In this document: in pieces, positions 1 through 64,000 of the stretch
Numbering within the stretch: the first letter of the stretch is position 1
How the letters are laid out: every line of letters starts with the position of its first letter
NCBI RefSeq assembly: GCF_044324875.1
Contig: NZ_CP172185.1
Reading direction: 5' to 3' (one strand)
Length of the DNA: 64,000 nt
Source: Escherichia coli
GTDB taxonomy: Bacteria > Pseudomonadota > Gammaproteobacteria > Enterobacterales > Enterobacteriaceae
Notes under the pieces: generated by a model
Seen by the model: the letters and a program-made list of their open reading frames with translations, nothing else
What the model was told of the DNA's origin: nothing
Database searches by the model: none
Position numbers and translations under genes: made by a program

Positions 1-150
1 CTTCATAGTCTCGCCCACGGTCAGGGTTATAAGCGTCGTTAATCGCCTGCTGAATATTGCCAATGGTGTCGTCGATAATATCGGCCTGGGCCGGAACGGT
101 GGACAGCGTGAGCAGGGTGAATAAAAGAAATAGCGGAAAGCGTTTCATTA
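1..150 (-). CDS. yjdP: N-terminal part of a small secreted protein; gene runs off the window start
   Basis: Reverse-strand ATG at 148-150 followed by a typical signal peptide (MKRFPLFLLFTLLTLSTVPAQA...). Resembles K-12 YjdP from memory; not listed in the ORF track because it is truncated by the window edge. Confidence 0.45.
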
Positions 151-216
151 GCCAACCTCAAAAAGAAACTCTATCCACATTAGTCATTACTCATCCATGC
201 AAGTAGTGGATGAATC

Positions 217-534
217 TCAATTTCTCCGCTGCTCTATTGCCGTAATCGCCTCCACGCGTTGTTGATGACGACCGCCTTCGTACTGCGCGCCCAGCCACGC
301 ATCCACAATCATTTTTGCCAGTTCGAGGCCAACCACTCGTGAACCAAAAGCCAGTGCAACTTCACTGGCGTAATGCGGATAATCAGTACGCTCTGACGAC
401 CTGGTTTCTTTATCAATCCCCTCACTCATTGACCATGAATAAAAGGCTGGCACAGCAACGCAGAATCCTGCGGTGCCAGCGACATGACCGCCCATTGCTC
501 CGGTACGTTTTTTAATAAAAAACACCGGTTGCAT
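217..534 (-). pseudogene. rpiB: Ribose-5-phosphate isomerase B remnant (internal deletion, divergent N-terminus)
   Basis: ORF 217..534 carries two RpiB-like blocks (SSERTDYPHYAS..VAL and AFGSRVVGLELAKMIVDAWLGAQYEGGRHQQRVEAITAIEQRRN) but lacks the central part of the 149-aa protein, and the N-terminal ~40 residues do not match RpiB. Confidence 0.5.
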
Positions 535-774
535 TGATTAATTGTGCTCAGTATTTGCCGAAGTACAATATATATAATAAATATATAAAACACCTCATAT
601 TATTTACAGAGATAATAAATTCGCGTACTTTTCCCTCTTCAGCACAAATGCCTAATAAAATGGCTCGCTCCGCTCACACTTCCACTTATTAAAGTCGCAA
701 ATTCCCAATTATGATAACGCCAGCTTTAAATGACGTATTTTGCATGGATTACATATTTACGACACAAATGATAA

Positions 775-2772
775 ATGGAGATTTATATGAATAACTCTCG
801 GTTATTCCGTTTGAGCAGGATTGTTATTGCGTTAACTGCCGCCAGCGGCATGATGGTAAATACCGCTTACGCAACAGATGAAGCGAAAGCCGCCACTCAA
901 TATACCCAACAGGTTAATCAGAATTACGCCAAATCATTACCGTTTAGCGATCGTCAGGATTTTGACGATGCCCAGCGTGGATTTATCGCCCCGCTGCTGG
1001 ATGAAGGTATTCTGCGTGATGCGAACGGTAAAGTTTACTACCGCGCAGACGATTACAAATTTGATATTAATGCCGCTGCGCCGGAAACCGTAAACCCCAG
1101 CCTGTGGCGTCAGTCGCAAATCAACGGTATTTCTGGCCTGTTCAAAGTCACCGATAAAATGTATCAGGTGCGCGGCCAGGATATCTCTAACATTACGTTC
1201 GTTGAGGGCGAGAAAGGCATTATTGTTATCGACCCGCTGGTGACGCCGCCTGCCGCAAAAGCCGCACTTGATCTTTACTTCCAGCATCGTCCGCAAAAAC
1301 CGATTGTTGCTGTGATTTACACCCACAGCCACGCCGACCATTATGGCGGTGTGAAAGGCATTATCTCTGAAGCGGATGTTAAATCCGGCAAAGTGCAGGT
1401 GATCGCTCCGGCAGGCTTTATGGACGAAGCCATCAGCGAAAACGTGCTGGCGGGTAACATCATGAGCCGCCGTGCGCTCTACTCTTACGGTCTGTTACTG
1501 CCGCACAACGCGCAAGGCAACGTGGGCAACGGCCTGGGCGTGACGCTGGCAACCGGCGACCCGAGCATTATTGCACCGACTAAAACTATCGTCAGAACTG
1601 GCGAGAAGATGATTATCGACGGCCTGGAATTTGACTTCCTGATGACTCCGGGTAGCGAAGCGCCAGCCGAAATGCACTTCTATATTCCGGCCCTGAAAGC
1701 CCTGTGTACCGCCGAGAACGCCACGCATACCCTGCACAACTTCTACACTCTGCGCGGCGCGAAAACCCGCGATACCAGCAAGTGGACCGAGTACCTGAAC
1801 GAAACGCTGGATATGTGGGGTAACGACGCGGAAGTACTGTTTATGCCGCACACCTGGCCGGTCTGGGGCAATAAGCATATCAATGATTATATTGGTAAAT
1901 ATCGCGATACTATCAAGTACATTCACGACCAGACCCTGCACCTGGCGAACCAGGGCTACACCATGAATGAAATCGGCGACATGATTAAGCTGCCGCCTGC
2001 GCTTGCCAATAACTGGGCCAGCCGCGGCTATTACGGTTCTGTCAGCCACAACGCCCGCGCGGTGTATAACTTCTATCTTGGCTATTACGACGGTAACCCG
2101 GCTAACCTACATCCGTATGGTCAGGTGGAGATGGGTAAACGTTACGTGAAAGCGCTGGGCGGTTCTGCCCGCGTCATCAACCTGGCGCAAGAAGCGAACA
2201 AGCAAGGTGATTACCGTTGGTCGGCAGAACTGCTGAAACAGGTGATTGCCGCCAACCCTGGTGACCAGGTCGCGAAGAATCTGCAAGCGAATAACTTTGA
2301 ACAGCTGGGCTATCAGGCCGAGTCCGCCACCTGGCGCGGTTTCTACCTGACCGGCGCGAAAGAGCTGCGCGAAGGGGTGCATAAATTCAACCACGGCACC
2401 ACCGGTTCCCCGGACACCCTTCGCGGAATGTCGGTCGAAATGCTGTTCGACTTTATGTCCGTTCGCCTCGATAGTGCGAAAGCCGCGGGTAAAAATATCA
2501 GCCTGAACTTCAATATGAGCAACGGCGATAACCTCAACCTGACGCTGAACGATAGCGTGCTTAACTACCGTAAAACGCTGCAACCGCAAGCCGACGCCTC
2601 TTTCTACATCAGCCGTGAAGATCTGCATGCCGTGCTGACCGGACAAGTCAAAATAGTGGATCTGGTAAAAGCGAAGAAAGCCAAAATTATTGGCAATGGC
2701 GCGAAACTGGAAGAAATTATTGCCTGTCTGGATAATTTCGATTTGTGGGTGAATATCGTAACCCCAAATTAA
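775..2772 (+). CDS. yjcS: Type I alkyl/aryl sulfatase-like metallo-beta-lactamase-fold protein with signal peptide
   Basis: 665-aa ORF; N-terminal signal peptide; HSHADH metal-binding motif ([10 protein letters not shown]). True start may be the ATG at 787 (MNNSRLF...). Confidence 0.88.
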
Positions 2773-2980
2773 TGCCACTCACTTTTGGGGGCGCTTAAGC
2801 CCTCAAAAGCATTTATTTTAAAAATACATACAACAAATTAATACATAAAATATATAAGTTATGAATGCGGTGGCTGAATAAAGCTATTTTTATTCATCGA
2901 GAAAATAGCCATACTGACGCCTTCAATGGATATTGATATTCACTACAGATATTGTTCGCAGCAGACAGGATGTATTTAAT

Positions 2981-3256
2981 ATGCCAACAGTTCTCTCTCG
3001 CATGGCGATGCAACTCAAAAAAACAGCCTGGATAATTCCCGTCTTCATGGTTTCGGGATGCTCATTATCTCCGGCAATCCCGGTGATCGGCGCTTATTAT
3101 CCCAGCTGGTTTTTCTGCGCCATTGCCAGCCTTATTTTGACGCTCATCACGAGGCGAATTATTCAGCGGGCACATATCAATCTGGCATTTGTCGGAATTA
3201 TTTATACCGCCCTTTTTGCTCTCTACGCCATGCTGTTCTGGTTGGCATTTTTCTAA
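2981..3256 (+). CDS. ytcA: Small membrane lipoprotein upstream of mdtNOP
   Basis: Internal start of ORF 2933..3256 (MPTVLSRMAMQLKK...); lipobox VSGC followed by hydrophobic segments; 18 nt upstream of mdtN. Confidence 0.7.
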   Translation: MPTVLSRMAMQLKKTAWIIPVFMVSGCSLSPAIPVIGAYYPSWFFCAIASLILTLITRRIIQRAHINLAFVGIIYTALFALYAMLFWLAFF

Positions 3257-3274
3257 TCTATTTGAGACGCGCTC

Positions 3275-4306
3275 ATGGAAAGTACGCCGAAAAAAGCTCC
3301 TCGCAGTAAATTCCCTGCTCTGTTAGTGGTTGCGTTGGCGCTGGTTGCCCTTGTTTTCGTTATCTGGCGCGTAGACAGTGCGCCATCAACTAATGACGCT
3401 TACGCGTCAGCAGATACCATTGATGTGGTGCCGGAAGTCAGCGGTCGCATTGTAGAACTGGCGGTCACCGACAACCAGGCGGTGAAACAGGGCGATTTGC
3501 TGTTCCGCATCGACCCGCGCCCGTACGAAGCCAATCTGGCGAAAGCCGAAGCCTCCCTCGCGGCGCTGGATAAGCAAATTATGCTCACCCAGCGTAGCGT
3601 TGACGCACAACAGTTTGGTGCCGACTCGGTTAATGCCACGGTAGAAAAAGCCCGTGCCGCTGCAAAACAGGCCAGCGATACATTACGCCGCACCGAGCCA
3701 TTACTGAAAGAAGGTTTTGTTTCTGCGGAAGAGGTTGACCGTGCAAGAACGGCGCAGCGCGCCGCAGAAGCCGATCTTAACGCCGTTTTATTACAGGCGC
3801 AGTCAGCCGCCAGCGCCGTCAGCGGCGTGGATGCATTAGTTGCCCAGCGTGCGGCAGTGGAAGCGGATATTGCGTTGACCAAACTGCATCTGGAAATGGC
3901 GACCGTTCGCGCGCCGTTTGATGGCCGGGTCATTTCCCTCAAAACCTCCGTCGGGCAATTTGCTTCTGCCATGCGCCCTATTTTCACCCTAATCGACACT
4001 CGTCACTGGTACGTGATCGCCAATTTCCGCGAAACTGATCTGAAAAATATTCGCTCAGGTACACCCGCAACGATTCGCCTGATGAGCGACAGCGGCAAAA
4101 CCTTCGAGGGTAAAGTGGATTCGATTGGCTACGGCGTGCTACCGGATGACGGCGGTCTGGTGCTGGGCGGCCTGCCGAAAGTGTCGCGTTCTATTAACTG
4201 GGTCCGCGTTGCCCAGCGTTTTCCGGTCAAAATCATGGTTGATAAACCTGACCCGGAAATGTTCCGCATCGGCGCTTCGGCAGTCGCTAATCTTGAGCCG
4301 CAATAA
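3275..4306 (+). CDS. mdtN: Multidrug efflux membrane fusion protein (HlyD family)
   Basis: 343-aa ORF with N-terminal TM anchor and coiled-coil periplasmic domain; stop overlaps mdtO start. Confidence 0.9.
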   Translation: MESTPKKAPRSKFPALLVVALALVALVFVIWRVDSAPSTNDAYASADTIDVVPEVSGRIVELAVTDNQAVKQGDLLFRIDPRPYEANLAKAEASLAALDKQIMLTQRSVDAQQFGADSVNATVEKARAAAKQASDTLRRTEPLLKEGFVSAEEVDRARTAQRAAEADLNAVLLQAQSAASAVSGVDALVAQRAAVEADIALTKLHLEMATVRAPFDGRVISLKTSVGQFASAMRPIFTLIDTRHWYVIANFRETDLKNIRSGTPATIRLMSDSGKTFEGKVDSIGYGVLPDDGGLVLGGLPKVSRSINWVRVAQRFPVKIMVDKPDPEMFRIGASAVANLEPQ

Positions 4307-6357
4307 TGAGTGCGCTCAACTCCCTGCCATTACCGGTGGTCAGGCTGCTGGCGTTCTTTCATGAAGAGTTAAGCGAGCGGCGGCCAGGTCGTGTGCCGCA
4401 GACCGTGCAACTCTGGGTAGGCTGCCTGCTGGTGATTCTGATCTCGATGACTTTTGAGATCCCTTTTGTGGCGTTATCACTGGCAGTGCTGTTTTACGGT
4501 ATTCAGTCGAACGCGTTTTACACCAAATTTGTGGCGATCTTGTTTGTGGTCGCCACGATGCTGGAAATCGCCAGCCTGTTTTTGATCTACAAATGGTCAT
4601 ATGGCGAACCGTTGATCCGATTGATCATTGCCGGACCGATCCTGATGGGCTGTATGTTTTTGATGCGCACCCATCGGTTGGGGCTGGTCTTTTTCGCCGT
4701 CGCCATTGTCGCTATTTACGGGCAAACCTTCCCCGCCATGCTCGACTATCCGGAAGTGGTCGTGCGCTTAACCCTGTGGTGTATCGTTGTTGGCCTCTAT
4801 CCAACCTTGCTGATGACGTTAATCGGCGTGCTGTGGTTTCCCAGCCGCGCCATTACGCAAATGCATCAAGCGCTTAATGATCGGCTTGATGATGCCATTA
4901 GTCACCTGACGGACAGCCTCGCACCGCTACCCGAAACGCGGATTGAAAGAGAGGCGCTGGCGCTGCAAAAACTCAATGTCTTTTGCCTCGCGGACGATGC
5001 CAACTGGCGAACTCAGAGCGCATGGTGGCAAAGCTGCGTGGCAACGGTAACCTACATTTACTCGACGCTGAATCGCTACGATCCCACCTCTTTTGCTGAT
5101 TCTCAGGCAATTATTGAATTTCGGCAAAAATTAGCCACAGAAATCAACAAACTGCAGCATGCCATTGCCGAAGGTCAGTGCTGGCAAAGCGACTGGCGGA
5201 TCAGTGAAAGTGAAGCGATGGCGGCACGGGAATGTAACCTGGAGAATATCTGCCAGACATTGTTGCAACTGGGTCAGATGGACCCGAATACGCCGCCAAC
5301 GCCCGCCACCAAACCGCCATCAATGGTCGCCGACGCTTTTACCAATCCAGACTATATGCGCTACGCGGTAAAAACGCTGCTCGCCTGTTTGATCTGTTAC
5401 ACCTTCTACAGCGGCGTGGACTGGGAAGGCATTCACACCTGTATGCTGACCTGCGTGATCGTCGCTAACCCGAATGTTGGTTCGTCGTATCAGAAAATGG
5501 CGCTGCGTTTTGGCGGTGCCTTCTGCGGTGCAATTCTGGCGCTGTTATTCACGCTACTGGTCATGCCCTGGCTGGACAATATTGTCGAATTGCTGTTTGT
5601 GCTGGCACCGATTTTCCTGTTGGGCGCATGGATTGCCACCAGCTCTGAACGCTCTTCTTATATCGGCACACAGATGGTGGTTACCTTCGCGCTCGCCACG
5701 CTCGAAAATGTTTTTGGCCCGGTGTACGACCTGGTGGAAATTCGCGATCGCGCCCTGGGTATCATCATTGGTACCGTGGTGTCTGCGGTGATTTACACCT
5801 TTGTCTGGCCTGAAAGTGAAGCGCGCACACTGCCGCAAAAACTGGCTGGCGCGCTGGGTATGTTGAGTAAAGTAATGCGGATCCCACGCCAGCAGGAAGT
5901 CACGGCTCTGCGCACTTATCTGCAAATTCGTATAGGTCTGCATGCGGCGTTTAATGCCTGTGAAGAGATGTGCCAACGCGTGGCGCTGGAGCGTCAACTG
6001 GACAGCGAAGAACGCGCTTTACTGATTGAACGTTCGCAAACGGTTATTCGTCAGGGCCGCGATATTCTTCACGCCTGGGATGCAACCTGGAACTCGGCGC
6101 AAGCGCTGGATAACGCACTACAGCCGGACAGAGCAAATCAGTTTGCCGACGCACTGGAGAAATACGCCGCCGGTCTGGCAACCGCACTCAGCCGTTCTCC
6201 TCAAATAACGCTTGAAGAAACACCCGCCTCGCAGGCCATCCTGCCGACCTTATTAAAACAGGAGCAACACGTCTGCCAGCTTTTCGCCCGCTTGCCAGAC
6301 TGGACAGCCCCGGCATTAACGCCCGCCACGGAACAGGTACAAGGAGCCATGCAATGA
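4306..6357 (+). CDS. mdtO: Multidrug efflux inner-membrane component
   Basis: 683-aa polytopic membrane protein; overlaps mdtN stop and mdtP start (translational coupling). Confidence 0.9.
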   Translation: MSALNSLPLPVVRLLAFFHEELSERRPGRVPQTVQLWVGCLLVILISMTFEIPFVALSLAVLFYGIQSNAFYTKFVAILFVVATMLEIASLFLIYKWSYGEPLIRLIIAGPILMGCMFLMRTHRLGLVFFAVAIVAIYGQTFPAMLDYPEVVVRLTLWCIVVGLYPTLLMTLIGVLWFPSRAITQMHQALNDRLDDAISHLTDSLAPLPETRIEREALALQKLNVFCLADDANWRTQSAWWQSCVATVTYIYSTLNRYDPTSFADSQAIIEFRQKLATEINKLQHAIAEGQCWQSDWRISESEAMAARECNLENICQTLLQLGQMDPNTPPTPATKPPSMVADAFTNPDYMRYAVKTLLACLICYTFYSGVDWEGIHTCMLTCVIVANPNVGSSYQKMALRFGGAFCGAILALLFTLLVMPWLDNIVELLFVLAPIFLLGAWIATSSERSSYIGTQMVVTFALATLENVFGPVYDLVEIRDRALGIIIGTVVSAVIYTFVWPESEARTLPQKLAGALGMLSKVMRIPRQQEVTALRTYLQIRIGLHAAFNACEEMCQRVALERQLDSEERALLIERSQTVIRQGRDILHAWDATWNSAQALDNALQPDRANQFADALEKYAAGLATALSRSPQITLEETPASQAILPTLLKQEQHVCQLFARLPDWTAPALTPATEQVQGAMQ

Positions 6358-7820
6358 TCAATCGTCAACTTTCACGCCTGCTGTTGTGCAGCATTCTCGG
6401 CAGCACGACGCTGATTTCCGGCTGTGCCCTGGTACGTAAGGATTCTGCACCTCATCAACAGCTCAAACCGGAACAAATCAAACTGGCCGATGATATTCAT
6501 CTTGCCAGCTCCGGCTGGCCGCAGGCGCAGTGGTGGAAACAACTCAATGACCCGCAGCTGGATGCGCTGATCCAACGGACGCTAAGTGGTTCACACACCC
6601 TCGCCGAAGCGAAACTGCGGGAAGAAAAAGCGCAGTCCCAGGCCGATTTGTTAGATGCCGGTTCACAATTACAGGTCGCAGCGTTAGGGATGCTCAACCG
6701 CCAACTTGTCTCGGCGAACGGCTTTTTAAGCCCTTATGCGATGGATGCGCCAGCACTGGGTATGGACGGGCCGTACTATACGGAAGCCACAGTAGGTTTG
6801 TTTGCCGGACTGGATCTCGATTTGTGGGGTGTGCATCGCTCAGCGGTTGCCGCTGCCATTGGCGCGCATAATGCCGCGCTGGCAGAAACCGCAGCAGTAG
6901 AGCTATCGCTGACCACGGGCGTAGCGCAGCTTTATTACAGTATGCAGGCCAGCTATCAGATGCTCGATCTGTTAGAACAAACACGCGATGTGATTGATTA
7001 CGCGGTAAAAGCGCACCAGAGTAAAGTGGCGCACGGTCTGGAAGCGCAAGTGCCTTTCCACGGCGCGCGGGCACAGATTCTGGCGGTCGATAAACAAATT
7101 GCTGCCGTTAAAGGGCAAATCACCGAAACGCGAGAATCTCTGCGTGCATTGATTGGCGCAGGAGCCAGCGATATGCCGGAGATCAGACCGGTGGCATTAC
7201 CGCAAGTCCAGACCGGCATTCCGGCGACACTCTCTTATGAGTTGCTCGCCAGACGCCCGGATCTGCAAGCGATGCGCTGGTATGTTCAGGCGTCATTAGA
7301 TCAGGTGGATTCCGCGCGGGCGTTGTTCTACCCGAGCTTTGATATCAAAGCGTTTTTCGGCCTTGATGCCATCCACCTGGATACCTTATCCAAAAAAACC
7401 AGTCGCCAGTTCAACTTTATCCCGGGTCTGAAATTGCCGCTGTTTGACGGTGGACGGTTGAATGCCAATCTCGAAGGCACTCGCGCCGCCAGCAACATGA
7501 TGATTGAACGTTACAACCAGTCAGTACTGAACGCGGTGCGCGACGTTGCCGTCAACGGCACGCGTCTGCAAACGCTTAACGACGAGCGAGAGATGCAGGC
7601 TGAACGCGTGGAAGCAACGCGCTTCACCCAGCGCGCTGCCGAGGCCGCCTATCAACGCGGCTTAACCAGCCGCTTACAGGCCACCGAAGCCCGGTTGCCA
7701 GTGCTTGCCGAGGAGATGTCATTACTGATGCTGGACAGCCGCCGGGTGATCCAAAGCATTCAGTTGATGAAATCGCTGGGCGGCGGGTATCAGGCAAGTC
7801 CCGTCGTCGAGAAAAAATAA
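6354..7820 (+). CDS. mdtP: Outer-membrane efflux lipoprotein (OMF family)
   Basis: 488-aa ORF; lipoprotein signal (LISGCAL); 4-nt overlap with mdtO. Confidence 0.9.
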   Translation: MINRQLSRLLLCSILGSTTLISGCALVRKDSAPHQQLKPEQIKLADDIHLASSGWPQAQWWKQLNDPQLDALIQRTLSGSHTLAEAKLREEKAQSQADLLDAGSQLQVAALGMLNRQLVSANGFLSPYAMDAPALGMDGPYYTEATVGLFAGLDLDLWGVHRSAVAAAIGAHNAALAETAAVELSLTTGVAQLYYSMQASYQMLDLLEQTRDVIDYAVKAHQSKVAHGLEAQVPFHGARAQILAVDKQIAAVKGQITETRESLRALIGAGASDMPEIRPVALPQVQTGIPATLSYELLARRPDLQAMRWYVQASLDQVDSARALFYPSFDIKAFFGLDAIHLDTLSKKTSRQFNFIPGLKLPLFDGGRLNANLEGTRAASNMMIERYNQSVLNAVRDVAVNGTRLQTLNDEREMQAERVEATRFTQRAAEAAYQRGLTSRLQATEARLPVLAEEMSLLMLDSRRVIQSIQLMKSLGGGYQASPVVEKK

Positions 7821-7861
7821 AATGTCTGCCGCGTGATGGCTGTCACGCGGTATTTCGTTTC

Positions 7862-7905
7862 GTCACGTCAAAACTGACGACAGCCTGTTTTTCGTCAGAG
7901 TTTTG
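7862..7905. promoter_or_regulatory. Inverted-repeat upstream activating sequence, candidate FhlA site for fdhF
   Basis: Inverted repeats (gtcacgtcaaaactgacgac ... tcgtcagagttttg) about 60-100 bp upstream of the sigma54 element. Confidence 0.35.
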
Positions 7906-7950
7906 AATAAATAGTGCCCGTAATATCAGGGAATGACCCCAAATAAAATG

Positions 7951-7966
7951 TGGCATAAAAGATGCA
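7951..7966 (+). promoter_or_regulatory. Sigma54 (-24/-12) promoter of fdhF
   Basis: TGGCATaaaagaTGCA matches the GG-N10-GC sigma54 consensus, about 50 bp upstream of the fdhF start. Confidence 0.6.
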
Positions 7967-8017
7967 TACTGTAGTCGAGAGCGCGTATGCGTGATTTGAT
8001 TAACTGGAGCGAGACCG

Positions 8018-10165
8018 ATGAAAAAAGTCGTCACGGTTTGCCCCTATTGCGCATCAGGTTGCAAAATCAACCTGGTCGTCGATAACGGCAAAATCGTCCG
8101 GGCGGAGGCAGCGCAGGGGAAAACCAACCAGGGTACCCTGTGTCTGAAGGGTTATTATGGCTGGGATTTCATTAACGATACCCAGATCCTGACCCCGCGC
8201 CTGAAAACCCCCATGATCCGTCGCCAGCGTGGCGGCAAACTCGAACCTGTTTCCTGGGATGAGGCACTGAATTACGTTGCCGAGCGCCTGAGCGCCATCA
8301 AAGAGAAGTACGGTCCGGATGCCATCCAGACGACCGGCTCCTCGCGTGGTACGGGTAACGAAACCAACTATGTAATGCAAAAATTTGCGCGCGCCGTTAT
8401 TGGTACCAATAACGTTGACTGCTGCGCTCGTGTCTGACACGGCCCATCGGTTGCAGGTCTGCACCAATCGGTCGGTAATGGCGCAATGAGCAATGCTATT
8501 AACGAAATTGATAATACCGATTTAGTGTTCGTTTTCGGGTACAACCCGGCGGATTCCCACCCAATCGTGGCGAATCACGTAATTAACGCTAAACGTAACG
8601 GGGCGAAAATTATCGTCTGCGATCCGCGCAAAATTGAAACCGCGCGCATTGCGGACATGCACATTGCACTGAAAAACGGCTCGAACATCGCGCTGTTGAA
8701 TGCGATGGGCCATGTCATTATTGAAGAAAATCTGTACGACAAAGCGTTCGTCGCTTCCCGCACAGAAGGCTTTGAAGAGTATCGTAAAATCGTTGAAGGC
8801 TACACGCCGGAGTCGGTTGAAGATATCACCGGCGTCAGCGCCAGTGAGATTCGTCAGGCGGCGCGGATGTATGCCCAGGCGAAAAGCGCCGCCATCCTGT
8901 GGGGCATGGGTGTAACCCAGTTCTACCAGGGCGTGGAAACCGTGCGTTCTCTGACCAGCCTCGCGATGCTGACTGGTAACCTCGGTAAGCCGCATGCGGG
9001 TGTAAACCCGGTTCGTGGTCAGAACAACGTGCAGGGTGCCTGCGATATGGGCGCGCTGCCGGATACGTATCCGGGATACCAGTACGTGAAAGATCCGGCT
9101 AACCGCGAGAAATTCGCCAAAGCCTGGGGCGTGGAAAGCCTGCCAGCGCATACCGGCTATCGCATCAGCGAGCTGCCGCACCGCGCAGCGCATGGCGAAG
9201 TGCGTGCCGCGTACATTATGGGCGAAGATCCGCTGCAAACTGACGCGGAGCTGTCGGCAGTACGTAAAGCCTTTGAAGATCTGGAACTGGTTATCGTTCA
9301 GGACATCTTTATGACCAAAACCGCGTCGGCGGCGGATGTTATTTTACCGTCAACGTCGTGGGGCGAGCATGAAGGCGTGTTTACTGCGGCTGACCGTGGT
9401 TTCCAGCGTTTCTTCAAAGCAGTTGAACCGAAATGGGATCTGAAAACGGACTGGCAAATCATCAGTGAAATTGCCACTCGTATGGGTTATCCGATGCACT
9501 ACAACAACACCCAGGAGATCTGGGATGAGTTGCGTCATCTGTGCCCGGATTTCTACGGTGCGACTTACGAAAAAATGGGCGAACTGGGCTTCATTCAGTG
9601 GCCTTGCCGCGATACTTCAGATGCCGATCAGGGGACTTCTTATCTGTTTAAAGAGAAGTTTGATACCCCGAACGGTCTGGCGCAGTTCTTCACCTGCGAC
9701 TGGGTAGCGCCAATCGACAAACTCACCGACGAGTATCCGATGGTACTGTCAACGGTGCGTGAAGTTGGTCACTACTCTTGCCGTTCGATGACCGGTAACT
9801 GTGCGGCACTGGCGGCGCTGGCTGATGAACCTGGCTACGCACAAATCAATACCGAAGACGCCAAACGTCTGGGTATTGAAGATGAGGCATTGGTTTGGGT
9901 GCACTCGCGTAAAGGCAAAATTATCACCCGTGCGCAGGTCAGCGATCGTCCGAACAAAGGGGCGATTTACATGACCTACCAGTGGTGGATTGGTGCCTGT
10001 AACGAGCTGGTTACCGAAAACTTAAGCCCGATTACGAAAACGCCGGAATACAAATACTGCGCCGTGCGCGTCGAGCCGATCGCCGATCAGCGCGCCGCCG
10101 AGCAGTACGTGATTGACGAGTACAACAAGTTGAAAACTCGCCTGCGCGAAGCGGCACTGGCGTAA
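8018..10165 (+). CDS. fdhF: Formate dehydrogenase H, selenocysteine-containing molybdoenzyme; UGA at 8435-8437 decoded as Sec
   Basis: ORFs 8018..8437 and 8486..10165 are in the same frame, separated only by an in-frame TGA; N-terminal Fe-S cysteine cluster (CPYCASGCK...CLKG); the joined product is the right length for FdhF. Confidence 0.92.
8438..8480 (+). other. SECIS stem-loop directing selenocysteine insertion at the fdhF UGA
   Basis: Sequence immediately 3' of the UGA (cacggcccatcggttgcaggtctgcaccaatcggtcggtaatggc) can form the hairpin expected for the fdhF SECIS. Confidence 0.75.
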
Positions 10166-10178
10166 TACAGTCCTTTCT

Positions 10179-10207
10179 ACAGCCTCCTTTCGGAGGCTGT
10201 TTTTTTA
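10179..10207 (+). terminator. Rho-independent terminator of fdhF
   Basis: acagcctcc-tttc-ggaggctgt hairpin followed by a T7 run. Confidence 0.75.
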
Positions 10208-10258
10208 TCCATTCGAACTCTTTATACTGGTTACTCCCTACCCAATCGTATTATCAAA

Positions 10259-10948
10259 ATGAAAAAAATTATCGCATTGATGTTGTTTTTGACATTCTTT
10301 GCCCACGCGAACGACTCCGAGCCTGGCAGCCAGTATTTAAAGGCAGCAGAGGCCGGGGACCGACGCGCACAATATTTTCTTGCCGACAGCTGGTTTAGCT
10401 CCGGCGATTTGAGCAAAGCCGAATATTGGGCACAGAAAGCCGCCGACAGCGGTGATGCTGATGCCTGCGCGCTGTTGGCGCAGATCAAAATCACCAATCC
10501 GGTCAGTCTGGACTATCCACAAGCAAAAGTTCTTGCAGAGAAAGCAGCGCAAGCGGGGAGTAAAGAAGGTGAAGTAACGCTGGCGCATATTCTGGTAAAT
10601 ACGCAAGCGGGTAAACCGGATTATCCAAAGGCGATTTCGCTGTTAGAAAACGCTTCGGAAGATCTGGAGAACGACTCTGCCGTCGATGCCCAAATGCTGC
10701 TTGGTTTGATTTACGCCAACGGCGTGGGCATTAAGGCCGACGATGACAAGGCAACCTGGTATTTCAAACGCAGCTCTGCGATTTCACGAACCGGTTATTC
10801 CGAGTACTGGGCGGGAATGATGTTCTTAAACGGTGAAGAAGGTTTTATCGAGAAGAACAAACAAAAGGCGCTGCACTGGCTGAACCTGAGCTGTATGGAA
10901 GGGTTTGATACCGGGTGTGAAGAGTTTGAAAAATTAACTAACGGTTAA
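10259..10948 (+). CDS. yjcO: Sel1/TPR-like repeat periplasmic protein
   Basis: 229-aa ORF with signal peptide and repeated Sel1-like motifs. Confidence 0.85.
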   Translation: MKKIIALMLFLTFFAHANDSEPGSQYLKAAEAGDRRAQYFLADSWFSSGDLSKAEYWAQKAADSGDADACALLAQIKITNPVSLDYPQAKVLAEKAAQAGSKEGEVTLAHILVNTQAGKPDYPKAISLLENASEDLENDSAVDAQMLLGLIYANGVGIKADDDKATWYFKRSSAISRTGYSEYWAGMMFLNGEEGFIEKNKQKALHWLNLSCMEGFDTGCEEFEKLTNG

Positions 10949-10952
10949 GGTA

Positions 10953-25217: not shown

Positions 25218-26867
25218 TTACTGATTTTCCTCAATCAACAACGCTTCAAGCAAATCGAGATCGTGCAGTAATTTTTGCAGCGTTTCGTTGCTGATCTCCC
25301 GCGTGGCGCGCAGGTGGTACAGTTCAGCACGTTCAGAACGCAATGCCGCCAGACGGAAGCGACGCTCAAGGTTCTCTTCCTGCACGGAACTTTCAACGTC
25401 GTTACGTCCATCGGCGCGACGACGCAGGTTACCAATGACGCGAGAACTGACCTCCGTAAGCAGCTGGTTATCGATATTCTCTTCGGTATCCGCCGCCAGA
25501 CGCTCCTCCATTTTCTGGATCGCCACAATCGCCACTTCTGCCGTTGCCGCTCGCGCAATACGTTCCTCTTTCAATTGTTGCGAATGGTCCGCGACTTCAA
25601 TGTGTTGTAGCAGAATAGGCAACATCACCACGCCGACAAACAGCGAGAAGAGAATGACACCAGCCGCCAGGAATACCAGCTCATAGCGCGCCGGGAAGAC
25701 GTTACCATCCGGCAAGAGCAGCGGGATAGAGAGCACACCGGCCAGAGTGATCGCCCCACGCACCCCGGCGAAAGACGCGATCAGGATTTCTCGTGTGGTC
25801 CACGAACCAAACTCCATCGGCTTCTTCTTCAGGAAGCGGTTACTGAACTTTTTCATCGTCCACAGCCAGCCGAAACGGACCAGCATCAGCGCCGCATAAA
25901 TCAGAATGATATCGGTAAACAGCATCCAGATTTCGACGTTAGGGTCGATTTCTGCCGCCATCAGCGACGTCTCCAGAATACCCGGCAGCTGCAGACCTAA
26001 CAGCAGGAATACCATGCCGTTAAAGACAAATTCCAGCATCGCCCAGGTACTGTTTGCGCGCAGGCGCATTGCCAGCGGCGCACGGCGCATCACACCGGAG
26101 CGGGTGATGGTCATCCCGGCGGCAACCGCAGCGAGGATGCCGGAAACGCCAATATGTTCGGCAATCAGATAAGAAGCGAATGGCAGCAAGAACAGTAGAA
26201 CAATCTGCGTCGCGGGTTCATCACCGCCCCAGCGGCTGAGGAATCGCAGCGAGCGACCGTACAGCCAGCTCACCACAAAACCGGCGAGAATACCGCCAAT
26301 GGCTACTTTCATAAATTCGACCGTCGCACCGCCAACGGTGAAGATCATCGTCCCCATCGCCACTGCTACGGCAAACTTCAACGACACCAGGCCAGAGGCG
26401 TCATTCATCAACGCTTCGCCCTGCAAAATGCCCATGATTTTTTTCGGGATGCGCCCTTCGCCAACAATCCCGGAGAGCGCCACAGCATCGGTCGGAGAAA
26501 GCACCGCCGCCAGCGCAAAGGCGGGGATCAGCGGAATGCCCGGCACCACCCAGTAAATAAGGAAGCCAATGCCGACCACGGTGACCACCACCAGCGCCAG
26601 CGCGAGGCCGAAAATCTCTCGACCATGTTCGAGAAATTCACGGGTCGGCGTTTTCCAGCCATCAGCGAACAGCAACGGCGGGATAAACAAGACTAAAAAG
26701 AGTTCAGGATCAAACTCCACATGCAAACCAAACGTCGGCCACGCCAGTAGCGCACCGATGGCGATTTGCATAAGCGGAAGCGGGATCTGAAAGGGCATGA
26801 CACGAGTGACCACCCCGGACAGCGAGACCACGAGGGTCATTATCAGTATGGTGAAGAAGATTTCCAT
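25218..26867 (-). CDS. yjcE: Na+/H+ exchanger family transporter
   Basis: 549-aa ORF with a membrane domain and a charged C-terminal tail. Confidence 0.9.
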   Translation of the reverse strand: MEIFFTILIMTLVVSLSGVVTRVMPFQIPLPLMQIAIGALLAWPTFGLHVEFDPELFLVLFIPPLLFADGWKTPTREFLEHGREIFGLALALVVVTVVGIGFLIYWVVPGIPLIPAFALAAVLSPTDAVALSGIVGEGRIPKKIMGILQGEALMNDASGLVSLKFAVAVAMGTMIFTVGGATVEFMKVAIGGILAGFVVSWLYGRSLRFLSRWGGDEPATQIVLLFLLPFASYLIAEHIGVSGILAAVAAGMTITRSGVMRRAPLAMRLRANSTWAMLEFVFNGMVFLLLGLQLPGILETSLMAAEIDPNVEIWMLFTDIILIYAALMLVRFGWLWTMKKFSNRFLKKKPMEFGSWTTREILIASFAGVRGAITLAGVLSIPLLLPDGNVFPARYELVFLAAGVILFSLFVGVVMLPILLQHIEVADHSQQLKEERIARAATAEVAIVAIQKMEERLAADTEENIDNQLLTEVSSRVIGNLRRRADGRNDVESSVQEENLERRFRLAALRSERAELYHLRATREISNETLQKLLHDLDLLEALLIEENQ

Positions 26868-27017
26868 GCGTTCCCTGTTTGCGATGTTTTTTATGATCTG
26901 AGAAAGACGTTATGCCTGAATTCTCATTTTTTCAGAATATCGCAAAAGCTCACACAATGTGCGGAGAAAATAAAAACGGGCAGCCATTGCCACCCGTTTT
27001 CAGAATCATATGAAAGA

Positions 27018-28367
27018 TTAGATAGCCCAGCCACCCGCATAGAAGGTCACCAGCGCCACAGCGATAACGACCGTACCGATGTTCAACTTGCGCCATTCGC
27101 CGGAAACCAGACGACCAATCACCAGAGTCGCGAAGCCGATCATGATGCCTGTTACGATGTTACAGGTCAGCACGATGAATACCGCCGTAACCAGACCCGC
27201 CATCGCATCAACAAAATCAGCAAAGTCGATTTTCGCCACGTTGCTCAGCATCAGCAGGCCAACGTACATCAGCGCTGGAGCCGTTGCGTACCCAGGAACG
27301 AGGTAAGAGAGCGGAGAGAGGAACAGAATCAGCAGGAACAGCACGCCAACGGTGATAGCCGTCAAACCGGTTTTACCGCCCGCCGCCGTACCCGCCGCAG
27401 ACTCAATGTATACCGCTGCCGGAGCTGCCCCCACCAGGCCAGAGAAAACGCTGCTCATGGAGTCAGTGGTCAGTGCTTTCCCGCCGTCGATGATCTGCCC
27501 GTCTTTATCCAGCAGGTTCGCCTGGCCGGCGACGGCACGGATAGTTCCGGTGGCATCAAATACTGCCGTCATCACCAGCGCCAGAACGCTTGGCAGGACT
27601 ACAGGATTCAGCGCGCCCATAATGTCCAGGCTGCCAATCAGTGAATTGCCGTTTTCATCGCTCAATGAAGGCATGGCGAAAACGCCGGAGAAATGGACGT
27701 TAGGATCGAAGATCAAACCGACAATTGAGATACCGATAATGGTCAGCAGAATGCCACCAGGGACTTTCAGTTTTTCCAGGCCGATGATCACCGCCAGACC
27801 TACCAGTGACATAATCACCGGGAAGGTCGCGAAATCACCCAGCGCAACGGGCAGACCATCAAGCGGGTTTTTAATCACCAGACCGACACCATTAGCGGCA
27901 ATGAGCAGCAGGAACAGACCGATACCGATCCCCGTGCCGTGCGCCACACCGTGCGGCAAGTTGCGCAAAATCCAGCTACGGATACCCGTGGCAGAAATTA
28001 CCGTAAACAGTACACCCATCAGGAACACAGCACCCAGCGCGACAGGTACGCTAATATGTTGCCCCAGCACCAGACTGAATGCGGTAAACGCCGTCAGGGA
28101 GATGGCGCAACCAATCGCCAACGGCAGATTAGCCCACAGACCCATCACGATAGAACCGAGTCCGGCAACCAGACAGGTCGCAACGAAAACTGCCGCAGGC
28201 GGGAAGCCTGCTTTACCCAACATGCCTGGAACGACGATAACCGAGTAGACCATCGCCAGAAATGTTGTTAACCCGGCAACCACTTCCTGACGGACAGTGC
28301 TTCCACGTTGTGAAATTTTAAACCAGGCGTCGAGTGAACCGCCGGTACGCGCTGATGGCGTAGACAT
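27018..28367 (-). CDS. ghxP: Guanine/hypoxanthine permease (NCS2 family)
   Basis: 449-aa polytopic ORF (the K-12 yjcD locus). Confidence 0.9.
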
Positions 28368-28482
28368 AAGAAAACATCCCCTGAGAGTTTAATTTTCGTC
28401 AAGATGCGTGGCGGACAATCCCCTGCCAGCGAAACGTTATCTTCCTGCTCCAGGTTTGCGACAAATTGGTGCGTCGCAAAAA

Positions 28483-28497
28483 AGCAAACGTTTAGCT
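28483..28497. promoter_or_regulatory. PurR-box-like palindrome upstream of ghxP
   Basis: AGCAAACGTTTAGCT resembles the PurR operator core GCAAACGTTTGC. Confidence 0.4.
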
Positions 28498-28623
28498 CCG
28501 CGCATACAAAACGGGTGGTAAAAAAAGCAAACGATTATCCGGCGATCATAGCGGCTTTTTCAACCGAAGTTTGCTGCTTTTTTCTCTTTTATTGTCTTGA
28601 CGATGAAAAACCAGGCAATTGAT

Positions 28624-28638
28624 GCGCAAACGTTATCG
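28624..28638. promoter_or_regulatory. Second, weaker PurR-box-like element
   Basis: GCGCAAACGTTATCG. Confidence 0.3.
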
Positions 28639-28774
28639 TCGATGCGCAAGATTGCAGCGTTATCGAGCCGCATACCGTTCAGGATTGCGATAAAAAATCG
28701 TCTGAGATGACAAAAATATTGCGGCTAAAAAGTGTACTTTTACACTGGAGAAGAAACGCCGGTGACATACAATT

Positions 28775-28915
28775 AAAGCATCAACACCAACCGGAACCTC
28801 CACCACGTGCTCGAATGAGGTGTGTTGACGTCGGGGGAAACCCTCCTGTGTACCAGCGGGATAGAGAGAAAGACAAAGACCGGAAAACAAACTAAAGCGC
28901 CCTTGTGGCGCTTTA
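28775..28915 (+). ncRNA. ryjA: Candidate small RNA convergent with soxR (RyjA-like)
   Basis: From memory, K-12 has the sRNA RyjA in the soxR-yjcD intergenic region. TACAAT -10-like element near 28766; the transcript would end at the shared hairpin. Strand and ends are uncertain. Confidence 0.3.
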
Positions 28916-28920
28916 GTTTT
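28891..28920. terminator. Bidirectional terminator hairpin overlapping the soxR stop codon
   Basis: Perfect 11-bp inverted repeat actaaagcgcc-cttgt-ggcgctttagt with T runs on both strands. Confidence 0.7.
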
Positions 28921-29377
28921 GTTCATCTTCCAGCAAGCGTGCGCCGGTACCTTCTTCTCCTAAGCGGTCGCCCGGGTTACGCAATGGGCAATCACTGCGC
29001 GAAAGGCAGCCACAACCAATACATCCGTCCAGCTCGTCACGCAGCGCCACTAAGGTATGAATGCGCCGATCCAACTCTTCTCGCCATTGGGACGAAAGCT
29101 GTTTCCACTCTTTCGCACTTAATGTATGCCCTTCGGGCAACACGCCAAATGCTTCACGAATGGTCGCCAGCGGAATGCCAATACGCTGAGCAATTTTGAT
29201 GATTGCGACATATCGCAACACATCACGTTTATATCGCCGCTGATTGCCACTATTACGGATACTGCTAATCAACCCTTTGCTTTCATAGAAATGCAGCGCC
29301 GATACCGCCACACCGCTGCGTTTTGCCACTTCGCCGGGGGTTAGCAGCGCTTTAATGCGGGGTAATTTCTTTTCCAT
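28913..29377 (-). CDS. soxR: Redox-sensing MerR-family regulator with 2Fe-2S cluster
   Basis: 154 aa; C-terminal [12 protein letters not shown] cysteine cluster. Confidence 0.95.
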
Positions 29378-29388
29378 AAATCGCTTTA

Positions 29389-29406
29389 CCTCAAGTTAAC
29401 TTGAGG
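29389..29406. promoter_or_regulatory. SoxR operator in the soxS promoter
   Basis: Perfect palindrome CCTCAAGTTAACTTGAGG between divergent soxR and soxS. Confidence 0.7.
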
Positions 29407-29462
29407 AATTATACTCCCCAACAGATGAATTAACGAACTGAACACTGAAAAGAGGCAGATTT

Positions 29463-29786
29463 ATGTCCCATCAGAAAATTATTCAGGATCTTATCGCATG
29501 GATTGACGAGCATATTGACCAGCCGCTTAACATTGATGTCGTCGCAAAAAAATCAGGCTATTCAAAGTGGTACTTACAGCGGATGTTCCGCACGGTGACG
29601 CATCAGACACTTGGTGATTACATTCGCCAACGCCGCCTGTTACTGGCCGCCGTTGAGTTGCGCACCACCGAGCGTCCGATTTTTGATATCGCAATGGACC
29701 TGGGTTATGTCTCGCAGCAGACCTTCTCCCGCGTTTTCCGTCGGCAGTTTGATCGCACTCCCAGCGATTATCGCCACCGCCTGTAG
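29463..29786 (+). CDS. soxS: AraC-family superoxide-response activator
   Basis: 107-aa ORF (MSHQKIIQDLIAWIDEH...). Confidence 0.95.
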   Translation: MSHQKIIQDLIAWIDEHIDQPLNIDVVAKKSGYSKWYLQRMFRTVTHQTLGDYIRQRRLLLAAVELRTTERPIFDIAMDLGYVSQQTFSRVFRRQFDRTPSDYRHRL

Positions 29787-29788
29787 TT

Positions 29789-31384
29789 TTATTGCCCGCG
29801 CGTTAACTCCCGCGCGGGTAATTGCTCCATCCATTGCATAAACACCTGCGGCGGCATCGCCTTCGCAAAGAACCATCCCTGGCAATAGCGCACGCCGCGT
29901 TTGCGCAGCCAGTTAACCTGTTCCTCAGTTTCGACGCCTTCAGCGATCGTTTTTAACCCCAGACTGTGCGCCAGCTCGATGATGTGTTCCGCAATCAAAT
30001 GACTGGTTTTATGGGTGGTCAGCGTCTCAACAAACGATTTATCGATTTTCAAAATATCGACATTCAATGATTTAAGGTTATGCAAGTTAGAGTAGCCAAT
30101 ACCAAAATCATCAATTGCCACTTCGTAACCAGCCTGGCGGAAAGCCAGAATAATCGGCGTCATTTTGTCGACATCAAGAAATGCATGTTCAGTCACTTCA
30201 AATTTAATTTGCTGCGGACGCACCGCATATTGCTCTGTTTTCTGGTTGGTTCGCGCTATCAACCGTGACGTATGAAAATCGGAGGCCGACAGGTTAATAG
30301 AAACATAGCGATCGACATGTGTTGCCAGGTACACGCCCAGATCGCGGAAGACATTATCAATAACATAATCAGTTATCTGTTCGATCATCCCCTCCTTTTC
30401 TGCCAGCGGAATAAACTCTGCCGGATTCATTACTTGCCCCTGCTCACCAGGCCAACGTATCAATGCTTCAGCGCCGGTACATTTTTCTGTTTTGATATCG
30501 ATTATTGGCTGGTAATAAAGGCAAAGTTGATGTTTTTCGAGGGCGCGTTGCAATTTGCGTTTGGGAGACAAATAGTTTTGTCGAATACGTAGCCAGAGTA
30601 ATAACAGAACAAGACTCCCCAAAATACCGGCGGGTAACGCAAAAATAAGATGATTATAAAAATGCGCTATAAGACGTTGATATGAAGTCGCAACAATGGC
30701 TGCAATCGGGCGTTTTGTCGAATAAACTGTCGCATATAAATAGCCATTTCTTTGTACGGTTAAATCATTCAAATGAATCAGCGGAGAAAACGTTGCTGCC
30801 GAGGCCTCGTTGCTTAACGAGAAAAAGGTTTTTGTCACCGTATCATACACACCCCATTGCAATGTCGGATCATCGGACATCACTTCACTCCAGAAGAGAG
30901 GGTTGATAACCGCCACATAATTTCCCCGCTGCATATAGGTCATTTTATAGCCAGAGAAAAAAGGCGTATCGCGGTAATAATAGATAGAAACGTTAGGTTC
31001 ACGCTTATAATCGGCCGGTGCAATCGTATAGCCGTTTACAGGCGCTATCAGCGATGAGCATAAAAAATGGTTATCACGGGCATAGATCAATTCATTAATA
31101 TAAAGATAGCCACGAATAATATTCAACATTCGCTTTTGATGGGCTGGAGTGCAAACTTGCCCCTGATAGCGTTCAGCAGCATCGCTCACTAAATCTGCCT
31201 GGCGAATGACCAGCTCGGATTTATCCAGCGCCAGCTGAGCAAAAGTTTGGAGCTGGCTATTCACTTCTGATTTTGCCCAAAGGAAGGCAATCCATAGCGA
31301 CAGAATGATGGGAAAGAGAACTAAAAAGATAATGCCCGGCAACGCCAGTAATTGGTGTCGTGCACGATGACTCATTGCTATCAA
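29789..31384 (-). CDS. pdeC: c-di-GMP phosphodiesterase with CSS sensor and EAL domain
   Basis: 531 aa; N-terminal TM and periplasmic domain, C-terminal EAL domain (EALIRW); the K-12 yjcC locus. Confidence 0.9.
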
Positions 31385-31804
31385 TTTCCTGCCTGTTTAT
31401 ACCCGGCCATTGCAAGGTGAAAACCCTGGGCACCGACGTCTTTAGATAAATCTTACGGTATAAATAGCACTTTTGCCTGATTTGAAATTGATACCTTTTT
31501 AATGGTCACCTGAATAAAAATAATTCATTGATATTCAAATTAATTTTCTACAGGAATGCAGAGGCGGCGGGAAGATATGCCCTTAATGCCACTGAAAAAA
31601 CCACATAATCTGTACGGCAATAAAAGTCACGGCCTAATCTGGCTAACAAACAATCAATTGTGATATAGTTCACAAAATTAATGAAACAAACAGAGTGTTT
31701 CATTTTTGTGTCCTGCAAGCCCCGCGATAGCCAGATTGTATCACGCCTCCCGTGAACAACGCCGCGCTGTCCGAGGCATCGGCTCTTTTCAGAGGAATTG
31801 TTTG

Positions 31805-32086
31805 ATGGCTACCCTCACCACTGGCGTGGTTCTTCTTCGCTGGCAACTTCTTAGTGCCGTAATGATGTTTCTGGCCAGCACACTCAACATCCGTTTTCGT
31901 CGGTCTGATTATGTCGGGCTTGCAGTGATCAGCAGCGGTCTGGGCGTGGTTTCTGCCTGCTGGTTCGCAATGGGGTTGCTTGGTATCACAATGGCGGATA
32001 TCACCGCCATCTGGCACAACATCGAGTCGGTGATGATAGAAGAGATGAATCAGACACCGCCACAATGGCCAATGATTTTGACTTGA
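31805..32086 (+). CDS. yjcB: Small inner-membrane protein
   Basis: Internal ATG (MATLTTGVVLL) preceded by GAGG; the longer ORF 31706..32086 starts at a non-ATG codon. Confidence 0.8.
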   Translation: MATLTTGVVLLRWQLLSAVMMFLASTLNIRFRRSDYVGLAVISSGLGVVSACWFAMGLLGITMADITAIWHNIESVMIEEMNQTPPQWPMILT

Positions 32087-32091
32087 TATAT

Positions 32092-32121
32092 AGAAGCCTC
32101 CAAAACGGAGGCTTCTTTTTT
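32092..32121. terminator. Bidirectional terminator between yjcB and ssb
   Basis: agaagcctcc-aaaac-ggaggcttct hairpin followed by T6. Confidence 0.7.
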
Positions 32122-32184
32122 ACGGCTGGCAGATGCTTTAATCATCCACCTTAAAACAATATAACCTATTGTTTTAATGACAAA

Positions 32185-32721
32185 TCAGAACGGAATATCG
32201 TCATCAAAGTCCATCGGCGGCTCGTTAGACGGTGCTGCCGGAGCAGACTGCTGCGGGCGAGACTGCGCGCCGCCGCTGAACTGATTGCCGCCCTGCGGCT
32301 GCTGAGGCTGACCCCAACCGCCCTGCGGCTGACCACCACCGATATTGCCACCTGCAGGAGCGCCACCACCCTGACGACCACCCAACATCTGCATGGTGCC
32401 ACCAACGTTCACCACGACTTCTGTGGTGTAGCGATCCTGACCGGATTGATCGGTCCATTTGCGGGTACGCAGCTGACCTTCGATATAAACCTGAGAACCT
32501 TTACGCAGATATTCGCTGGCTACTTCTGCCAGTTTGCCGAACAGCACAACGCGGTGCCATTCAGTCTGCTCTTTCATCTCGCCGGTCGCTTTGTCACGCC
32601 AGGATTCGGAAGTAGCCAGCGTAATGTTGGCAACAGCGCCACCATTTGGCATGTAGCGTACTTCCGGGTCCTGACCCAGATTACCAACGAGAATAACCTT
32701 GTTTACGCCTCTGCTGGCCAT
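32185..32721 (-). CDS. ssb: Single-stranded DNA-binding protein
   Basis: 178 aa; OB-fold N-terminus, Gly/Gln-rich linker, acidic tail DDDIPF. Confidence 0.96.
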
Positions 32722-32874
32722 GTTCGTGTCTCCTGAAAAAAAATCATTCTGAATAAGTGTAAACGCGCGATTGTACCATTACCAATAGCGCTTTTACTAT
32801 GTTGTGACCTCGGTTCCGGGAAACAAACCTGGCCAGACATTGTTACACAACACTCCGGGTATTGCATTCCAATA

Positions 32875-32890
32875 CTGTATATTCATTCAG
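32875..32890. promoter_or_regulatory. LexA (SOS) box shared by divergent ssb and uvrA promoters
   Basis: CTGTATATTCATTCAG matches CTGT-N8-ACAG. Confidence 0.75.
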
Positions 32891-32975
32891 GTCAATTTGT
32901 GTCATAATTAACCGTTTGTGATCGCCGGTAGCACCATGCCACCGGGCAAAAAAGCGTTTAATCCGGGAAAGGTGA

Positions 32976-35798
32976 ATGGATAAGATCGAAGTTCGGGGCG
33001 CCCGCACCCATAATCTCAAAAACATCAACCTCGTTATCCCCCGCGACAAGCTCATTGTCGTGACCGGGCTTTCGGGTTCTGGCAAATCCTCGCTCGCTTT
33101 CGACACCTTATATGCCGAAGGGCAGCGCCGTTACGTTGAATCCCTTTCCGCCTACGCGCGGCAGTTTCTGTCACTGATGGAAAAGCCGGACGTCGATCAT
33201 ATTGAGGGGCTTTCTCCTGCCATCTCAATTGAGCAGAAATCGACGTCTCATAACCCGCGTTCTACGGTGGGGACAATCACCGAAATCCACGACTATTTGC
33301 GTTTGTTGTTCGCCCGCGTCGGTGAGCCGCGCTGCCCGGACCACGACGTCCCGCTGGCGGCGCAAACCGTCAGTCAGATGGTGGATAACGTGTTGTCCCA
33401 GCCGGAAGGTAAACGCCTGATGCTGCTCGCGCCAATCATTAAAGAGCGCAAAGGCGAACACACCAAAACGCTGGAGAACCTGGCAAGTCAGGGTTACATC
33501 CGTGCTCGTATTGATGGCGAAGTCTGCGATCTTTCCGATCCGCCGAAACTGGAACTGCAAAAGAAACATACCATTGAAGTGGTGGTTGATCGCTTCAAGG
33601 TGCGTGACGATCTTACCCAACGTCTTGCCGAGTCGTTTGAAACCGCGCTGGAGCTTTCCGGTGGTACCGCGGTAGTTGCGGATATGGACGACCCGAAAGC
33701 GGAAGAGTTGCTGTTCTCCGCTAATTTCGCCTGCCCAATTTGCGGCTACAGTATGCGTGAACTGGAGCCGCGACTGTTTTCGTTTAACAACCCGGCAGGG
33801 GCCTGCCCGACCTGTGACGGCCTTGGCGTGCAGCAATATTTCGATCCTGACCGCGTGATCCAGAATCCGGAACTGTCGCTGGCTGGCGGTGCGATCCGAG
33901 GCTGGGATCGCCGCAACTTCTATTACTTCCAGATGCTGAAATCGCTGGCAGATCACTATAAGTTCGACGTCGAAGCGCCGTGGGGCAGCCTGAGCGCGAA
34001 CGTGCATAAAGTGGTGTTGTACGGTTCTGGCAAAGAAAACATTGAATTCAAATACATGAACGATCGTGGCGATACCTCCATTCGTCGTCATCCGTTCGAA
34101 GGCGTGCTGCACAATATGGAGCGCCGTTATAAAGAGACGGAATCCAGTGCGGTACGCGAAGAATTAGCCAAGTTTATCAGCAATCGCCCGTGCGCCAGCT
34201 GCGAAGGGACGCGTCTGCGTCGGGAAGCGCGCCATGTGTATGTCGAGAATACGCCGCTGCCTGCTATCTCCGACATGAGCATCGGTCATGCGATGGAATT
34301 CTTCAACAATCTCAAACTCGCAGGTCAGCGAGCGAAGATTGCGGAAAAAATTCTTAAAGAGATTGGCGATCGCCTGAAATTCCTCGTTAACGTCGGCCTG
34401 AATTACCTGACACTTTCCCGCTCGGCAGAGACACTTTCTGGCGGTGAAGCCCAGCGTATCCGTCTGGCGAGCCAGATTGGTGCGGGCCTGGTTGGCGTTA
34501 TGTACGTGCTGGACGAGCCGTCTATCGGCCTGCACCAGCGCGATAACGAGCGCCTGTTGGGTACGCTTATCCATCTGCGCGATCTCGGTAATACCGTGAT
34601 TGTGGTGGAGCACGACGAAGACGCGATTCGCGCCGCTGACCATGTGATCGACATTGGCCCGGGCGCAGGTGTACACGGCGGTGAAGTGGTCGCAGAAGGT
34701 CCACTGGAAGCGATTATGGCAGTGCCTGAGTCGTTGACCGGGCAGTACATGAGCGGCAAACGCAAGATTGAAGTGCCGAAGAAACGCGTTCCGGCGAATC
34801 CGGAAAAAGTGCTGAAGCTGACAGGCGCACGTGGTAATAACCTGAAAGACGTGACGCTGACGCTGCCAGTCGGTCTGTTTACCTGCATCACAGGGGTTTC
34901 AGGTTCCGGTAAATCGACGCTGATTAACGACACACTGTTCCCGATTGCCCAACGCCAGTTGAATGGTGCGACCATCGCCGAACCGGCACCGTATCGCGAT
35001 ATTCAGGGGCTGGAGCATTTCGATAAAGTGATCGATATCGACCAAAGCCCAATTGGTCGTACTCCGCGTTCTAACCCGGCGACCTATACCGGCGTGTTTA
35101 CGCCTGTGCGCGAACTGTTTGCGGGCGTACCGGAATCCCGTGCGCGCGGCTATACGCCGGGACGTTTCAGCTTTAACGTCCGTGGCGGGCGCTGCGAAGC
35201 CTGTCAGGGCGACGGCGTGATCAAAGTGGAGATGCACTTCCTGCCGGATATCTACGTACCGTGCGACCAGTGCAAAGGCAAACGCTATAACCGTGAAACG
35301 CTGGAGATTAAGTACAAAGGCAAAACCATCCACGAAGTGCTGGATATGACCATCGAAGAGGCGCGTGAGTTCTTTGATGCCGTACCTGCACTGGCGCGTA
35401 AGCTGCAAACGTTGATGGACGTTGGTCTGACGTACATTCGCCTGGGGCAGTCCGCAACCACACTTTCTGGTGGTGAAGCCCAGCGCGTGAAGCTAGCGCG
35501 TGAGCTGTCAAAACGCGGCACCGGGCAGACGCTGTATATTCTTGATGAGCCGACCACCGGTCTGCACTTCGCCGATATTCAGCAACTGCTCGACGTACTG
35601 CATAAACTGCGCGATCAGGGCAACACCATTGTGGTGATTGAGCACAATCTCGACGTGATCAAAACCGCTGACTGGATTGTCGACCTGGGACCGGAAGGCG
35701 GCAGTGGCGGCGGCGAGATCCTCGTCTCCGGTACGCCAGAAACCGTCGCGGAGTGCGAAGCTTCGCATACGGCACGCTTCCTCAAGCCGATGCTGTAA
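32976..35798 (+). CDS. uvrA: Excinuclease ABC subunit A
   Basis: 940 aa; two ABC ATPase modules ([16 protein letters not shown]) and zinc-finger cysteines. Confidence 0.97.
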
Positions 35799-35803
35799 TC
35801 GTT

Positions 35804-35830
35804 AAGGCCGCTTTCTGAGCGGCCTTTTCC
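35804..35830. terminator. Terminator between convergent uvrA and yjbR
   Basis: aaggccgc-tttctga-gcggcctt hairpin followed by a T-rich tract. Confidence 0.65.
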
Positions 35831-35832
35831 TT

Positions 35833-36189
35833 TCAGAGTTGCACCAGCAATTTACGTTTTTCTTCCGGCAGCAAATTCACCGCCTGCTGATAAGACGCAT
35901 CCACCAGATAATAGATTTGCGAATCCGGTAGCGATCCGTCGAGATACACGGTGCTCCAGTGCGCTTTATTCAGATGGCGGCTTGGACGCACATCGCTGTG
36001 CTGCTGACGTAGCAGCTCCGCCAGCTCCGGGCTGGTTTTCAGCGAAACCGCCGGGCGATTTTCTACTTCTTTCACCATCGCAAACAGTACATCTTCCACT
36101 TTGATCTGCGTCGCTTTCCAGTCGTTATGCACGCTCTGTTCTGCGCCTGGTTTTGCCATGCAATATTGTAGCAACTCCGAAATGGTCAT
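35833..36189 (-). CDS. yjbR: Small conserved protein (YjbR/MmcQ family)
   Basis: 118-aa ORF. Confidence 0.85.
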   Translation of the reverse strand: MTISELLQYCMAKPGAEQSVHNDWKATQIKVEDVLFAMVKEVENRPAVSLKTSPELAELLRQQHSDVRPSRHLNKAHWSTVYLDGSLPDSQIYYLVDASYQQAVNLLPEEKRKLLVQL

Positions 36190-36192
36190 TTT

Positions 36193-36609
36193 TTACTCCC
36201 CTTGTAGTGTCGCGATAATGCGACGCGATCCGCCGTGGATGCGATGTTCCCCCAGCCAGATGCCTTGCCAGGTGCCGGTCTGAATACGCCCTTTATGCAC
36301 CGGCAATACAAGCGATGTTCCCAGCATTGAGGATTTGATATGAGAAGGCATATCGTCTGCTCCCTCATAGTCATGCTCATAATTTCCGTTGTCGGGAACG
36401 GTGCGGAGGAAAAAACGCTCCATGTCGTGGCGTACGGTGGGATCGCAGTTCTCATTAAGTGTCAGAGAGGCGGAGGTATGTTGCAGCAACAGATGCAGTA
36501 AACCGATGTTAACGCGCGGCATATCAGCCAGCTGATTCAGAATTTCATCCGTTACCAGATGAAACCCACGAGATTTGGCGCTAAGCGTGAGCGTCTTTTG
36601 ATACCACAT
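36193..36609 (-). CDS. yjbQ: UPF0047-family protein
   Basis: 138-aa ORF, 3 nt upstream of yjbR. Confidence 0.85.
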
Positions 36610-36719
36610 GTGCTGCTCCTTGATAAAACTCTCTTAATCAGTTTGCAGCAAGACAGAGAAAGGATAAAGGTGTGATTAAAAAAACAGCATTCGGGAGAGT
36701 GTCACGCTCTCCCGCTCTG

Positions 36720-37622
<903 letters not shown>

Positions 37623-37833
37623 TCAATGAAGGATACATTAATTTTACGTTTATTATGATGAATCCTCTGCAAATGAGCGAAATTTGATAGAACATTTATC
37701 TGCTGTACGATTTAATGAACTTAATGATACAGCATTACAAAAACAATCGAAGTTTATAAAGATGATTTCTGATTGACCAGAACCCTACCCTACAATGGTG
37801 ACTAATTTTATTACTCTCGAAGGAGATGATGAT

Positions 37834-38337
37834 ATGAATATATCATATGTGAATAGCAACAAAATGACATCTTTACCTGTTGAGCTAGATGCACTAAATA
37901 ATAAAGATATCTCTTATTCCAAAGATTTTTCTTATGCCAAAGATCTCTTTTTATATATAGAAACACAGTTAAAAATTGCAAAAGATTTTTGTAGACCAGG
38001 AGAGGAAGTATCAAGATCTATTGCAAATAAAGTTTTTCATGCATTTATTGATTTAGTTAACAAAATCAGAGGCAAGAAAGATTGTATGTATATTTGCACA
38101 CTTTGCTGTTTTGCCGAGGAGGTTAAAGGTGATTATTCTCATTACAGAACCTTTTTATTTGATATTGGTAATCAATATAAGGTTAAACTTACACAAAGCG
38201 GAAAAAAAGAGTTCTCTTTAACATTAGAATTTAACGATACTATAATTGAATCTCAGAAAGTCACAGGCAATAAGGCAAAGCATATTCTTGAGGATATAGA
38301 AATATTCTATCGTAACAAACCCGATACTTATTATTAA
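37834..38337 (+). CDS. Hypothetical protein, AT-rich orphan gene
   Basis: ORF 37795..38337; the ATG at 37834 follows a GGAG Shine-Dalgarno (ggagatgatgatATG). No motif I recognise; AT-rich codon usage unlike its neighbours. Confidence 0.5.
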   Translation: MNISYVNSNKMTSLPVELDALNNKDISYSKDFSYAKDLFLYIETQLKIAKDFCRPGEEVSRSIANKVFHAFIDLVNKIRGKKDCMYICTLCCFAEEVKGDYSHYRTFLFDIGNQYKVKLTQSGKKEFSLTLEFNDTIIESQKVTGNKAKHILEDIEIFYRNKPDTYY

Positions 38338-38558
38338 ATTTAATAATGGTTAGATGTGCAGAAATTATTACTCCACACGGTAAAACAGGGAAAAGCACTC
38401 CAGAACATTGGGATAAACTTAACAAGTTAGAACTAACAACGTTTTATTACCTCTCACGTAGAACGATGGCATCAAAAAAATCATCTATAAAGCAAGAGTG
38501 AAAGCGACGACAGTTTAATTTCACTGCAGGCTGGATAACTCCAGCCTGCTTTCCTGCA

Positions 38559-39752
38559 TTACATCACCGCAGCAAACGCCTTTGCCACACGTTGTACATT
38601 TGCCGTATTTAACCCGGCGACACACATGCGACCGCTGGCGATGAGATAGACACCAAATTCTTCACGTAGTCGGTCAACCTGAGCGGCACTTAAACCGGTA
38701 TAACTGAACATGCCGCGCTGATTAAGCAGATAATCGAAATTGCGTTCTGGCATCTCTGTGCTTAATACCTTCACCAGTTCCTGACGCATTGCCAGAATGC
38801 GAGTACGCATCTCTTCTACTTCCGCCAGCCAGCTGGCTTTCAATGCCTCGTCATTCAGCACTGCAGCCACCACCTGCGCACCAAAATTCGGCGGGCTGGA
38901 GTAGTTGCGGCGAACTGTTGCTTTCAATTGCCCCAGTACGCGGCCTGCAGCTTCGGCATCTTCACACAGAACAGAAAGTCCGCCAACGCGCTCGCCGTAA
39001 AGGGAGAAAATTTTCGAGAACGAATTGCTCACCAGAGCGGGTAATCCAGCGCTGGCAATGGCGCGAATGGCGTAGGCATCCTCTTCCATACCGGCACCAA
39101 ATCCTTGATAGGCAATATCAAGAAATGGGATAAGCTCGCGGGCTTTGAGAATTTCAATCACCGCATCCCACTGGTTATTAGTGAGATCGGCACCCGTTGG
39201 GTTGTGGCAACATGGGTGGAGCAACACAATACTGCGGGCAGGTAATGTTTTTAGCGTCGCCAACAGGTCATTAAAGCGCACGCCGTTAGTCGCTTCGTCA
39301 TACCAGGGGTAAGTACTCACTTCGAATCCAGCCCCGGCGAATATTGCTACGTGGTTTTCCCAGGTAGGATCGCTGACCCAGACGCCTGATTCCGGGAAGT
39401 AGCGTTTCAGGAAATCTGCGCCCACTTTCAATGCCCCTGAGCCGCCAAGGGTTTGAATGGTTGCTACGCGCTGTTGTTGCAGTACCGGATGGTCCGCACC
39501 AAACAGCAGCGGCGCAATGGCATGGCGATAGCTGTTAAGCCCTTCCATCGGTAAATAAAGCGAAGCGCCATGAGGCTGCGCATTCAGGCGCGCTTCCGCA
39601 TCCGCCACGGCTTTCAGTTGGGGAATAATTCCGTCTTCGTTGTAGTACAGACCGATACTTAAATTCACTTTGTCGCTGCGAGGGTCTTCTTTGAAACGCT
39701 CCATAAGCGTAAGAATCGGGTCGCCAGCGTAGGCGTCAACTTTTTGAAACAC
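38559..39752 (-). CDS. tyrB: Aromatic-amino-acid aminotransferase
   Basis: Matches TyrB throughout ([16 protein letters not shown]...); the protein aligns from a GTG codon 14 codons inside ORF 38559..39794, whose first codon reads TTG. Confidence 0.93.
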
Positions 39753-39948
39753 GCGATGGTTCTCCAGGTTTACGGGCAGGTGGTTAAAACACAATAAACC
39801 GGAAGAAGGCGAAGATCGAGTGGATGTTCAGGGGCGAACGGCAATTAGCAACAGAGTGAGACTCATGACAAACGTACATCCGCCAGAGGCACGGCCTTCA
39901 TAAGAGCATGAAAGAATATCAACTTATTGAATTGGTAGGATTTTATTG

Positions 39949-39964
39949 GCCGGATAAGGCATTC
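39949..39964. repeat. Left half of a REP palindromic unit split by an IS insertion
   Basis: gccggataaggcattc; the other half resumes at 44042. Confidence 0.6.
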
Positions 39965-40015
39965 TGAACTGCACCCCAAATGTTGGACATAATCTGACAT
40001 CTGAAGGTGCAGTTT

Positions 40016-40537
40016 ATGAAACATTCATTTGAAGTAAAACTTGCCGCTGTAAATCATTACCTGGCCGGTCATGCAGGCATCATTTCTACGGCAAAACTCT
40101 TTCAACTTTCTCACACCAGCCTCTCACACTGGATTAATCTTTTTCTTCTTCACGGTCCTCGGGCACTGGATTGCAGACACAAGCGTAGCTATTCTCCTGA
40201 AGATAAACTTTGCGTGGTTCTTTATGCTCTCGGGCATTCTGAGTCTCTACCCCGGGTAGCTGCCCGGTTTAACATTCCCAGCCACAACACGGTTAAAAAC
40301 TGGATAAAAGGCTACCGCAAATCTGGTAATGAGGCCTTTATCAGGCGCTGGAAGGAGAAAAGCATGACCCGTTCTGATGATACCCATGAAAACGAGGCAA
40401 ACATGACGCCGGAAGAGATGAAGAATGAGCTGCGTTATCTTCGCGCAGAAAATGCATATCTGAAAGCCATGCAGGAGCATCTCCTGGAAAAAAAGCGCCA
40501 GGAGCTGGAGAAAAAACGAAAGTCATCCGGAGCCTGA
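40016..40537 (+). CDS. IS3-family transposase OrfA (HTH and leucine-zipper part)
   Basis: 173-aa ORF (MKHSFEVKLAAVNHYLAGH...), followed by orfB in the -1 frame. Confidence 0.85.
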   Translation: MKHSFEVKLAAVNHYLAGHAGIISTAKLFQLSHTSLSHWINLFLLHGPRALDCRHKRSYSPEDKLCVVLYALGHSESLPRVAARFNIPSHNTVKNWIKGYRKSGNEAFIRRWKEKSMTRSDDTHENEANMTPEEMKNELRYLRAENAYLKAMQEHLLEKKRQELEKKRKSSGA

Positions 40538-40639
40538 GGTGCGGATACTGCCAGTCTGATCTGTTAAAGGCTGCAGGGCTGGCCAGAAGCACGCTGTACT
40601 ACCAGCTGTCACTGCAGAAGGCTAAGGACAAGTATGCTG
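40538..40639 (+). pseudogene. 5' fragment of IS3-family orfB, cut by the IS21-family insertion
   Basis: The -1 frame reads LRCGYCQSDLLKAAGLARSTLYYQLSLQKAKDKYA and stops at the IS21-like left end. Confidence 0.5.
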
Positions 40640-40839
40640 CAAAATGGCATCTGAATCGATCGCAGTTTGGCATTCGAATCGATCATGATTTGGCATCCAT
40701 CTCCGATCACAGTTTGGCATCACAATCGATCACGATTTGGCATGCTTCCGATCATTGATTGGCATCCTGCCAGTCACTCCGGGAATTAACTCTTTTCACC
40801 ACAGTCTCCATTGCCGTGTTTAAACCAGTGGAGACGTCA

Positions 40840-42405
40840 ATGTCCAGAAAGAGAAAATCCAGGAGCACTATGGAAACCTGTTTTAAGATCCTTCAGCTCA
40901 AGTTCGACAAGAAGCTGACTAACCGTTGTATCGGACTGACGTTACACATCAGCGCCTCAACCGTTTTTGAGGTTCTTGCCCGCTTCAAAGCCTCTTCTCT
41001 GTCATGGCCATTACCTGCTGATATATCCCATGACACGCTGGAGAAACTCATTTTTCCGCCCAAAGACACCTTTGCATCAGAGCTTGTAATGCCTGACATG
41101 TTGTACTTCGATACGGAAATGAGAAAACCAGGTGTGACGCGGCAACTGTTGTGGATGGAATACAAGGCACAGGCGGGTAACAAAGCGATGGGATACTCGC
41201 ACTTCTGCCGTTGCTACCGGGAGTGGAAAAAAACGCGACGTCTCTCCATGCGCCAGGAGCATCGTGCCGGCGAAAAGCTTTTTATCGACTTCTGTGGTCC
41301 TACGGTTCCTGTTATTAATCCGGACACCGGTGAGATACGCCGCGTGGCAATCTTCGTGGCCGTAATGGGGGCGTCCAACTATACCTACGTTGAAGCGTGC
41401 GAAGGTCAGGACATGATGTCATGGTTAAATGCCCACAGCCGTTGCCTGACCTTCCTGGGCGGCGTACCGAAGCTGCTCATCCCCGATAACCTCAGAAGCG
41501 CAGTGAAAAAGGCCGATCGATATGAGCCTGTCATCAACGACAGTTATCAGGCACTGGCTGAGCACTATGGCACGGTTATCATCCCGGCCCGACCACGCAA
41601 ACCTAAAGATAAACCAAAAGCAGAAAACGGCGTCCTCATCGTTGAACGATGGCTTCTTGCCCGCATCCGTAATGAAACCTTCCACACGCTCAGGGCGCTG
41701 AATGCGCGCCTTAGGGAGTTACTGACAGACATGAATAACCGGCCAATGAAGGGGTACGGCAATCAAACCCGTGCAGAACGCTTCCGCATACTGGATGCGC
41801 CAGCACTCTCTCCGCTGCCTCTGGCACCTTATGAATACACGGAATACAAAGCTGTGAAGGTTGGCCCTGACTACCACGTTGAATATGCCCGTCACTGGTA
41901 CTCCGTTCCACACGAACTGGTCGGTCAGCGTCTGTCACTGAAGGCGGGGCAGTCGGTGGTACAGCTCTGGCACAAGGGGCAGTGTGTGGCGCAACATCCG
42001 CGCAGCACACATGAATATAAACACACAACCAATCCGCTTCACATGCCAGAGCGCCACCGGCAGCACGGGACATGGACACCGGAACGCCTGATCGAGCAGG
42101 GAAAACGTACGGGCCCGTCCACAGGCCGGGTGGTTGAATCCATGCTGAAGGCAAAACCCCATCCGGAACTGGCTTATCGTGCAGTTCTGGGGCTGCTGGC
42201 ACTTCAGAAAAAATACGGCCCGGAACGGCTGGAAAAGGCCTGTTACGTTGCCCTGCACTATAACGCCCCTGACAGACGCTTTATCGACAATCTGCTGCGT
42301 CACCATCGGGAGAACCTGGAGCTTCCATTATCCCGCCAGGGCGAACAACATCCGGCATATGCTTCAGAGCATGAAAACCTGCGTGGTCCGGGCTACTACC
42401 ACTGA
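40840..42405 (+). CDS. istA: IS21-family transposase IstA (HTH and DDE integrase)
   Basis: ORF 40759..42405 with an HTH N-terminus and integrase core; start chosen at MSRKRKSRS and uncertain. Confidence 0.8.
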   Translation: MSRKRKSRSTMETCFKILQLKFDKKLTNRCIGLTLHISASTVFEVLARFKASSLSWPLPADISHDTLEKLIFPPKDTFASELVMPDMLYFDTEMRKPGVTRQLLWMEYKAQAGNKAMGYSHFCRCYREWKKTRRLSMRQEHRAGEKLFIDFCGPTVPVINPDTGEIRRVAIFVAVMGASNYTYVEACEGQDMMSWLNAHSRCLTFLGGVPKLLIPDNLRSAVKKADRYEPVINDSYQALAEHYGTVIIPARPRKPKDKPKAENGVLIVERWLLARIRNETFHTLRALNARLRELLTDMNNRPMKGYGNQTRAERFRILDAPALSPLPLAPYEYTEYKAVKVGPDYHVEYARHWYSVPHELVGQRLSLKAGQSVVQLWHKGQCVAQHPRSTHEYKHTTNPLHMPERHRQHGTWTPERLIEQGKRTGPSTGRVVESMLKAKPHPELAYRAVLGLLALQKKYGPERLEKACYVALHYNAPDRRFIDNLLRHHRENLELPLSRQGEQHPAYASEHENLRGPGYYH

Positions 42406-42421
42406 CAGAAGGAACAACAGT

Positions 42422-43177
42422 ATGAGTGATAACCTGTTAAACAAACTGACCCAACTGAAACTCCCGGCGATGGCCGGGAGCCTGATACGGCAGCGGGAAA
42501 CGCCTCAGACCTACGACGAACTGTCGTTCGAGGAAAGGCTGACGCTGCTGGTTGATGACGAGCTTCTGAGCAGGGAAAACAGCCGTGTGGCACGGTTGAG
42601 AAAAAATGCCGGCCTGAAATACCAGGCAACACCGGAAGGGCTGCGCTATCCGGCCTCAAGAGGTCTGCGGGCTGAACAGATGAGAGAACTGCTGAACGGC
42701 CACTACATAACCCACAGGAAAAACCTGCTGATAACCGGTCCGACAGGATGTGGCAAGAGCTGGATAGCCAATGCGCTGGGCGAACAGGCATGTCGACAGA
42801 AACACAGCGTCCGGTACTGTAGAACCGGGCGATTACTGGAACAACTGGCTCAGGGACGTGTTGATGGCAGCTGGCTGAAATATCTGAAACAGTTGCAAAA
42901 AATACAGGTTCTAATCCTGGACGATCTGGGGCTGGAACAGTTAAGTAACGCCCAGTGTAATGACCTTCTGGAGCTCATAGAGGATCGTTACGGACAAAGC
43001 AGCACGATAGTGGTAAGCCAGTTCCCGGTAGATAAATGGCATGGTCTGATGGAGAACCCAACAACAGCAGATGCCATCCTGGACAGACTGGTACATAACT
43101 CACACCGAGTGGTCCTTCAGGGAGAGTCACTGAGGAAAAATCCCCCGGTAGTGGAAAGCAGCGAAAAAACGCGTTAA
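42422..43177 (+). CDS. istB: IS21-family helper ATPase IstB
   Basis: Walker A GPTGCGKS and Walker B (LILDD); internal ATG of ORF 42179..43177, 17 nt after the istA stop. Confidence 0.85.
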   Translation: MSDNLLNKLTQLKLPAMAGSLIRQRETPQTYDELSFEERLTLLVDDELLSRENSRVARLRKNAGLKYQATPEGLRYPASRGLRAEQMRELLNGHYITHRKNLLITGPTGCGKSWIANALGEQACRQKHSVRYCRTGRLLEQLAQGRVDGSWLKYLKQLQKIQVLILDDLGLEQLSNAQCNDLLELIEDRYGQSSTIVVSQFPVDKWHGLMENPTTADAILDRLVHNSHRVVLQGESLRKNPPVVESSEKTR

Positions 43178-43284
43178 AAAGCGGTAGAAAAAGTTAAGTT
43201 CCCGGTTGATCGAATGGATGCGAATCGCTGATCGGACTTCGATGCCAATCCGTGATCGAATAGAGCGGAATACGCAGTATGCTG

Positions 43285-44020
<736 letters not shown>

Positions 44021-44041
44021 TAGGTTTTGGGGTTCAGTTCA

Positions 44042-44058
44042 TTCACGCCGCATCCGGC
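44042..44058. repeat. Right half of the REP palindromic unit split by the IS insertion
   Basis: ttcacgccgcatccggc; joined to 39949..39964 minus one ttc copy it restores a canonical REP. Confidence 0.6.
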
Positions 44059-44084
44059 ACAAACAATCAAATATTACAGAACGA

Positions 44085-45164
44085 TTAATCCACGTATTTC
44101 ATCGCGACCCTTGAAGTCAGGCGCGTAATAAGTTCGTAAGCGCTTACTTTCGTCATTTCAGCGATACGTTCTACGGGCAAACCTTCGCCCCATAAAATGA
44201 CCGGGTCCCCGGCTTTGTCCTGCGCCTGTGGACCTAAGTCTACGCAGATCATATCCATCGCCACGCGCCCGACAATCGGCACTTCGCGACCGTTCACCAG
44301 CACTGGCGTACCGGACGGCGCGGCGCGCGGATAACCATCGCCATAACCCATCGCGACTACGCCCAGGCGGGTATCACGTTCGCTTACCCAGGTTCCACCA
44401 TAACCGACAGGCTCTCCGGCTTTGTGCTCACGCACGGCAATCAGGCTGGAAGTTAGTGACATCACTGGCTGACAGCCAAAATCGGCACCGGTGGAGCGAT
44501 CTTCCAGCGGAGAGACGCCATAAAGAATGATGCCCGGGCGCACCCAGTCAAAATGCGACTGTGGCCACAGCAGAATGCCACCCGATGCGGCAATGGAACG
44601 TTGACCTGGTTTGCCTTCGCAAAAGGTATTAAAGATAGCGAGTTGTTTCTCGGTTGCGCCGCATTTTGGTTCATCCGCGCGCGCAAAATGGCTGACGATA
44701 TTCACCGGCTGACGAACGTTTTTGCACTGGGTCAGGCGATGATAAAACGCCTCAGCCTGTTCCGGCCTTACGCCCAGACGGTGCATACCGGTATCGAGTT
44801 TCATCCAGACGGTTACCGGCTCGTCCAGGCTAGCCTCTTCCAGCGCAGCCAGCTGTTCTTCGTTATGCACGGCGGTATGAAAATGTTGCGCAGAAATCGT
44901 CGGCAGATCTCTGGCATCAAAAAAGCCTTCGAGTAACAGTACAGGTTTGGTGATTCCCCCCGCACGCAGTCGCAGAGCTTCTTCGAGACGGGCTACGCCA
45001 AAGGCGTCAGCATCGGGGAGCGTTCGCGCGGTCTCAAGAAGACCGTGACCATAAGCGTTCGCTTTCACCACCGCAACCATTTTACTGGCAGGTGCCAGTT
45101 CACGAAGACGTTGCAGGTTGTGTCGCAGAGCGCGGCGGTTAATCACAACAGTTGCCGCTTGCAT
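44085..45164 (-). CDS. alr: Alanine racemase (biosynthetic)
   Basis: 359 aa; PLP-binding [10 protein letters not shown] motif. Confidence 0.95.
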
Positions 45165-45216
45165 TTGTGTTCCTTGATAAGTGTTTGCTTTAATTACCTA
45201 ATTCATAAAATAATTA

Positions 45217-46632
45217 TTATTCGTCGTCGTACTGCGGCCCCGCATAGTTGTCGAAGCGCGACCATTGACCGTTAAAGGTCAGGCGTACCGTCCCGATTGG
45301 GCCGTTACGTTGTTTACCGATAATAATTTCCGCGATGCCTTTTAAATCACTGTTTTCGTGATACACCTCATCACGATAGATAAACATGATCAAGTCCGCA
45401 TCCTGCTCGATAGAGCCAGATTCACGCAGGTCGGAGTTGACCGGGCGTTTGTCGGCACGTTGTTCCAGAGAACGGTTCAACTGGGACAGCGCCACCACCG
45501 GCACGTTCAATTCTTTCGCCAGTGCTTTCAGCGAGCGGGAGATTTCTGCAATTTCCAGCGTACGGTTATCGGAAAGCGCCGGTACGCGCATCAGTTGCAG
45601 GTAGTCGATCATGATAAGCCCGATGCCGCCGTGTTCACGGGCAATACGGCGCGCGCGGGAACGCACTTCCGTTGGCGTCAGGCCGGAGGAGTCATCGATA
45701 TAGATATTACGTTTTTCGAGCAAAATACCCATGGTGCCGGAAATGCGCGCCCAGTCTTCATCATCGAGCTGCCCGGTACGGATTTTAGTCTGGTCAACGC
45801 GCGACAGCGACGCCAGAGTACGCATCATAATCTGTTCTGATGGCATCTCCAGCGAGAAGATAAGTACCGGTTTATCCTGCAACATCGCCGCGTTTTCGAC
45901 GAGGTTCATCGCAAATGTCGTTTTACCCATCGACGGACGCGCAGCGACGATGATCAAATCCGACGGCTGCAAGCCAGCGGTTTTTTTGTTGAGATCGTCA
46001 TAACCGGTGTTTACCCCGGTAACGCCATCGTGTGGCTGCTGAAACAACTGCTCAATACGCGCCACGGTTGCGTCGAGCACATCGGCGATGTTCTTCGGGC
46101 CTTCGTCTTTGTTTGCACGACTTTCGGCAATTTTAAAGACGCGGGATTCAGCAAGGTCCAGCAGATCTTCGCTGGTACGCCCCTGCGGATCAAAACCGGC
46201 TTCGGCAATCTCATTCGCAACCGAGATCATCTCACGGACAACGGCACGTTCACGCACGATGTCCGCATAGGCACTGATGTTCGCTGCACTTGGCGTATTT
46301 TTTGACAACTCTGCCAGATAAGCAAAACCACCGACGCTATCGAGTTGCCCCTGGCGTTCCAGCGATTCCGCAAGGGTAATCAGATCGATAGGACTACCGC
46401 TTTCCTGCAAACGCGCCATTTCAGTAAAGATATGACGGTGTGGGCGGGTGTAAAAATCGTCTGCCACCACACGCTCGGCTACATCGTCCCAGCGTTCGTT
46501 ATCCAGCATTAAACCGCCCAACACCGACTGCTCCGCTTCGATCGAGTGCGGAGGCACTTTCAGCCCGGCAACTTGTGGATCGCGTTCGCGGGGTTCAGCC
46601 TGCTGTTTGTTGAAGGGTTTATTTCCTGCCAT
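45217..46632 (-). CDS. dnaB: Replicative DNA helicase
   Basis: 471 aa; Walker A (ARPSMGKTTFAMN). Confidence 0.97.
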   Translation of the reverse strand: MAGNKPFNKQQAEPRERDPQVAGLKVPPHSIEAEQSVLGGLMLDNERWDDVAERVVADDFYTRPHRHIFTEMARLQESGSPIDLITLAESLERQGQLDSVGGFAYLAELSKNTPSAANISAYADIVRERAVVREMISVANEIAEAGFDPQGRTSEDLLDLAESRVFKIAESRANKDEGPKNIADVLDATVARIEQLFQQPHDGVTGVNTGYDDLNKKTAGLQPSDLIIVAARPSMGKTTFAMNLVENAAMLQDKPVLIFSLEMPSEQIMMRTLASLSRVDQTKIRTGQLDDEDWARISGTMGILLEKRNIYIDDSSGLTPTEVRSRARRIAREHGGIGLIMIDYLQLMRVPALSDNRTLEIAEISRSLKALAKELNVPVVALSQLNRSLEQRADKRPVNSDLRESGSIEQDADLIMFIYRDEVYHENSDLKGIAEIIIGKQRNGPIGTVRLTFNGQWSRFDNYAGPQYDDE

Positions 46633-46714
46633 AGTGAATGGAGTTACCGAGATAAAGAATGGGTCGAAACTTTACCATATGAAGCAGACCCTGACGATAC
46701 GTTCTGGAGGACAC

Positions 46715-47698
46715 ATGGCAACACGAATTGAATTTCACAAGCACGGTGGTCCGGAAGTACTTCAAGCCGTAGAGTTCACTCCTGCCGATCCGGCGGAGAA
46801 TGAAATCCAGGTCGAAAATAAAGCCATCGGCATCAATTTTATCGACACGTATATCCGCAGCGGCCTTTACCCGCCGCCATCACTACCCAGCGGATTAGGT
46901 ACCGAAGCGGCAGGCATCGTGAGTAAAGTCGGCAGTGGTGTAAAGCATATTAAGGCAGGCGATCGTGTAGTCTATGCGCAGTCGGCGTTAGGCGCTTACA
47001 GCTCGGTGCATAACATTAATGCGGATAAAGCGGCGATTCTGCCTGCGGCAATTTCTTTTGAGCAAGCTGCGGCATCCTTCCTGAAAGGCTTAACGGTTTA
47101 TTATCTGCTGCGCAAAACCTATGAAATTAAACCCGATGAGCAGTTCCTGTTCCACGCAGCGGCTGGCGGCGTTGGCTTAATTGCCTGCCAGTGGGCAAAA
47201 GCCCTTGGGGCGAAACTTATCGGCACCGTGGGAACCGCGCAAAAAGCGCAGAGCGCGCTAAAAGCGGGCGCATGGCAGGTTATTAACTATCGCGAAGAGA
47301 ATCTGGTCGAGCGGTTAAAAGAGATCACCGGTGGCAAGAAAGTGCGCGTGGTGTACGATTCCGTGGGCAGAGACACCTGGGAACGGTCGCTGGATTGCCT
47401 GCAACGCCGCGGCTTAATGGTGAGCTTTGGCAACTCATCAGGTGCGGTTACCGGTGTGAACTTAGGCATTCTCAATCAGAAAGGCTCGTTGTATGTGACA
47501 CGCCCTTCCCTACAAGGCTATATCACCACGCGGGAGGAATTAACCGAGGCCAGTAATGAACTGTTCTCTTTGATTGCCAGCGGTGTGATTAAGGTCGATG
47601 TCGCCGAGCAGCAGAAATATCCGCTTAAGGATGCGCAGCGTGCGCATGAGATTCTGGAAAGCCGGGCGACGCAAGGTTCCAGCCTGTTGATTCCATAA
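46715..47698 (+). CDS. qorA: NADPH:quinone oxidoreductase
   Basis: Internal start MATRIEFHKHGGPEVLQ in ORF 46607..47698; Rossmann AAGGVG motif. Confidence 0.9.
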   Translation: MATRIEFHKHGGPEVLQAVEFTPADPAENEIQVENKAIGINFIDTYIRSGLYPPPSLPSGLGTEAAGIVSKVGSGVKHIKAGDRVVYAQSALGAYSSVHNINADKAAILPAAISFEQAAASFLKGLTVYYLLRKTYEIKPDEQFLFHAAAGGVGLIACQWAKALGAKLIGTVGTAQKAQSALKAGAWQVINYREENLVERLKEITGGKKVRVVYDSVGRDTWERSLDCLQRRGLMVSFGNSSGAVTGVNLGILNQKGSLYVTRPSLQGYITTREELTEASNELFSLIASGVIKVDVAEQQKYPLKDAQRAHEILESRATQGSSLLIP

Positions 47699-47705
47699 AA
47701 GAAAT

Positions 47706-47736
47706 AGGGCTTCCACCTGGGAAGCCCTTTCTTTTT
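47706..47736 (+). terminator. Rho-independent terminator of qorA
   Basis: agggcttcc-cacctg-ggaagccct hairpin followed by a T run. Confidence 0.7.
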
Positions 47737-47863
47737 ATAGTTCGGCTGTATGTAGGGTACAGCACGATGAATCTGTTAGAGGCGCAATAGTGACAGATTT
47801 GATTATCAATTCCTATTTTGTTCTAAGGATAAAACCTTAGGTTGTGATCGTCCGCACAATCCC

Positions 47864-48106
47864 TTAGTAACGCCAACGGTCATAGCGCTGATATTTCGGC
47901 ACTTTTGGTGCTTTAATCGCCTTAATAACCCACACTACCGCAATCGCCAATAACAGCCACGGCAGCAACTTAATCATCAATGCCAGCATACCGCCGAGGA
48001 ACATAATGGCCGTCGCCACAACCAGCGCAGCGATAATACCCAGCAACGAAACGCCGGTGACCATCAGCATGACAAAAAAGCCAATCACAAAAAGTAGTTC
48101 CAGCAT
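47864..48106 (-). CDS. pspG: Phage-shock protein G (small membrane protein)
   Basis: 80-aa hydrophobic protein (MLELLFVIGFFVMLMVTG...); the ORF track's upstream extension is probably not translated. Confidence 0.85.
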   Translation of the reverse strand: MLELLFVIGFFVMLMVTGVSLLGIIAALVVATAIMFLGGMLALMIKLLPWLLLAIAVVWVIKAIKAPKVPKYQRYDRWRY

Positions 48107-48149
48107 GATGCTCTCCCAAAGATGAAATCTCTTGCTGGCATTACAAGAA

Positions 48150-48166
48150 TCATGCCAAAAATAATC
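48150..48166 (-). promoter_or_regulatory. Candidate sigma54 promoter of pspG
   Basis: Reverse strand reads TGGCATgattcTTGTAA (GG-N10-TG, -24/-12-like), about 45 nt upstream of the pspG start. Confidence 0.45.
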
Positions 48167-48239
48167 TGTTGATTTAACAGCAAAACGCCCCGCGACGGTG
48201 CGCAGGGCGTGGTGAATTTGACTATTTTTTGGTGAAAAG

Positions 48240-64000: not shown

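Follow-up and report, generated by a model that had tools for sequence, protein, structure and literature searches.

In Escherichia coli K-12, the interval between yjcS and yjdP is occupied by the D-allose regulon, with alsK-alsE-alsC-alsA-alsB-alsR and rpiB following yjcS in that order (alsR is the rpiR gene in K-12 naming). In the stretch of E. coli DNA analysed here (64,000 nucleotides, referred to as the window), the same two flanking genes enclose a 105-codon open reading frame (ORF; 217..534, minus strand, 318 nt) that RefSeq lists as an "RpiB/LacA/LacB family sugar-phosphate isomerase" (WP_001183282.1 and variants). What is this ORF, how did the locus arrive at its present state, and is that state peculiar to the strain? 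We find that window 149-640 is, very probably, a scar left when an als-positive Escherichia ancestor lost its D-allose regulon long ago. The anatomy, breakpoints, and population frequency of the scar can be read directly from the alignments and genome searches.

To the left lies the 5' part of yjdP (1..148, minus strand), i.e., its first 49 codons, with the gene running on past the window start; K-12 YjdP matches 148..2 at 100% identity in tblastn, and yjdP is annotated at the same position in VCSW7, O104:H4, and 042. The right-hand anchor is an intact yjcS, encoding an alkyl sulfatase (787..2772, plus strand; 98.3% tblastn identity to K-12 YjcS over 661 aa, and annotated in relatives), at a distance of 252 nt from the ORF. 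An earlier note on this DNA had placed the ORF between a yjdP start and yjcS, had correctly located rpiR and alsBACEK between rpiB and yjcS in K-12, and had claimed that the als and rpiR genes are absent here. All of this agrees with our results: with all K-12 Als proteins as tblastn queries, no homologue of alsR, alsB, alsA, alsC, alsE, or alsK was found in the 64-kb window, where only weak matches to ABC-ATPase paralogues appeared, and the window thus holds no D-allose regulon locus.

Window segments 1-354, 345-424, 433-484, and 563-1000 match four separate K-12 segments in colinear order. The first ends in a 3' remnant of rpiB, here called piece B (217..354, minus strand), which comprises the stop codon and RpiB residues ~107-149 and adjoins yjdP exactly as in als-positive strains. 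Window 1-354 is 99.2% identical to the yjdP-rpiB 3' end of K-12. Piece A (355..424, minus strand), located between the two deletion junctions, corresponds to RpiB residues ~29-53 and is unusually diverged, with ~90% identity to K-12 rpiB. At the protein level, BLASTP against K-12 RpiB (E = 2e-35) aligns ORF residues 38-62 with RpiB 29-53 and ORF residues 63-105 with RpiB 107-149, with a 53-residue gap where RpiB 54-106 is missing and no RpiB counterpart for ORF residues 1-37. The PDB RpiB chains 1nn4 and 2vvr match the ORF in two separate stretches, and instead of a complete domain of ~138 positions, Pfam LacAB_rpiB (PF02502) is matched only at model positions 102-138 (E = 6e-9) and 27-49 (E = 1.7). 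The original description of RpiB-like blocks without the middle of the protein is borne out by all three comparisons. The "unrelated N-terminus" mentioned there does lack an RpiB counterpart, but its origin has to be corrected, since the first 37 codons are the antisense of the last alsK codons, the alsK terminator hairpin, and an 82-nt stretch.

The remnant of the last alsK codons and stop (CCATGA; 425..445, plus strand) is recognized in alignments to the alsK 3' ends of K-12, E. whittamii, and L009, a divergent genome named E. coli. It is followed by the alsK terminator-like hairpin (GCTGGCAC...GTGCCAGC; 446..480, plus strand), which is ~79% identical to its K-12 counterpart, with a paired change that keeps the stem. 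Window 433-484 matches K-12 DNA downstream of alsK in blastn, and the predicted RNA fold of 430-575 has an energy of -45.7 kcal/mol (z = -4.1). A scan of 1-900 gave one terminator-like match, at 350-369 (minus strand) inside the remnant, which is within chance expectation. To the right of the 82-nt stretch, all states of the locus realign in an AT-rich segment (AATATATATAATAAA...; 567..640), the sequence of which is nevertheless linked to locus state, as scar and als-positive B1 strains differ at 16 positions of 582-636.

Mapping against K-12 placed two deletion junctions. The motif AGCCAG at 349..354 is present at both ends of the 159 nt that are missing relative to K-12, and marks an in-frame internal rpiB deletion with loss of RpiB ~54-106. 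At 419..424, CCCTCA can be read as either rpiB- or alsK-derived in alignments to the K-12, E. whittamii, and L009 alsK 3' ends; here a ~6.55-kb deletion extends from rpiB codon ~29 via alsR-alsB-alsA-alsC-alsE to the last ~7 alsK codons, the exact base of the junction being ambiguous because the progenitor sequence is missing. As judged from the junctions, two short-homology (illegitimate) deletions would have created the scar from an als-positive locus. One would have taken the rpiB-alsR promoter region, alsR, alsB, alsA, alsC, alsE, and most of alsK, and the other the 159 nt between the AGCCAG repeats; an accidental ATG in the 82-nt stretch would then open the 105-codon frame. With respect to the order of the two deletions, metagenome contig L081, accession OGGX01003690.1, could pass for an intermediate, having the large deletion and the 77-nt stretch together with an intact rpiB middle. 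Its sequence resembles K-12 as far as the start of piece A and the scar from there on, a mosaic that would also be expected if two co-occurring strains had been assembled into one chimeric contig, and it was therefore set aside. An allele of this type is present in no complete genome.

The scar-specific stretch at 485..566 measures 82 nt, corresponding to 77 nt extra compared with K-12. It supplies the ATG of the ORF (532-534, minus strand) and contains a 44-nt imperfect palindrome at 493-536. The stretch is absent from K-12, E. whittamii, L009, O157, MOD1-EC7003, and E1V33, and distant blastn searches of E. coli genomes show it to be single-copy and confined to scar carriers. Exact 22-mer matching against metagenomes recovered 18 contigs, 17 with ordinary scar alleles and one with a variant. 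No source was found in the Escherichia, Salmonella, Kluyvera, Citrobacter, and Pluralibacter loci fetched via YjcS. A REP, BIME, MITE, or IS footprint was considered and rejected because the stretch occurs in a single place per genome and belongs to no Rfam family (no match in window 1-1000 at E <= 1). Deletion from the als-positive sequences examined does not account for these 77-82 nt, and the simple deletion scar first proposed has to be amended to two junctions (159 nt and ~6.55 kb) plus this additional stretch.

A contiguous scar with the same breakpoints is present in 1568-1569 of 5426 complete E. coli genomes (~29%), with uninterrupted alignments to window 1-900, 340-600, and 425-575 at 97-100% identity; for O104:H4, O111:H8, VCSW7, and 042, base-by-base comparison confirmed identical breakpoints, and hence a shared als-deletion allele. 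Window 425-575 is found in only ~1575 genomes (1568 of them at full length), and no more than 6 of 4979 have two copies of the rpiB piece. The scar sequence occurs in no als-positive E. coli genome, the existence of such strains being one of the observations by which the earlier note could have been overturned. At least 80% of the als region is kept in 3368 genomes. The rpiB piece is wholly missing in another ~447 genomes of O157:H7 type, and in the two of these that were examined, O157:H7 NE92 and an ETEC isolate, the site holds the aldolase, kinase, and response-regulator genes of the OI167 island. Phylogroups were assigned for named strains only among the 1569 carriers; O104:H4 and O111:H8 are, like the als-positive strain SE11, strains that we take to be B1. 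PCN033 and enteroaggregative (EAEC) 042, also carriers, are placed in phylogroup D in the part of the literature consulted (PMC4578781). The scar allele is therefore a common one in E. coli that has spread between phylogroups or been retained in several of them. The "strain-specific deletion with pseudogenisation of rpiB" of the earlier note holds as far as the deletion and the pseudogene are concerned, but not as to strain specificity.

The als operon is complete, and in the same place and orientation, in E. whittamii (L008) and in L009, and als is ancestral at the yjdP-yjcS site within Escherichia. On a longer time scale als was itself an earlier insertion, because it is lacking between phnP-(yjdP) and yjcS in more distant relatives: in Salmonella enterica subsp. 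arizonae and two Kluyvera genomes these genes are adjacent, with neither als nor rpiB.

The age and origin of the scar allele are less straightforward. Piece A differs from functional alleles at 6-9 of 75 nt, compared with 1-3 among functional alleles of E. coli and E. whittamii, and the two scar haplotypes differ from each other at 4 of 75 nt (~5%). From every E. coli als-positive allele, the divergence is ~10% in piece A and ~21% in the terminator remnant, but only 0-1 of 132 nt in piece B. Because piece A and the terminator are far more diverged than piece B, more must have happened than one recent deletion from a K-12-like operon. The pattern is most clearly seen on comparison of O104:H4 (scar) with SE11 (als-positive). 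On the left, the two share 1557 nt at 100% identity, right to the edge of the 159-nt junction. Beyond it, piece A has 9 mismatches in 80 nt and window 582-636 has 16, but the ~4.9 kb that follow have only 9 in total (Fisher tests, p = 1e-4 for piece A and p = 1e-26 for 582-636 versus those ~4.9 kb). The scar is thus linked to a block of ~280 nt (~355-640) with ~10-29% divergence, inside otherwise identical B1 flanks. This suggests an old or imported allele, and is the only, mild, novelty of the locus. Recombination would have homogenised the flanks of the scar up to the deletion junctions, and the sharply bounded block offers a small example of such homogenisation around an old indel.

One explanation of the block, which concerns the history of the feature and not its identity, is that the scar originated well before the phylogroups split or in another, divergent Escherichia lineage, and entered D, B1, and other groups by homologous recombination or persistence, with the ~280 nt inseparable from the indels keeping the old divergence. 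We consider this a serious possibility, although falling somewhat short of an even chance. It would account for the sharp stop of the O104:H4/SE11 identity at the 159-nt junction and for the ~5% difference between scar haplotypes in piece A. It would also explain why the distance from E. coli als-positive alleles is as large in piece A and the terminator as that seen for other Escherichia species in piece B; none of the E. coli als-positive alleles falls below 97% identity to K-12. However, no donor with a matching als operon or 77-nt stretch was present among the Escherichia genomes recovered in a scan of one genome per GTDB species, nor among the 18 metagenome contigs. The counts are also small (7-9 differences in 75-80 nt), and faster decay of neutral remnants combined with repeated conversion of piece B could mimic the picture. 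More tentatively, and with lower probability, the yjdP-yjcS site can be viewed as an ancient multi-state polymorphism (als, scar, and OI167-type island), where the scar predates the phylogroup split or was introgressed, and was long maintained, perhaps through niche-dependent selection on allose use, with the divergence of the flanks being removed by recombination.

Whatever its history, the scar of an als-positive locus is predicted to leave only a non-functional ORF, devoid of catalytic core and promoter. The catalytic and substrate-binding residues of E. coli RpiB, known from structural work as Asp9, His10, Cys66, Thr68, His99, and Asn100, are all absent because RpiB 1-28 and 54-106 lack counterparts in the ORF, which retains only the C-terminal Arg133/Arg137 region. 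Piece A shows 3-4 replacements in 25 residues, in a segment where K-12, B2, YJ1, and E. whittamii RpiB are identical and L009 differs at two positions, so the ORF does not display the sequence constraint of functional RpiB alleles. Could the deletion instead have produced a new functional gene, e.g., for a small protein built on the C-terminal helices of RpiB? The frame is open in the window, VCSW7, O104:H4, O111:H8, 042, and most other carriers, and the C-terminal 43 residues are those of RpiB in most alleles. The two haplotypes differ by 3 synonymous and 4 non-synonymous changes in the ORF, a count without power for selection. At ~7 substitutions in 318 nt, chance alone would be expected to leave the frame open, and the identity of piece B is attributable to recombination with als-positive alleles because the DNA is 100% identical, non-coding flank included. 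Moreover, one allele, annotated as a pseudogene, is interrupted by an internal stop, another has lost its start in a secondary deletion, and 042 carries extra replacements in the C-terminal part at positions otherwise invariant in functional RpiB. No sigma-70-like promoter was found in a scan of window 1-900, visual inspection upstream of the ATG reveals no obvious Shine-Dalgarno sequence, and the remnant is probably not expressed. We therefore regard a new gene as very improbable.

Even less credible is the reverse scenario, i.e., that the als-less state is ancestral, rpiB-als was inserted in K-12-type strains, and the ORF is an intact gene of its own. The als- and rpiB-free loci of S. enterica subsp. 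arizonae and the two Kluyvera genomes might seem to fit, as might the RefSeq listing of the ORF as an ordinary CDS in many genomes, but the outgroup intergenic regions share nothing with window 149-750, and some alleles carry stops or additional deletions. The ORF joins two non-adjacent rpiB segments in frame, with the alsK stop region and terminator behind them, and because all of these keep K-12 order and orientation, only deletion from an als-positive locus explains the ORF. The check for an intact unrelated gene, which the earlier note had named as a possible refutation, returned fragments of rpiB and remains of the alsK flank. An assembly or sequencing artefact can be dismissed, as 1568 independently finished genomes and 17 metagenome contigs show this arrangement gap-free.

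The expected outcome of the deletions is loss of D-allose transport and catabolism and of RpiB, with ribose-5-phosphate isomerase activity then provided by RpiA, which is encoded outside the window. The window strain shares with ~29% of finished E. coli genomes a predicted inability to use D-allose, a rare sugar that is nowadays promoted as a sweetener. A published prediction credits only ~1/3 of Escherichia strain representatives with allose use (PMC9393557). The RefSeq name given to a dead 105-codon remnant represents a systematic annotation error, by which automated metabolic reconstructions can wrongly credit scar strains with RpiB. Beyond such bookkeeping the scar matters little, and it opens no new question.

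Compared with the K-12 D-allose regulon (rpiB/alsI, alsR/rpiR, and alsBACEK), the window has fragments at the same site that match rpiB and the alsK 3' flank in the same order and orientation, but it lacks all transport, regulatory, and catabolic genes, and rpiB is cut down to residues ~29-53 and 107-149. The 6-nt direct repeat AGCCAG and the CCCTCA overlap resemble the junctions of RecA-independent short-homology deletions that leave pseudogene remnants, a mechanism that is here read from junction sequences only. The als-negative locus of EAEC 042 is the same allele, colinear with window 1-1000 at 98.0% identity without gaps and with the same 318-nt ORF, as is that of the porcine ExPEC strain PCN033, which is 100% identical over window 340-600; the window strain belongs to another lineage than these two (best complete-genome match 98.6% over 25 kb). 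The absence of als from 042 and PCN033 is published, in the passages concerned as "complete absence" of rpiB, rpiR, and alsBACEK (PMC2808357, PMC4578781), and 042 is reported not to use D-allose in Biolog plates (PMC2808357). The als deletion at this locus is thus real, ordinary, and already described, although the same passages make no mention of rpiB and alsK remnants, two junctions, or a 77-nt stretch (PMC2808357, PMC4578781). In O157:H7, the OI167 island, with lmvKR and mannose-utilisation genes, replaces als between yjcS and yjdP (PMC10128022). The O157-type loci, fetched from ~2.5 kb upstream of yjcS, showed no rpiB remnant, and aldolase, kinase, and response-regulator genes adjoin yjcS, whereas the window carries no replacement genes. 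The island is another alternative occupant of the site, and all states regain homology at window position ~567, upstream of yjcS.

The window is Escherichia coli chromosome, and an earlier note had placed a reading frame between the start of yjdP and yjcS near its left end. The first 49 YjdP residues are encoded at 148..2 (-) with 100% identity, yjcS starts at 787 (+) as right neighbour, and between them a chimeric ORF of 105 codons occupies 217..534 (-). In BLASTP, K-12 RpiB (149 aa) matches this ORF with E = 2e-35 in two blocks, RpiB 29–53 to ORF residues 38–62 (piece A, window 355–424) and RpiB 107–149 to ORF residues 63–105 (piece B, window 217–354), while RpiB 54–106 is missing, in agreement with the N- and C-terminal RpiB blocks and absent middle described in that note. 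Only model positions 27–49 and 102–138 of 138 are covered in Pfam LacAB_rpiB, and the match to the solved RpiB structures 1nn4 and 2vvr is likewise split into two separate stretches.

The MG1655 gene order (yjcS, alsK, alsE, alsC, alsA, alsB, alsR, rpiB, yjdP, phnP) confirms that K-12 carries rpiR (alsR) and alsBACEK between rpiB and yjcS; with the K-12 Als proteins as queries, no homologue was found elsewhere in the 64-kb window. The window aligns to the K-12 region as four colinear pieces: 1–354 with the yjdP start, the intergenic region and the last 138 nt of rpiB (99.2% identity), 345–424 with rpiB codons ~29–53 (90%), 433–484 with the last two alsK codons and the downstream hairpin (79%), and 563–1000 with the alsK–yjcS intergenic region and yjcS (94.8%). 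The first and second pieces are offset by 159 nt, or 53 codons without a change of frame; AGCCAG stands on both sides of the missing segment in K-12, and one copy is left at 349–354. The second junction, at ~419–424, marks the loss of ~6.55 kb of K-12 sequence, comprising the initial 83 nt of rpiB, the rpiB–alsR control region, alsR, alsB, alsA, alsC, alsE and almost the whole of alsK. When the alsK 3' ends of E. whittamii and of L009, a divergent genome that carries the E. coli name, are aligned here, window 419–445 is readable as the final ~7 alsK codons, and CCCTCA at the junction could originate from either the rpiB or the alsK side. Because of these alignments, the N-terminus that had been called unrelated can be accounted for: ORF residues 1–37 indeed have no RpiB counterpart, but they are the antisense reading of the alsK tail, of its terminator-like hairpin (446–480), and of an extra stretch (485–566, 77 nt beyond K-12) that supplies the ATG at 532–534 (-). 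Outside the window, the phnP–yjdP intergenic region is ~111 nt longer in K-12 than in strain VCSW7 (L001 2786), the excess possibly being a REP-type element.

Several observations argue that the remnant ORF is a pseudogene, as had been proposed. RpiB residues 1–28 and 54–106, which according to the established structure of E. coli RpiB include Asp9, His10, Cys66, Thr68, His99 and Asn100, are absent; the promoter region of rpiB has been lost with the deletion, and a promoter scan of window 1–900 found no sigma-70-like site. Piece A carries 3–4 amino-acid replacements among its 25 residues, in a span where RpiB is identical among K-12, a B2 strain, YJ1 and E. whittamii, and only L009 differs, at two residues. 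In MFDS1019527 an internal stop interrupts the frame, and the allele is marked as a pseudogene; the BS-04 allele (NZ_CP172819.1, 2283–2770) has lost the start region, with most of the hairpin and 77-nt stretch replaced or deleted; and in 042 residues are replaced within the C-terminal part, which is otherwise invariant. The BS-04 allele, annotated as a 99-aa CDS, also has a few bases inserted near the large junction, and may represent a secondary deletion or a sequencing error. That the ORF is still open in most carriers requires no selection, because the two haplotypes of the locus differ at just 7 sites within it (3 synonymous, 4 non-synonymous). RefSeq/PGAP enters the remnant as a regular CDS named "RpiB/LacA/LacB family sugar-phosphate isomerase" (WP_001183282.1, WP_001183287.1, WP_001183290.1) in the BLAST-table feature lists and in all inspected carrier records but one, the internal-stop allele. 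This annotation is misleading, and automated metabolic models could wrongly credit such strains with RpiB.

The deletion had been regarded as strain-specific, which does not hold. Among 5426 complete E. coli genomes, 1568 have a single site that aligns with at least 80% of window 1–900; the junction-spanning segments 340–600 and 425–575 occur in 1569 and 1568, respectively. The K-12 als region is at least 80% complete in 3368 genomes, and the rpiB piece is wholly absent from ~447; in the two of the latter that were inspected, O157:H7 NE92 and an isolate of ETEC, yjcS is adjoined by genes for an aldolase, a kinase and a response regulator, the OI167 island (PMC10128022). Since at most 6 genomes carry the rpiB piece twice, scar and operon are essentially exclusive. 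Scar carriers form two haplotype groups, ~475 genomes with 99% or more identity to the window and ~1098 with 97–98%. The latter includes O104:H4 2011C-3493 and O111:H8, which we take to be phylogroup B1, and the operon is intact in other presumed B1 strains, e.g., SE11. The former includes PCN033, assigned to phylogroup D (PMC4578781). The scar is therefore a frequent allele in more than one phylogroup. One carrier, E. coli 7CC (NZ_CM137006.1), has IS1A inserted within the equivalent of window 1–900.

E. whittamii and L009 carry the whole operon, identically placed and oriented, and the scar thus derives from an als-positive Escherichia ancestor. In Salmonella enterica subsp. arizonae phnP adjoins yjcS, and in two Kluyvera genomes phnP–yjdP does so, in each case without als, and the operon itself is therefore an earlier insertion at the site. 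The extra stretch at 485–566 (77–82 nt) contains a 44-nt imperfect palindrome in RNA folding; it is single-copy and absent from every als-positive sequence examined, and its source was not found. A metagenome contig (OGGX01003690.1, 2775–3506) combines the 6.55-kb deletion and the 77-nt stretch with an intact rpiB middle; lacking the 159-nt deletion, it encodes an ORF with RpiB 29–149 intact. Its pattern is mosaic, and none of the 5426 complete genomes has this form. The contig could be a true intermediate, a repaired allele or a chimeric assembly.

Piece B (132 nt) differs by 0–1 nt from functional E. coli alleles, whereas piece A (75 nt) differs by 6–9 nt (Fisher p = 0.004), the scar haplotypes being 4 nt apart in the latter. 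Scar-bearing O104:H4 and als-positive SE11 are 100% identical over 1557 nt on the left side up to the 159-nt junction, but piece A shows 9 mismatches in 80 nt (p = 1e-4); to the right, 16 differences fall within window 582–636 and only 9 in the next ~4.9 kb (p = 1e-26). Window ~567–640 exists in a distinct version in each locus state (als, scar, O157-type island, two other Escherichia species), and the versions converge after ~640. From these small numbers we infer that the scar may be an old allele or an import from a divergent lineage; recombination would have erased divergence wherever homology is contiguous, and ~280 nt inseparable from the indels would have kept it. As a separate observation, rpiB is mosaic between species, E. 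whittamii (L008 2791–3237) differing from E. coli by 2–3 nt in codons 29–53 and 11–14 nt in codons 107–149, with a protein 100% identical to K-12 RpiB. In a Pluralibacter MAG (L027 1–10000), phnP–yjdP is followed by a partial rpiB (85 aa, 88% identity) and then, as read by eye from translations, an IS1 InsB-like fragment, an autotransporter-looking 1478-aa ORF and, beside yjcS, ORFs for a sugar isomerase-like protein, an aldolase and a kinase, similar to those of the O157 island. Outside Escherichia too, the yjdP–yjcS site looks like a hot spot for replacement.

Elsewhere in the window, the Rfam matches at gathering threshold, SECIS_2 at 8430–8484 (+), placed in the fdhF region from the annotation of relatives, sraL at 28780–28920 (+) and naRNA4 at 61524–61594 (-), are ordinary E. 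coli backbone features, and there are no tRNA genes. Over its first 900 nt the window shares 99.8% identity with VCSW7, although across window 1–25000 the best of the 5426 complete genomes reaches only 98.6%; either the lineage of the source strain has no closely related finished genome in the collection, or the strain is a mosaic.

Strains without als have been described previously. EAEC 042 is reported to lack "rpiB, rpiR, alsBACE and K" and not to use D-allose in phenotype arrays (PMC2808357), and the alsBACEK regulon is reported missing from PCN033 (PMC4578781). The 042 locus is the same scar, colinear with window 1–1000 at 98.0% identity with zero gaps, and PCN033 is 100% identical to window 340–600. 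Also in 042, espX5 (L095 4800–6092), in a region syntenic with the window, is annotated as a pseudogene with an internal stop. Pan-Escherichia modelling predicts allose use in just 34% of strain representatives (PMC9393557). Absence of als and the allose-negative state are thus already published. The deletion scar is real, as the earlier note had recognised, but common and ordinary; details of its structure, the erroneous annotation and the divergent block with its sharp boundaries add little to these accounts.

Follow-up and report, generated by a model that had tools for sequence, protein, structure and literature searches.

The spacer between mdtP and fdhF in this Escherichia coli DNA is, as we are almost certain, the native sigma-54/FhlA regulatory region of E. 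coli fdhF, the gene for formate dehydrogenase H. This sigma-54/FhlA promoter is already known, and the copy described here is one base off that of K-12. Our reading is built on the sequence elements of the region, on their conservation and fixed spacing, and on the fact that they recur at other promoters that depend on FhlA. It is taken from the literature that sigma-54 binds exactly this motif and that fdhF expression depends on sigma-54, FhlA and formate. In the following text, the window means the whole stretch of DNA that was analysed (64 kb). The features of the region are collected in Table 1.

The preliminary description had named fdhF as the downstream gene, and this assignment is correct. 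PGAP names the gene fdhF in identical E. coli genomes, the product translated from 8018 begins with MKKVVTVCPYCASGC, the frame contains an in-frame TGA, and Rfam detects a SECIS_2 element that spans this TGA. A 281-nt query spanning the spacer showed 100% identity to some E. coli genomes. Of 5426 complete E. coli genomes, 5419 contain the spacer, and in every case it separates mdtP from fdhF. In this genome search, four of the 5420 spacer matches were on plasmid-labelled records, and one genome possessed two copies; the 90-95% identity band contained only two of the 5420 records. When an Rfam scan was performed at a permissive threshold (E up to 1), no known RNA element was found in the spacer and only the fdhF SECIS was matched. 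Therefore, the idea of a riboswitch or sRNA in the spacer was rejected. We also considered a 13-nt imperfect inverted repeat (7957-7969 / 7985-7997), which extends across the promoter and leader. Its formation in RNA was judged unlikely because the left arm is located upstream of the predicted transcription start.

Table 1. Coordinates of the features in and around the mdtP/fdhF spacer (window numbering; negative numbers are relative to the predicted transcription start)
Feature	Position	Strand	Description
mdtP	6354-7820	+	488-codon ORF; last base of the stop codon at 7820; called mdtP in the annotation of identical genomes
mdtP/fdhF intergenic spacer	7821-8017		exactly the range treated in the preliminary description; between two + strand genes
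Intrinsic-terminator-like hairpin of the mdtNOP transcript	7827-7862	+	arms CCGCGTGA (7829-7836) and TCACGCGG (7843-7850); T-rich tail TATTTCGTTTCG
Distal conserved GTCAC, candidate extra FhlA half-site	7842-7846		in the right arm of the hairpin; about -135 to -131; putative function
UAS site 1	7858-7880		TTTCGTCA half-site (7858-7865) overlapping the palindrome; centre about -105
Palindrome ACGTCAAAACTGACGA	7865-7880		ACGTCA-AAAC-TGACGA; core of site 1
UAS site 2	7886-7907		CTGTTTTTCGTCAG then AGTTTTGAA; TCGTCA-N4-TTTGAA at 7892-7907 (-85 to -70); conserved across genera
Conserved spacer block	7919-7930 and 7937-7940		CGTAATATCAGG and CCCC (CCaC in other genera); high information content in 19 genera
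19-genus conserved block	7859-7880		TTCGaCACGTCAAat.TGACGA
19-genus conserved block	7886-7899		CTGtttTTCGTCAG
19-genus conserved block	7901-7906		TTTtGa
19-genus conserved block	7919-7930		CGTAataTCaGg
19-genus conserved block	7937-7940		CCaC
19-genus conserved block	7951-7969		TGGCATAgAAgaTGCATA
Sigma-54 -24/-12 element TGGCATAAAAGATGCA	7951-7966	+	GG 7952-7953; GC 7964-7965; correct GG-N10-GC spacing
Predicted transcription start	7977	+	41 nt before the ATG; reproduces the distance tabulated in PMC4591121
RBS TGGAG and fdhF start codon ATG	8005-8009 and 8018-8020	+	direct sequence reading
fdhF CDS	8018-10165	+	715 codons; ORFs 8018-8437 and 8486-10165 share one frame
In-frame UGA (selenocysteine) of fdhF	8435-8437		TGA read through
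SECIS_2 element in fdhF	8430-8484		Rfam, 87.1 bits (gathering score, 70)

A match to the -24/-12 consensus at 7951-7966 had been reported from inspection of the sequence, and we confirmed its coordinates, its + strand orientation and its GG-N10-GC spacing. The element is intergenic and on the sense strand, and its end is 51 nt before the fdhF ATG. As compared with the consensus TGGCAC-N5-TTGCW, TGGCATAAAAGATGCA has two mismatches, both at non-critical positions. Published data exist for this very sequence. In K-12, OS41, a peak found by sigma-54 ChIP-seq, has the motif GTGGCATAAAAGATGCA, fdhF as the downstream gene and a mark as experimentally confirmed in EcoCyc (PMC4591121 Table 1). This 17-mer is identical to 7950-7966 of the window and contains TGGCATAAAAGATGCA. 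The same work places the predicted start of the OS41 promoter 41 nt from fdhF (PMC4591121). Using its rule that the start is at the motif centre + 19, and with the centre at 7958, we infer the exact start site in this strain to be 7977. Furthermore, a genomic SELEX peak of RpoN holoenzyme lies in the fdhF/mdtP spacer (PMC8743547). In Salmonella LT2, the corresponding sequence TGGCATAAAACATGCATA was enriched in sigma-54 ChIP-chip, fdhF was 29-fold sigma-54 dependent by microarray, and FhlA was named as the activator (PMC3844500). For K-12, reviews report that formate-induced transcription is lost by mutation of the GG or in an rpoN mutant. Thus, the reading of the element as a sigma-54 promoter is supported by its position, by published sigma-54 binding and by its conservation upstream of fdhF.

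The conservation was examined with a scan that was anchored in the fdhF coding sequence and not in the promoter, because circularity was to be avoided. A degenerate pattern for CPYCASGCKIN inside fdhF was searched in species-representative genomes; 120 loci were returned, and the RpoN matrix was scored over the 300 nt before each fdhF-like start codon. As a result, TGGCAY-N5-(A/C)TGCAT was found in most Enterobacterales orthologues, where it scored 11-17 bits and was located no more than 163 nt, and usually 36-71 nt, before the ATG. About 40 enterobacterial genera have it upstream of fdhF, including Escherichia, Salmonella, Citrobacter, Klebsiella, Raoultella, Enterobacter, Kluyvera, Buttiauxella, Cedecea, Hafnia, Edwardsiella, Providencia, Morganella and Arsenophonus. 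No comparable motif was observed in the 300 nt upstream of the homologues of Pasteurellaceae, Budvicia/Pragia, Gilliamella, Oxalobacter and others. Leclercia sp. 29361 possesses two fdhF-like genes (L065 and L066), and only L066 has the -24/-12 element and the enhancer box (described below) at the usual distance.

Inverted repeats about 60-100 bp upstream of the promoter had been proposed as a site for the enhancer-binding protein FhlA. Such repeats are present 60-100 nt upstream of TGGCATAAAAGATGCA: TCGTCA/TGACGA at 7860-7880, CTGACGA/TCGTCAG at 7874-7898 and TCAAAACT/AGTTTTGA at 7868-7906. In 7821-7950, we counted 11 perfect inverted 6-mer pairs, and 1.6 were expected from dinucleotide shuffles; 11 or more pairs were reached by only 0.1% of the shuffles (1/1000). 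The motif spacing is correct and the inverted repeats are enriched, and therefore the observation in the preliminary description is confirmed. Its interpretation as an FhlA site is supported, since the palindrome is conserved and recurs at FhlA-dependent promoters; as a refinement, the leftmost repeat is the mdtP terminator. The two TTTCGTCA half-sites (7858-7865 and 7890-7897) form a direct repeat 32 nt apart and start at -119 and -87. Together with the palindrome, they are placed 54-93 nt before TGGCA. The deletion work of Birkmann and Bock (1989) reportedly placed the enhancer near -110.

Comparison of the orthologues gives a general form of this enhancer box. A perfect WCGWCA-N4-TGWCGA precedes TGGCA at constrained distances in 60 of 67 fdhF orthologue upstream regions, a frequency that describes the box and is not an independent test, because the box was defined from those sequences. 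When the regions were aligned on TGGCA, distant genera were found to carry TCGACA-N4-TGTCGA or TCGACA-N4-TGACGA as the box. Two checks of the box are independent, namely that it is unique in the window and that it recurs at hydN and hyfA. In the 64-kb window, ACGTCAAAACTGACGA is the sole perfect WCGWCA-N4-TGWCGA; with up to one mismatch, there are three matches versus about one in shuffles. The TTTCGWCA half-site is not enriched window-wide (7 found versus 5.1 expected), and two of the seven are in the enhancer, 32 nt apart. In K-12, hydN has a perfect box, TCGACACTAGTGACGA, about 70 nt upstream of its -24 element, and hyfA has a one-mismatch box, GCGACACGGGTGTCGA, about 100 nt upstream of its own -24 element. 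In the K-12 hycA-hypA spacer, TTTCG(T/A)C half-sites are clustered. In an ungapped comparison of the 19 genera that share an 86-nt box-to-TGGCA spacing, the palindrome box had the top column conservation, and conservation was low outside the blocks given in Table 1. The TCGTCA of site 2 is 59 nt before TGGCA in most Enterobacteriaceae, and Hafnia has a similar site 2, TCGTCA-N4-TTTGAT.

We then compared the region with known systems. The sigma-54/FhlA-dependent PfdhF of E. coli K-12 is at the same mdtP-fdhF locus, and its -24/-12 element, enhancer repeats, 5' leader and start codon are identical. The spacer of K-12 MG1655 differs by one base: position 7942 is A in the window and C in K-12, where this C makes a CCACAT/ATGTGG inverted repeat complete next to the -24 element. 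Among the sampled sequences, E. albertii, E. whittamii and other E. coli also have an A at the equivalent position. The fdhF gene of Salmonella enterica (STM4285) is an orthologue with the promoter TGGCATAAAACATGCATA, an identical palindrome ACGTCAAAACTGACGA and likewise an 86-nt spacing between box and promoter; it differs in that a G is replaced by C in the promoter spacer and in that the sequence upstream of the enhancer is divergent. Within E. coli, the hydN-hypF, hyfA, hycA and hypA promoters likewise combine a -24/-12 element with the box or with TTTCG(T/A)C half-sites 70-100 nt upstream, although they differ in the number, orientation and spacing of the half-sites. In the divergent spacer shared by hyc/hyp, several half-sites take the place of one clean palindrome.

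Expression inducible by formate had been expected from these elements, and the control of fdhF by FhlA and formate is indeed established in the literature (PMC11841067, PMC11291172, PMC7658346). One alternative is that the enhancer serves mainly another enhancer-binding protein, such as the FhlA paralogue HyfR, or that an extra factor (ModE or a DNA-bending protein) acts at 7919-7940. We consider this unlikely. HyfR activates hyf, and a near-identical box is located upstream of hyfA, with which the hyf operon begins; HyfR is encoded in the same operon. However, the documented activator of fdhF is FhlA, and hyc-type systems are present in many of the box-carrying genera. In respect of an auxiliary factor, ModE is reported to be needed alongside FhlA and formate for maximal fdhF expression (PMC3149613), and a conserved block exists between the enhancer and the promoter. 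However, when the block at 7919-7940 was inspected by eye for the IHF and ModE consensus sequences, nothing convincing was recognised.

The box-to-TGGCA distances fall into four classes, 74-78, 86-89, 107-112 and 119-121 nt, and a period scan of the spacing peaked at 11.0 bp (R = 0.75; the classes share ancestry). These steps of about 11 bp may reflect a face-of-helix constraint. Because the spacing classes are not phylogenetically independent, this helical phasing is only suggestive. E. coli clone D i2 (NC_017651) contains a 10-bp tandem duplication, TTTTGAATAA, equivalent to about 7901-7910 of the window. The duplication lies between site 2 and the spacer block and adds approximately one helical turn to the enhancer-promoter distance. 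This natural duplication fits the picture of helical phasing.

The leftmost inverted repeat has a different nature. It begins 9 nt past the mdtP stop codon, and in a terminator scan the hairpin 7829-7850 was the only terminator-like match in the region. Its RNA fold has an energy of -19.6 kcal/mol (z = -3.8). On inspection by eye, Salmonella, Kluyvera and Pseudocitrobacter, which likewise have mdtP upstream, were seen to retain the hairpin with paired changes. Thus, the repeat at 7829-7850 is a terminator-like hairpin and not primarily an activator site. The DNA of its right arm may do double duty, because a GTCA located 21-24 nt upstream of the palindrome is kept in 17 of the 19 genera irrespective of the upstream gene. 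GTCACG occurs twice in the region, at 7842 and 7862, 20 nt apart. The GTCAC bases may act as RNA terminator and as conserved promoter-upstream DNA at the same time. That ModE or an auxiliary factor not yet described binds the block 7919-7940 and the distal GTCAC, or that GTCAC is a third FhlA half-site, is a tentative idea that we regard as rather doubtful.

It could be argued that none of the upstream inverted repeats is an activator site, and that they are only RNA structures (the mdtP terminator) or fortuitous repeats. The terminator-like nature of 7829-7850 agrees with this idea, as do the poor scores of the region with the published FhlA motifs. With the 13-site FhlA matrix (PMC7658346), the best local match was CGTCAAAACTGACG at 7866-7879 (8.0 bits). 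Because more than 25 higher chance matches are found elsewhere in the window, this matrix is too weak to discriminate. A 16-bp FhlA consensus, CATTTCGTACGAAATG, is attributed to Leonhartsberger et al. 2000 in PMC4987338. With up to three mismatches allowed, it has no match in the 64-kb window, and half of it, TTTCGT, is present only as the TTTCGTCA half-sites at 7858 and 7890. Nevertheless, the palindrome at 7865-7880 and the half-site at 7890-7897 are conserved in genera with a different upstream gene and hold a fixed distance to the -24 element, and the same box is located upstream of the hydN and hyfA sigma-54 promoters. Moreover, the palindrome has an A/T-rich 4-nt loop without a T-tract, unlike a terminator. 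An origin of all the repeats as RNA structures or by accident is thus highly improbable, and we infer that the palindrome and its half-sites include the bases touched by FhlA.

Finally, we asked whether the promoter motif exceeds chance. Scoring with a sigma-54 PWM had been suggested as a check. With the RpoN matrix of 186 sites, as printed in PMC7658346, TGGCATAAAAGATGCA scored 13.3 bits and ranked fourth of about 128,000 positions, but this is not above chance in the window: shuffles gave 3.2 +/- 2.1 sites scoring at least as high as TGGCATAAAAGATGCA per 64-kb window. A consensus search of the whole window with up to two mismatches gave 18 matches versus 27.5 expected. Thus, the motif score alone does not set TGGCATAAAAGATGCA above chance in the 64-kb window. 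Because window-wide enrichment is absent, the consensus and matrix scans cannot validate TGGCATAAAAGATGCA by themselves; it is credible because of its position, the published binding measurements and its conservation. By arithmetic from the matrix figures, we estimate about 0.005 chance matches for the sense strand of the 200 nt that precede fdhF. It is scarcely credible that TGGCAT-N5-ATGCA is a chance motif and that fdhF owes its transcription to read-through from mdtP or to a promoter of the sigma-70 type at another place in the spacer: about three matches of such quality are expected per 64 kb and the consensus search is not enriched, but a sigma-70 promoter scan over 7600-8200 found none, a strong terminator-like hairpin follows mdtP, sigma-54 binds the motif of K-12 both in vivo and in vitro, and conservation across about 40 genera is seen for the motif but not for the spacer around it.

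Two other high-scoring matches to the RpoN matrix should be mentioned. At 48142-48157 (- strand), TGGCATGATTCTTGTA scored 13.2 bits and is the ChIP-seq motif OS40 of the pspG promoter (PMC4591121). It is followed on the minus strand by an 80-aa PspG-like ORF downstream of dusA. Since TGGCATGATTCTTGTA is the pspG motif, the window therefore has a second genuine sigma-54 promoter. The best RpoN-matrix score of the window (15.3 bits) belongs to TGGCAGACGTGTTGCT at 6263-6278 (- strand), which is intragenic and antisense to mdtO. A search of the text of PMC4591121 for TGGCAGACGTGTTGCT and "mdtO" gave no mention. This sequence in mdtO probably matches by chance or represents an intragenic site of low occupancy.

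Based on these elements and on the published work, the following mechanism can be proposed for the sigma-54/FhlA regulatory region of fdhF. Sigma-54 RNA polymerase would sit on 7951-7966 as a closed complex, which would be unable to initiate alone. FhlA, the formate-sensing enhancer-binding AAA+ ATPase, would bind the UAS about 70-135 bp upstream of the start, and the core of this UAS would be the palindrome ACGTCA-N4-TGACGA (7865-7880) with the TTTCGTCA half-sites at 7858 and 7890. Formate-bound FhlA is then expected to reach the polymerase via DNA looping, and ATP hydrolysis would open the promoter, so that transcription would begin near 7977, 41 nt ahead of the ATG. The hairpin at 7829-7850 would end the upstream mdtNOP transcript.

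Since the late 1980s, the promoter of fdhF has served as a model for sigma-54/FhlA control, and our result has little weight as a discovery; the promoter is already used in formate biosensors (PMC6540204). The analysis has several by-products. A lone sigma-54 consensus match carries no statistical weight in a 64-kb window. Across genera, the enhancer can be described as WCGWCA-N4-TGWCGA together with TTTCGTCA half-sites, placed at a distance that seems to be helically phased, and a conserved spacer block is flagged between this enhancer and the promoter. If the distal GTCAC were a third FhlA half-site, the DNA of the upstream terminator would be coupled to enhancer function.

Follow-up and report, generated by a model that had tools for sequence, protein, structure and literature searches.

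The fdhF gene occupies positions 8018–10165 of the plus strand in the 64-kb stretch of E. coli DNA analysed here (the window), in the gene order mdtN-mdtO-mdtP-fdhF-yjcO-gltP-nrf, which agrees with the RefSeq annotation and is the chromosomal context of E. coli fdhF. It consists of 715 codons followed by TAA and encodes formate dehydrogenase H, an enzyme that contains selenocysteine and molybdopterin. When the interval is translated as a whole, its 716 codons contain a sole internal stop, at codon 140 (TGA, 8435–8437, plus strand); this in-frame UGA is assigned to selenocysteine from the sequence itself, from the X at position 140 of the corresponding PDB entries, and from the loci of other species. 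A Shine-Dalgarno-like GGAG can be read from the sequence 8 nt 5' of the ATG (8006–8009, plus strand).

In the mechanical list of open reading frames the gene appears as a pair of ORFs on the plus strand, both starting with ATG: one at 8018–8437 (139 residues), the other at 8486–10165 (559 residues). Their starts are offset by 468 nt, which is divisible by 3, so that they share a common frame; this frame is open directly from 8438, and 8486 is merely the first ATG that the ORF finder meets. The proposal of the sequence-only reading, that fdhF is split in the ORF track by an in-frame TGA, is thus borne out: both ORFs belong to one frame, and the TGA at 8435–8437 is the sole stop between them. 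The same reading had held that a naive gene caller would break the gene in this way; the mechanical track indeed does so, whereas RefSeq, annotated with PGAP, has a single fdhF CDS of 2148 nt with exactly the coordinates found in the window.

At the DNA level, the region 7800–10400 shares 99.9% identity with E. coli CFSAN018748, and of 5426 complete E. coli genomes, 5418 carry the fdhF region; identity to part of the species lies at 95–99%, corresponding to ordinary strain-level variation. A 66-nt segment around the recoding site falls into the band of at least 99% identity (which at 66 nt means identical) in 5405 of the 5420 matching E. coli records. No tRNA gene was detected in the 64-kb window, and no sel genes for the selenocysteine machinery occur in the annotated synteny around fdhF.

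Transcription signals

On its upstream side, the fdhF transcription unit is bounded by a hairpin resembling an intrinsic terminator (7827–7852, plus strand), which follows the end of mdtP at 7820 and has 11 pairs and a T-rich tail; it folds with -19 kcal/mol (z -4.25). Downstream of the gene, a G+C-rich stem of 9 bp with T7 behind it (10179–10200, plus strand) represents the intrinsic terminator of fdhF; its fold of -16.7 kcal/mol (z -6.82) is matched in stability by 0 of 200 shuffles.

Between the first of these hairpins and the gene lies a sigma-54 promoter of the -24/-12 type, GTGGCATAAAAGATGCA (7950–7966, plus strand). The same 17-mer is the sigma-54 ChIP-seq site OS41, which has been assigned to fdhF of E. 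coli K-12 (b4079) (PMC4591121). The pattern TGGCAY-N5-NTGCW is found upstream of 75 of the 106 orthologous loci with enough flanking sequence, among the matches listed. When up to 2 mismatches are allowed, the sigma-54 consensus is found 18 times across the whole window, with 27.5 expected by chance; the pattern is thus uninformative when taken by itself, and the promoter is therefore assigned from its identity to OS41 and from its conservation. A scan for sigma-70 promoters yields nothing upstream of fdhF, consistent with a sigma-54 promoter.

Further upstream, an imperfect palindrome of the form TCAAAACTGACGA-N11-TCGTCAGAGTTTTGA (7868–7906, plus strand) stands out by its inverted repeat and its conserved spacing. 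The arms of the repeat are found at 7868–7875 and 7899–7906, and the core of the dyad is formed by TGACGA (7875–7880) and TCGTCA (7892–7897), separated by N11. Counted from the TGGCA element, the two half-sites are located 76 and 59 nt further upstream, a spacing that recurs in many fdhF loci of Enterobacteriaceae. From its position and conservation, read against what is known of the fdhF upstream activating sequence (UAS), we infer that the dyad at 7868–7906 is a candidate UAS for FhlA; a literature search on the FhlA UAS returned no source giving the fdhF site.

Identity of the protein

Joined across the UGA, the two halves give a product of 715 residues that matches the PDB sequence 1aa6_A residue for residue over positions 1–715, with X at position 140 in both. 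The identical sequences in the PDB, all named 'FORMATE DEHYDROGENASE H', are those of entries 1aa6, 1fdi, 1fdo, 2iv2, and 7z0t. The NCBIfam model for the alpha subunit of formate dehydrogenase (TIGR01591) scores the product at 1089 bits against a cut-off of 666.25, in an alignment that runs unbroken across the UGA and places residues 6–685 on profile positions 1–672 of 672. The models for FDH-N, NapA, NasC, and other molybdoenzymes give the product scores far under their cut-offs. The contiguous alignment of the joined halves with FdhF, which had been named beforehand as a check, was thus obtained both against the structure and against the family model. The 575 codons 3' of the TGA contain no further stop, and their translation is identical to the functional enzyme.

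The functional residues are likewise in place: Cys8, Cys11, Cys15, Cys42, His141, and Arg333 are each found at the expected position, and Sec140 corresponds to the UGA codon. We take the four cysteines to be the ligands of the [4Fe-4S] cluster, and Sec140, His141, and Arg333 to be the active-site residues of the FDH-H structure. The predicted FdhF of this strain is identical to the crystallised E. coli enzyme.

The SECIS element

Over its full extent in the Rfam family SECIS_2 (RF01988), the SECIS element covers 8430–8484 (plus strand), including a basal helix around the UGA; the assignment is based on the covariance model and on the pair counts described below. The match reaches 87.1 bits, above the gathering score of 70 (E 1.1e-18), and spans model positions 1–55 of 55; in the whole 64-kb window, SECIS_2 is among only three Rfam families that exceed their gathering scores. 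The sequence follows the Rfam consensus at all columns except for two that the model leaves variable.

The part of the element that would bind SelB is the minimal apical stem-loop, GGUUGCAGGUCUGCACC (8449–8465, plus strand), which comprises nt 15–31 counted from the U of the UGA and is defined here by the fold and by the published determinants. It begins 11 nt past the UGA; its loop, GGUC, is located at 8456–8459, the bulged U17 at 8451, and the loop residues G23 and U24 at 8457 and 8458. The fdhF SECIS has been described as a 40-nt element with a 17-nt apical stem-loop at nt 15–31, placed 11 nt after the UGA, in which the bulged U17 and the loop residues G23 and U24 are the determinants for SelB; according to the same review, mutation of U17 or G23 abolishes read-through of the UGA (PMC8659212). 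All of these published features are found in the window at the correct distance from the UGA.

The minimum fold of 8435–8480 has an energy of -14.9 kcal/mol and that of 8430–8484 of -19.7 kcal/mol, both giving a long interrupted stem-loop. These energies lie within the range of dinucleotide shuffles (z -1.33 and -1.23), 22–25 of 200 of which are as stable or better, and the minus strand of the segment folds slightly better (z -1.91). In absolute terms the hairpin is stable, but since its folding energy is no better than chance, energy was dropped as a discriminator, and the covariance model and covariation were used as evidence for the hairpin instead. The stem-loop that the sequence-only reading saw 3' of the UGA therefore stands as a SECIS of the fdhF type, by its score of 87.1 bits and its published determinants, whereas its stability as such is ordinary. 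Folding 8435–8480 for comparison with the fdhF SECIS structure, as had been suggested, does yield a hairpin at this place, and it matches RF01988 above the gathering score.

Comparative evidence for pairing

A scan of species-representative genomes with a degenerate pattern for the motif C-A-R-V-TGA-H-G-P returned at least 120 loci. Among the matches listed, 119 of 120 loci have the TGA within a reading frame that continues without stops in both directions, typically for about 140 or more codons upstream and 575 downstream, and for fewer where the retrieved sequence runs out at the end of the locus or contig; the taxa include Enterobacterales, Pasteurellaceae, and Shewanella as well as two Coriobacteriia. 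The remaining locus, from Rhizobiaceae, was left out as a chance match to the pattern, since its TGA is flanked by no more than 6 and 4 open codons.

From the matches listed, the 55-nt segments corresponding to the Rfam element collapse to 47 distinct sequences, the window included. In all 47, the bulged U17 and the GGUC loop with G23 and U24 are invariant. Measured over these sequences, in which columns 1–16 are fixed by the search pattern itself, 89.9% of the cells are paired when the bulge is placed at U17, as against 23–46% in controls with the 3' partners shifted by 1–3 columns. The Rfam structure as given, with the bulge at U18, yields 88.9% over the same 47 distinct sequences from the matches listed. 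This register was rejected: it leaves 11 broken cells at pair 22–34, which turn into 11 compensatory pairs when the bulge is moved to U17. The U17 register was adopted on these grounds, and it is also the published one (PMC8659212).

Two pairs of the apical stem, which covary through few lineage-level events (in Pasteurellaceae and Shewanella) as opposed to many independent ones, show this compensation over the 47 distinct sequences from the matches listed. Columns 20–36, which correspond to G15–C31 counted from the U of the UGA, are GC in 33 sequences and compensatory UA in 10; columns 23–34, which correspond to U18–A29, are UA in 34, compensatory AU in 9, and CG in 2. The changes on the 3' arm are non-synonymous, converting His-Gln to Leu-Lys in Pasteurellaceae, and the partner changes on the 5' arm are synonymous, falling on third positions of Ser and Val codons. 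Such a combination of non-synonymous 3'-arm and synonymous 5'-arm changes would be the signature expected of selection on RNA pairing, beyond that on the protein alone.

The element also varies in its lower stem and at the pairs flanking the bulge, for example with A, U, or C at alignment column 17 and A or G at column 38. The two homologues from Coriobacteriia keep GGUC at the same distance from the UGA but do not keep the stem register of E. coli. Variation in the lower stem and next to the bulge, including the apical variants of Pasteurellaceae and Shewanella, might set the efficiency of recoding at different levels in different lineages, and Coriobacteriia might use a structurally distinct SECIS, though we consider this rather improbable. 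Such a reading concerns other lineages; the element in the window is a canonical SECIS.

Alternative explanations for the interrupted frame

If the TGA were an inactivating nonsense mutation, fdhF would be a pseudogene from which only a fragment of 139 residues is made. The mechanical ORF finder breaks the gene at exactly this codon, and part of the ribosomes are reported to terminate at UGA140 (PMC4513850); the same TGA, however, lies between long open frames in 119 loci of other genera, among the matches listed, and its 66-nt surroundings are identical in nearly all E. coli records, with the count given above. The curated SECIS model matches directly 3' of the TGA, the 575 stop-free codons beyond it encode a sequence identical to that of the functional enzyme, and the solved structures are full length, with a special residue at position 140. 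Inactivation is therefore hardly credible. That the locus should hold two genes, one for a small N-terminal iron-sulfur protein (8018–8437) and one for a separate protein of 559 residues, is suggested by the ATG-initiated ORF at 8486 in the ORF list. Yet the 16 codons that separate the TGA from this ATG are open and in frame and encode residues 141–156 of FdhF, the alignment to TIGR01591 continues across them from residue 6 to residue 685, and RefSeq annotates one CDS; the chance of there being two genes is practically nil.

A subtler alternative accepts read-through but attributes it to a near-cognate tRNA for Trp or Cys, which would decode the UGA without SelB or a SECIS, so that the hairpin would be incidental to the coding sequence. 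This would accord with a hairpin energy inside the shuffled range, but not with the invariance of the SelB-contact residues U17, G23, and U24 in the 47 distinct sequences from the matches listed, nor with the loss of read-through upon mutation of U17 or G23 (PMC8659212). Coding constraint by itself, moreover, predicts a pattern other than non-synonymous changes in the 3' arm paired with synonymous ones in the 5' arm, and the Rfam SECIS_2 score lies above the gathering threshold; this form of read-through is accordingly given a negligible probability. It is, by comparison, virtually certain that 8018–10165 (plus strand) is an intact E. coli fdhF, whose UGA140 is recoded as selenocysteine with the help of a 3' SECIS.

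Discussion

The closest known system is fdhF of E. coli K-12 (b4079; PDB 1AA6, 1FDO, 2IV2, and 7Z0T), with which the gene in the window shares the identity over 715 residues, the 17-mer of the sigma-54 promoter, and the neighbours mdtP and yjcO, and from which the window copy has no functional difference. The genes fdnG and fdoG, for the alpha subunits of FDH-N and FDH-O, which are the two further selenocysteine formate dehydrogenases of E. coli, resemble fdhF in having a UGA with a 3' SECIS that is read by SelB, and their products belong to the same Mo-bisPGD superfamily as FdhF, with the motif ARV-U-HGP. FdhF differs as a cytoplasmic protein of about 80 kDa that is not known to carry a Tat signal. 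The protein encoded in the window reaches only 247.8 bits against the cut-off of 814 for the FDH-N model TIGR01553, and the hairpin only 35.8 bits against the gathering score of 63 for the Rfam family SECIS_3. Among other FdhF-like formate dehydrogenases, the FdhF subunit of hydrogen-dependent CO2 reductase (PDB 7qv7_S) is homologous over almost the entire length, residues 2–704 (E 1.9e-196), but comes from another organism and another complex; it is a homologue of the protein in the window and not the same protein.

On this basis, expression of the gene is explained as follows. Transcription starts from the sigma-54 promoter at 7950–7966, presumably activated by FhlA through the dyad at 7868–7906, and stops at 10179–10200. 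In the mRNA, the segment 3' of the UGA (about 8438–8477, with the apical part at 8449–8465) folds as a SECIS of the fdhF type, whose apical loop and bulged U would be bound by SelB carrying Sec-tRNA(Sec), as in the established bacterial mechanism; a ribosome nearing the UGA would then receive selenocysteine in place of termination by RF2. The genes for the selenocysteine machinery, selA, selB, selC (tRNA-Sec), and selD, are outside the window and are assumed to lie elsewhere in this genome. In the finished protein, Sec140 would be a ligand of the molybdenum centre, as described in published work. Within the formate hydrogenlyase complex, FdhF is the subunit that oxidises formate.

A segment of fdhF covering codons 130–179, with UGA140 and the SECIS at codons 141–153, supports 30–40% recoding to selenocysteine in vivo, the remaining ribosomes at UGA140 being terminated by RF2 (PMC4513850). 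For the SECIS in the window, SelB binding and insertion of selenocysteine are inferred from this published segment, the protein encoded in the window being identical to E. coli FDH-H. The identity of the gene, the UGA, the SECIS match with its determinants, its conservation and covariation, the full-length selenoprotein sequence, and the identity of the promoter to a mapped sigma-54 site are seen here directly; for SelB binding, insertion of selenocysteine, catalysis by Sec140, and activation by FhlA we draw on earlier publications about K-12, whose sequence is identical.

The site in the window is the textbook recoding site of fdhF, which is already fully described and to which the present locus adds nothing new. 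What it illustrates is how such genes fare in annotation: raw ORF tracks and naive gene callers split selenoprotein genes or turn them into pseudogenes, and a covariance scan with Rfam SECIS_2, together with an alignment of the full-length protein, resolves the split at once. Hairpin energy, by contrast, serves badly for recognising a SECIS when set against a covariance model or covariation. The fdhF site itself is the founding example of selenocysteine recoding in bacteria.

Conservation and naming of fdhF in E. coli

An fdhF match is present in nearly all complete E. coli genomes, being absent from 7 of 5426; between four and six of the matches in this collection sit on records labelled as plasmids, and the 66-nt segment that spans the recoding site carries one or two substitutions in 15 records. 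The product names that RefSeq records give to this one and the same gene are inconsistent, as matches H21 and H28 of the recoding segment illustrate: 'formate dehydrogenase N subunit alpha, selenocysteine-containing' is used in some, and 'formate dehydrogenase H subunit alpha, selenocysteine-containing' or simply 'formate dehydrogenase subunit alpha' in others.

Insertions and differences between strains

Compared with strain CFSAN018748, the window carries about 4.1 kb of extra sequence between tyrB and alr (39965-44039), which matches an IS21-family element (istA/istB, ISSso4-like) flanked by two IS1397 (IS3-like) transposase fragments; it is apparently one insertion sequence nested inside another. 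Coverage of at least 80% of this insertion as one place is found in only one of the 5426 E. coli genomes. The closest reference strain, for its part, has a lambdoid prophage with integrase and tail genes beside dusA (positions 13404-32103 of its locus L123), which the window lacks, running from 49281 straight into plsB, dinF, lamB, malK and other core genes. At the same reference-strain locus (NZ_CP028192.1, L123 4838-5551), the annotation treats aphA as a pseudogene containing an internal stop.

Regulatory sites and small RNAs in the window

The region upstream of pspG contains TGGCATGATTCTTGTA (48142-48157, minus strand), the same sequence as the sigma-54 ChIP-seq site OS40 (PMC4591121); judged by this identity, it is a second known sigma-54 promoter within the window. 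The Rfam scan places the Hfq-binding small RNA sraL (RF01408) at 28780-28920 on the plus strand, where it scores 153.3 bits and needs 39 to reach its gathering score; soxR adjoins it. It also returns naRNA4 (RF02564), a family of REP-type repeat RNAs, at 61524-61594 on the minus strand, where the 76.1 bits exceed the gathering score, and, as a sub-threshold match on both strands, a partial copy in the yjcO-gltP intergenic region (10953-11000).

fdhF-type loci in other genera

Among the matches listed for the CARV-TGA-HGP pattern in species-representative genomes, several genera have two separate fdhF-type loci, each with the motif and a SECIS: Pluralibacter gergoviae (L017/L018), Cedecea neteri (L055/L056) and Silvania (L061/L062 and L071/L072). 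Usually just one copy of such a pair, again among the matches listed, has a sigma-54 motif upstream. In the Coriobacteriia homologues (L026, 730-784, and L081, 617-671) the distance from the GGUC to the TGA is unchanged, and the bases flanking the GGUC are unpaired when tested in the E. coli register. These two homologues may have a SECIS of a different build.

Follow-up and report, generated by a model that had tools for sequence, protein, structure and literature searches.

The 545 bp that separate soxR from ghxP (yjcD) in E. coli lie between two genes read from the minus strand, and the locus raises the question of what this spacer carries and how it is transcribed. In the window (the whole 64-kb stretch of DNA that was analyzed), the ORF list bears out the extent that a preliminary description of the sequence had given for the spacer, and the spacer is present in 5,420 of 5,426 complete E. 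coli genomes. Against the soxR–ghxP spacer of K-12 MG1655, to which it aligns in reverse orientation, it shows 99% identity and eight substitutions, of which none fall within the small RNA (sRNA) or the PurR boxes described below and two fall in the sraL promoter region. Our reading, to which we give a probability of about 0.85, is that the spacer consists of two independent, divergently transcribed units, the sRNA gene sraL/ryjA and a PurR-controlled ghxP, each of which is already known in E. coli K-12. The recovery of such textbook-level features mainly shows that an sRNA and its neighboring operators are recognizable from raw sequence; what sequence comparison appears to add is a three-operator architecture at ghxP, an invariant TTGCGCA motif adjacent to a site at -104, and a covarying leader RNA. 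The features are collected in Table 1.

Table 1. Features of the soxR–ghxP region, in window coordinates
Feature	Coordinates	Strand	Basis or remark
ghxP (yjcD) CDS, guanine/hypoxanthine permease	27018..28367	-	ORF list, K-12 annotation, homologues named GhxP
soxR–ghxP spacer	28368..28912 (545 bp)		between two minus-strand genes
ghxP Shine-Dalgarno AGGGGA	28377..28382	-	near-invariant block, 9-10 nt upstream of ATG at 28367
Structured ghxP leader RNA (predicted)	28402..28507	-	RNAalifold, pair counts, covariance model
Leader helix P1	28507-28498 with 28411-28402	-	arms about 90 nt apart, six covarying pairs
Leader helix P1b	28497-28487 with 28438-28428	-	box 1 RNA pairing, one covarying pair
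Leader helix P2	28478-28473 with 28462-28457	-	all six pairs covary
Leader helix P3	28422-28419 with 28415-28412	-	no covariation, treated as weak
"Box 4", weak PurR-like match	28428-28443	-	8.05 bits, rank 16
Box 1, proximal putative PurR operator, AGCTAAACGTTTGCTT	28482..28497	-	18.96 bits, rank 1; about +31..+46, inside leader
Box 3, PurR-like operator over -10 and start, GGATAATCGTTTGCTT	28525..28540	-	11.5 bits, rank 7
ghxP sigma-70 promoter TTGAAA-N18-GATAAT	28534..28563	-	10/12 matches
Box 2, distal PurR operator, ACGATAACGTTTGCGC	28624..28639	-	18.34 bits, rank 2; about -112..-97
TTGCGCA motif	28643..28649	-	7/7 columns invariant, 17-sequence multi-genus alignment
sraL promoter, -35-like TGGAGA, 16-nt spacing, -10 TACAAT (28768-28773)	28746..28773	+	promoter scan 9/12
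sraL/ryjA sRNA gene, 141 nt	28780..28920	+	Rfam RF01408, K-12 ryjA b4459
Hairpin for sraL and soxR, perfect 13-bp stem, 5-nt loop	28889..28919	both	terminator scan, folds of both strands
soxR CDS	28913..29377	-	ORF list, K-12 annotation
soxS	29463..29786	+	ORF list, sequence reading

The preliminary description had placed a plus-strand transcript in the spacer, ending at a hairpin by the soxR stop codon, and had likened it to RyjA of K-12; this proved correct in both identity and strand. The Rfam family sraL (RF01408) matches the whole gene, over model positions 1-142, with 153.3 bits (E = 2.8e-36) against a gathering score of 39 bits, and it was the sole strong match in a permissive Rfam scan of 27900..29500. 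K-12 ryjA, at 4277926..4278066 on the strand opposite soxR, maps exactly onto 28780..28920 (plus strand), and the two sequences are 100% identical. In both genomes the gene is convergent with soxR and overlaps its 3' end by 8 nt. The window, which comes from a non-K-12 E. coli, differs in no substantive way from the K-12 gene: neighbor, orientation, overlap, TACAAT -10 element, terminator, and sequence are all the same, and the only differences are the two substitutions in the promoter region.

The 5' end of the K-12 RNA, mapped onto the window, puts the start of sraL at A28780, and a ryjA start has been detected in E. coli and K. pneumoniae (PMC3415461 supplement). The -10 element is of a type that would be read by sigma-S. 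SraL/RyjA has been described as conserved in enterobacteria, accumulating in stationary phase, and dependent on RpoS; in Salmonella, RpoS was bound in vivo at the sraL promoter by ChIP, and SraL represses tig (PMC3753932). According to a review of the work of Silva (2019), Salmonella SraL also shields the rho leader from premature termination (PMC6582626). The RNA associates with ProQ and Hfq (PMC6315103) and is reported in the literature to be polyadenylated. A scan with a DNA pattern derived from sraL retrieved 43 loci from many genera of Enterobacteriaceae, and sraL adjoins soxR in Salmonella, Klebsiella, and Mangrovibacter as well. Among three genera checked, sraL runs into the soxR coding sequence (28913-28920 in the window) only in the E. 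coli window and K-12; a gap of 32 nt separates the two in Salmonella (locus L048, 1193-1225) and a gap of 1 nt in K. pneumoniae (locus L041, 3394-3396). The gene is absent from Erwinia (L045, L046, L051) and Cedecea (L050). In Erwinia, where soxR is followed by the next gene after only 42-76 bp, the leader helix P1 and the ghxP promoter with boxes 1 and 3 persist in the absence of sraL, which argues that the sRNA and the ghxP control region evolve independently.

Transcription of sraL would end at the GC-rich hairpin and U tract at 28889-28923, which form a Rho-independent terminator with a 13-bp stem containing 6 G-C pairs, followed by TGTTCATCTT. The 3' arm of the hairpin carries the soxR stop codon (TAA, 28913..28915), and the same palindrome may therefore also close the convergent soxR message. 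In this it would resemble the bidirectional intrinsic terminators found between convergent genes, in which one perfect palindrome likewise serves two transcripts, here sraL and soxR; it would differ from them in having a strong U tract on the sraL side only and in extending into the soxR coding sequence as far as the stop codon. The perfect bidirectional hairpin of the preliminary description is thus retained for its 13-bp stem and for its position over the stop codon, while its symmetry is reduced: the terminator scan called for at least 5 T residues in a window of 8, which the plus strand alone provides, and in the soxR direction the stem is followed by GUUUUCC, with four U residues. This weaker tract, together with the sraL–soxR gaps in Salmonella and K. 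pneumoniae, speaks for an alternative in which the hairpin terminates sraL alone, soxR ends elsewhere or through Rho, and the overlap with the stop codon is incidental. We consider this unlikely, given that the hairpin is highly stable when folded in the soxR sense (-30.4 kcal/mol, z = -5.2), that UUUGUUUU spans the end of the stem, and that no further terminator-like site follows soxR within 28200-29100.

On the other side of the spacer, the minus strand contains a single promoter-like site between 28200 and 29100 according to the promoter scan, and this conserved sigma-70 promoter would start ghxP transcription near 28527. Searchable paper text yielded no experimental ghxP start or leader 3' ends. 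Relative to this predicted start, the boxes would lie at about -13..+3 (box 3), +31..+46 (box 1), and -112..-97 (box 2). Conservation was assessed over about 40 enterobacterial loci, the more distant of which were fetched through GhxP homologues; Yersiniaceae, Hafniaceae, and Pectobacteriaceae lay outside this sample. In a 17-sequence multi-genus alignment, the -35 and -10 hexamers are invariant across genera and the spacer between them varies. Mean column identity is 1.00 for the -35 TTGAAA, 0.95 for box 3 with the -10 GATAAT, 0.98 for box 2, and 0.95 for box 1, against 0.63 for the promoter spacer and 0.46 for the sequence upstream of box 2; overall, the boxes and promoter hexamers stand at 0.95-1.0, compared with 0.46-0.74 for flanks and spacer.

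The two elements that the preliminary description had likened to PurR operators share GCAAACGTT, at 28484-28492 and 28626-28634; this string occurs in 3 copies in the window, where 1.05 would be expected by chance. A PurR matrix derived from 27 of the motifs tabulated by Cho et al. 2011 (their Table 1), with the yjcD motif left out, was run over the 64-kb window on both strands. The two elements came out as its two best matches (boxes 1 and 2), with scores inside the 12.2-24.7 bits of the training sites, so the likeness is upheld for both; the distal element, as it had been described, is the reverse complement of the published motif ACGATAACGTTTGCGC. Box 3 scores just below the training range. 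The three boxes lie on the ghxP-sense strand in 35 of the 35 loci that include the ghxP start, and in all 35 the interval from box 2 down to box 3 is exactly 99 bp, with box 2 upstream; box 1 scores 16-20 bits in these loci and precedes the ATG by about 110–145 nt. In other genera box 3 scores 11-14 bits, and 14 of its 16 columns are invariant, part of which is due to its overlap with the -10 element. Box 1 is found in Salmonella, Erwinia, Mangrovibacter, Cedecea, and the metagenomic relative L052. Of these elements, Erwinia lacks only box 2 and retains the promoter with boxes 1 and 3; in Mangrovibacter, boxes 1 and 2 are present and box 3 is degenerate; and ESL0689, a reduced-genome enterobacterium, has no box 1.

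Evidence for PurR at this locus in vivo comes from ChIP-chip, in which the region 'ryjA/yjcD' was bound with a log ratio of 2.08 in the presence of adenine and was assigned the motif that we call box 2 (Cho et al. 2011). The published table gives one motif per region, and box 2 alone is listed for this one (Cho et al. 2011); converted to current coordinates, the region spans the entire spacer and all three boxes, so the signal does not tell apart which boxes are occupied. In the literature, yjcD/ghxP is repressed by adenine or HAP and belongs to the PurR-1 gene set. Set against the 16-bp ACGCAAACGTTTGCGT palindrome of the PurR regulon (Cho et al. 2011), box 2 equals the motif published for ryjA/yjcD, the score of box 1 is in line with bona fide sites, and ghxP behaves as a PurR-1 gene. 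In place of the one site published, PurR control of ghxP seems to use three conserved operators, apparently centered at -104, -5, and +38, of which box 2 alone is tied to the in vivo data; the conserved PurR-like box overlapping the -10 element would be an addition to the published picture. The preliminary description had missed this box, as well as the position of box 1 within a structured leader.

On our reading, PurR loaded with hypoxanthine or guanine shuts off the ghxP transporter. The predicted operator at box 3, lying over the -10 element and the start, would exclude RNA polymerase. The predicted operator at box 1 lies downstream of the start, within the transcribed leader, and would act as a roadblock, as do the downstream PurR operators of purB and of purR itself in its autoregulation. 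PurR binding inside an ORF is reported to block elongation there (PMC3159470). Box 2 offers no obvious repressor mechanism and lies unusually far from the promoter for a repressor site. The promoter scan found no promoter next to this distal box. The TTGCGCA motif sits 3 nt upstream of box 2 and recurs inside it 20 nt later, and neither a promoter nor a known site was matched to it; a second promoter at this position was considered and rejected, since the hexamers that follow the two TTGCGC motifs are, by eye, neither -10-like nor conserved.

The roughly 160-nt leader that begins at the predicted start is predicted to fold into a long-range helix, P1, enclosing the transcribed proximal operator and a second hairpin, P2, and the operator RNA may in addition pair with a complementary segment downstream (P1b). 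Box 1 sits between P1 and P2. For the comparison, the last ~150 nt before the ATG were aligned from 34 loci and trimmed to 31 sequences for pair counts. Across these 31 sequences, P1, P2, and P3 together are paired in 95.5% of cells, against 26–51% in controls with shifted partners; changes on both sides of a pair were seen at 12 pairs and in 46 cells, against at most 6 and at most 12 in the shifted controls. In 500 shuffles the covariation score of the leader was never reached, although shuffle controls overstate significance when sequences are related, as the tool itself warns, whereas shifted-partner controls preserve that relatedness. The helices hold 41 cells with G-U pairs, each of which would turn into an A-C mismatch if the other strand were folded; they pair only in the ghxP-sense strand, which therefore carries the fold, and a structure on the opposite strand was ruled out on this ground.

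P1 is rebuilt with different sequence in five other lineages: its arms read GUAUACGUGG / CCACGUAUAC in Salmonella, UGCGAAG / CUUCGCA in Mangrovibacter, UCUG(UG)UGC / GCACAGA in Cedecea, AUGCGUGG / CCACGCAU in Erwinia, and GUCAUGCGC / GCGCGUGAC in L052. It is weakest in E. coli, where 39 of 300 shuffles equal it, and it could not form if transcription were to start downstream of 28507. P1b is paired in 96% of cases, and one of its pairs runs C-G / U-G / U-A, never C-A. The weak fourth PurR-like match at 28428-28443 is explained by the complementarity of the P1b partner segment to box 1. Differences between the K-12 and window leaders are confined to the P2 loop (28463-28472), which reads CAGC in K-12 and CACC in the window; in other genera the loop contains a near-invariant CCCC that is the complement of the GGGG in the Shine-Dalgarno sequence.

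Trained on the leader alignment, a covariance model gives 126 bits in the window, 38 in Cedecea, 33 in Mangrovibacter, and 16–20 in Erwinia. It found no second leader copy in the 64 kb (best off-target E = 0.33), and blastn placed the leader once per E. coli genome, with no second copy. The paralogue ghxQ lies 35 bp after guaD inside the xanQ-guaD-ghxQ cluster, a position that accounts for its having no leader of its own. The search for a known RNA family on the leader was negative: Rfam gave no match with E <= 1 for E. coli, nor any with E <= 0.1 for six other genera. A full-text literature search found no paper describing a ghxP leader structure.

Two further candidates at the leader were rejected. 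An ATG within P1 (GTATGCG) opens a 22-codon ORF in E. coli; in many genera it is replaced by AAG, CTG, or TTG as part of the covariation of P1, and we therefore do not regard it as the start of a leader peptide. For pairing of SraL with the ghxP leader, the duplex energies were matched by 117 of 300 and 39 of 300 shuffled leaders.

Three competing explanations of the leader were weighed. The helices might be functionless, their covariation a product of related sequences and of conserved DNA sites for protein binding. Many of the pairs are indeed invariant, the shuffle controls overstate significance among relatives, and folding of single sequences is no more stable than that of shuffles (z = -0.40 for the E. 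coli leader and +0.29 for that of Salmonella). These points are outweighed by the shifted-partner controls, which keep relatedness and still fall far below the observed pairing and compensation; by the P1 arms, rebuilt some 90 nt apart in at least five lineages; by the strand-specific G-U pairs; and by P2, whose stem sequence changes almost completely while its pairing is kept. This explanation appears decidedly improbable, and the fold is taken here, on comparative grounds, to be a real, selected RNA structure. Slightly less improbable, in our view, is the converse: that box 1 is conserved for pairing of the leader RNA with AACGUUUCGCU rather than as a PurR operator, and that PurR acts through the distal site only. 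Box 1 always lies directly 3' of the 5' arm of P1, its 10-bp duplex with 28438-28428 is the well-paired P1b helix and appears in the minimum-energy fold of the E. coli leader, and in ESL0689, which lacks box 1, the 3' arm of P1 is likewise not identifiable; moreover, the published PurR table lists the distal motif alone. Against this, coincidence is a very unlikely source of a 16-20-bit PurR match kept in every genus at a purine gene already known to be under PurR, and the positions at which box 1 varies are those that the PurR matrix tolerates. The ChIP-chip region covers all the boxes and does not separate them, and in the Pluralibacter group the pair at the center of the duplex is lost without compensation (U-C or U-U). 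The two roles of box 1, as operator and as RNA strand, are in any case compatible.

The third explanation makes the leader a new riboswitch that senses guanine, hypoxanthine, xanthine, or a related nucleotide and would give the transporter a second purine sensor, at the RNA level. It draws on the covarying stems around conserved unpaired segments and on the three-helix arrangement upstream of a purine transporter, which the leader shares with the purine riboswitch (RF00167) and other purine-sensing leaders, and on its absence from Rfam. The resemblance to RF00167 stops there: the ghxP leader has no sequence or model similarity to it, its junctions are long and poorly conserved, and no expression platform was found, either as a terminator or as sequestration of the Shine-Dalgarno sequence, which is some 20 nt past P1 and free of pairing in the consensus. 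While the stems covary, the junctions beyond box 1 and the U run (GCUGGCAGUGGA and others) are lost in Erwinia, Cedecea, and L052, and outside Enterobacteriaceae no junction but box 1 is conserved. Binding of PurR to DNA already accounts for the conserved single-stranded sequence, and the leader differs from purine-sensing leaders in acting alongside a protein repressor. A classic riboswitch is improbable, and a metabolite sensor of any new kind seems the least probable of the three explanations.

A role in mRNA stability, processing, or termination is more likely for the leader than ligand sensing. Candidate functions would include a long, irregular duplex of P1, P1b, and P2 as a determinant of processing or stability, a shield for the long untranslated leader against Rho or RNase E, and a platform for protein binding. 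We tentatively propose, at slightly less than an even chance, that the ghxP leader is an undescribed conserved cis-acting RNA of Enterobacteriaceae and Erwiniaceae, in which box 1 does double duty, as an operator in the DNA and as a strand of a helix in the RNA, where its copy is enclosed by the long-range stem, adding a posttranscriptional layer to purine control, for example by RNase III processing, by protection from Rho or RNase E, or by providing a binding site for a protein or ligand. A difference from purB and purR is that the box 1 operator is embedded in a covarying RNA fold; to our knowledge, no such case of a transcribed operator is known for purB or purR. If functional, the leader would be a rare unannotated conserved mRNA structure in the best-studied bacterium, and a single sequence would be under selection both as a protein-binding site in DNA and as part of an RNA helix.

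Several smaller observations concern the leader and its surroundings. GGA motifs resembling CsrA sites occur in a leader junction (28441-28449, minus strand; CACAAGGAG in most genera, GCAGGAAG here) and in the Shine-Dalgarno region (28375-28383, minus strand), where GGA-containing CAGGGGAUG is CsrA-site-like. The distance from the promoter to the structured leader varies through an insert of about 45 nt in Klebsiella and Pluralibacter, which is longer in Pseudocitrobacter (about 100 nt), Cedecea (about 150 nt), and Citrobacter sp. 18056 (about 190 nt) (loci L041, L007, L008, L031, and L050). In most Enterobacteriaceae and in Erwinia, a gene of the glutathione S-transferase family, of ~220-230 amino acids, lies between soxR/sraL and ghxP (L041, 2468-3160; L003, 3104-3774; L045, 442-1104; L048, 1486-2154), at a site corresponding to 28640-28745 of the window; it is missing in Escherichia, Trabulsiella, some Citrobacter, and Cedecea and is split into ORFs of 167 and 87 amino acids in E. 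cloacae DSM 26481. Two contigs labeled 'MAG: Bacillota bacterium' (L018) and 'Chryseobacterium sp. 18061' (L034) carry an enterobacterial soxR-sraL-ghxP locus, with a GhxP in the former that is 100% identical to that of the window, and both are probably mis-binned or contaminant sequences.

Follow-up and report, generated by a model that had tools for sequence, protein, structure and literature searches.

Promoters governed by MerR-family regulators have a common architecture. In the mer operon of Tn501 (MerR), and likewise in the CueR-copA, ZntR-zntA and BmrR-bmr systems, the regulator binds a dyad operator located within an over-long spacer of 19 bp. The operator is bound in both states of the protein, activation proceeds by kinking and untwisting of the DNA, and the gene for the regulator is divergent and autorepressed. 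SoxR has these traits as well, autorepression being reported for it. It differs from MerR, CueR, ZntR and BmrR in the sequence of its half-site and in its signal, which is the one-electron oxidation of a [2Fe-2S] cluster, whereas the other four respond when a metal or a drug binds. In the DNA complexes of MerR-family regulators, that of SoxR included (2ZHG), there is a kink of about 90 degrees at the dyad centre (PMC9909328).

The sequence 5'-CCTCAAGTTAACTTGAGG has been given as "the E. coli SoxR box", with the SoxR dimer seated on the dyad in the interval from the -35 to the -10 element of soxS, where the reduced protein represses and the oxidized protein activates (PMC4411124). The soxS promoter is described as one with a spacer of 19 nt that SoxR activates by untwisting (PMC9303308, PMC9909328), and the same spacer length, with activation through spacer distortion, is given elsewhere (PMC8867992). 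The terminal cytosines of the -35 element participate in SoxR binding (PMC9067924). Outside the enteric bacteria, mfsA-soxR of S. maltophilia and SoxR-regulon promoters of Streptomyces, such as those of sav_7218 and sco7008, exhibit the same CCTCAAG and CTTGAGG arms, the 19-bp spacer and the overlap with the -35 element. In these organisms SoxR drives effector genes directly, with no soxS and with a different 4-bp centre, whereas the enteric loci have soxS, a second regulator, as target and TTAA as centre (12 of 12 loci).

The SoxR box of the soxR-soxS control region

We analyzed a stretch of 64 kb of Escherichia coli DNA (the window), which contains the divergent genes soxR and soxS. A preliminary description had proposed that a perfect 18-bp SoxR operator palindrome lies in an 85-bp divergent promoter region between these genes, where it would overlap the soxS promoter spacer. 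The palindrome and the region are both as described. CCTCAAGTTAACTTGAGG is a perfect inverted repeat of 9+9 bases with zero gap between the arms, and the 85 bp are the entire intergenic gap, bordered on one side by the start codon of soxR (CAT on the plus strand, 29375-29377) and on the other by the ATG of soxS at 29463 (Table 1). The 18-mer is present as a single copy in the window, even if three mismatches are allowed, and shuffled controls contain on average 0.02 matches to it per window.

The proposed location within the soxS spacer was examined with a hexamer scan that allowed spacers of 15-21 bp. The top promoter of the plus strand is TTTACC, 19 bp, TATACT, a sigma-70 promoter in which the palindrome provides 16 of the 19 spacer bases together with the CC of the -35 element. 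This spacing, together with identity at 18 of 18 positions to the box quoted in PMC4411124, supports the assignment. A box that runs across the spacer and into the 3' end of the -35 element is the layout of MerR-family promoters activated via DNA distortion. A standard scan, limited to spacers of 16-18 bp, returned no promoter in 28850-29850, as expected with a 19-bp spacer. The predicted soxS start, near 29422, falls downstream of the palindrome. Rows for soxS and soxR are absent from the Cappable-seq supplements, and in the literature retrieved by our search for in vivo binding data (ChIP-exo) SoxR is mentioned in passing.

Table 1 Features of the soxR-soxS locus (window coordinates)
Feature	Position	Strand	Remarks
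soxR	28913-29377	-	154 aa, [2Fe-2S] MerR-family redox sensor
soxS	29463-29786	+	107 aa, AraC-family activator of the superoxide regulon
soxR-soxS divergent control region	29378-29462		exactly 85 bp, the whole intergenic gap
SoxR operator (SoxR box) CCTCAAGTTAACTTGAGG	29389-29406		dyad centre between 29397 and 29398
Invariant block CTTTACCTCAAGTTAACTTGAGGAATTATACT	29384-29415		32 nt; -35, box and both -10 elements
soxS promoter -35, TTTACC	29385-29390	+	4/6 to TTGACA; final CC = box bases 1-2
soxS promoter spacer	29391-29409	+	19 bp, 2 bp above the 17-bp optimum
soxS promoter -10, TATACT	29410-29415	+	5/6 to TATAAT
Predicted soxS transcription start	29421-29423	+	about 7 nt past the -10; from hexamer geometry
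soxS Shine-Dalgarno-like AAGAGG	29450-29455	+	7 nt ahead of the ATG; putative, from sequence
Candidate soxR -10, TATAAT (perfect)	29408-29413	-	4-bp overlap with the soxS -10
Candidate soxR -35, TCGTTA	29431-29436	-	3/6 match, weak; 17 bp upstream of TATAAT
Predicted soxR transcription start	29400-29402	-	inside the box, about 29401; from the position of TATAAT
GAGG in the soxR-proximal box arm	29389-29392	-	11 nt before the soxR ATG

Comparison with K-12 MG1655 reveals that the 85-bp gap is equal base for base. At the K-12 soxRS locus (b4062-b4063) the box, the -35 and -10 elements, the 19-bp spacer and the SoxS protein are all identical to those of the window, and the gene order pdeC-soxS-soxR-ghxP is alike. 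The two loci differ in SoxR (T38S and G74R) and in about 2% of the flanking coding DNA, with no difference in the operator. The feature is thus already known, a textbook SoxR site, among the best characterized of bacterial operators, arranged as in K-12, and an ordinary finding that is useful solely as a control; an operator that is the same as in K-12 throughout raises no new question. The same DNA has been put to practical use: the soxS promoter fragment (the 85 bp plus ATG) drives GFP in an oxygen-inducible reporter plasmid (PMC4234026), and the primer given in that paper contains exactly window positions 29378-29465.

The borders of the gap carry an inverted repeat of their own. The 8-nt sequences CATAAATC and GATTTATG, at 29375-29382 and 29458-29465, extend across the two start codons, such that soxR and soxS open with mirror-image sequences. 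This repeat is not conserved across the other Enterobacterales in an alignment of 13 intergenic regions, and it is probably a coincidence.

The candidate soxR promoter and a possible second role of the box

The candidate -10 element of soxR, TATAAT without a mismatch on the minus strand, overlaps that of soxS and predicts a soxR start within the box; the candidate -35 element that accompanies it is weak. The bound dimer would cover this predicted start, and therefore a single site would both activate soxS and repress soxR, a dual function that we infer from the position of the soxR -10 element. SoxR is indeed said, in the title of a 1998 paper by Hidalgo et al., to act from a single site as activator and auto-repressor. 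Overlapping elements in PsoxR and PsoxS have been described, with PsoxR reported as repressed by SoxR, and an engineered unidirectional PsoxR failed to reproduce the SoxR-dependent repression (PMC9067924). A parallel to the start predicted here is found in S. maltophilia, for which the mapped soxR promoter has its start within the box, the latter covering positions -4 to +14 of soxR (PMC4411124). The TATAAT falls within the invariant block of 32 nt described below. The ACGA of the candidate -35 element is common to the nine sequences nearest to the window (the window to L085) and is missing from the four most distant ones.

Inspection of the sequence indicates that the GAGG of the box arm nearer to soxR is the sole Shine-Dalgarno-like element in the predicted short leader of soxR. 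Box and soxR ATG are 11-12 nt apart in 11 of the 12 further enteric loci, the twelfth (L103) being unscored. It is conceivable, and we offer this as a tentative idea that is rather unlikely to be right, that the GAGG arm may double as Shine-Dalgarno sequence for a soxR mRNA with a short leader and a start inside the box. If so, the same 18 bp would be half-site, transcription start and ribosome-binding site at once, and the role of GAGG would help to explain both the fixed block and the constant distance of 11-12 nt to the ATG across the Enterobacterales. On the opposite side of the gap, the putative Shine-Dalgarno region of soxS is purine-rich in most enteric loci of the alignment.

The flanking genes

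Both genes exceed the curated cut-offs of their family models. SoxR scores 247.6 bits with the NCBIfam equivalog model TIGR01950 (cut-off 116.9), and SoxS scores 228 bits with NF007584, likewise an equivalog model (cut-off 174). The match of SoxR to PDB chain 2zhg_A is full length (E = 1.3e-99), as is that to 2zhh. The cysteine cluster is present, with the C-terminal CX2CXCX5C motif of the [2Fe-2S] center, and the scores of SoxR with the CueR, ZntR and MerR models are far under their cut-offs. The gene for the cognate regulator is thus divergently adjacent to the box and soxS lies downstream of the regulated promoter, which is the two-stage arrangement of the enteric bacteria.

Relative to K-12, 12 of the 465 nt of soxR and 7 of the 324 nt of soxS are changed. 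The SoxS proteins are identical, and the two substitutions of SoxR are at codons 38 and 74. Papers that mention SoxR with T38S and/or G74R concern, to judge by their titles, mostly fluoroquinolone- or carbapenem-resistant E. coli. At its 3' end soxR overlaps by 8 nt with the convergent small RNA SraL/RyjA (window 28780-28920, plus strand; 153.3 bits with Rfam RF01408, for which the gathering score is 39), which is identical to K-12 ryjA at 141 of 141 nt. A terminator-like hairpin at 28889-28919 is the SraL/RyjA terminator.

Conservation within E. coli

A stretch of 901 bp around the site is present in 5,425 of the 5,426 complete genomes of E. coli, where it is annotated with soxR, soxS and pdeC; the window is accordingly E. 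coli chromosome. Complete genomes with a match to the 85-bp gap number 5,420, and 5,380 of them have it in identical form (at this length, identity of at least 99% amounts to identical sequence). By the same threshold of at least 99%, the 901-bp stretch with its genes is matched in just 634 genomes. The 34-nt core (29383-29416) was matched in 5,401 of the 5,426 genomes, with identity of at least 99% in 5,400.

Some departures from this uniformity are seen. In about 19 E. coli genomes the intergenic region is present and an exact 28-nt word within the 34-nt core is missing; these genomes may have operator or promoter mutations. Three soxRS matches sit on records classed as plasmids. In MS 69-1 (NZ_CP146675.1) the match is limited to the final 120 bases of the 901-bp stretch, where an "AraC family transcriptional regulator" is annotated. 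E. coli E138 (L122; NZ_AP022351.1, 1734-2500) has a 767-bp copy of IS1X4, flanked by a 9-bp target duplication, GAGGAATTA, at the site that corresponds to window positions 29403-29411. The element lies between the SoxR box, which is intact, and the -10 of soxS; it parts the -35 element and box from the -10, and disrupts the TATAAT proposed as the soxR -10. As judged from this arrangement, the natural insertion should uncouple soxS from SoxR.

Conservation across species

The intergenic regions of 13 Enterobacterales, the window included, were aligned (identity of SoxR to that of the window, 67-100%). The 32 columns of CTTTACCTCAAGTTAACTTGAGGAATTATACT are invariant, the soxS -10 element TATACT among them, and outside them the gap differs among the loci in sequence and in length.

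A scan for CCTCAAG-N4-CTTGAGG, with each species represented by one genome, gave at least 121 boxes in at least 120 stretches. Among the matches listed, 27 of the 121 boxes have a SoxR homologue (33-99% identity) no more than 100 bp away. These loci belong to Enterobacterales, Vibrio, alphaproteobacteria and actinobacteria, and loci of the S. maltophilia and Streptomyces type were recovered as well. As the loci were picked by exact half-sites, their arms are conserved by design of the scan, and the independent evidence that they provide is confined to adjacency, orientation, flanks and the 4-bp centre. The gene on the box side is divergent from soxR in all 27 listed loci, and in all 27 the box is directly preceded by TT(G/T)A, giving a -35 element TT(G/T)ACC that overlaps the box. 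A -10-like hexamer, beginning with TA or CA, follows 19 bp on in most of the 27, though in four only 2 of 6 bases agree with TATAAT. The centre of the box is TTAA in 12 of 12 enteric loci, and 14 different centres occur among the 27 listed.

The boxes with no adjacent soxR number 94 among the matches listed. TTGA stands on exactly one side of 55 of them, against about 1.6% by chance. These one-sided boxes are, among the matches listed, mostly from actinomycetes, and fit promoters of a direct SoxR regulon.

Other palindromes of the window

The window contains four perfect 18-bp palindromes, where 0.185 are expected from 200 mononucleotide shuffles. Beside the SoxR box, GTTATTGGTACCAATAAC occurs at 8396-8413 within a reading frame of 715 codons (8018-10165), in whose neighbourhood a related genome annotates fdhF. 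This frame contains an in-frame TGA (8435-8437), 22 nt downstream of the palindrome, which is presumably a selenocysteine codon because of the fdhF annotation. The palindrome itself is probably a coding coincidence. GCCGGATGATCATCCGGC, at 57000-57017, is preceded by AAA and followed by TTTTTT. It sits between the convergent reading frames 54392-56875 (plus strand) and 57030-57902 (minus strand), plsB and ubiA by the gene order of a related genome, and looks like an ordinary bidirectional intrinsic terminator. The SoxR box was itself considered for this class and rejected, having neither a terminator-like site nor a T-run. The last of the four, the AT-only ATTATTAAATTTAATAAT at 38330-38347, lies downstream of a tyrB-like reading frame (38559-39794, minus strand) and adjoins a region annotated in a related genome as a partial hypothetical pseudogene.

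Alternative explanations

Could the palindrome be the operator of another regulator, either SoxS itself (a marbox or soxbox) or a different MerR paralogue? Negative autoregulation of soxS by SoxS is reported, and further E. coli proteins of the MerR family use dyads in promoter spacers. Marboxes, however, are asymmetric 19-20-mers and no perfect palindromes. A search for the marbox consensus AYnGCACnnWnnRYYAAAY with up to three mismatches found none in 29378-29462, in a scan that is non-discriminating (111 matches in the window against 141 expected). In 15 of the 27 cross-species loci listed, the box accompanies a SoxR homologue and there is no soxS. In the literature, moreover, the 18-mer is given to SoxR (PMC4411124, PMC8867992). 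We regard a regulator other than SoxR as highly improbable at this site.

The dyad symmetry would also permit a stem of 7 bp with a TTAA loop, and the palindrome could in principle act not as an operator bound by protein but as an RNA hairpin (a terminator, an attenuator or a processing site) or a cruciform in the DNA. The terminator scan is empty at 29389-29406, however, and no T-run follows the palindrome on either strand. Given that soxS is predicted to start downstream of the palindrome and soxR inside it, neither predicted mRNA would contain both arms. The variety of centres between retained arms, furthermore, fits two half-sites contacted by protein. A structure formed by the nucleic acid itself is accordingly very hard to sustain as the function of the palindrome.

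That the palindrome arose by chance in AT-rich intergenic DNA and is functionless is effectively refuted by the statistics and the cross-species register: at least one of the other three perfect palindromes of the window (that at 8396, in the fdhF frame) is probably incidental, but the shuffles yield far too few matches and palindromes, the block is invariant in 13 sequences where the neighbouring intergenic DNA diverges, and the half-sites recur beside soxR in the 27 listed loci in constant register with a -35 element.

Mechanism and significance

On the evidence of sequence, the palindrome is almost certainly the single operator of the SoxR homodimer in the 19-bp spacer of the sigma-70 promoter of soxS, redox-switched and probably also repressing soxR. 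SoxR would occupy it in both redox states, as is established for the identical K-12 sequence. With SoxR reduced, the two extra base pairs of the spacer would keep the -35 and -10 elements out of phase, and soxS would be nearly silent. Oxidation or nitrosylation of the clusters would alter the dimer, such that the dyad centre becomes kinked and untwisted. The -35 and -10 elements would then be realigned for RNA polymerase, the promoter would open and soxS would be turned on, after which SoxS would switch on the regulon for superoxide and multidrug resistance. The same bound dimer would cover the predicted start of the divergent soxR promoter.

Synthetic biology makes wide use of the soxS switch as a redox-inducible promoter. 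In the organism, the response of soxRS to superoxide and redox-active drugs is switched at this site, a response that feeds multidrug resistance mediated by AcrAB-TolC.

Follow-up and report, generated by a model that had tools for sequence, protein, structure and literature searches.

The convergent boundary between soxS and pdeC in Escherichia coli was found to carry a single GC-rich hairpin, placed within the last codons of pdeC, and comparison of related genomes indicates that what is conserved at the pdeC tail is an RNA or DNA structure rather than a peptide. The hairpin is most likely a 3' element of the soxS mRNA, selected on the soxS-sense RNA, and the boundary with its one shared hairpin probably works on behalf of soxS: Rho would end transcription downstream, and trimming of the transcript would stop at the stem. 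The pdeC-soxS arrangement and the overlap of the transcripts are already known (standard E. coli annotation; excludon catalogue). What is added here is the soxS-sense hairpin within the pdeC tail codons, together with the argument that this hairpin shapes the PdeC C-terminus, and not the reverse.

Within the analyzed stretch of 64,000 nucleotides (hereafter the window), soxS was located on the plus strand at 29463..29786 (107 aa; stop codon TAG at 29784-29786), based on the list of open reading frames, Pfam searches, and the RefSeq annotation of near-identical genomes and of K-12. The pdeC gene (yjcC) occupies 29789..31375 on the minus strand (528 aa; annotated ATG start at 31375 in the list of open reading frames, stop codon TAA at 29791-29789), as supported by that list, Pfam, and the K-12 annotation. 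Direct reading of the sequence left a spacer of two nucleotides (TT, 29787..29788) between the stop codons, as in the K-12 annotation, the junction being CGC CTG TAG tt TTA TTG CCC GCG on the plus strand. Pfam assigned AraC-type helix-turn-helix domains (HTH_18/HTH_AraC) to SoxS, a CSS-motif (residues 40-243) and an EAL domain (residues 273-505) to PdeC, and the MerR family to the product of the divergent gene upstream of soxS, which is SoxR. The geometry is identical in K-12 MG1655 (pdeC at 4275471..4277057 on the plus strand, soxS at 4277060..4277383 on the minus strand). When a 2.6-kb query spanning soxR-soxS-pdeC was compared with complete E. coli genomes, at least 80% of its length was matched in 5412 of 5426, and RefSeq names soxR, soxS, and pdeC in the top matches listed. 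The sequence-only reading had placed the two convergent stop codons 2 nt apart, and this was confirmed by both the sequence and the K-12 annotation.

Gap lengths were surveyed for 24 convergent CDS-CDS pairs in three 50-kb stretches (150 kb) of the K-12 annotation. The lower half of the values comprised gaps of -19, 2, 34, 35, 39, 39, 41, 43, 50, 52, 54, and 54 nt, and the upper half gaps of 59, 59, 63, 77, 98, 125, 153, 154, 165, 231, 501, and 1372 nt, with a median of approximately 56 nt. The usual floor was around 34-60 nt, which is roughly room for one hairpin. The 2-nt pdeC/soxS gap was the second smallest of the 24, tighter only being ymiD/pdeR (-19 nt), and is thus a low extreme, not a unique case. 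ymiD encodes a small protein of recent annotation and overlaps pdeR.

The tight junction was also followed across the family, by taking one genome per species and locating both stop codons in each of the resulting 80 Enterobacteriaceae soxS loci. Of the 80 loci, 70 have a convergent, full-length pdeC 3' of soxS, and in 65 of these the gap falls between -16 and +15 nt; these family-wide counts refer to 80 related species and ignore kinship. The remaining loci bearing pdeC included one with a gap of +56 nt and four of the Kosakonia type, in which inserted sequence separates the genes by 449-2814 nt. Ten of the 80 loci showed no full-length convergent pdeC, and Kluyvera and Pseudocitrobacter have no pdeC at this place. 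A gap of +2 nt was shared by Escherichia, including E. albertii, and most Citrobacter, a gap of -4 nt by several Enterobacter, Lelliottia, and Huaxiibacter, and a gap of -16 nt by many Klebsiella, Raoultella, Trabulsiella, Yokenella, and Pluralibacter; a value of -13 nt was found in S. diarizonae, and values of +1 to +15 nt in other loci.

The GC-rich hairpin lies at 29791..29822 of the plus strand and was recognized both as an inverted repeat and by folding. Its 12-nt arms (29791-29802, ATTGCCCGCGCG; 29811-29822, CGCGCGGGTAAT) enclose an 8-nt loop (29803-29810), for a total of 32 nt, forming a 12-bp stem with an 8-bp G/C core that begins 5 nt past the soxS stop codon. On the opposite strand the same nucleotides are pdeC codons 518-528 (P-A-R-E-L-T-R-G-Q-stop), reaching the first base (T) of the pdeC stop codon and lying past residue 505, the end of the EAL domain. 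The predicted folding energy in E. coli was -21.1 kcal/mol for the soxS-sense RNA and -18.7 kcal/mol for the pdeC-sense RNA. Stems of 8 or more perfect base pairs, of which 7 or more are G-C, occur in only four hairpins of the 64-kb window, and the junction hairpin is one of these. A REP or other repeated element was ruled out, the hairpin being single-copy in the window, and a known RNA family was likewise discarded, given that an Rfam search at a permissive threshold returned nothing at the junction and matched only SraL (28780-28920). It had been claimed from the sequence that the convergent stop codons leave no room for a terminator; this is true of the intergenic space only, as the hairpin sits within the pdeC reading frame.

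Conservation of the hairpin was analyzed in an ungapped alignment of 19 sequences from Escherichia, Salmonella, Citrobacter, and Intestinirhabdus. In this alignment 86% of the cells in the hairpin were paired, vs. 33-52% when the 3' partners were slid by 1-3 columns, and two-sided changes were found at three to four stem pairs, with compensatory changes at columns 18-47, 25-40, and 26-39. These compensatory changes are non-synonymous in PdeC, the tail becoming PVSMMQHEQ or PAILTQSGQ; in Citrobacter sp. Awk 4, for example, the arms read GCTCGTG and CACGGGC and the PdeC tail is PVSMMQHEQ. Because the paired changes keep the stem and at the same time alter PdeC residues, the comparison argues for conservation of the structure over that of the peptide. 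The inverted repeat and the 2-nt gap might instead be incidental, kept since the C-terminal tail of PdeC (…PARELTRGQ) is needed as protein, and the P-A and G-Q residues are in fact conserved in the Escherichia and Citrobacter tails. Those constant residues, however, are the ones encoded by the stem arms, and the residues encoded by the loop vary freely. Moreover, the tail lies outside the EAL domain, and beyond the MPPQxFxxW motif it is wholly different between genera in both length and sequence (…QQQPLR, …QAEI, …PPSLK). A need for the peptide thus appears most improbable, and the protein-level explanation of the inverted repeat was rejected on the basis of covariation, tail variability, and the persistence of the structure after loss of pdeC.

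This persistence was seen in three genomes without pdeC, which retain 35-85 nt 3' of the soxS stop codon, hairpin included: an Escherichia sp. (approximately 1.7 kb deleted), S. arizonae (approximately 1.65 kb), and Intestinirhabdus. The retention of the hairpin after three pdeC deletions could be coincidence. At the family level, the 60 nt that follow the soxS stop codon contained a hairpin with a median energy of -18.0 kcal/mol; the 243 random windows taken from these loci gave -8.6 kcal/mol, again with kinship ignored. Genus-specific sequences build this hairpin: in Enterobacter, Klebsiella, and Kosakonia it is found between the WQQQ and MPPQ codons of pdeC, and in Kluyvera and Pseudocitrobacter, both without pdeC at that place, it is a separate stem and a REP-like palindrome, respectively.

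The strand on which the hairpin is selected was approached through the G.U pairs, as a G.U pair on one strand corresponds to an A.C mismatch on the complement. In the 9-pair core of the alignment, 32 G.U cells pair only as soxS-sense RNA, vs. 3 A.C cells that pair only as pdeC-sense RNA. When folded freely, the soxS-sense hairpin was the stabler one in 17 of the 19 species, by 2.4-12 kcal/mol, and in many Citrobacter the pdeC-sense hairpin was weak (-5 to -12 kcal/mol), the soxS-sense hairpin being maintained. In a strand-symmetric test on 81 loci, the two strands were compared for the most stable hairpin within the 60 nt that follow the soxS stop codon. The soxS strand was the stronger in 57 loci and the pdeC strand in 24; the median difference was -4.1 kcal/mol (+0.7 kcal/mol in random windows of these loci). 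The G.U asymmetry, the family-wide presence of a hairpin, and its persistence without pdeC are the reasons for which we regard the hairpin as most likely a 3' element of the soxS mRNA. The E. coli hairpin folds well on the pdeC strand too, which counts against this reading.

Overlapping bidirectional terminators of convergent E. coli pairs, such as ynaJ-uspE, were reportedly described by Ju, Li and Liu in 2019. If the junction hairpin belonged to this class, polymerases from both directions would pause at it, and head-on and trailing collisions would free the two transcripts at defined 3' ends that overlap, with no need for Rho. Such terminators are non-canonical hairpins between convergent genes whose transcripts overlap (Wang et al. 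2023, bioRxiv 10.1101/2022.10.23.513370), and the hairpin analyzed here resembles them: it is positioned exactly at a convergent boundary, it is unlike a canonical intrinsic terminator, transcripts overlap across it, and it folds on both strands in E. coli. It differs from them in that covariation and G.U asymmetry point to one strand, that of soxS, as the target of selection and in that it persists after deletion of the partner gene, in genomes where there is no converging polymerase. The much weaker pdeC-sense hairpin of Citrobacter also speaks against this function, as does the report that the collision mechanism works best for highly expressed pairs (bioRxiv 10.1101/2022.10.23.513370). A bidirectional terminator therefore seems to us rather unlikely.

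With the hairpin read as an element of the soxS message, the kind of 3' end that it might form was evaluated against the features of known terminators. As expected for a canonical intrinsic terminator, there is a 12-bp GC-rich stem-loop of approximately -21 kcal/mol, but a U-rich tract of 7-8 nt after the stem is absent on either strand, and a consensus scan found no terminator at the junction. For the soxS-sense tail after the stem (UGCUCCAUCC), the d'Aubenton T-score was 0.7-1.3 in E. coli and 0.2-2.6 across the 19 species, and for the pdeC-sense tail (CAAUAAAAC) it was 0.21; for reference, the SraL terminator in the same window scored 3.46, and the 90th percentile of random sequences was 1.7. 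A canonical intrinsic terminator at the junction was rejected, both strands being without a U-tract. In Salmonella the tail (UGUUGUA) is moderately U-rich, so that some intrinsic termination may be possible there.

In the model of Dar & Sorek (2018, PMC6061677) for the steady-state 3' ends of Rho-dependent E. coli transcripts, Rho acts diffusely at downstream positions, after which the RNA is trimmed by PNPase and RNase II as far as a protective stem-loop. The features described by these authors were found at soxS, which has a stable GC-rich stem-loop directly 3', without a U-tract or an upstream A-tract, and a mild excess of C over G downstream. The C/G ratio was 1.4-1.65 over approximately 200 nt past the soxS stop codon, near the 90th percentile of the window background, and approximately 1 thereafter, C>G skew being a weak predictor of Rho action. 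The untranslated soxS-sense RNA antisense to pdeC at 29823..29995 (plus strand) is, by its composition, a candidate Rho-loading (rut-like) region. In contrast to the intergenic stem-loops of Dar & Sorek, that of soxS lies inside the convergent gene, in its last 11 codons. The Term-seq data of Adams et al. 2021, obtained in uninduced cells, list neither 3' ends nor Rho regions between K-12 positions 4276900 and 4277299, and give a 3' end only at the soxS start codon; the absence of ends at the junction may reflect that soxS is barely expressed without redox stress. Our search of the literature on the soxS 3' UTR, its terminator, or antisense transcripts retrieved nothing specific to the locus, and neither Blanchard 2007 nor the S. 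Typhi npcRNA paper mentions anything relevant.

Taken in sequence, the steps of the probable mechanism would be as follows. The hairpin would form at the 3' end of the soxS mRNA, 5 nt past the stop codon. Without a U-tract, the hairpin would probably be inefficient in intrinsic termination, and RNA polymerase would pass it and enter the region antisense to pdeC, where Rho would end transcription diffusely on untranslated, C-rich RNA. Exonucleases acting 3' to 5' would then trim the transcript to the hairpin, which would shield the soxS message. The mature soxS mRNA would overlap pdeC by approximately 36 nt, and nascent transcripts by more. The pdeC frame meets no in-frame stop codon until past the hairpin, and for this reason only 2 nt would be left between the two stops; the 11-residue tail of PdeC encoded by the hairpin would be a by-product of the RNA structure. 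Understood in this way, the junction may represent a small, clean case of an RNA 3'-end structure dictating the C-terminal residues of a neighboring protein, and it illustrates that zero intergenic space need not mean zero terminator.

At the other end of the junction, no recognizable terminator was detected after the pdeC stop codon in the zone that would be entered by pdeC read-through (29463..29788, minus strand, antisense to soxS), based on a terminator scan, T-scores, and composition. Over the first ~150 nt past the pdeC stop codon (29788 to ~29640), the RNA that runs antisense to soxS is rich in G (C/G of 0.6-1.0), and is therefore expected to be a poor Rho substrate. Since pdeC has no terminator of its own, its transcripts must run into the region antisense to soxS. 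That each transcript must enter the other gene had been anticipated from the sequence, and it agrees with both the 2-nt geometry and the published overlap of pdeC and soxS, considered next.

The excludon concept is said to stem from Sesto and colleagues (2013). The pair pdeC-soxS is included among the 165 convergent excludons of MG1655 in Table 1 of the ExcludonFinder study (Sanmartin et al., NAR 2025, PMC12288877), with each pair detected in 50% or more of the 58 MG1655 RNA-seq sets; in most such pairs the terminator lies inside the transcription unit of the neighbor (PMC12288877). The locus analyzed here shares both traits, namely 3' transcription that overlaps and a terminator-like structure within the neighboring transcription unit. 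A functional excludon, in line with the potential antisense interference raised from the sequence, would go further: the tight junction would make each gene a regulator of the other, through either transcriptional interference or the cutting of the sense-antisense duplex by RNase III, coupling the superoxide response to c-di-GMP signaling. The presence of the pair in the published list (PMC12288877) is consistent with this, as are the convergent adjacency (-16 to +15 nt) shared by most of the 80 species, the link to oxidative stress given by Klebsiella YjcC, which affects survival in paraquat, and a marbox (GCAATAAAAGTCACG) bound by MarA between pdeC and yjcB, upstream of pdeC, identified by ChIP-seq (PMC5684230) and found in the window at 31617-31631.

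Convergent excludons are nevertheless defined by mutually exclusive expression or RNase III processing, and the available data on this pair differ. In Klebsiella, a yjcC promoter-lacZ fusion was inducible by paraquat and yjcC mRNA was lower in soxRS mutants (PMC3720812), i.e., yjcC responds in a SoxRS-dependent manner; together with the MarA marbox, this points to co-induction of the convergent genes and not to mutual exclusion. Furthermore, the supplements of the p19 dsRNA study contain no entry for soxS, pdeC, or yjcC, pdeC has been lost or moved in several lineages with soxS unchanged, and synteny by itself is no proof of regulation. No locus-specific experiment on mutual regulation of soxS and pdeC was found in the literature. 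On this balance we judge a functional excludon unlikely. If the overlap did regulate PdeC under superoxide stress, it would constitute a direct link from the SoxRS regulon to c-di-GMP signaling. A more specific arrangement, which we consider quite improbable, is a stress switch in which SoxR activates the strong promoter of soxS, and converging polymerases plus the complementary soxS 3' end (at least 36 nt) truncate or destabilize the pdeC mRNA at its stop codon, with SoxS and MarA acting at the same time at the marbox upstream of pdeC. Such a switch would amount to an incoherent circuit from superoxide stress to the control of c-di-GMP and biofilm, conserved in Enterobacteriaceae as a junction of -16 to +15 nt.

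A second convergent overlap exists in the soxRS locus, between soxR and SraL (RyjA). There, much as at soxS/pdeC, a hairpin extends over the end of the opposing gene, the SraL terminator hairpin (28889-28919) covering the soxR stop codon. Unlike the soxS hairpin, which is without a U-tract, that of SraL is a canonical intrinsic terminator (T-score of 3.46), with A/T tracts that lie partly in the stem.

soxS loci across the Enterobacteriaceae were scanned in one genome per species (80 species), each locus carrying an L-number. The class in which soxS and pdeC overlap by 16 nt (-16) comprised many Klebsiella and Raoultella, as well as Trabulsiella, Yokenella and Pluralibacter (L022, L025, L033, L035, L044, L058 and L071, among others). 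PdeC ended in …QAEI* in most of these loci and in …HAEI* in K. pneumoniae, residues that are the translation of the antisense strand of the last soxS codons; the same 16 nt therefore encode both C-termini. The hairpin after soxS differed in Enterobacter, Lelliottia, Kosakonia and Klebsiella (loci with a differing hairpin included L028-L031, L036-L037, L041, L046, L060 and L069, with others), where it lies 15-30 nt past the soxS stop codon and, within pdeC, between the codons for WQQQ and those for MPPQ, with arms such as UGCUGCUGCCAGG...CCUGGGGCGGCA (-17 to -24 kcal/mol). A hairpin of this type was absent from E. coli, and the pattern resembles turnover of the hairpin found 3' of soxS.

The convergent partner itself was lost or displaced in some genomes. 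pdeC was deleted in Escherichia sp. MOD1-EC7003 (L002), S. enterica arizonae (L005) and Intestinirhabdus alba (L006), the deletions in L002 and L005 having removed about 1.65-1.7 kb; in all three, 35-85 nt past the soxS stop codon remain, directly followed by yjcB and ssb. In three species of Kosakonia and in an unassigned MAG (L049, L052, L055 and L057), soxS and pdeC were separated by an insertion of 449-2814 nt, and caaccatcaaagcagcgttcagggcgagc..., directly after the soxS stop codon, was common to the four loci.

On the other side of the window locus, the sRNA SraL/RyjA was found at 28780-28920 on the plus strand (Rfam RF01408, 153 bits), convergent with soxR on the minus strand (stop codon 28913-28915) and overlapping its last codons; the soxR stop codon lies inside the SraL terminator hairpin (28889-28919). 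The soxRS locus is therefore flanked by convergent overlapping partners at both sides. An abundant RNA 3' end detected by Term-seq (score 43001, K-12 position 4277382, minus strand; Adams et al. 2021) corresponds to window position 29464 (+), which is the second nucleotide of the start codon of soxS.

The marbox GCAATAAAAGTCACG, a MarA site between yjcB and yjcC (pdeC) in ETEC H10407 according to ChIP-seq and in-vitro binding, was present as an exact copy at 31617-31631 (+), upstream of both genes at a distance of ~240 nt from pdeC and ~175 nt from yjcB, which suggests that one of these two genes is a member of the mar/sox/rob regulon.

Besides the soxS hairpin, only three hairpins in the 64-kb window had 8 or more perfect base pairs including no fewer than 7 G-C pairs (14731-14756, 23606-23625 and 42461-42480). 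The second, just past the stop codon of actP (placed by collinear mapping to K-12), likewise lacks a U-tract (d'Aubenton T-score of 0.56).

Follow-up and report, generated by a model that had tools for sequence, protein, structure and literature searches.

The ssb and uvrA genes of Escherichia coli are transcribed away from each other, and the short region between them contains a near-palindrome resembling a binding site of the LexA repressor. This arrangement raises the question of what the near-palindrome is and how far it governs each of the two genes. The DNA analysed (hereafter the window) is a stretch of 64,000 nucleotides from contig NZ_CP172185.1 of assembly GCF_044324875.1. A preliminary description, made from the letters alone, had proposed a single LexA box in a divergent ssb/uvrA promoter region. 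The site is almost certainly the long-known uvrA/ssb SOS operator of E. coli, a single 20-bp site for one LexA dimer, and the best-supported reading of its role is that of a moderate-affinity operator with clear control of uvrA and marginal control of ssb. The operator is conserved, ordinary, and already known in full detail, with no novelty attached to it; the value of the finding is that of a positive control only, a textbook regulatory element having been located from letters alone. The uvrA/ssb operator was characterised in 1982-1985 and is, to our knowledge, present in every SOS-regulon compilation.

The box between ssb and uvrA

The locus is comprised of two genes, the spacer that separates them, and the box.

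32185..32721, minus strand: ssb, single-stranded DNA-binding protein, 178 aa (NCBIfam PRK09010, 360 bits, cutoff 260)
32722..32975, no strand: divergent ssb-uvrA regulatory spacer, 254 bp, delimited by ORF boundaries
32873..32892, no strand: LexA operator (SOS box), 20-mer TACTGTATATTCATTCAGGT, with the 16-bp core CTGTATATTCATTCAG at 32875..32890
32976..35798, plus strand: uvrA, excinuclease ABC subunit A, 940 aa (NCBIfam PRK00349, 1628.6 bits, cutoff 1147)

The names ssb and uvrA also correspond to the annotation of E. coli genomes (ssb/ssb1 and uvrA). The limits of the spacer are exact, with the ssb start codon on the minus strand ending at 32721 and the uvrA ATG lying at 32976. The core was read from the sequence exactly where the preliminary description had placed it, and its position between two genes transcribed in opposite directions was confirmed by the open reading frames and the NCBIfam matches.

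In the window, the box stands in the context ...CCAATACTGTATATTCATTCAGGTCAATTTGTGTCATAATTAACC... and forms an imperfect palindrome whose CTG and CAG triplets are 10 bp apart. The match to the SOS box consensus, as originally described, holds at 15 of 20 positions (consensus used: TACTG(TA)5CAGTA, 20 bp). Alignment with MG1655 showed the 20-mer to be letter-for-letter the K-12 uvrA/ssb operator, and the same 20-mer occurs in the published sequence of a plasmid with a uvrA-promoter reporter (bioRxiv 10.1101/620195). The K-12 locus (Sancar et al. 1982; Brandsma et al. 1983, 1985) also shares the divergent layout and the distance of 83 bp from the 20-mer to the uvrA ATG. It differs from the window in spacer length (253 bp in K-12) and in three changes, all of which fall outside the box and the uvrA -10.

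32736-32743: run of 8 A (7 A in K-12)
32746: A for K-12 G, in the ssb leader, 25 nt upstream of the ssb start codon
32862: T for K-12 A, adjoining the candidate distal ssb -10

Many non-K-12 strains also have the 8-A run and the T at 32862. The A at 32746 is apparently private, with G found in K-12 and the aligned strains, and the spacer has no 100% match among the complete E. coli genomes listed, the best reaching 99.6%.

The window also contains the gene of the cognate repressor, at a distance of about 21 kb from the uvrA/ssb operator and together with its own operators.

51797..53176: dinF, downstream of lexA
53195..53803, minus strand: lexA, the trans-acting repressor (ORF mapped onto the annotated lexA of strain NRZ14408)
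53810..53829: lexA autoregulatory SOS box AACTGTATATACACCCAGGG, one of a tandem pair
53831..53850: lexA autoregulatory SOS box TGCTGTATATACTCACAGCA, the other of the pair

The lexA operators and the uvrA/ssb box belong to the same CTG-N10-CAG class and are served by the same repressor, but the lexA boxes form an adjacent pair just ahead of a single gene, whereas uvrA and ssb have one box for two divergent genes.

A loose search for CTGT-N8-ACAG with at most one mismatch revealed no enrichment in the window (18 found vs 16.9 expected). A pattern match alone thus proves nothing, and a LexA position weight matrix was used instead. The matrix was built from 29 E. coli operators of the compilations of Lewis 1994 and Fernandez de Henestrosa 2000; the training sites checked against sequence were the two lexA boxes and the uvrA box only, all of which were correct. 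The box was scored leave-one-out, the uvrA site being removed from the training set, and with this matrix it reached 19.0 bits when read in the orientation of ssb and 18.05 bits when read in that of uvrA. It ranked third of approximately 128,000 positions in the window, surpassed only by the pair of lexA operators, which score about 22 bits each and are both part of the training set, and the next match in the window scan scored 12.4 bits. According to the exact score distribution, chance alone would supply 0.03-0.055 matches of at least 18 bits in 64 kb, both strands counted, and 1-2e-4 within the spacer of 254 bp; 18.05 bits was reached anywhere in 8 of 200 simulated windows (first-order Markov). 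No second box was found in the spacer, where the best remaining score was only -0.6 bits (read from locus L003, whose spacer and box are closely like those of the window), so the box is single, as had been claimed.

Both checks that the preliminary description had named, a LexA matrix scan and a comparison with curated operators, support the assignment. The heterology index (Berg-von Hippel, against the 29 E. coli operators) was 5.7 when the site formed part of the set and 7.0-7.4 when it was withheld, which is mid-range among proven operators, whose index lies below about 12-15. These values agree with the published ones, namely 6.98 (Fernandez de Henestrosa et al. 2000, as quoted in a passage of PMC9505508) and 6.2 (the Courcelle set, as quoted in passages of PMC11228462 and PMC11002266).

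Conservation within and beyond Enterobacterales

In E. coli the locus is nearly universal. A 501-bp query spanning the spacer found it in 5425 of 5426 complete genomes, with at least 99% identity in 5409 records, which together with the alignment to K-12 marks the window as chromosomal DNA of the E. coli lineage. A 60-nt query covering the box and the -10 found 4680 records at least 99% identical, the other 746 differing by one or two bases. In the one E. coli variant inspected, the changed base, at 32893, is not part of the 20-mer; the most divergent E. coli record, with a spacer 91% identical, has an intact box, and the 14 bp directly upstream of the box have diverged.

A search with the first 200 UvrA residues yielded 80 gammaproteobacterial loci, in which ssb was placed by tblastn and the upstream region was scored. 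Seven Enterobacterales loci carry the divergent pair (Escherichia albertii, Citrobacter, two Enterobacter, Klebsiella, and two Photorhabdus), and each of the seven has exactly one strong box in the same place, at 15.7-19.0 bits. The distance from the box to the uvrA ATG is 66-97 bp in Enterobacterales, except for 189 bp in Photorhabdus cinerea, in which an ERIC-like insertion downstream of the promoter accounts for the greater length. This ERIC/IRU-like insertion (locus L009, about 1330..1460) is approximately 125 bp long, lies between the uvrA promoter and the ATG, reads GAGTGAATCCCCGG...GACCGGGGTGAGCGAG...GATGACGGGTAT, and does not occur in P. caribbeanensis.

Across nine aligned Enterobacterales sequences, CTG, CAG, and the spacing between them are invariant, and substitutions in the box are confined to inner positions, as in TATATTCATT, TATATCCACT, GATATTCATT, and TATATCTAAT. 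In sliding 20-nt windows over this alignment, the top-conserved stretch of the spacer is 32871..32892, with an identity of 0.89-0.92 vs 0.64 elsewhere. The box is therefore the most conserved 20 nt of the spacer. Of the two outcomes that the preliminary description had named as refuting, a low heterology-index score and a box not conserved among enterobacteria, neither was observed, and no other result speaks against the operator assignment. The second most conserved block, at 32898..32917 (identity 0.92), is that of the -10.

A single box shared by divergent ssb and uvrA has also been published for Salmonella enterica, with a heterology index of 6.99 and a position about 80 bp from the uvrA ATG (PMC8072944). 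That site belongs to another genus and is likened to the present one by its published description.

Outside Enterobacterales, the divergent ssb-uvrA pair and the box (14.6 bits) were found together at all three Pasteurellaceae loci. In Vibrio, all four loci have a box of 22-25 bits 65 bp upstream of uvrA, and none of the four has ssb within 1.5 kb of uvrA. In Aeromonas caviae (L011), the two genes remain divergent, with 1248 bp and hence something else between them, and uvrA is preceded at 52 bp by a LexA box of 19 bits. Among the scored loci, a box upstream of uvrA is absent in most Pseudomonadales, Xanthomonadales, and marine gamma lineages.

With regard to Pseudomonas, the sequence TAGTGTGCATCCATCCAGTA is identical in six of six loci (L029, L031, L032, L033, L036, and L039), 46-48 bp upstream of uvrA, a distance to the ATG that is fixed in the six species. 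Its LexA score is 12.5 bits because one half-site is GTG, not CTG. It could represent an operator that has decayed, or serve some other factor as a site.

Proposed control of uvrA and ssb

On the plus strand, the promoter of uvrA may be placed as follows.

32880..32885, plus strand: putative uvrA -35 TATTCA, inside the LexA box, 17-bp spacer
32900..32908, plus strand: probable extended -10 of the uvrA promoter, TGTCATAAT, with the hexamer CATAAT at 32903..32908 (relaxed scan and conservation)

Neither a sigma-70 promoter nor a terminator was found in 32600..33100 at default stringency, and the -35 and -10 assignments therefore rest on a relaxed scan, conservation, and the literature. In the relaxed scan, TGTCATAAT is the only plus-strand candidate with an extended -10 and the best sigma-70-like one. 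The interval from CAG to the -10 hexamer is exactly 12 bp in nine of nine sequences, the hexamer being (C/A)ATAAT with TG before it. Transcription of uvrA is predicted to start near 32915, which would give a leader of about 60 nt. The position of the predicted -35 inside the box agrees with the published overlap of the LexA box and the uvrA -35 (PMC9505508).

It is proposed that one LexA dimer would cover, on the plus strand, the uvrA -35 region and part of the promoter spacer, and that bound LexA would exclude RNA polymerase, as the site lies over the predicted -35 region. Even with LexA bound, uvrA would still be kept at a substantial basal level. DNA damage would then lead, through RecA-ssDNA filaments and self-cleavage of LexA, to an approximately 4-fold rise of uvrA. 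Such leaky, low-amplitude control is what the divergence from consensus (5 of 20 positions) and a heterology index of about 6-7 would fit. In this way the operator would set both the basal and the damage-induced level of UvrA, the sensor of nucleotide excision repair. Inhibition of uvrA transcription by LexA in vitro was reported in 1982 (Sancar et al. 1982, Nature 298:96).

The minus strand holds three candidate promoters of ssb, the distal one being the most tentative.

32890..32895, minus strand: candidate -35 of the distal, LexA-controlled ssb promoter, TTGACC
32871..32866, minus strand: candidate distal ssb -10, TGGAAT, with an 18-bp spacer that would place the box in the promoter spacer
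32839..32847, minus strand: conserved extended -10-like motif TGTAACAAT, candidate LexA-independent ssb promoter (relaxed scan)
32770..32778, minus strand: conserved extended -10-like motif TGGTACAAT, candidate proximal LexA-independent ssb promoter (relaxed scan)

The candidate distal hexamers are weak and, in the nine-sequence alignment, poorly conserved outside Escherichia. The motif TGTAACAAT lies in a conserved block, ACATTGTTACA, with an identity of 0.8-0.99, and TGGTACAAT lies within a conserved GATTGTA.CAT block. It was reported that one SOS box is common to the divergent ssb and uvrA genes (PMC9505508) and, in a passage of the same paper that cites Brandsma et al. 1985, that ssb has three promoters of which LexA represses only the distal one. 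On the minus strand, the operator would accordingly overlap only the most distal of the three. With the two proximal promoters independent of LexA, ssb is proposed to be largely constitutive, with a modest rise under strong SOS induction, and the operator's share in the supply of SSB under heavy damage would be marginal. The symmetry implied by the term "ssb/uvrA promoter region" in the preliminary description was thus overstated. The uvrA side stands, but on the ssb side LexA control is limited to the distal promoter, and induction is weak and disputed.

The extent of that induction bears on a possible, though doubtful, alternative, namely that the box functions as a LexA operator for uvrA alone and that the ssb side is a by-product of the divergent layout, with no physiologically meaningful effect on ssb. 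Decades of ssb induction data are contradictory (PMC9505508). No induction of ssb was seen in three microarray studies or in early immunoassays (PMC9505508), and RNA-seq after AZT gave 1.5-fold induction with a lexA dependence of 1.0 for ssb vs 3.9-fold induction with a 4.4-fold lexA dependence for uvrA (PMC11228462), all of which would suit an operator for uvrA only. RT-qPCR, on the other hand, detected LexA-dependent induction of ssb after UV and gamma irradiation, and a constitutive-SOS mutant overexpresses ssb (PMC9505508). The evidence from Salmonella enterica is likewise divided: ssb is placed in a group with LexA-independent basal heterogeneity, yet nalidixic acid induces both uvrA and ssb, the latter 9.6-fold (PMC8072944).

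The sequence comparison points both ways as well. An operator for uvrA only is favored by the Vibrio box, which stays 65 bp upstream of uvrA with no ssb nearby, by the invariant spacing between the box and the uvrA -10 compared with a candidate distal ssb -35 that is not conserved, and by the pair of conserved extended -10 motifs that the ssb strand has downstream of the box; the retention of the divergent pair together with the box from Escherichia to Pasteurellaceae speaks against it. That the box travels with uvrA in Vibrio and keeps a fixed spacing to the uvrA -10 also fits control that is mainly, rather than solely, of uvrA, and clear control of uvrA with marginal control of ssb is the reading preferred here. 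The one live issue connected with the locus, namely if and when ssb comes under true SOS regulation, has already been addressed experimentally (PMC9505508, PMC11228462).

Two further readings, of which one or the other is improbable but conceivable, concern the strain and the age of the box. Either the spacer variants have a small strain-specific effect on ssb expression, which could stem from the A at 32746, the 8-A run, or the T at 32862, or the box is an ancestral uvrA operator that predates and has outlived the linkage to ssb. The latter is suggested because Vibrio retains the box although ssb is not adjacent there, and because in Pseudomonas the box appears decayed to the conserved half-site TAGTGTGCATCCATCCAGTA. 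If true, neither would change the identity of the element.

It is very improbable that the conserved block is mainly the site of another regulator, such as ArcA, or a core promoter element, with its likeness to a LexA site secondary. An ArcA site is noted in the same intergenic region in the legend to Figure 1 of PMC9505508, and the overlap of the box with the putative uvrA -35 implies that conservation could partly reflect promoter function. However, the invariant columns are the LexA-specific CTG and CAG, 10 bp apart, the inner bases vary, including those of the putative -35, and LexA-dependent expression of uvrA is documented (PMC11228462). The same concentration of conservation on CTG, CAG, and their spacing speaks against a chance AT-rich near-palindrome in a promoter region without LexA function, a reading of almost negligible probability that draws on the chance rate of the loose pattern and the occasional 18-bit score in the simulated 64-kb windows, but is effectively refuted by conservation and the literature, given the very low expectation within the spacer, the rank of the box as the most conserved element there, its retention in Enterobacterales, Pasteurellaceae, and Vibrio with variation at inner positions only, and its identity to an experimentally characterised operator.

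Other features of the window

Two further matrix matches in the window were considered as operators and rejected, since they are at chance level, with approximately 1.3 such matches expected per window.

10195..10214: next-best matrix match GAATGGATAAAAAAACAGCC, 12.4 bits
19101..19120: next-best matrix match TATTGTTTTTCACGACAGTA, 12.0 bits

Between tyrB and alr, the window carries an insertion of 4.07 kb (39965..44039) that nearly all complete E. coli genomes lack at this site. The inserted DNA is an IS1397 element (IS3 family) broken in two by ISSso4 (IS21 family).

40007..40537: IS1397 orfA
40759..42405: ISSso4 istA
42179..43177: ISSso4 istB
43206..44009: IS1397 orfB

The terminal direct repeats of ISSso4, five or six in number and each about 23 bp long, lie at 40634..40767, with an inverted copy at 43241..43259, and a REP-like sequence at 39942..39961 adjoins the left junction of the insertion. 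The nested IS1397/ISSso4 pair was found in one other genome only, that of strain EC13.

Scanned in full against Rfam, the window showed no RNA family in the ssb-uvrA spacer and three gathering-level matches at other positions.

8430..8484, plus strand: SECIS_2 element, presumably in fdhF (87 bits)
28780..28920, plus strand: sRNA sraL/RyjA (153 bits)
61524..61594, minus strand: naRNA4, a REP-derived nucleoid-associated RNA (76 bits)

The naRNA4 match is located at a small discontinuity (61503/61563) in the alignment with strain NRZ14408.

Follow-up and report, generated by a model that had tools for sequence, protein, structure and literature searches.

An in-phase A AAA AAG heptamer as the probable −1 frameshift site of an interrupted IS1397 copy in Escherichia coli

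Where would ribosomes leave the orfA frame of the IS3-family element at this locus, and which signals would make them do so? Transposases of the IS3 family need the DNA-binding domain of OrfA to be fused to the catalytic domain of OrfB (PMC4066793). A sequence-only reading of the window (the whole 64-kb stretch of DNA analysed here) had placed the orfA/orfB junction at an A-run, within the string gagaaaaaacgaaag at 40508-40522, and had left the mechanism unclear. Our analysis points instead to programmed −1 ribosomal frameshifting at a canonical A AAA AAG heptamer at 40489-40495, stimulated by an SD-like element and a hairpin and yielding OrfAB in intact copies, a reading to which we assign a probability of roughly 0.9.

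The element itself is, judged by its nucleotide sequence, IS1397, a member of the IS150 group of the IS3 family. The stretch 39965-40637 shares 99.4% nucleotide identity with loci annotated as 'IS3-like element IS1397 family transposase, programmed frameshift', and with its left 680 bases as the query, matches annotated as IS1397 were found in 1,720 of 5,426 complete E. coli genomes. Both halves of the element, 39965-40637 and 43283-44041, align at 99.4% identity with an intact copy in IAI39, and without the insert that separates them the element measures 1,432 bp and has the ends TG...CA. Near-identity to IS1397, the ORFs and their frames thereby uphold the earlier assignment of the locus to an IS3-family element with a 0/−1 arrangement of orfA and orfB. 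The element and the insertion nested within it are made up as follows.

39965-40637, plus strand: left part of IS1397 (left inverted repeat, orfA and the start of orfB), by identity and by alignment to the IAI39 copy.
39965-39980, plus strand: left terminal inverted repeat of IS1397, TGAACTGCACCCCAAA, of which 15 of 16 bases equal the reverse complement of 44026-44041.
44026-44041, plus strand: right terminal inverted repeat of IS1397, ending ...TTCA, by direct alignment with the left repeat.
39962-39964 and 44042-44044, no strand: TTC target duplication of IS1397, read directly from the flanks.
40638-43276, plus strand: ISSso4-like IS21-family element (istA, istB) with termini TG...CA, by 100% identical annotated copies.
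40632-40637 and 43277-43282, no strand: GTATGC, the 6-bp target duplication of the ISSso4-like insertion, by alignment and comparison of ends.

The terminal repeats of IS1397 are imperfect, the longest exact run in their direct alignment being 8. The copy occupies the spacer between tyrB (38559-39794, minus strand) and alr (44085-45164, minus strand), where its flanks, GCCGGATAAGGCA-TTC on the left and TTC-ACGCCGCATCCGGC on the right, form an interrupted palindrome (window 39935-39964 and 44042-44059). This palindrome is presumably a REP, or palindromic unit of a BIME, with the element sitting in its loop. Targeting of REP sequences by IS1397 is reportedly discussed in the literature, where BIME palindromic units are said to be a known preference, and the position in the tyrB-alr spacer is consistent with that preference. 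The copy in the window resembles the reference copies of IS1397 in its 99.4% identity, its TG...CA ends, its insertion into a REP or palindromic unit and its 3-bp duplication. It differs from them in an orfB broken by the ISSso4-like IS21 element and in point differences, namely C40546T and C40560T just 3′ of the hairpin described below and a G at 40529 in place of A, so that the pair formed there in that hairpin is U-G and not U-A. A distant blastn comparison of IS1397 with plasmids matched other IS3 elements in short stretches of the DDE region alone and yielded no useful match to the recoding window.

According to its ORFs and frames, IS1397 is laid out as orfA, encoding an HTH protein, followed in the −1 frame by orfB, encoding the DDE/rve domain. 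In the window these coding regions are distributed as follows.

40016-40537, plus strand: orfA, an HTH protein of 173 aa from ATG with its stop TGA at 40535-40537, by ORF list and translation.
40495-40637, plus strand: 5′ fragment of orfB in the −1 frame as it would be read after the slip, APGAGEKTKVIRSLR...KDKYA, by translation.
43283-44009, plus strand: remainder of orfB (DDE/rve domain) with its stop TAA at 44007-44009, by alignment to intact IS1397.

The orfA product is 98% identical to an E. coli protein (P0001) that bears HTH Pfam domains, and precomputed Pfam assignments give HTH_28/HTH_Tnp_1 for OrfA homologues and an rve domain for the homologous fusion proteins. The −1 frame is open from 40429, the overlap of orfA and orfB comes to 109 nt, and the −1 ORF across this region has an OrfB-like N-terminus (KVIRSLR...LARSTLYYQ), so the earlier observation that orfB goes on in the −1 frame stands. 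The same reading had let orfA end with the flagged string; this is refuted by the position of the TGA, which follows 13 nt later.

Within the overlap, two A-runs compete for the role of slip site, and two further elements lie at distances at which they might stimulate a shift.

40489-40495, plus strand: A AAA AAG in the orfA phase, the proposed −1 slippery heptamer, by direct reading, conservation and publication.
40511-40516, plus strand: A6C run, which encodes K166 and K167 of OrfA with two AAA codons and lies in the 5′ part of the predicted hairpin's apical loop.
40474-40477, plus strand: SD-like GGAG, by direct reading, 12 nt before base 40490, the second base of the heptamer.
40499-40536, plus strand: predicted stimulatory hairpin of 38 nt, MFE −12.4 kcal/mol, z −3.43.

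Direct reading of the flagged string gives GAG AAA AAA CGA AAG in the orfA phase, and its description as something other than the canonical heptamer was correct: it consists of six A's followed by C, and because the run begins at a codon boundary it is not an X XXY YYZ heptamer. What that description implied, that the canonical heptamer is absent, was wrong. Indeed, an in-phase A AAA AAG precedes the A6C run by 22 nt and the start of the marked interval by 5 nt, in the context CTG GAA AAA AAG CGC (codons E158, K159 and K160), where it forms an X XXY YYZ heptamer in phase inside the overlap, and the −1 frame is open across the motif. The two strands of the window contain 25 copies of AAAAAAG (about 2e-4 per position; shuffles expect 15), and the chance expectation of finding it in phase among the 36 codon positions of the overlap is below 1%. 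Both the heptamer and the A6 run are invariant in five of five sampled E. coli copies of IS1397. Elsewhere in the window, three AAAAAAG heptamers fall within about 100 nt of one another at 28478-28583 (28478 and 28521 on the plus strand, 28577 on the minus strand). In E. coli, A_AA.A_AA.G ranks with the most efficient of the heptamers (PMC4066793).

The surroundings of the heptamer agree with a role in frameshifting. The spacing of the SD-like GGAG falls inside the 6-17 nt interval of Sharma et al. (PMC4066793), and the element is kept in six of the seven elements that make up the IS1397 clade (IS1397 plus the six closest relatives), the seventh, L087, having AGGCG. The bases around it read AGGAG CAU CUCCU (window 40473-40485), a possible 5-bp hairpin that would sequester the SD-like GGAG, and the AGGAG/CUCCU pairing is retained with wobble in the other E. 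coli subfamily (CUUCU). On the 3′ side, the predicted hairpin starts 4 nt after the heptamer, its first pairs being C-G, A-U, G-C and G-C, and a fold as stable arose in just 2 of 200 shuffles. The predicted fold pairs CAGG with CCUG (40499-40502 with 40533-40536) and, beyond a 2x2 internal loop, CUGGAGA with UC-A-UCCGG (40505-40511 with 40523-40530) below an apical loop at 40512-40522; the orfA stop overlaps its 3′ end. This structure agrees with the hairpin rule of PMC4066793, which asks for a start 4-10 nt 3′ of the motif, a G-C/C-G pair followed by three or more further pairs, and an unfolding energy of at least 7.6 kcal/mol. Its 3-nt spacer is the short extreme of the range among IS3 elements (PMC4066793). 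The sequence-only reading had proposed a search for a downstream stem-loop or pseudoknot, of which the stem-loop is predicted and the pseudoknot is not, a comparison of the loop (40510-40525) with 40537-40637 having revealed no Watson-Crick complementarity of 5 nt or more. When the 112-nt stretch 3′ of the heptamer was folded whole no significant signal emerged (z −0.99); the local 38-nt hairpin alone stands out.

How well the fold is retained was judged from an alignment of eight sequences. All eight pair the outer stem (A-U or G-U), good pairing of the inner stem is confined to IS1397 itself, and an alternative register (columns 18-23 with 48-53) fits some of the relatives about equally. Among the five sampled E. 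coli copies the sole difference within the hairpin is the U40506-G40529 pair, which is U-A in the other subfamily. Covariation in the two registers, assessed over these eight sequences that code in two frames, consisted of both-sided changes at one pair, with measures at or below those of shuffles. Protein constraint in the two coding frames partly confounds the conservation seen in the heptamer and the stems. The predicted hairpin is supported by its thermodynamics and by its conserved position, and covariation does not prove it.

These structures also bear on whether the slip might happen at the A6C run itself (40508-40517), by single-tRNA or imperfect tandem slippage, which would produce the junction ...EKKRQELEKK-TKVIRSLR.... 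The run does contain an in-phase A_AAA tetramer (A40513 followed by AAA at 40514-40516), a motif type used by some IS elements, at a point where the −1 frame is open, and 29 of 62 relatives have a phase-0 A5/A6 run close to the orfA stop, as does IS150 (acg aaa aag tga). However, the P-site codon would have to re-pair on GAA, no hairpin starts 4-10 nt 3′ of the run, and the hairpin that belongs to the upstream heptamer has the run in its loop. Moreover, A_AA.A is the weakest of the six tetramers that exceed background well, requires a strong stimulator and stays at background level without one (PMC4066793). Nor is the run conserved: across the IS1397 clade it reads A6C in four of seven members, A5G in two (L082 and L085) and ACAAAA in one (L083), and since L083 has no second A-run (GAG ACA AAA CGA), a shift at the A6C position is not possible there. 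With a canonical heptamer and both of its stimulators available just upstream, invariant in the six relatives, and with none of 119 database fusion proteins joined at the A6C run, the proposal that this run is the slip site of an unclear mechanism gives way, and we regard slippage there as extremely improbable. Use of the A_AAA tetramer in the hairpin loop for a second, minor OrfAB isoform is very improbable. The A5/A6 runs near the orfA stop are always in Lys-Lys phase and never in heptamer phase, and from their coding context the A-run near the stop is best read as part of a lysine-rich OrfA tail. For genome scans the practical consequence is that in the IS3 family the heptamer can sit tens of bases upstream of the orfA stop, and that lysine A-runs near the stop are common decoys (29 of 62).

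To place the heptamer in a comparative frame, we took the six closest relatives returned by a protein search with OrfA among metagenome and genome assemblies, which have 53-59% OrfA identity, and compared their DNA. The stretch GGAAAAAAAGCGCC is unchanged at the same codon position in all six, so that with IS1397 the heptamer is present in seven of seven. In two of them, L083 and L084, a stop in the −1 frame lies directly 5′ of the heptamer and this frame opens just 3 nt before it; because the stop directly precedes the heptamer, the shift cannot be farther upstream in these elements. The sequence-only reading was to be doubted if relatives shared a different slippery site absent from this copy; the conserved site does differ from the A6C run, but it is present here too. 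We then assembled 62 distinct recoding windows, drawn from 80 loci in species-representative genomes, the close relatives and the window itself, and found an in-phase A AAA AA(G/A) in the overlap of 61 of these 62 windows of the IS150 group. At offset 23, on the Y-L-K-K codons right after the conserved LRAENAY motif, an in-phase A AAA AAG or A AAA AAA is found in 53 of the 62 windows; in seven, which constitute the IS1397 clade, the heptamer is at offset 50; one, from Ligilactobacillus (L058), has it at offset 56 only; and one is a mutated copy. In Klebsiella pneumoniae ATCC 13883, the IS150-group locus L014 reads CTAAAAAG (A5) at about 2955-2965 where its sister copy L013 reads CTAAAAAAG, and this A5 change truncates orfA after 10 codons, leaving a copy with a mutated slippery site.

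This record of conservation can be set against two accounts in which ribosomes do not shift frame. In the first, RNA polymerase would add an A within the A7 run (40488-40494) or the A6 run and thereby generate some single-frame OrfAB mRNAs, a form of transcriptional realignment that is reportedly used by some IS elements, for example those of the IS1447 group of the IS3 family. Efficient slippage by E. coli RNA polymerase needs about nine or more A/T, and most of the relatives, like IS150, have just six A's at the site (CTA AAA AAG). IS1397 does offer an A7 homopolymer, and A7/T7 runs may cause transcriptional slippage (PMC4066793), but what is conserved is the phase-specific A AAA AAG, together with an SD-like element and a hairpin at the spacing expected for PRF, none of which is relevant to RNA polymerase slippage, and we consider this account less probable still than a slip at the A6C run. 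In the second account there is no recoding at all: orfB would be translated independently, with a start of its own, or be coupled to the orfA stop, and the heptamer would be no more than an accident of Lys-Lys coding. Gene callers do report orfB in the relatives as a separate gene from the orfA stop, and independent OrfB products are known for some IS3 members. A coding accident is nevertheless difficult to reconcile with an in-phase heptamer that is nucleotide-invariant across elements of 53-59% protein identity, with in-phase A AAA AA(G/A) in all but one of the 62 related windows and with a −1 frame that, in L083 and L084, is open only from shortly before the heptamer, and of all the alternatives it is the least probable.

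We therefore return to ribosomal frameshifting at the heptamer, for which the comparison with the frameshift windows of IS150 and IS1397 that had been suggested is instructive, as both contain A AAA AAG. IS150 (E. coli K-12 insJ/insK), the experimentally studied type member of the group, is the same as IS1397 in the 0/−1 phase of orfA and orfB and in its heptamer. Both also have a downstream hairpin with its 3′ arm (GAGCUAAGGC in IS150, AGCCUG in IS1397) on the x-L-R codons of the OrfB start, and a Lys-Lys A-run near the orfA stop within the hairpin loop. They differ in where the heptamer is placed. In IS150 it is at Y-L-K-K (tat cta aaa aag; L094 1661-1669), directly after a leucine-zipper-like motif, whereas in IS1397 it lies 27 nt (9 codons) farther downstream. 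At the Y-L-K-K position (window 40457-40465) IS1397 and its six closest relatives read CTG AAR GSC, the IS1397 sequence being CTG AAA GCC. The hairpin of IS150, GCCUUAGCUC/GAGCUAAGGC, is longer than that of IS1397, with 48 nt, a 10-bp stem and a 6-nt spacer, and no SD-like element was scored for it. In the IS1397 clade the hairpin is shorter, and its 3′ arm is still on the same x-L-R codons of OrfB as in IS150. The balance tips slightly toward a turnover of the frameshift signal within the IS150 group, in which the IS1397 clade would have lost the ancestral-looking Y-L-K-K site and would now slip at a new heptamer 27 nt downstream. An element from Psychrobacillus (L068) bears both heptamers and could be an intermediate in such a turnover. 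The displacement would be a small, clean case of a recoding site moving within a two-frame overlap, and may be of interest to those who build frameshift predictors.

Outside the IS150 group, the signals of IS911 and dnaX are built like that of IS1397, with an SD-like element, A AAA AAG and a downstream stem-loop. Their sequences are unrelated to IS1397, and they have been tested experimentally, whereas for IS1397 the signal is an inferred one. On the proposed mechanism, ribosomes translating orfA would reach the heptamer with lysyl-tRNAs on AAA in the P site and AAG in the A site, and a fraction of them would slip one base back onto A-AA and A-AA. The slip would probably be stimulated by the GGAG upstream and the hairpin downstream. 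Ribosomes that had slipped would stay in the −1 frame and make the OrfAB transposase, of 449 aa in intact copies, with the junction ...LLEKK-APGAGEKTKVIRSLR.... The A6C run would take no part as a slip site, supplying instead two AAA codons for lysine close to the orfA stop and being read as E-K-T in the orfB frame. Both the actual slippage at the heptamer and its stimulation by the SD-like GGAG and the hairpin are thus what we infer from the arrangement and conservation of these elements.

The signal has a published counterpart. Sharma et al. 2014 (PMC4066793; Tables S4, S6, S8) place the orfA of IS1397 in cluster A_AAA_AAG_5, with the motif at codon 160 and a product of 449 aa. They score 100% of the sequences as having an SD-like element, and likewise 100% as having a hairpin of 38 nt whose spacer measures 3 nt and whose first stem has 4 bp, and they grade −1 PRF in IS1397 as one that 'can be safely inferred', not as demonstrated (PMC4066793). 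The values that we derived from the window for the heptamer, the SD-like element and the hairpin coincide with these published figures. The recoding signal of IS1397 is therefore already catalogued, as a standard three-part −1 frameshift cassette, and the locus has little significance beyond its correct annotation. Mildly new are the 27-nt displacement of the heptamer relative to IS150 and most of the relatives, the nested ISSso4 junction and a Pro-for-Ala residue in RefSeq proteins.

The nested element is 2,639 bp long and contains istA (40840-42405) and istB (about 42402-43177); copies 100% identical to it are annotated as istA and as 'IS21-like element ISSso4 family helper ATPase IstB'. Its ends were set by comparison with two copies in other contexts. 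The IS1397::ISSso4 junction was found in 0 of 5,426 complete E. coli RefSeq genomes. By this insertion orfB is split between 40637 and 43283, 142 nt after the heptamer, and the coding capacity for an intact transposase is lost; the IS1397 copy, its orfB interrupted by the ISSso4-like element, therefore cannot make transposase. In translation, the product of a slip in this copy has 247 aa, ends inside the ISSso4 end and is without the DDE domain. The frameshift signal in the window copy is a relic.

Database proteins allow the junction to be examined from the product side, although only as it has been annotated. Each model makes its own junction peptide: a slip at the heptamer would give LLEKKAPGAGEK (...LLEKK-APGAGEK...), a slip at the A6 run would give QELEKKTK, and the RefSeq version is LLEKKPPGAGEK. 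We surveyed 119 RefSeq-type fusion proteins longer than 400 aa among those returned by the search. In 106 of them the sequence is LLEKK-P-PGAGEKTK (for example P0060), the outcome of a join that reads C40496, directly 3′ of the heptamer, a second time (window 40495-40498). The other 13 are variants of the same junction, except for two that do not match the junction pattern, and joins at the A6C run were found in 0 of the 119. When the two alternative fusions, with the join at the heptamer and at the A6C run, were looked up as exact sequences, the protein collection contained neither, because RefSeq joins one base later (K-K-P-P-G...). Tandem slippage would give Ala (GCG) at this point rather than Pro, and the junction residue in RefSeq/PGAP is therefore probably an annotation artefact of where the join is placed. 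It amounts to a minor inaccuracy in most of the annotated IS1397 fusion proteins sampled (106 of 119). A different variant of IS1397 is represented by P0039 (E. coli, 21 member sequences), which reads ...LLEKKRRSWRKTKVIQSLR.... Two single-base deletions account for it: CGCCAGG has lost a base, and A6 has become A5. Jointly these deletions fuse orfA and orfB without a frameshift, and the variant could be either a constitutive-fusion mutant or a homopolymer sequencing error.

Follow-up and report, generated by a model that had tools for sequence, protein, structure and literature searches.

In the present study, two insertion sequences were found one within the other: an element of the ISSso4 family (IS21 family) lies within IS1397 (IS3 family), which in turn occupies a REP between tyrB and alr. 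We regard this as a genuine structure produced by the ordinary wear of mobile DNA, and we hold with high confidence that it is best read as two nested, known ISs in an otherwise colinear E. coli core chromosome (uvrA and tyrB on one side, alr and dnaB on the other). No feature of the sequence speaks against this reading. The window, that is, the whole 64-kb stretch of DNA analysed, holds one copy of each element; its remainder follows the order of E. coli chromosomes colinearly, with an identity of 98.6-99.4%. Both elements, as well as the nesting of one IS within another, are already known, and nothing in the structure is new. The names ISSso4 and IS1397 are putative to the extent that they follow the PGAP annotation of near-identical copies. 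The earlier note on this DNA had described an IS21-family istA/istB pair inside orfB of an IS3-family element, with a flanking duplication, and this description was borne out by profile matches, by ends set from 10 copies and by an excision that restores IS1397. The features are as follows.

39939-39964, unstranded: left half of the interrupted REP between tyrB and alr (39939-39960 pairs with 44047-44068)
39962-39964: TTC duplicated by IS1397, left copy
39965-44041: IS1397 (IS3 family), a composite of 4,077 bp holding the ISSso4-family element in orfB
39965-39989, + strand: left inverted repeat of IS1397, 25 nt (TGAACTGCACCCCAAATGTTGGACA), with 80% complementarity to 44017-44041
40016-40537, + strand: IS1397 orfA, 173 aa, intact (NF033516 profile positions 1-90)
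40489-40495, + strand: A AAA AAG slippery heptamer, predicted -1 frameshift site joining orfA and orfB, read from the sequence
40496-40637, + strand: 5' fragment of IS1397 orfB, severed by the insertion and ending in GTATGC
40632-40637: left copy of the GTATGC duplication, the last 6 nt of that fragment
40638-43276, + strand: complete IS21 element of the ISSso4 family, 2,639 bp, terminating in TGCAAAATGG...GAATACGCA, with boundaries common to 10 copies
40638-40766, + strand: left terminal region, with the terminal repeat (AAAATGGCATC) and five GATC-N(3-5)-WTTGGCAT units
40840-42405, + strand: istA, DDE transposase, 521 aa (NF033546; Pfam rve and Mu-transpos_C_2)
42422-43177, + strand: istB, AAA+ helper ATPase, 251 aa (NF038214; Walker motifs)
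43208-43276, - strand: right terminal region, with the terminal repeat and two further GATC units, GATCACGGATTGGCAT and GATCAGCGATTCGCAT (- strand)
43277-43282, unstranded: right copy of the GTATGC duplication; the TG that follows (43283-43284) is original IS1397
43283-44009, + strand: 3' fragment of IS1397 orfB with the catalytic core (NF033516), in frame with the 5' fragment once the insertion is excised
44017-44041, + strand: IS1397 right inverted repeat, ending in GGGGTTCAGTTCA, placed by inverted-repeat pairing and by alignment to intact copies
44042-44068, unstranded: TTC, right copy (44042-44044), and the right REP half

IS1397, its REP site and the order of events

Two insertions would account for this arrangement. 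First, IS1397, at 1,432 bp, would have entered the loop of the tyrB-alr REP palindromic unit, duplicating TTC. Second, the ISSso4-family element would have entered orfB after IS1397 nucleotide 673, duplicating GTATGC; its orientation is that of the surrounding IS1397 genes. The empty site of the first event was observed in E. coli strain 7/2, in which ggccggataaggcaTTCacgccgcatccggc equals the window minus IS1397 and one TTC over 131 of 131 nt. The palindrome interrupted by IS1397 in its loop is gccggataaggcaTTCacgccgcatccggc, and the coding sequences of tyrB and alr are unaffected. This placement agrees with REP units being the specific target of IS1397, an experimental finding cited in PMC1525189.

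Excision of 2,645 bp (40638-43282, the inner element plus one copy of its duplication) leaves an IS1397 of 1,432 bp, the published length, in which orfB is continuous. The restored element aligns in one piece over positions 1-1432 with IS1397-annotated copies at 99.6-99.8% identity; the alignment to intact copies begins at 39965, and the PGAP name in the matching records is 'IS3-like element IS1397 family transposase'. Motifs of the A AAA AAG type direct frameshifting in IS3-family elements, and a -1 shift at this heptamer in the restored element would give an open OrfAB of 449 aa. The 3' part of orfB matched the IS3 OrfB profile (NF033516; curated cut-off 160 bits) with 308 bits over profile positions 114-369 of 369. 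In addition, the restored element shares with IS1397 the orfA/orfB arrangement with an A6G slippery site, an OrfAB with a DDE core, 25-bp inverted repeats with TG...CA ends, a 3-bp duplication (3-4 bp is the rule in the IS3 family), a full-length identity well above a 95% threshold and insertion into a REP. Copies of IS1397 with at least 80% coverage were found in 1,707 genomes. The present copy is unlike these known ones in being interrupted and in its location: the alr-tyrB REP is unoccupied in 5,426 complete E. coli genomes, none of which has IS1397 alone at this REP, and neither element was found at alr-tyrB in complete RefSeq E. coli genomes.

The interruption of orfB is a 2.6-kb element and not a sequencing error, and it splits OrfAB ahead of the catalytic core, near residue 207 of 449. 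The earlier note had concluded that the outer element is inactivated. This holds for autonomous transposition only, and since orfA and both 25-bp repeats are kept, IS1397 is non-autonomous rather than dead. With these parts intact, the composite could therefore move by means of an IS1397 transposase supplied in trans.

The nesting had also been taken to record the order of two transposition events. ISSso4 did enter a pre-existing IS1397, but it may have done so either before or after the arrival of IS1397 at the alr-tyrB REP: the IS1397 ends of the composite are intact, and the nesting is thus no proof of an event at this locus. It is possible, and in our view unlikely, that ISSso4 entered IS1397 elsewhere and that the 4,077-bp IS1397::ISSso4 was subsequently copied as a unit into the alr-tyrB REP by the transposase of another IS1397 copy acting in trans. 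The intact inverted repeats and TTC duplication are consistent with such a move, as are the frequent multicopy state of IS1397 in E. coli (6-11 places per record among the matches listed) and the absence from the 5,426 genomes of IS1397 by itself at this REP, which would be the intermediate; furthermore, copy-out-paste-in transposition, as established for the IS3 family, would have left the donor copy in place. However, the strain would need a second functional IS1397, an element nearly three times as long as usual would have to transpose, and insertion in situ is simpler and accounts for the same data. The sole other IS1397::ISSso4 found, in EC13 (NZ_CM169488.1, near an rrn operon and kgtP), resembles the present one in its two elements, their relative orientation, the insertion in orfB and an overall length near 4,078 bp, but it lies at another locus, with the insertion 139 bp further into orfB and with the duplication CTCGGC. 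EC13 was therefore rejected as an instance of the same structure and is considered an independent insertion; given its different junction, it was not the donor of the composite described here. Were the composite to have moved as a unit, the nesting would be no record of event order at alr-tyrB. We likewise give little credence to the broader proposal that the composite is a "piggy-back" unit, in which IS1397 ends served in trans deliver an active IS21 element specifically into REPs, the alr-tyrB locus having arisen in this way. The same applies to a separate proposal, that the ISSso4 family has given rise to a non-autonomous mini-element of 89 bp which is still mobilised by its IstA and IstB.

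Ends and target duplication of the inner element

The ends of the inner element were set by 10 independent E. coli copies with unrelated flanks, compared in register, which placed the element at 40638-43276 with a 6-bp GTATGC duplication. Intact IS1397, the empty site of the second event, has AAGTATGCTGATG a single time (unbroken alignment of the query over 1-1432). Identical 6-mers on the two sides would arise by chance with a probability of 4^-6, about 2.4e-4, and this figure applies because the ends were fixed independently by the other copies. Nine of the 10 E. coli copies had a duplication, which was 6 bp long in seven cases and 7 bp long in the other two; in metagenome copies, an unbiased set, they measured 5-7 bp, with one further match of 4 bp.

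The direct repeat reported in the earlier note does flank the element, and it was the start, given there as 40640, and the length, given as 8 bp, that required revision. The string gtatgctg occurs at 40632-40639 and again at 43277-43284, and this exact repetition of an 8-mer is what would speak for an element of 40640-43276 with the 8-bp duplication GTATGCTG; duplications in the IS21 family range from 4 to 8 bp. We consider this geometry very improbable. In all the other copies TG stands before CAAAATGG, whatever the flank, and therefore belongs to the element; EC13 has CTCGGC followed by TG on the left versus CTCGGC followed by CT on the right; and a duplication of 8 bp was never seen among the copies. 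The target in intact IS1397 reads GTATGC-TG, so the two extra bases agree by coincidence (1 in 16).

It is also scarcely credible that no simple insertion took place, the IS1397 pieces having come from different copies by ISSso4 x ISSso4 recombination or by an assembly chimera across repeats, for although rearranged copies do exist (the one of plasmid L004 lacks a duplication and lies between unrelated flanks), here the flanking 6-bp duplication is perfect, the two IS1397 pieces add up to 1,432 bp exactly and give an open OrfAB, the outer flanks rebuild an intact REP with its TTC duplication, and the E. coli chromosome order is normal on either side.

Transposition proteins and terminal repeats of the ISSso4-family element

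The inner element belongs to the IS21 family. Its IstA matched the IS21 transposase profile NF033546 with 284.6 bits over profile positions 2-293 of 294, and its IstB matched the helper ATPase profile NF038214 with 257.8 bits, both above the curated NCBIfam cut-offs of 160 and 200 bits, respectively, so the family assignment given previously stands. In IstA, the Pfam domains rve and Mu-transpos_C_2 were located at residues 141-255 and 326-397, and the remainder, beginning at about residue 398 and reaching to 521, gave no Pfam match. The istA ATG is preceded by a GGAG at a distance of 6 nt, and the PGAP start is 10 codons further in than 40840. IstA is without stops and differs from other copies by 0-2 aa. 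The istB gene follows the istA stop on the same strand after a gap of 16 nt, and its product carries Walker A (GPTGCGKS, residue 106) and Walker B (VLILDD, residue 163) motifs. IstB is identical in amino acid sequence in nine other copies, eight of which are WP_001282653.1, named 'IS21-like element ISSso4 family helper ATPase IstB' by PGAP.

The ends of the element also agree with the IS21 family, with imperfect inverted repeats that have TG...CA termini, a short duplication (6 bp here) and multiple subterminal sites, comprising six repeat units on the left, spaced 22-24 bp apart, and three on the right. A miniature derivative, 89 bp in length, was noted as well.

Transposition in the IS21 family needs both IstA and IstB, and the abutted ends form a reactive-junction promoter. 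A by-eye look for such a promoter, with the -35 box in the right end and the -10 box in the left end, gave no convincing spacing. We infer the steps of movement by analogy with the IS21 family. IstA, a DDE transposase with HTH, rve and a Mu-C-type beta-barrel, would bind the subterminal repeats, pair the ends and cleave at the terminal CA-3'. IstB, an AAA+ ATPase, would assemble on target DNA and bend it, recruit and activate IstA, and set the staggered cuts, the repair of which would yield the 6-bp duplication. Published work has described an IstA tetramer, multiple terminal repeats and a requirement of IstB for correct duplications (PMC10122671), as well as IstB assembled into decamers, which bend the target DNA and activate the transposase (PMC11208146). 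From IS21/IS5376 (PMC10122671), the left-end repeat units are presumed to be IstA binding sites.

The element resembles IS21/IS5376 in its istA-istB operon, its DDE transposase with rve and a Mu-C-type beta-barrel, its AAA+ IstB, its TG...CA ends, its multiple direct repeats per end and its short target duplication. Several differences were also observed. First, IstA has 521 aa here, compared with about 400 aa in IS5376 (PMC10122671). Second, the six left and three right repeat units contrast with L1/L2 and R1/R2 in the prototypes, and a Dam site (GATC) is present in every unit, unlike in IS21/IS5376. Third, the duplication is 6 bp (5-7 bp), whereas 5 bp is quoted for IS5376.

Copies in other genomes and meaning of the insertion

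ISSso4 is an IS21-family entry of ISfinder, first named in Shigella sonnei and also present on plasmids such as pCT. It has been listed in S. sonnei genomes and in IncI/K plasmids (bioRxiv 10.64898/2026.03.18.712784; PMC6361801). Copies with a query coverage of 80% or more were found in 224 complete E. coli genomes, and chromosomal and plasmid copies in E. coli share the 2,639-bp length and the ends. Beyond 0-5 SNPs, the present element showed no difference from the copies compared, that in strain ESDR8 being identical; it is most safely called ISSso4 or a close isoform of it. The istA and istB reading frames are open in all compared copies. A scan of species-representative genomes with the left-end 28-mer gave no match.

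The best E. coli matches had suggested a strong target consensus, GTATSC, for ISSso4. We rejected this consensus as a ranking artefact, since the query used in the search for E. coli copies carried the flanks of the window and similarly flanked copies were ranked first. In 38 distinct left flanks from metagenome contigs, target preference was weak: the two central positions of the duplication were A or T in 27 and 31 of the 38 flanks (binomial p = 0.009 and 6e-5), and A was rare at position -6.

For annotation, the locus should be given as an ISSso4-family element at 40638-43276 (6-bp duplication) in IS1397 at 39965-44041 (3-bp duplication) in a REP, with the outer transposase marked as a disrupted pseudogene. 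The importance of the finding beyond annotation is small. The insertion is strain-specific and could therefore be used as a lineage marker. Moreover, the inner copy is probably recent and still active, because its genes and ends are intact and it is near-identical to copies elsewhere; an intact, near-consensus copy of ISSso4 suggests that this strain probably has an active IS21-family element.

The tyrB-alr spacer and the nested elements

The window is ordinary, colinear E. coli core chromosome (fdhF...acs...uvrA...tyrB on one side, alr-dnaB...plsB-lamB on the other), and both sides of the feature gave single-piece alignments at 98.6-99.4% identity with thousands of complete E. coli genomes. 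The tyrB-alr spacer, which in other strains is approximately 250 bp with one REP palindrome, contains 4,080 bp extra in the window, and four plus-strand open reading frames (ORFs) of substantial size were observed at 40.0-44.0 kb.

Features of the tyrB-alr region
38559-39794, minus: tyrB (ORF listing)
39965-39989 and 44017-44041: IS1397 inverted repeats, 25 nt, TG...CA (repeat search)
40016-40537, plus: N-terminal part of an IS3-family transposase (NCBIfam)
40840-42405, plus: istA, IS21-family transposase (NCBIfam NF033546, 284.6 bits, cut-off 160)
42422-43177, plus: istB, IS21 helper ATPase IstB (NCBIfam NF038214, 257.8 bits, cut-off 200)
43206-44009, plus: IS3-family catalytic part (NF033516, 308 bits, profile positions 114-369 of 369)
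44085-45164, minus: alr (ORF listing)
45217-46632, minus: dnaB (ORF listing)

The profile scores of istA and istB bear out the two-gene IS21-type module described in the earlier note, and its nesting in an IS3-family transposase gene was confirmed, since the flanks are IS3-family and excision of 40638-43282 left an element of 1,432 bp in which orfB is continuous. The restored sequence aligned in one piece (1-1432, 99.6-99.8%) with copies labelled by PGAP as 'IS3-like element IS1397 family transposase'; therefore, the outer element is IS1397, a copy of which is present at a coverage of at least 80% in 1,707 of 5,426 genomes. A -1 shift at A AAA AAG (40489-40495) is predicted to give an open 449-aa OrfAB in the restored element. 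The inner element entered IS1397 by clean, simple insertion after nucleotide 673, at approximately residue 207 of OrfAB and upstream of the catalytic core. A mechanically called 267-aa ORF (43206-44009), predicted only, has its TTG start in the right terminus of the IS21-family element and extends in frame past the junction through the 3', catalytic portion of IS1397 orfB. The removal of 39965-44041 together with one TTC reproduced the empty spacer of E. coli strain 7/2 (131/131 nt), where the point of IS1397 insertion falls in the loop of the REP gccggataaggcaTTCacgccgcatccggc, in agreement with the REP/BIME specificity of IS1397 cited in PMC1525189.

Ends, target duplication and target choice

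The junctions of ten independent copies from E. coli chromosomes and plasmids were lined up; some of these interrupt genes (rhsC and those encoding a DUF932 protein, a TPR protein, a YadA-like protein, a prophage derepression protein and a helicase), and others lie beside fecI/IS1, within another IS1397 or on two plasmids. All ten share TGCAAAATGG...GAATACGCA, exactly 2,639 bp, where the similarity ends; therefore, the window element occupies 40638-43276, and the left end formerly placed at 40640 is corrected to 40638. A flanking duplication was observed in nine of the ten copies (6 bp in seven, 7 bp in two), as in strain EC13, where CTCGGC precedes the terminal TG on the left and follows the terminal CA, itself followed by CT, on the right. 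The tenth, a plasmid copy (L004), has unrelated flanks that form no duplication and borders on a truncated IS30, all of which indicates post-insertion rearrangement. The repeat gtatgctg reported in the earlier note is indeed present at 40632-40639 and 43277-43284, but its reading as an 8-bp duplication did not hold: the copy junctions give GTATGC (6 bp), the surplus TG being the element's own terminus on the left and the next two target bases, matching by coincidence, on the right.

An unbiased second set, taken from metagenome contigs, yielded duplications of 5-7 bp and one 4-bp match. Four copies in this set, measured from the left end to the nearest right-end match, are shorter (L021, L058, L052 and L061: 2,627, 2,592, 1,718 and 1,695 bp) and look like internally deleted variants; two further copies measure 2,638 bp. 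At the left flanks of 38 distinct insertions (comparison loci L012-L064), the two central positions within the 6-bp duplication were A or T in 27/38 and 31/38 (p = 0.009 and 6e-5), and A was rare at the first position (3/38). This pattern, to which GTATGC conforms, is weak and fits target choice by DNA shape or bendability rather than by sequence. A GTATSC consensus from the first ten junctions was rejected as an artefact, because the query carried the flanks of the window and megablast ranked look-alike flanks first; the pattern was gone in the metagenome set.

In the IS21 family, IstA tetramers synapse both ends through tandem HTH domains, exposing the terminal CA-3' hydroxyls, while ATP-bound IstB decamers bend the target DNA and recruit and activate IstA, and the correct duplication length depends on IstB (PMC10122671, PMC11208146). 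By analogy, IstA would synapse the ends of the present element, and IstB would bend the target and activate IstA.

Coding capacity, terminal repeats and a miniature derivative

No nucleotide difference separates the window copy from that of strain ESDR8, and 1-5 nt differences were counted against the remaining copies compared; istA and istB are open in every copy, and IstB is identical in amino-acid sequence throughout, labelled by PGAP on eight copies as WP_001282653.1, 'IS21-like element ISSso4 family helper ATPase IstB'. Judged from its sequence, the window copy shows no sign of decay and therefore is probably still active. IstB carries Walker A (GPTGCGKS) and Walker B (VLILDD) motifs, and IstA carries Pfam rve core (141-255) and Mu-transposase C-terminal beta-barrel (326-397) domains. 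At 521 aa, IstA exceeds the structurally studied IS5376 IstA (~400 aa; PMC10122671) by ~120 aa, and residues ~398-521 (window 42030-42405), past the Mu-C-type domain, matched no Pfam family. PGAP begins istA 10 codons later than the first ATG, and a GGAG lies 6 nt upstream of that first ATG.

The left end comprises the terminal unit and five more GATC-N(3-5)-WTTGGCAT units spaced at 22-24 bp, and the right end the terminal unit and two more; such multi-repeat termini agree with the IS21-family architecture (PMC10122671), although the units outnumber L1/L2 and R1/R2 of the prototypes. GATC, the Dam methylation site, opens every subterminal unit (40658-40753 and 43208-43257). Eight of the 13 GATC sites of the element fall in the terminal ~260 bp, where ~1 is expected from the window density, and this excess suggests that IstA binding to the ends might be Dam-sensitive.

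An 89-bp miniature of the ISSso4-type element, in which 56 nt of the left end are fused to 33 nt of the right end and the TG...CA ends are kept, was observed in two metagenome contigs (L029 and L032) and in E. coli strain 550 (L065 601-689; NZ_CP058223.1 4315913-4316001). Its two versions are 2 SNPs apart, and two separate loci are represented, one with the 6-bp flanking duplication CGCTGC (L029) and the other with ACATAA (L032, L065); ~20 complete E. coli genomes have it at 100% identity without annotation. The miniature resembles a MITE that IstA/IstB would mobilise in trans; a search of the window for it found none.

Consequences for IS1397 and order of the insertions

The earlier claim that the outer element is inactivated stands insofar as OrfAB production is lost; without OrfAB, IS1397 is therefore better called non-autonomous than simply inactivated, as orfA and both ends are intact. 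For the same reason, the composite of 4,077 bp could be mobilised in trans. Thus, of the event order claimed earlier, the nesting proves that ISSso4 entered an already formed IS1397, but not that it did so at alr-tyrB, although nesting in situ is much the likelier course. None of 5,426 complete RefSeq E. coli genomes has IS1397, with or without ISSso4, at the tyrB-alr REP.

ISSso4 within IS1397 was observed in one other genome, EC13 (L001, NZ_CM169488.1 1289108-1293185), in the same orientation in orfB. This is an independent event, because the interrupted IS1397 lies at another locus (adjoining an rrn operon and kgtP), the insertion is 139 bp downstream of the site in the window, and the duplication is CTCGGC. 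Two insertions within a 140-bp stretch of orfB may be chance (n=2). The nesting, correctly spotted in the earlier note, is an ordinary and already known type of IS-in-IS insertion involving two catalogued elements. Since IS1397 is absent from this site in all the other complete genomes, the insertion (flanked by 39939-39964 and 44042-44068) could be a strain or lineage marker.

Follow-up and report, generated by a model that had tools for sequence, protein, structure and literature searches.

Multiple phased repeats at the ends of an ISSso4-type IS21-family element nested in IS1397 as probable binding sites for the IstA transposase

An IS21-family element inserted in IS1397

The 64-kb stretch of Escherichia coli DNA analysed here (the window) contains an istA-istB gene pair within an insertion sequence that has itself landed in another insertion sequence. 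The genes, the limits of the element and its flanks are as follows.

40007-40537: IS1397 orfA, in the left flank
40632-40637: target-site duplication, left copy, GTATGC (6 bp, from sequence reading)
40638-43278, + strand: complete IS21-family insertion sequence, classed by nucleotide identity as an ISSso4 isoform (2641 bp, TG...CA termini)
40870-42405, + strand: istA, DDE transposase, 511 aa from the PGAP start
42422-43177, + strand: istB, AAA+ helper ATPase, 251 aa
43279-43284: target-site duplication, right copy, GTATGC (6 bp)
From 43285: fragment of IS1397 orfB, in the right flank

We fixed the ends of the element by comparing the window with seven independent copies at unrelated sites. All eight copies start with TGCAAAATGG and finish with GAATACGCA, and a repeat search recovers the two arms of the element as imperfect terminal inverted repeats. 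The target duplications of the other copies are 4-7 bp long (GCTAAGC, CTCAGGC, GTCAGT, CACG, CTTGAA, GTAAAGC and ATGAGCA); across the IS21 family, such duplications measure 4-8 bp.

Both proteins belong to well-defined families. IstA scores 284.7 bits against the NCBIfam model transpos_IS21 (cut-off 160), contains the Pfam domains rve and Mu-transpos_C_2, and matches the cryo-EM structures of IS5376 IstA (8B4H/8Q4D) at an E value of 6e-14 in a phmmer search. IstB scores 257.8 bits against the NCBIfam model IS21_help_AAA (cut-off 200) and matches Pfam IstB_IS21 with an E value of 2.4e-60. The element thus carries the set of features by which the IS21 family is recognized: istA followed directly by istB, TG...CA termini, short target duplications of variable length, and multiple terminal repeats spaced by about 23 bp. 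An earlier note on this DNA had placed the repeats at IS21-family ends. That assignment holds, as they lie exactly inside the element ends set by the eight insertions and IstA and IstB both pass their NCBIfam cut-offs.

PGAP uses the ATG at 40870 as the start of istA. A second in-frame ATG at 40840, 10 codons upstream, would give a 521-aa IstA, and Shine-Dalgarno-like sequences precede both codons (GGAG for 40840 and AGGAG for 40870). In seven relatives with a long IstA, paired in-frame Met codons also occur at the N terminus, at a distance of 7 codons. In IS21, two in-frame istA starts, 8 residues apart, yield the transposase and a shorter 'cointegrase' (PMC10122671); judging by the sequence, the paired ATGs in the window appear to mirror this pair. 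Upstream of them, a 10-bp inverted repeat at 40804-40835 (GTCTCCATTG...CAGTGGAGAC) could fold into a hairpin, with the GGAG of the 40840 ATG in its 3' arm. Its folding z-score is only -1.9, and it may limit translation of read-through transcripts. A promoter scan of 40500-43400, including the left end, found no sigma-70-like promoter, so an istA promoter could not be placed under the repeats, and autoregulation of istA is left without a defined target.

The interrupted element is a copy of IS1397, of the IS3 family, which occupies 40007-40637 and 43285-44066 of the window. It is split downstream of orfA and upstream of the part of orfB that encodes the integrase core. The match to IS1397 stops near 44066. 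Almost every E. coli chromosome contains a match to the ~230 bp that follow, which makes a chromosomal location of the window probable. The same nesting is present in one complete genome, that of strain EC13 (NZ_CM169488.1).

A megablast search recovers the 2.64-kb unit from 509 plasmid records, with 100% identity in many of them, and PGAP labels the plasmid copies 'IS21-like element ISSso4 family'. Among 5426 complete E. coli genomes, about 215 carry a near-full-length copy. Over its full length, the window element is 96.3% identical in nucleotide sequence to a copy in Shigella sonnei that PGAP annotates as 'ISSso4 family'. By ISfinder convention, nucleotide identity above 95% denotes an isoform, and by this measure the window element is an isoform of ISSso4. 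The two share the TG...CA ends, the arrays of six repeats on the left and three on the right, and an IstB annotated as 'ISSso4 family'. They differ by ~4% divergence, and PGAP calls the IstA of the window variant only 'IS21 family transposase'. The window copy is also set apart by its nesting in IS1397. Nesting of another kind occurs in plasmid pAST19_1 of E. coli AST19 (L025 533-4027), in which an ISSso4-type copy is interrupted within istA by IS100, one IS21-family element within another.

Repeats at the two ends

Nine repeat units and two inner inverted boxes occupy the ends of the element.

40638-40662, + strand: L1, terminal repeat including the TG cleavage end, TGCAAAATGGCATCTGAATCGATCG
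40663-40685, + strand: L2, CAGTTTGGCATTCGAATCGATCA, missing together with L3 from four-repeat variants
40686-40709, + strand: L3, TGATTTGGCATCCATCTCCGATCA
40710-40732, + strand: L4, CAGTTTGGCATCACAATCGATCA
40733-40754, + strand: L5, CGATTTGGCATGCTTCCGATCA
40755-40776, + strand: L6, innermost and degenerate, TTGATTGGCATCCTGCCAGTCA, without GATC
40779-40797, + strand: left inner inverted box, directly inside the left array, CCGGGAATTAACTCTTTTC
43187-43205, - strand: right inner inverted box, directly inside the right array, GAAAAAGTTAAGTTCCCGG on the + strand
43207-43229, - strand: R3, reverse complement GCGATTCGCATCCATTCGATCAA, first box diverged
43230-43253, - strand: R2, reverse complement CGGATTGGCATCGAAGTCCGATCA, the best copy at the right end
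43254-43278, - strand: R1, terminal repeat including the CA cleavage end, reverse complement TGCGTATTCCGCTCTATTCGATCA

Reading of the sequence gives a left array of six head-to-tail units, each 22-25 bp long, that fill 40638-40776 at a spacing of 22-24 bp. The earlier note had described direct repeats of about 23 bp at an IS21-like left end and counted six of them between the insertion point and istA. We recover both the period and the number. Tandem Repeats Finder reports a period of 23 over 40645-40766 (4.3 copies, 72% matches), a repeat search places five left copies in register at steps of 23, 24, 23 and 22 bp, and the degenerate L6 completes the six. The span of 40640-40790 that had been given for the array does contain it, but L1 starts at 40638 and the inner limit overshoots by ~14 bp. 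This excess holds part of the inner inverted box at 40779-40797.

Two conserved boxes recur in each unit, ATT(T)GGCAT and (T/C)CGATCA, with 5-7 variable nucleotides between them. Within the ~23-bp unit, the boxes lie about one helical turn apart. The repeat form proposed earlier, nTTTGGCATnnnnnnnCGATCA, approximates this arrangement, treating as fixed a gap that varies from 5 to 7 nt. A fixed-gap pattern, TTGGCATN8GATC with 2 mismatches, gave 13 matches against 22.9 expected, which is below chance. Because the gap between the boxes varies, we used a variable-gap pattern instead. TGGCATN{6,9}GATC matches the 64-kb window 7 times against 0.92 expected, a count reached by none of 100 shuffles. 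Five of these matches are L1-L5 and one is an inverted copy at 43230-43247, which puts six of the seven in the two element ends. L6 reads CCAGTCA in place of CCGATCA, and it is kept in every variant examined.

The left array also has a higher-order period. Over the same interval, 40645-40766, Tandem Repeats Finder reports a period of 47 (2.4 copies, 83% matches), and the repeat search aligns L4 plus L5 with L2 plus L3 at 84% identity. Apart from an upstream TTG extension of the istA frame, no open reading frame runs across the array, and we rejected a reading of the units as coding repeats.

At the right end, three inverted units fill 43207-43278 with steps of 22 and 24 bp, so that the ends are asymmetric, with six repeats on the left against three on the right. 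When the left and right arms are paired in inverted orientation, one pair extends over 48 nt at 75% complementarity and three pairs over 18 nt at 89%. Inverted copies had been anticipated at 43200-43276. All three are there, but they are weaker than that description implied, since R2 alone has both boxes intact. R1 and R3 retain TCGATCA, and their diverged first boxes read TTCCGCTC and TTCGCAT. The first 10 nt of R1 match the family-wide terminus, TGCGTATTCC/TGCGGATTYC, exactly, and L1 and R1 are only ~56% identical to each other.

The two inner boxes, at 40779-40797 and 43187-43205, are 74% complementary over 19 nt. At each end, a gap of 1-2 bp separates this 19-bp inverted box, CCGGGAAYTTAACTYTTTTC, from the innermost repeat on its outer side, and the box is kept in a Salmonella relative that is 84% identical to the window element. 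Its bottom strand, AATTCCCGG, resembles the family first-box core ATTCC in the opposite orientation. At the equivalent place, ISAs29, IS1162 and ISEc12 carry full repeats in inverted orientation. We considered the box as a site for IHF and rejected it by eye, as the consensus did not fit.

Distant relatives and natural variants

To place these ends within the family, we compared seven relatives whose IstA is 42-48% identical to that of the window element: ISEc12, ISAs29, ISSpu5, ISBmu3, ISFK1, IS1162 and an element of Pseudomonas sp. 7-41. A seed search covered the DNA that precedes istA and the DNA that follows istB. An element-specific motif occurs in all seven, in 2-5 copies on the left and 0-4 on the right, compared with six and three in the window element, and its copies recur at 23-bp steps in every relative except ISBmu3. 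In ISBmu3, the seed matches at the left end only, and the right-end copies were read from the sequence. At the left end, the window element and six relatives have their top autocorrelation lag at 23 bp, and the seventh relative, ISBmu3, has it at 21 bp. Autocorrelation at the 23-bp lag is 0.41-0.55, against a null maximum of ~0.33 +/- 0.02.

These long-IstA relatives share with the window element not only the left-end period (six of seven) but also the terminus, TGCGTATTCC/TGCGGATTYC, and the paired Met codons. The core of the first box, ATTYC/ATTTGG, is common to the family, and the second box is specific to each element. Some relatives (ISAs29, IS1162 and ISEc12) have inverted-orientation copies within the left end. 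IS100, whose IstA is short, carries a pair of TGATCCAC-type repeats at each end, with spacings of 25 and 34 bp. The earlier note had staked its reading on the presence of such repeats at the ends of related IS21-family elements, and all seven relatives and IS100 carry them. A common layout filled with differing repeat sequences is what co-evolving protein-DNA recognition would predict.

The array also varies among close copies of the element. At least ~30 plasmid records hold four-repeat variants that lack exactly 47 bp, corresponding to L2 plus L3. We compared six variant left ends (L017, L021, L022, L024, L018 and L023) with window positions 40663-40709. The four-repeat variants lie at two separate sites, flanked by distinct 6-bp target duplications (GCCAGA in L017/L021/L022 and GTCAGC in L024), an arrangement consistent with L2-L3 being dispensable. 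The variants could also have lost the 47 bp after insertion, rather than having transposed in that form. The repeat adjoining L1 varies by lineage, which suggests that four-repeat variants arose independently. A further left end was found on a plasmid of Serratia sp. JSRIV004 (L019 1501-1564), where a solitary fragment with three ISSso4-like repeats (TGCAAAATGGCGTC...) adjoins chrA. No istAB genes lie downstream of this fragment, which is a remnant or else a short non-autonomous derivative.

This variation raises the question of how many of the six left repeats matter. One explanation holds that the array is a neutral product of slippage or unequal recombination, built by duplication of a two-repeat unit of 46-47 bp, and that only the outer two repeats are functional. 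It accounts for the 47-bp period and the 84% identity between L2 plus L3 and L4 plus L5, for natural variants that differ by exactly one 47-bp unit, and for relatives that manage with 3-4 left repeats. However, the six-repeat form is the majority and is retained both in ISSso4 (96%) and in the 84%-identical Salmonella relative. In the latter, whose R2 has a 9-bp deletion, conservation of the array (85% identity) is on a par with that of the coding sequence (84%). In addition, L3-L5 keep both boxes despite 16% divergence between the duplicated units. We therefore regard a purely neutral origin as unlikely, while giving it some weight.

Recognition of the ends by IstA

A second explanation accepts the repeats as IstA sites but proposes that they are gated by Dam methylation or SeqA, with hemimethylation after passage of the replication fork timing transposition. 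IS10 and IS50 are established examples of such timing. A GATC lies in the second box of each of the eight good repeats (at 40658, 40681, 40705, 40728, 40750, 43208, 43230 and 43254), and the repeats of the enterobacterial elements ISEc12 (GGAGATCG) and IS100 (TGATCCAC) contain it as well. Yet the eight sites repeat a single motif and thus count as one observation, and the clustering of GATC is not distinctive in itself, as three other 140-bp stretches of the window (~4536, 33843 and 59013) also hold 5 GATC, as many as the left end of the element. Among the relatives, the repeats of ISAs29 and ISSpu5, here from Aeromonas and Marinobacter, have no GATC, and those of ISBmu3 have it in Burkholderia, a host not known to have Dam. 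The literature that we searched yielded no link between Dam methylation and IS21, and we consider gating of this kind improbable.

Two broader ideas seem to us similarly doubtful. In one, GATC-linked binding of IstA would be sensitive to Dam or SeqA and would couple transposition to replication; in the other, the number of accessory repeats, four or six, would tune transposition or istA autoregulation. Neither Dam/SeqA coupling nor tuning by repeat number was reported for the IS21 family in the literature searched.

That the array consists of plasmid-type iterons, or is a GATC-rich, origin-like (SeqA/DnaA) module merely adjoining the insertion sequence, is almost certainly wrong: direct repeats of 22-24 bp, each with a GATC, lend it a superficial likeness to such modules, but the array invariably travels together with istAB between the same TG...CA bounds, to unrelated sites and with fresh target duplications, has inverted copies at the opposite end of the element, shares its layout with distant IS21 relatives of other sequence, and lies between the halves of IS1397 with no rep gene nearby.

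Given these comparisons, we are confident that the repeats are the multiple terminal IstA binding sites of an ISSso4 isoform that inserted in IS1397 and duplicated GTATGC. We infer binding of IstA to the window repeats from homology and layout, and the published work on the family provides the template. The terminal inverted repeats of IS21 consist of multiple direct repeats (L1/L2 and R1/R2), 23 bp apart, that are bound by IstA (PMC10122671). In IS5376, two complete repeats per end are needed for integration (PMC10122671, Spinola-Amilibia et al.). The IS5376 IstA tetramer places its catalytic subunits on R1 and its structural subunits on R2, and each repeat has two elements, CS1 and CS2, ~10 bp apart, that are contacted by HTH-2 and HTH-1 (PMC10122671). 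The phasing of the repeats permits two right-handed crossings between the ends, and the target duplication is 5 bp (PMC10122671).

IS5376, from Geobacillus stearothermophilus, resembles the window element in its 23-bp direct repeats, the two boxes in each, the terminal CA and the order of istA and istB. Its ends are described with two repeats each, compared with six plus three in the window element, and its IstA is 400 rather than 511 aa long. The two elements have unrelated box sequences, and the target duplications of window-type copies vary from 4 to 7 bp, in contrast to the 5 bp of IS5376. The phmmer alignment to IS5376 IstA covers only residues 75-373 of the 511-aa protein, so any assignment of HTH-1 to DNA in the window IstA is an extrapolation.

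By analogy with IS5376, the pair of HTH domains at the N terminus of a single IstA monomer would read the two boxes of a repeat. An IstA tetramer would then synapse the ends through the outermost repeats, L1-L2 and R1-R2, with the DNA wrapped into crossings that resemble negative supercoils and that the 23-bp phasing would favor. Cleavage would occur at the terminal CA, and the target would be delivered by IstB. L3-L6 and R3 would most likely serve as accessory sites, and the inner repeats could set the left end apart from the right end.

In published work, IstA binding occludes promoters at the ends (PMC10122671), and IstA bound to the region upstream of istA in the window element could likewise repress its own expression. 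We infer both the division into core and accessory sites and this autoregulation. Given that L1 and R1 are only ~56% identical and that the first box has diverged in R1 and R3, the nine units need not all be bound equally.

Similar ends are known outside the family. Phage Mu (L1-L3/R1-R3) and Tn7 (TnsB sites) also have several transposase sites per end and unequal ends, and they encode a DDE transposase with tandem HTH domains together with an AAA+ helper. The analogy between IS21 ends and the multi-site ends of Mu and Tn7 has been drawn before (PMC10122671). Mu and Tn7 belong to other families, however, and space their sites irregularly, in contrast to the strict 22-24 bp phasing of the window element.

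The repeats are the known multiple terminal repeats of the IS21 family, and the kind of feature is therefore not new. What appears to be undescribed in the literature searched is the six-plus-three split of sites, the 47-bp polymorphism, the inner inverted box and the presence of a GATC in each good repeat. At this locus, the array is properly annotated as the termini of an ISSso4-type element rather than as a repeat array, iterons or a CRISPR-like feature, and the exact ends at 40638 and 43278, with the target duplication, show that IS1397 was interrupted. For the family, IS21 members with a long IstA have up to six phased sites on one end, compared with two in the solved structure. The natural four- and six-repeat variants offer a ready comparison for the role of the accessory sites.
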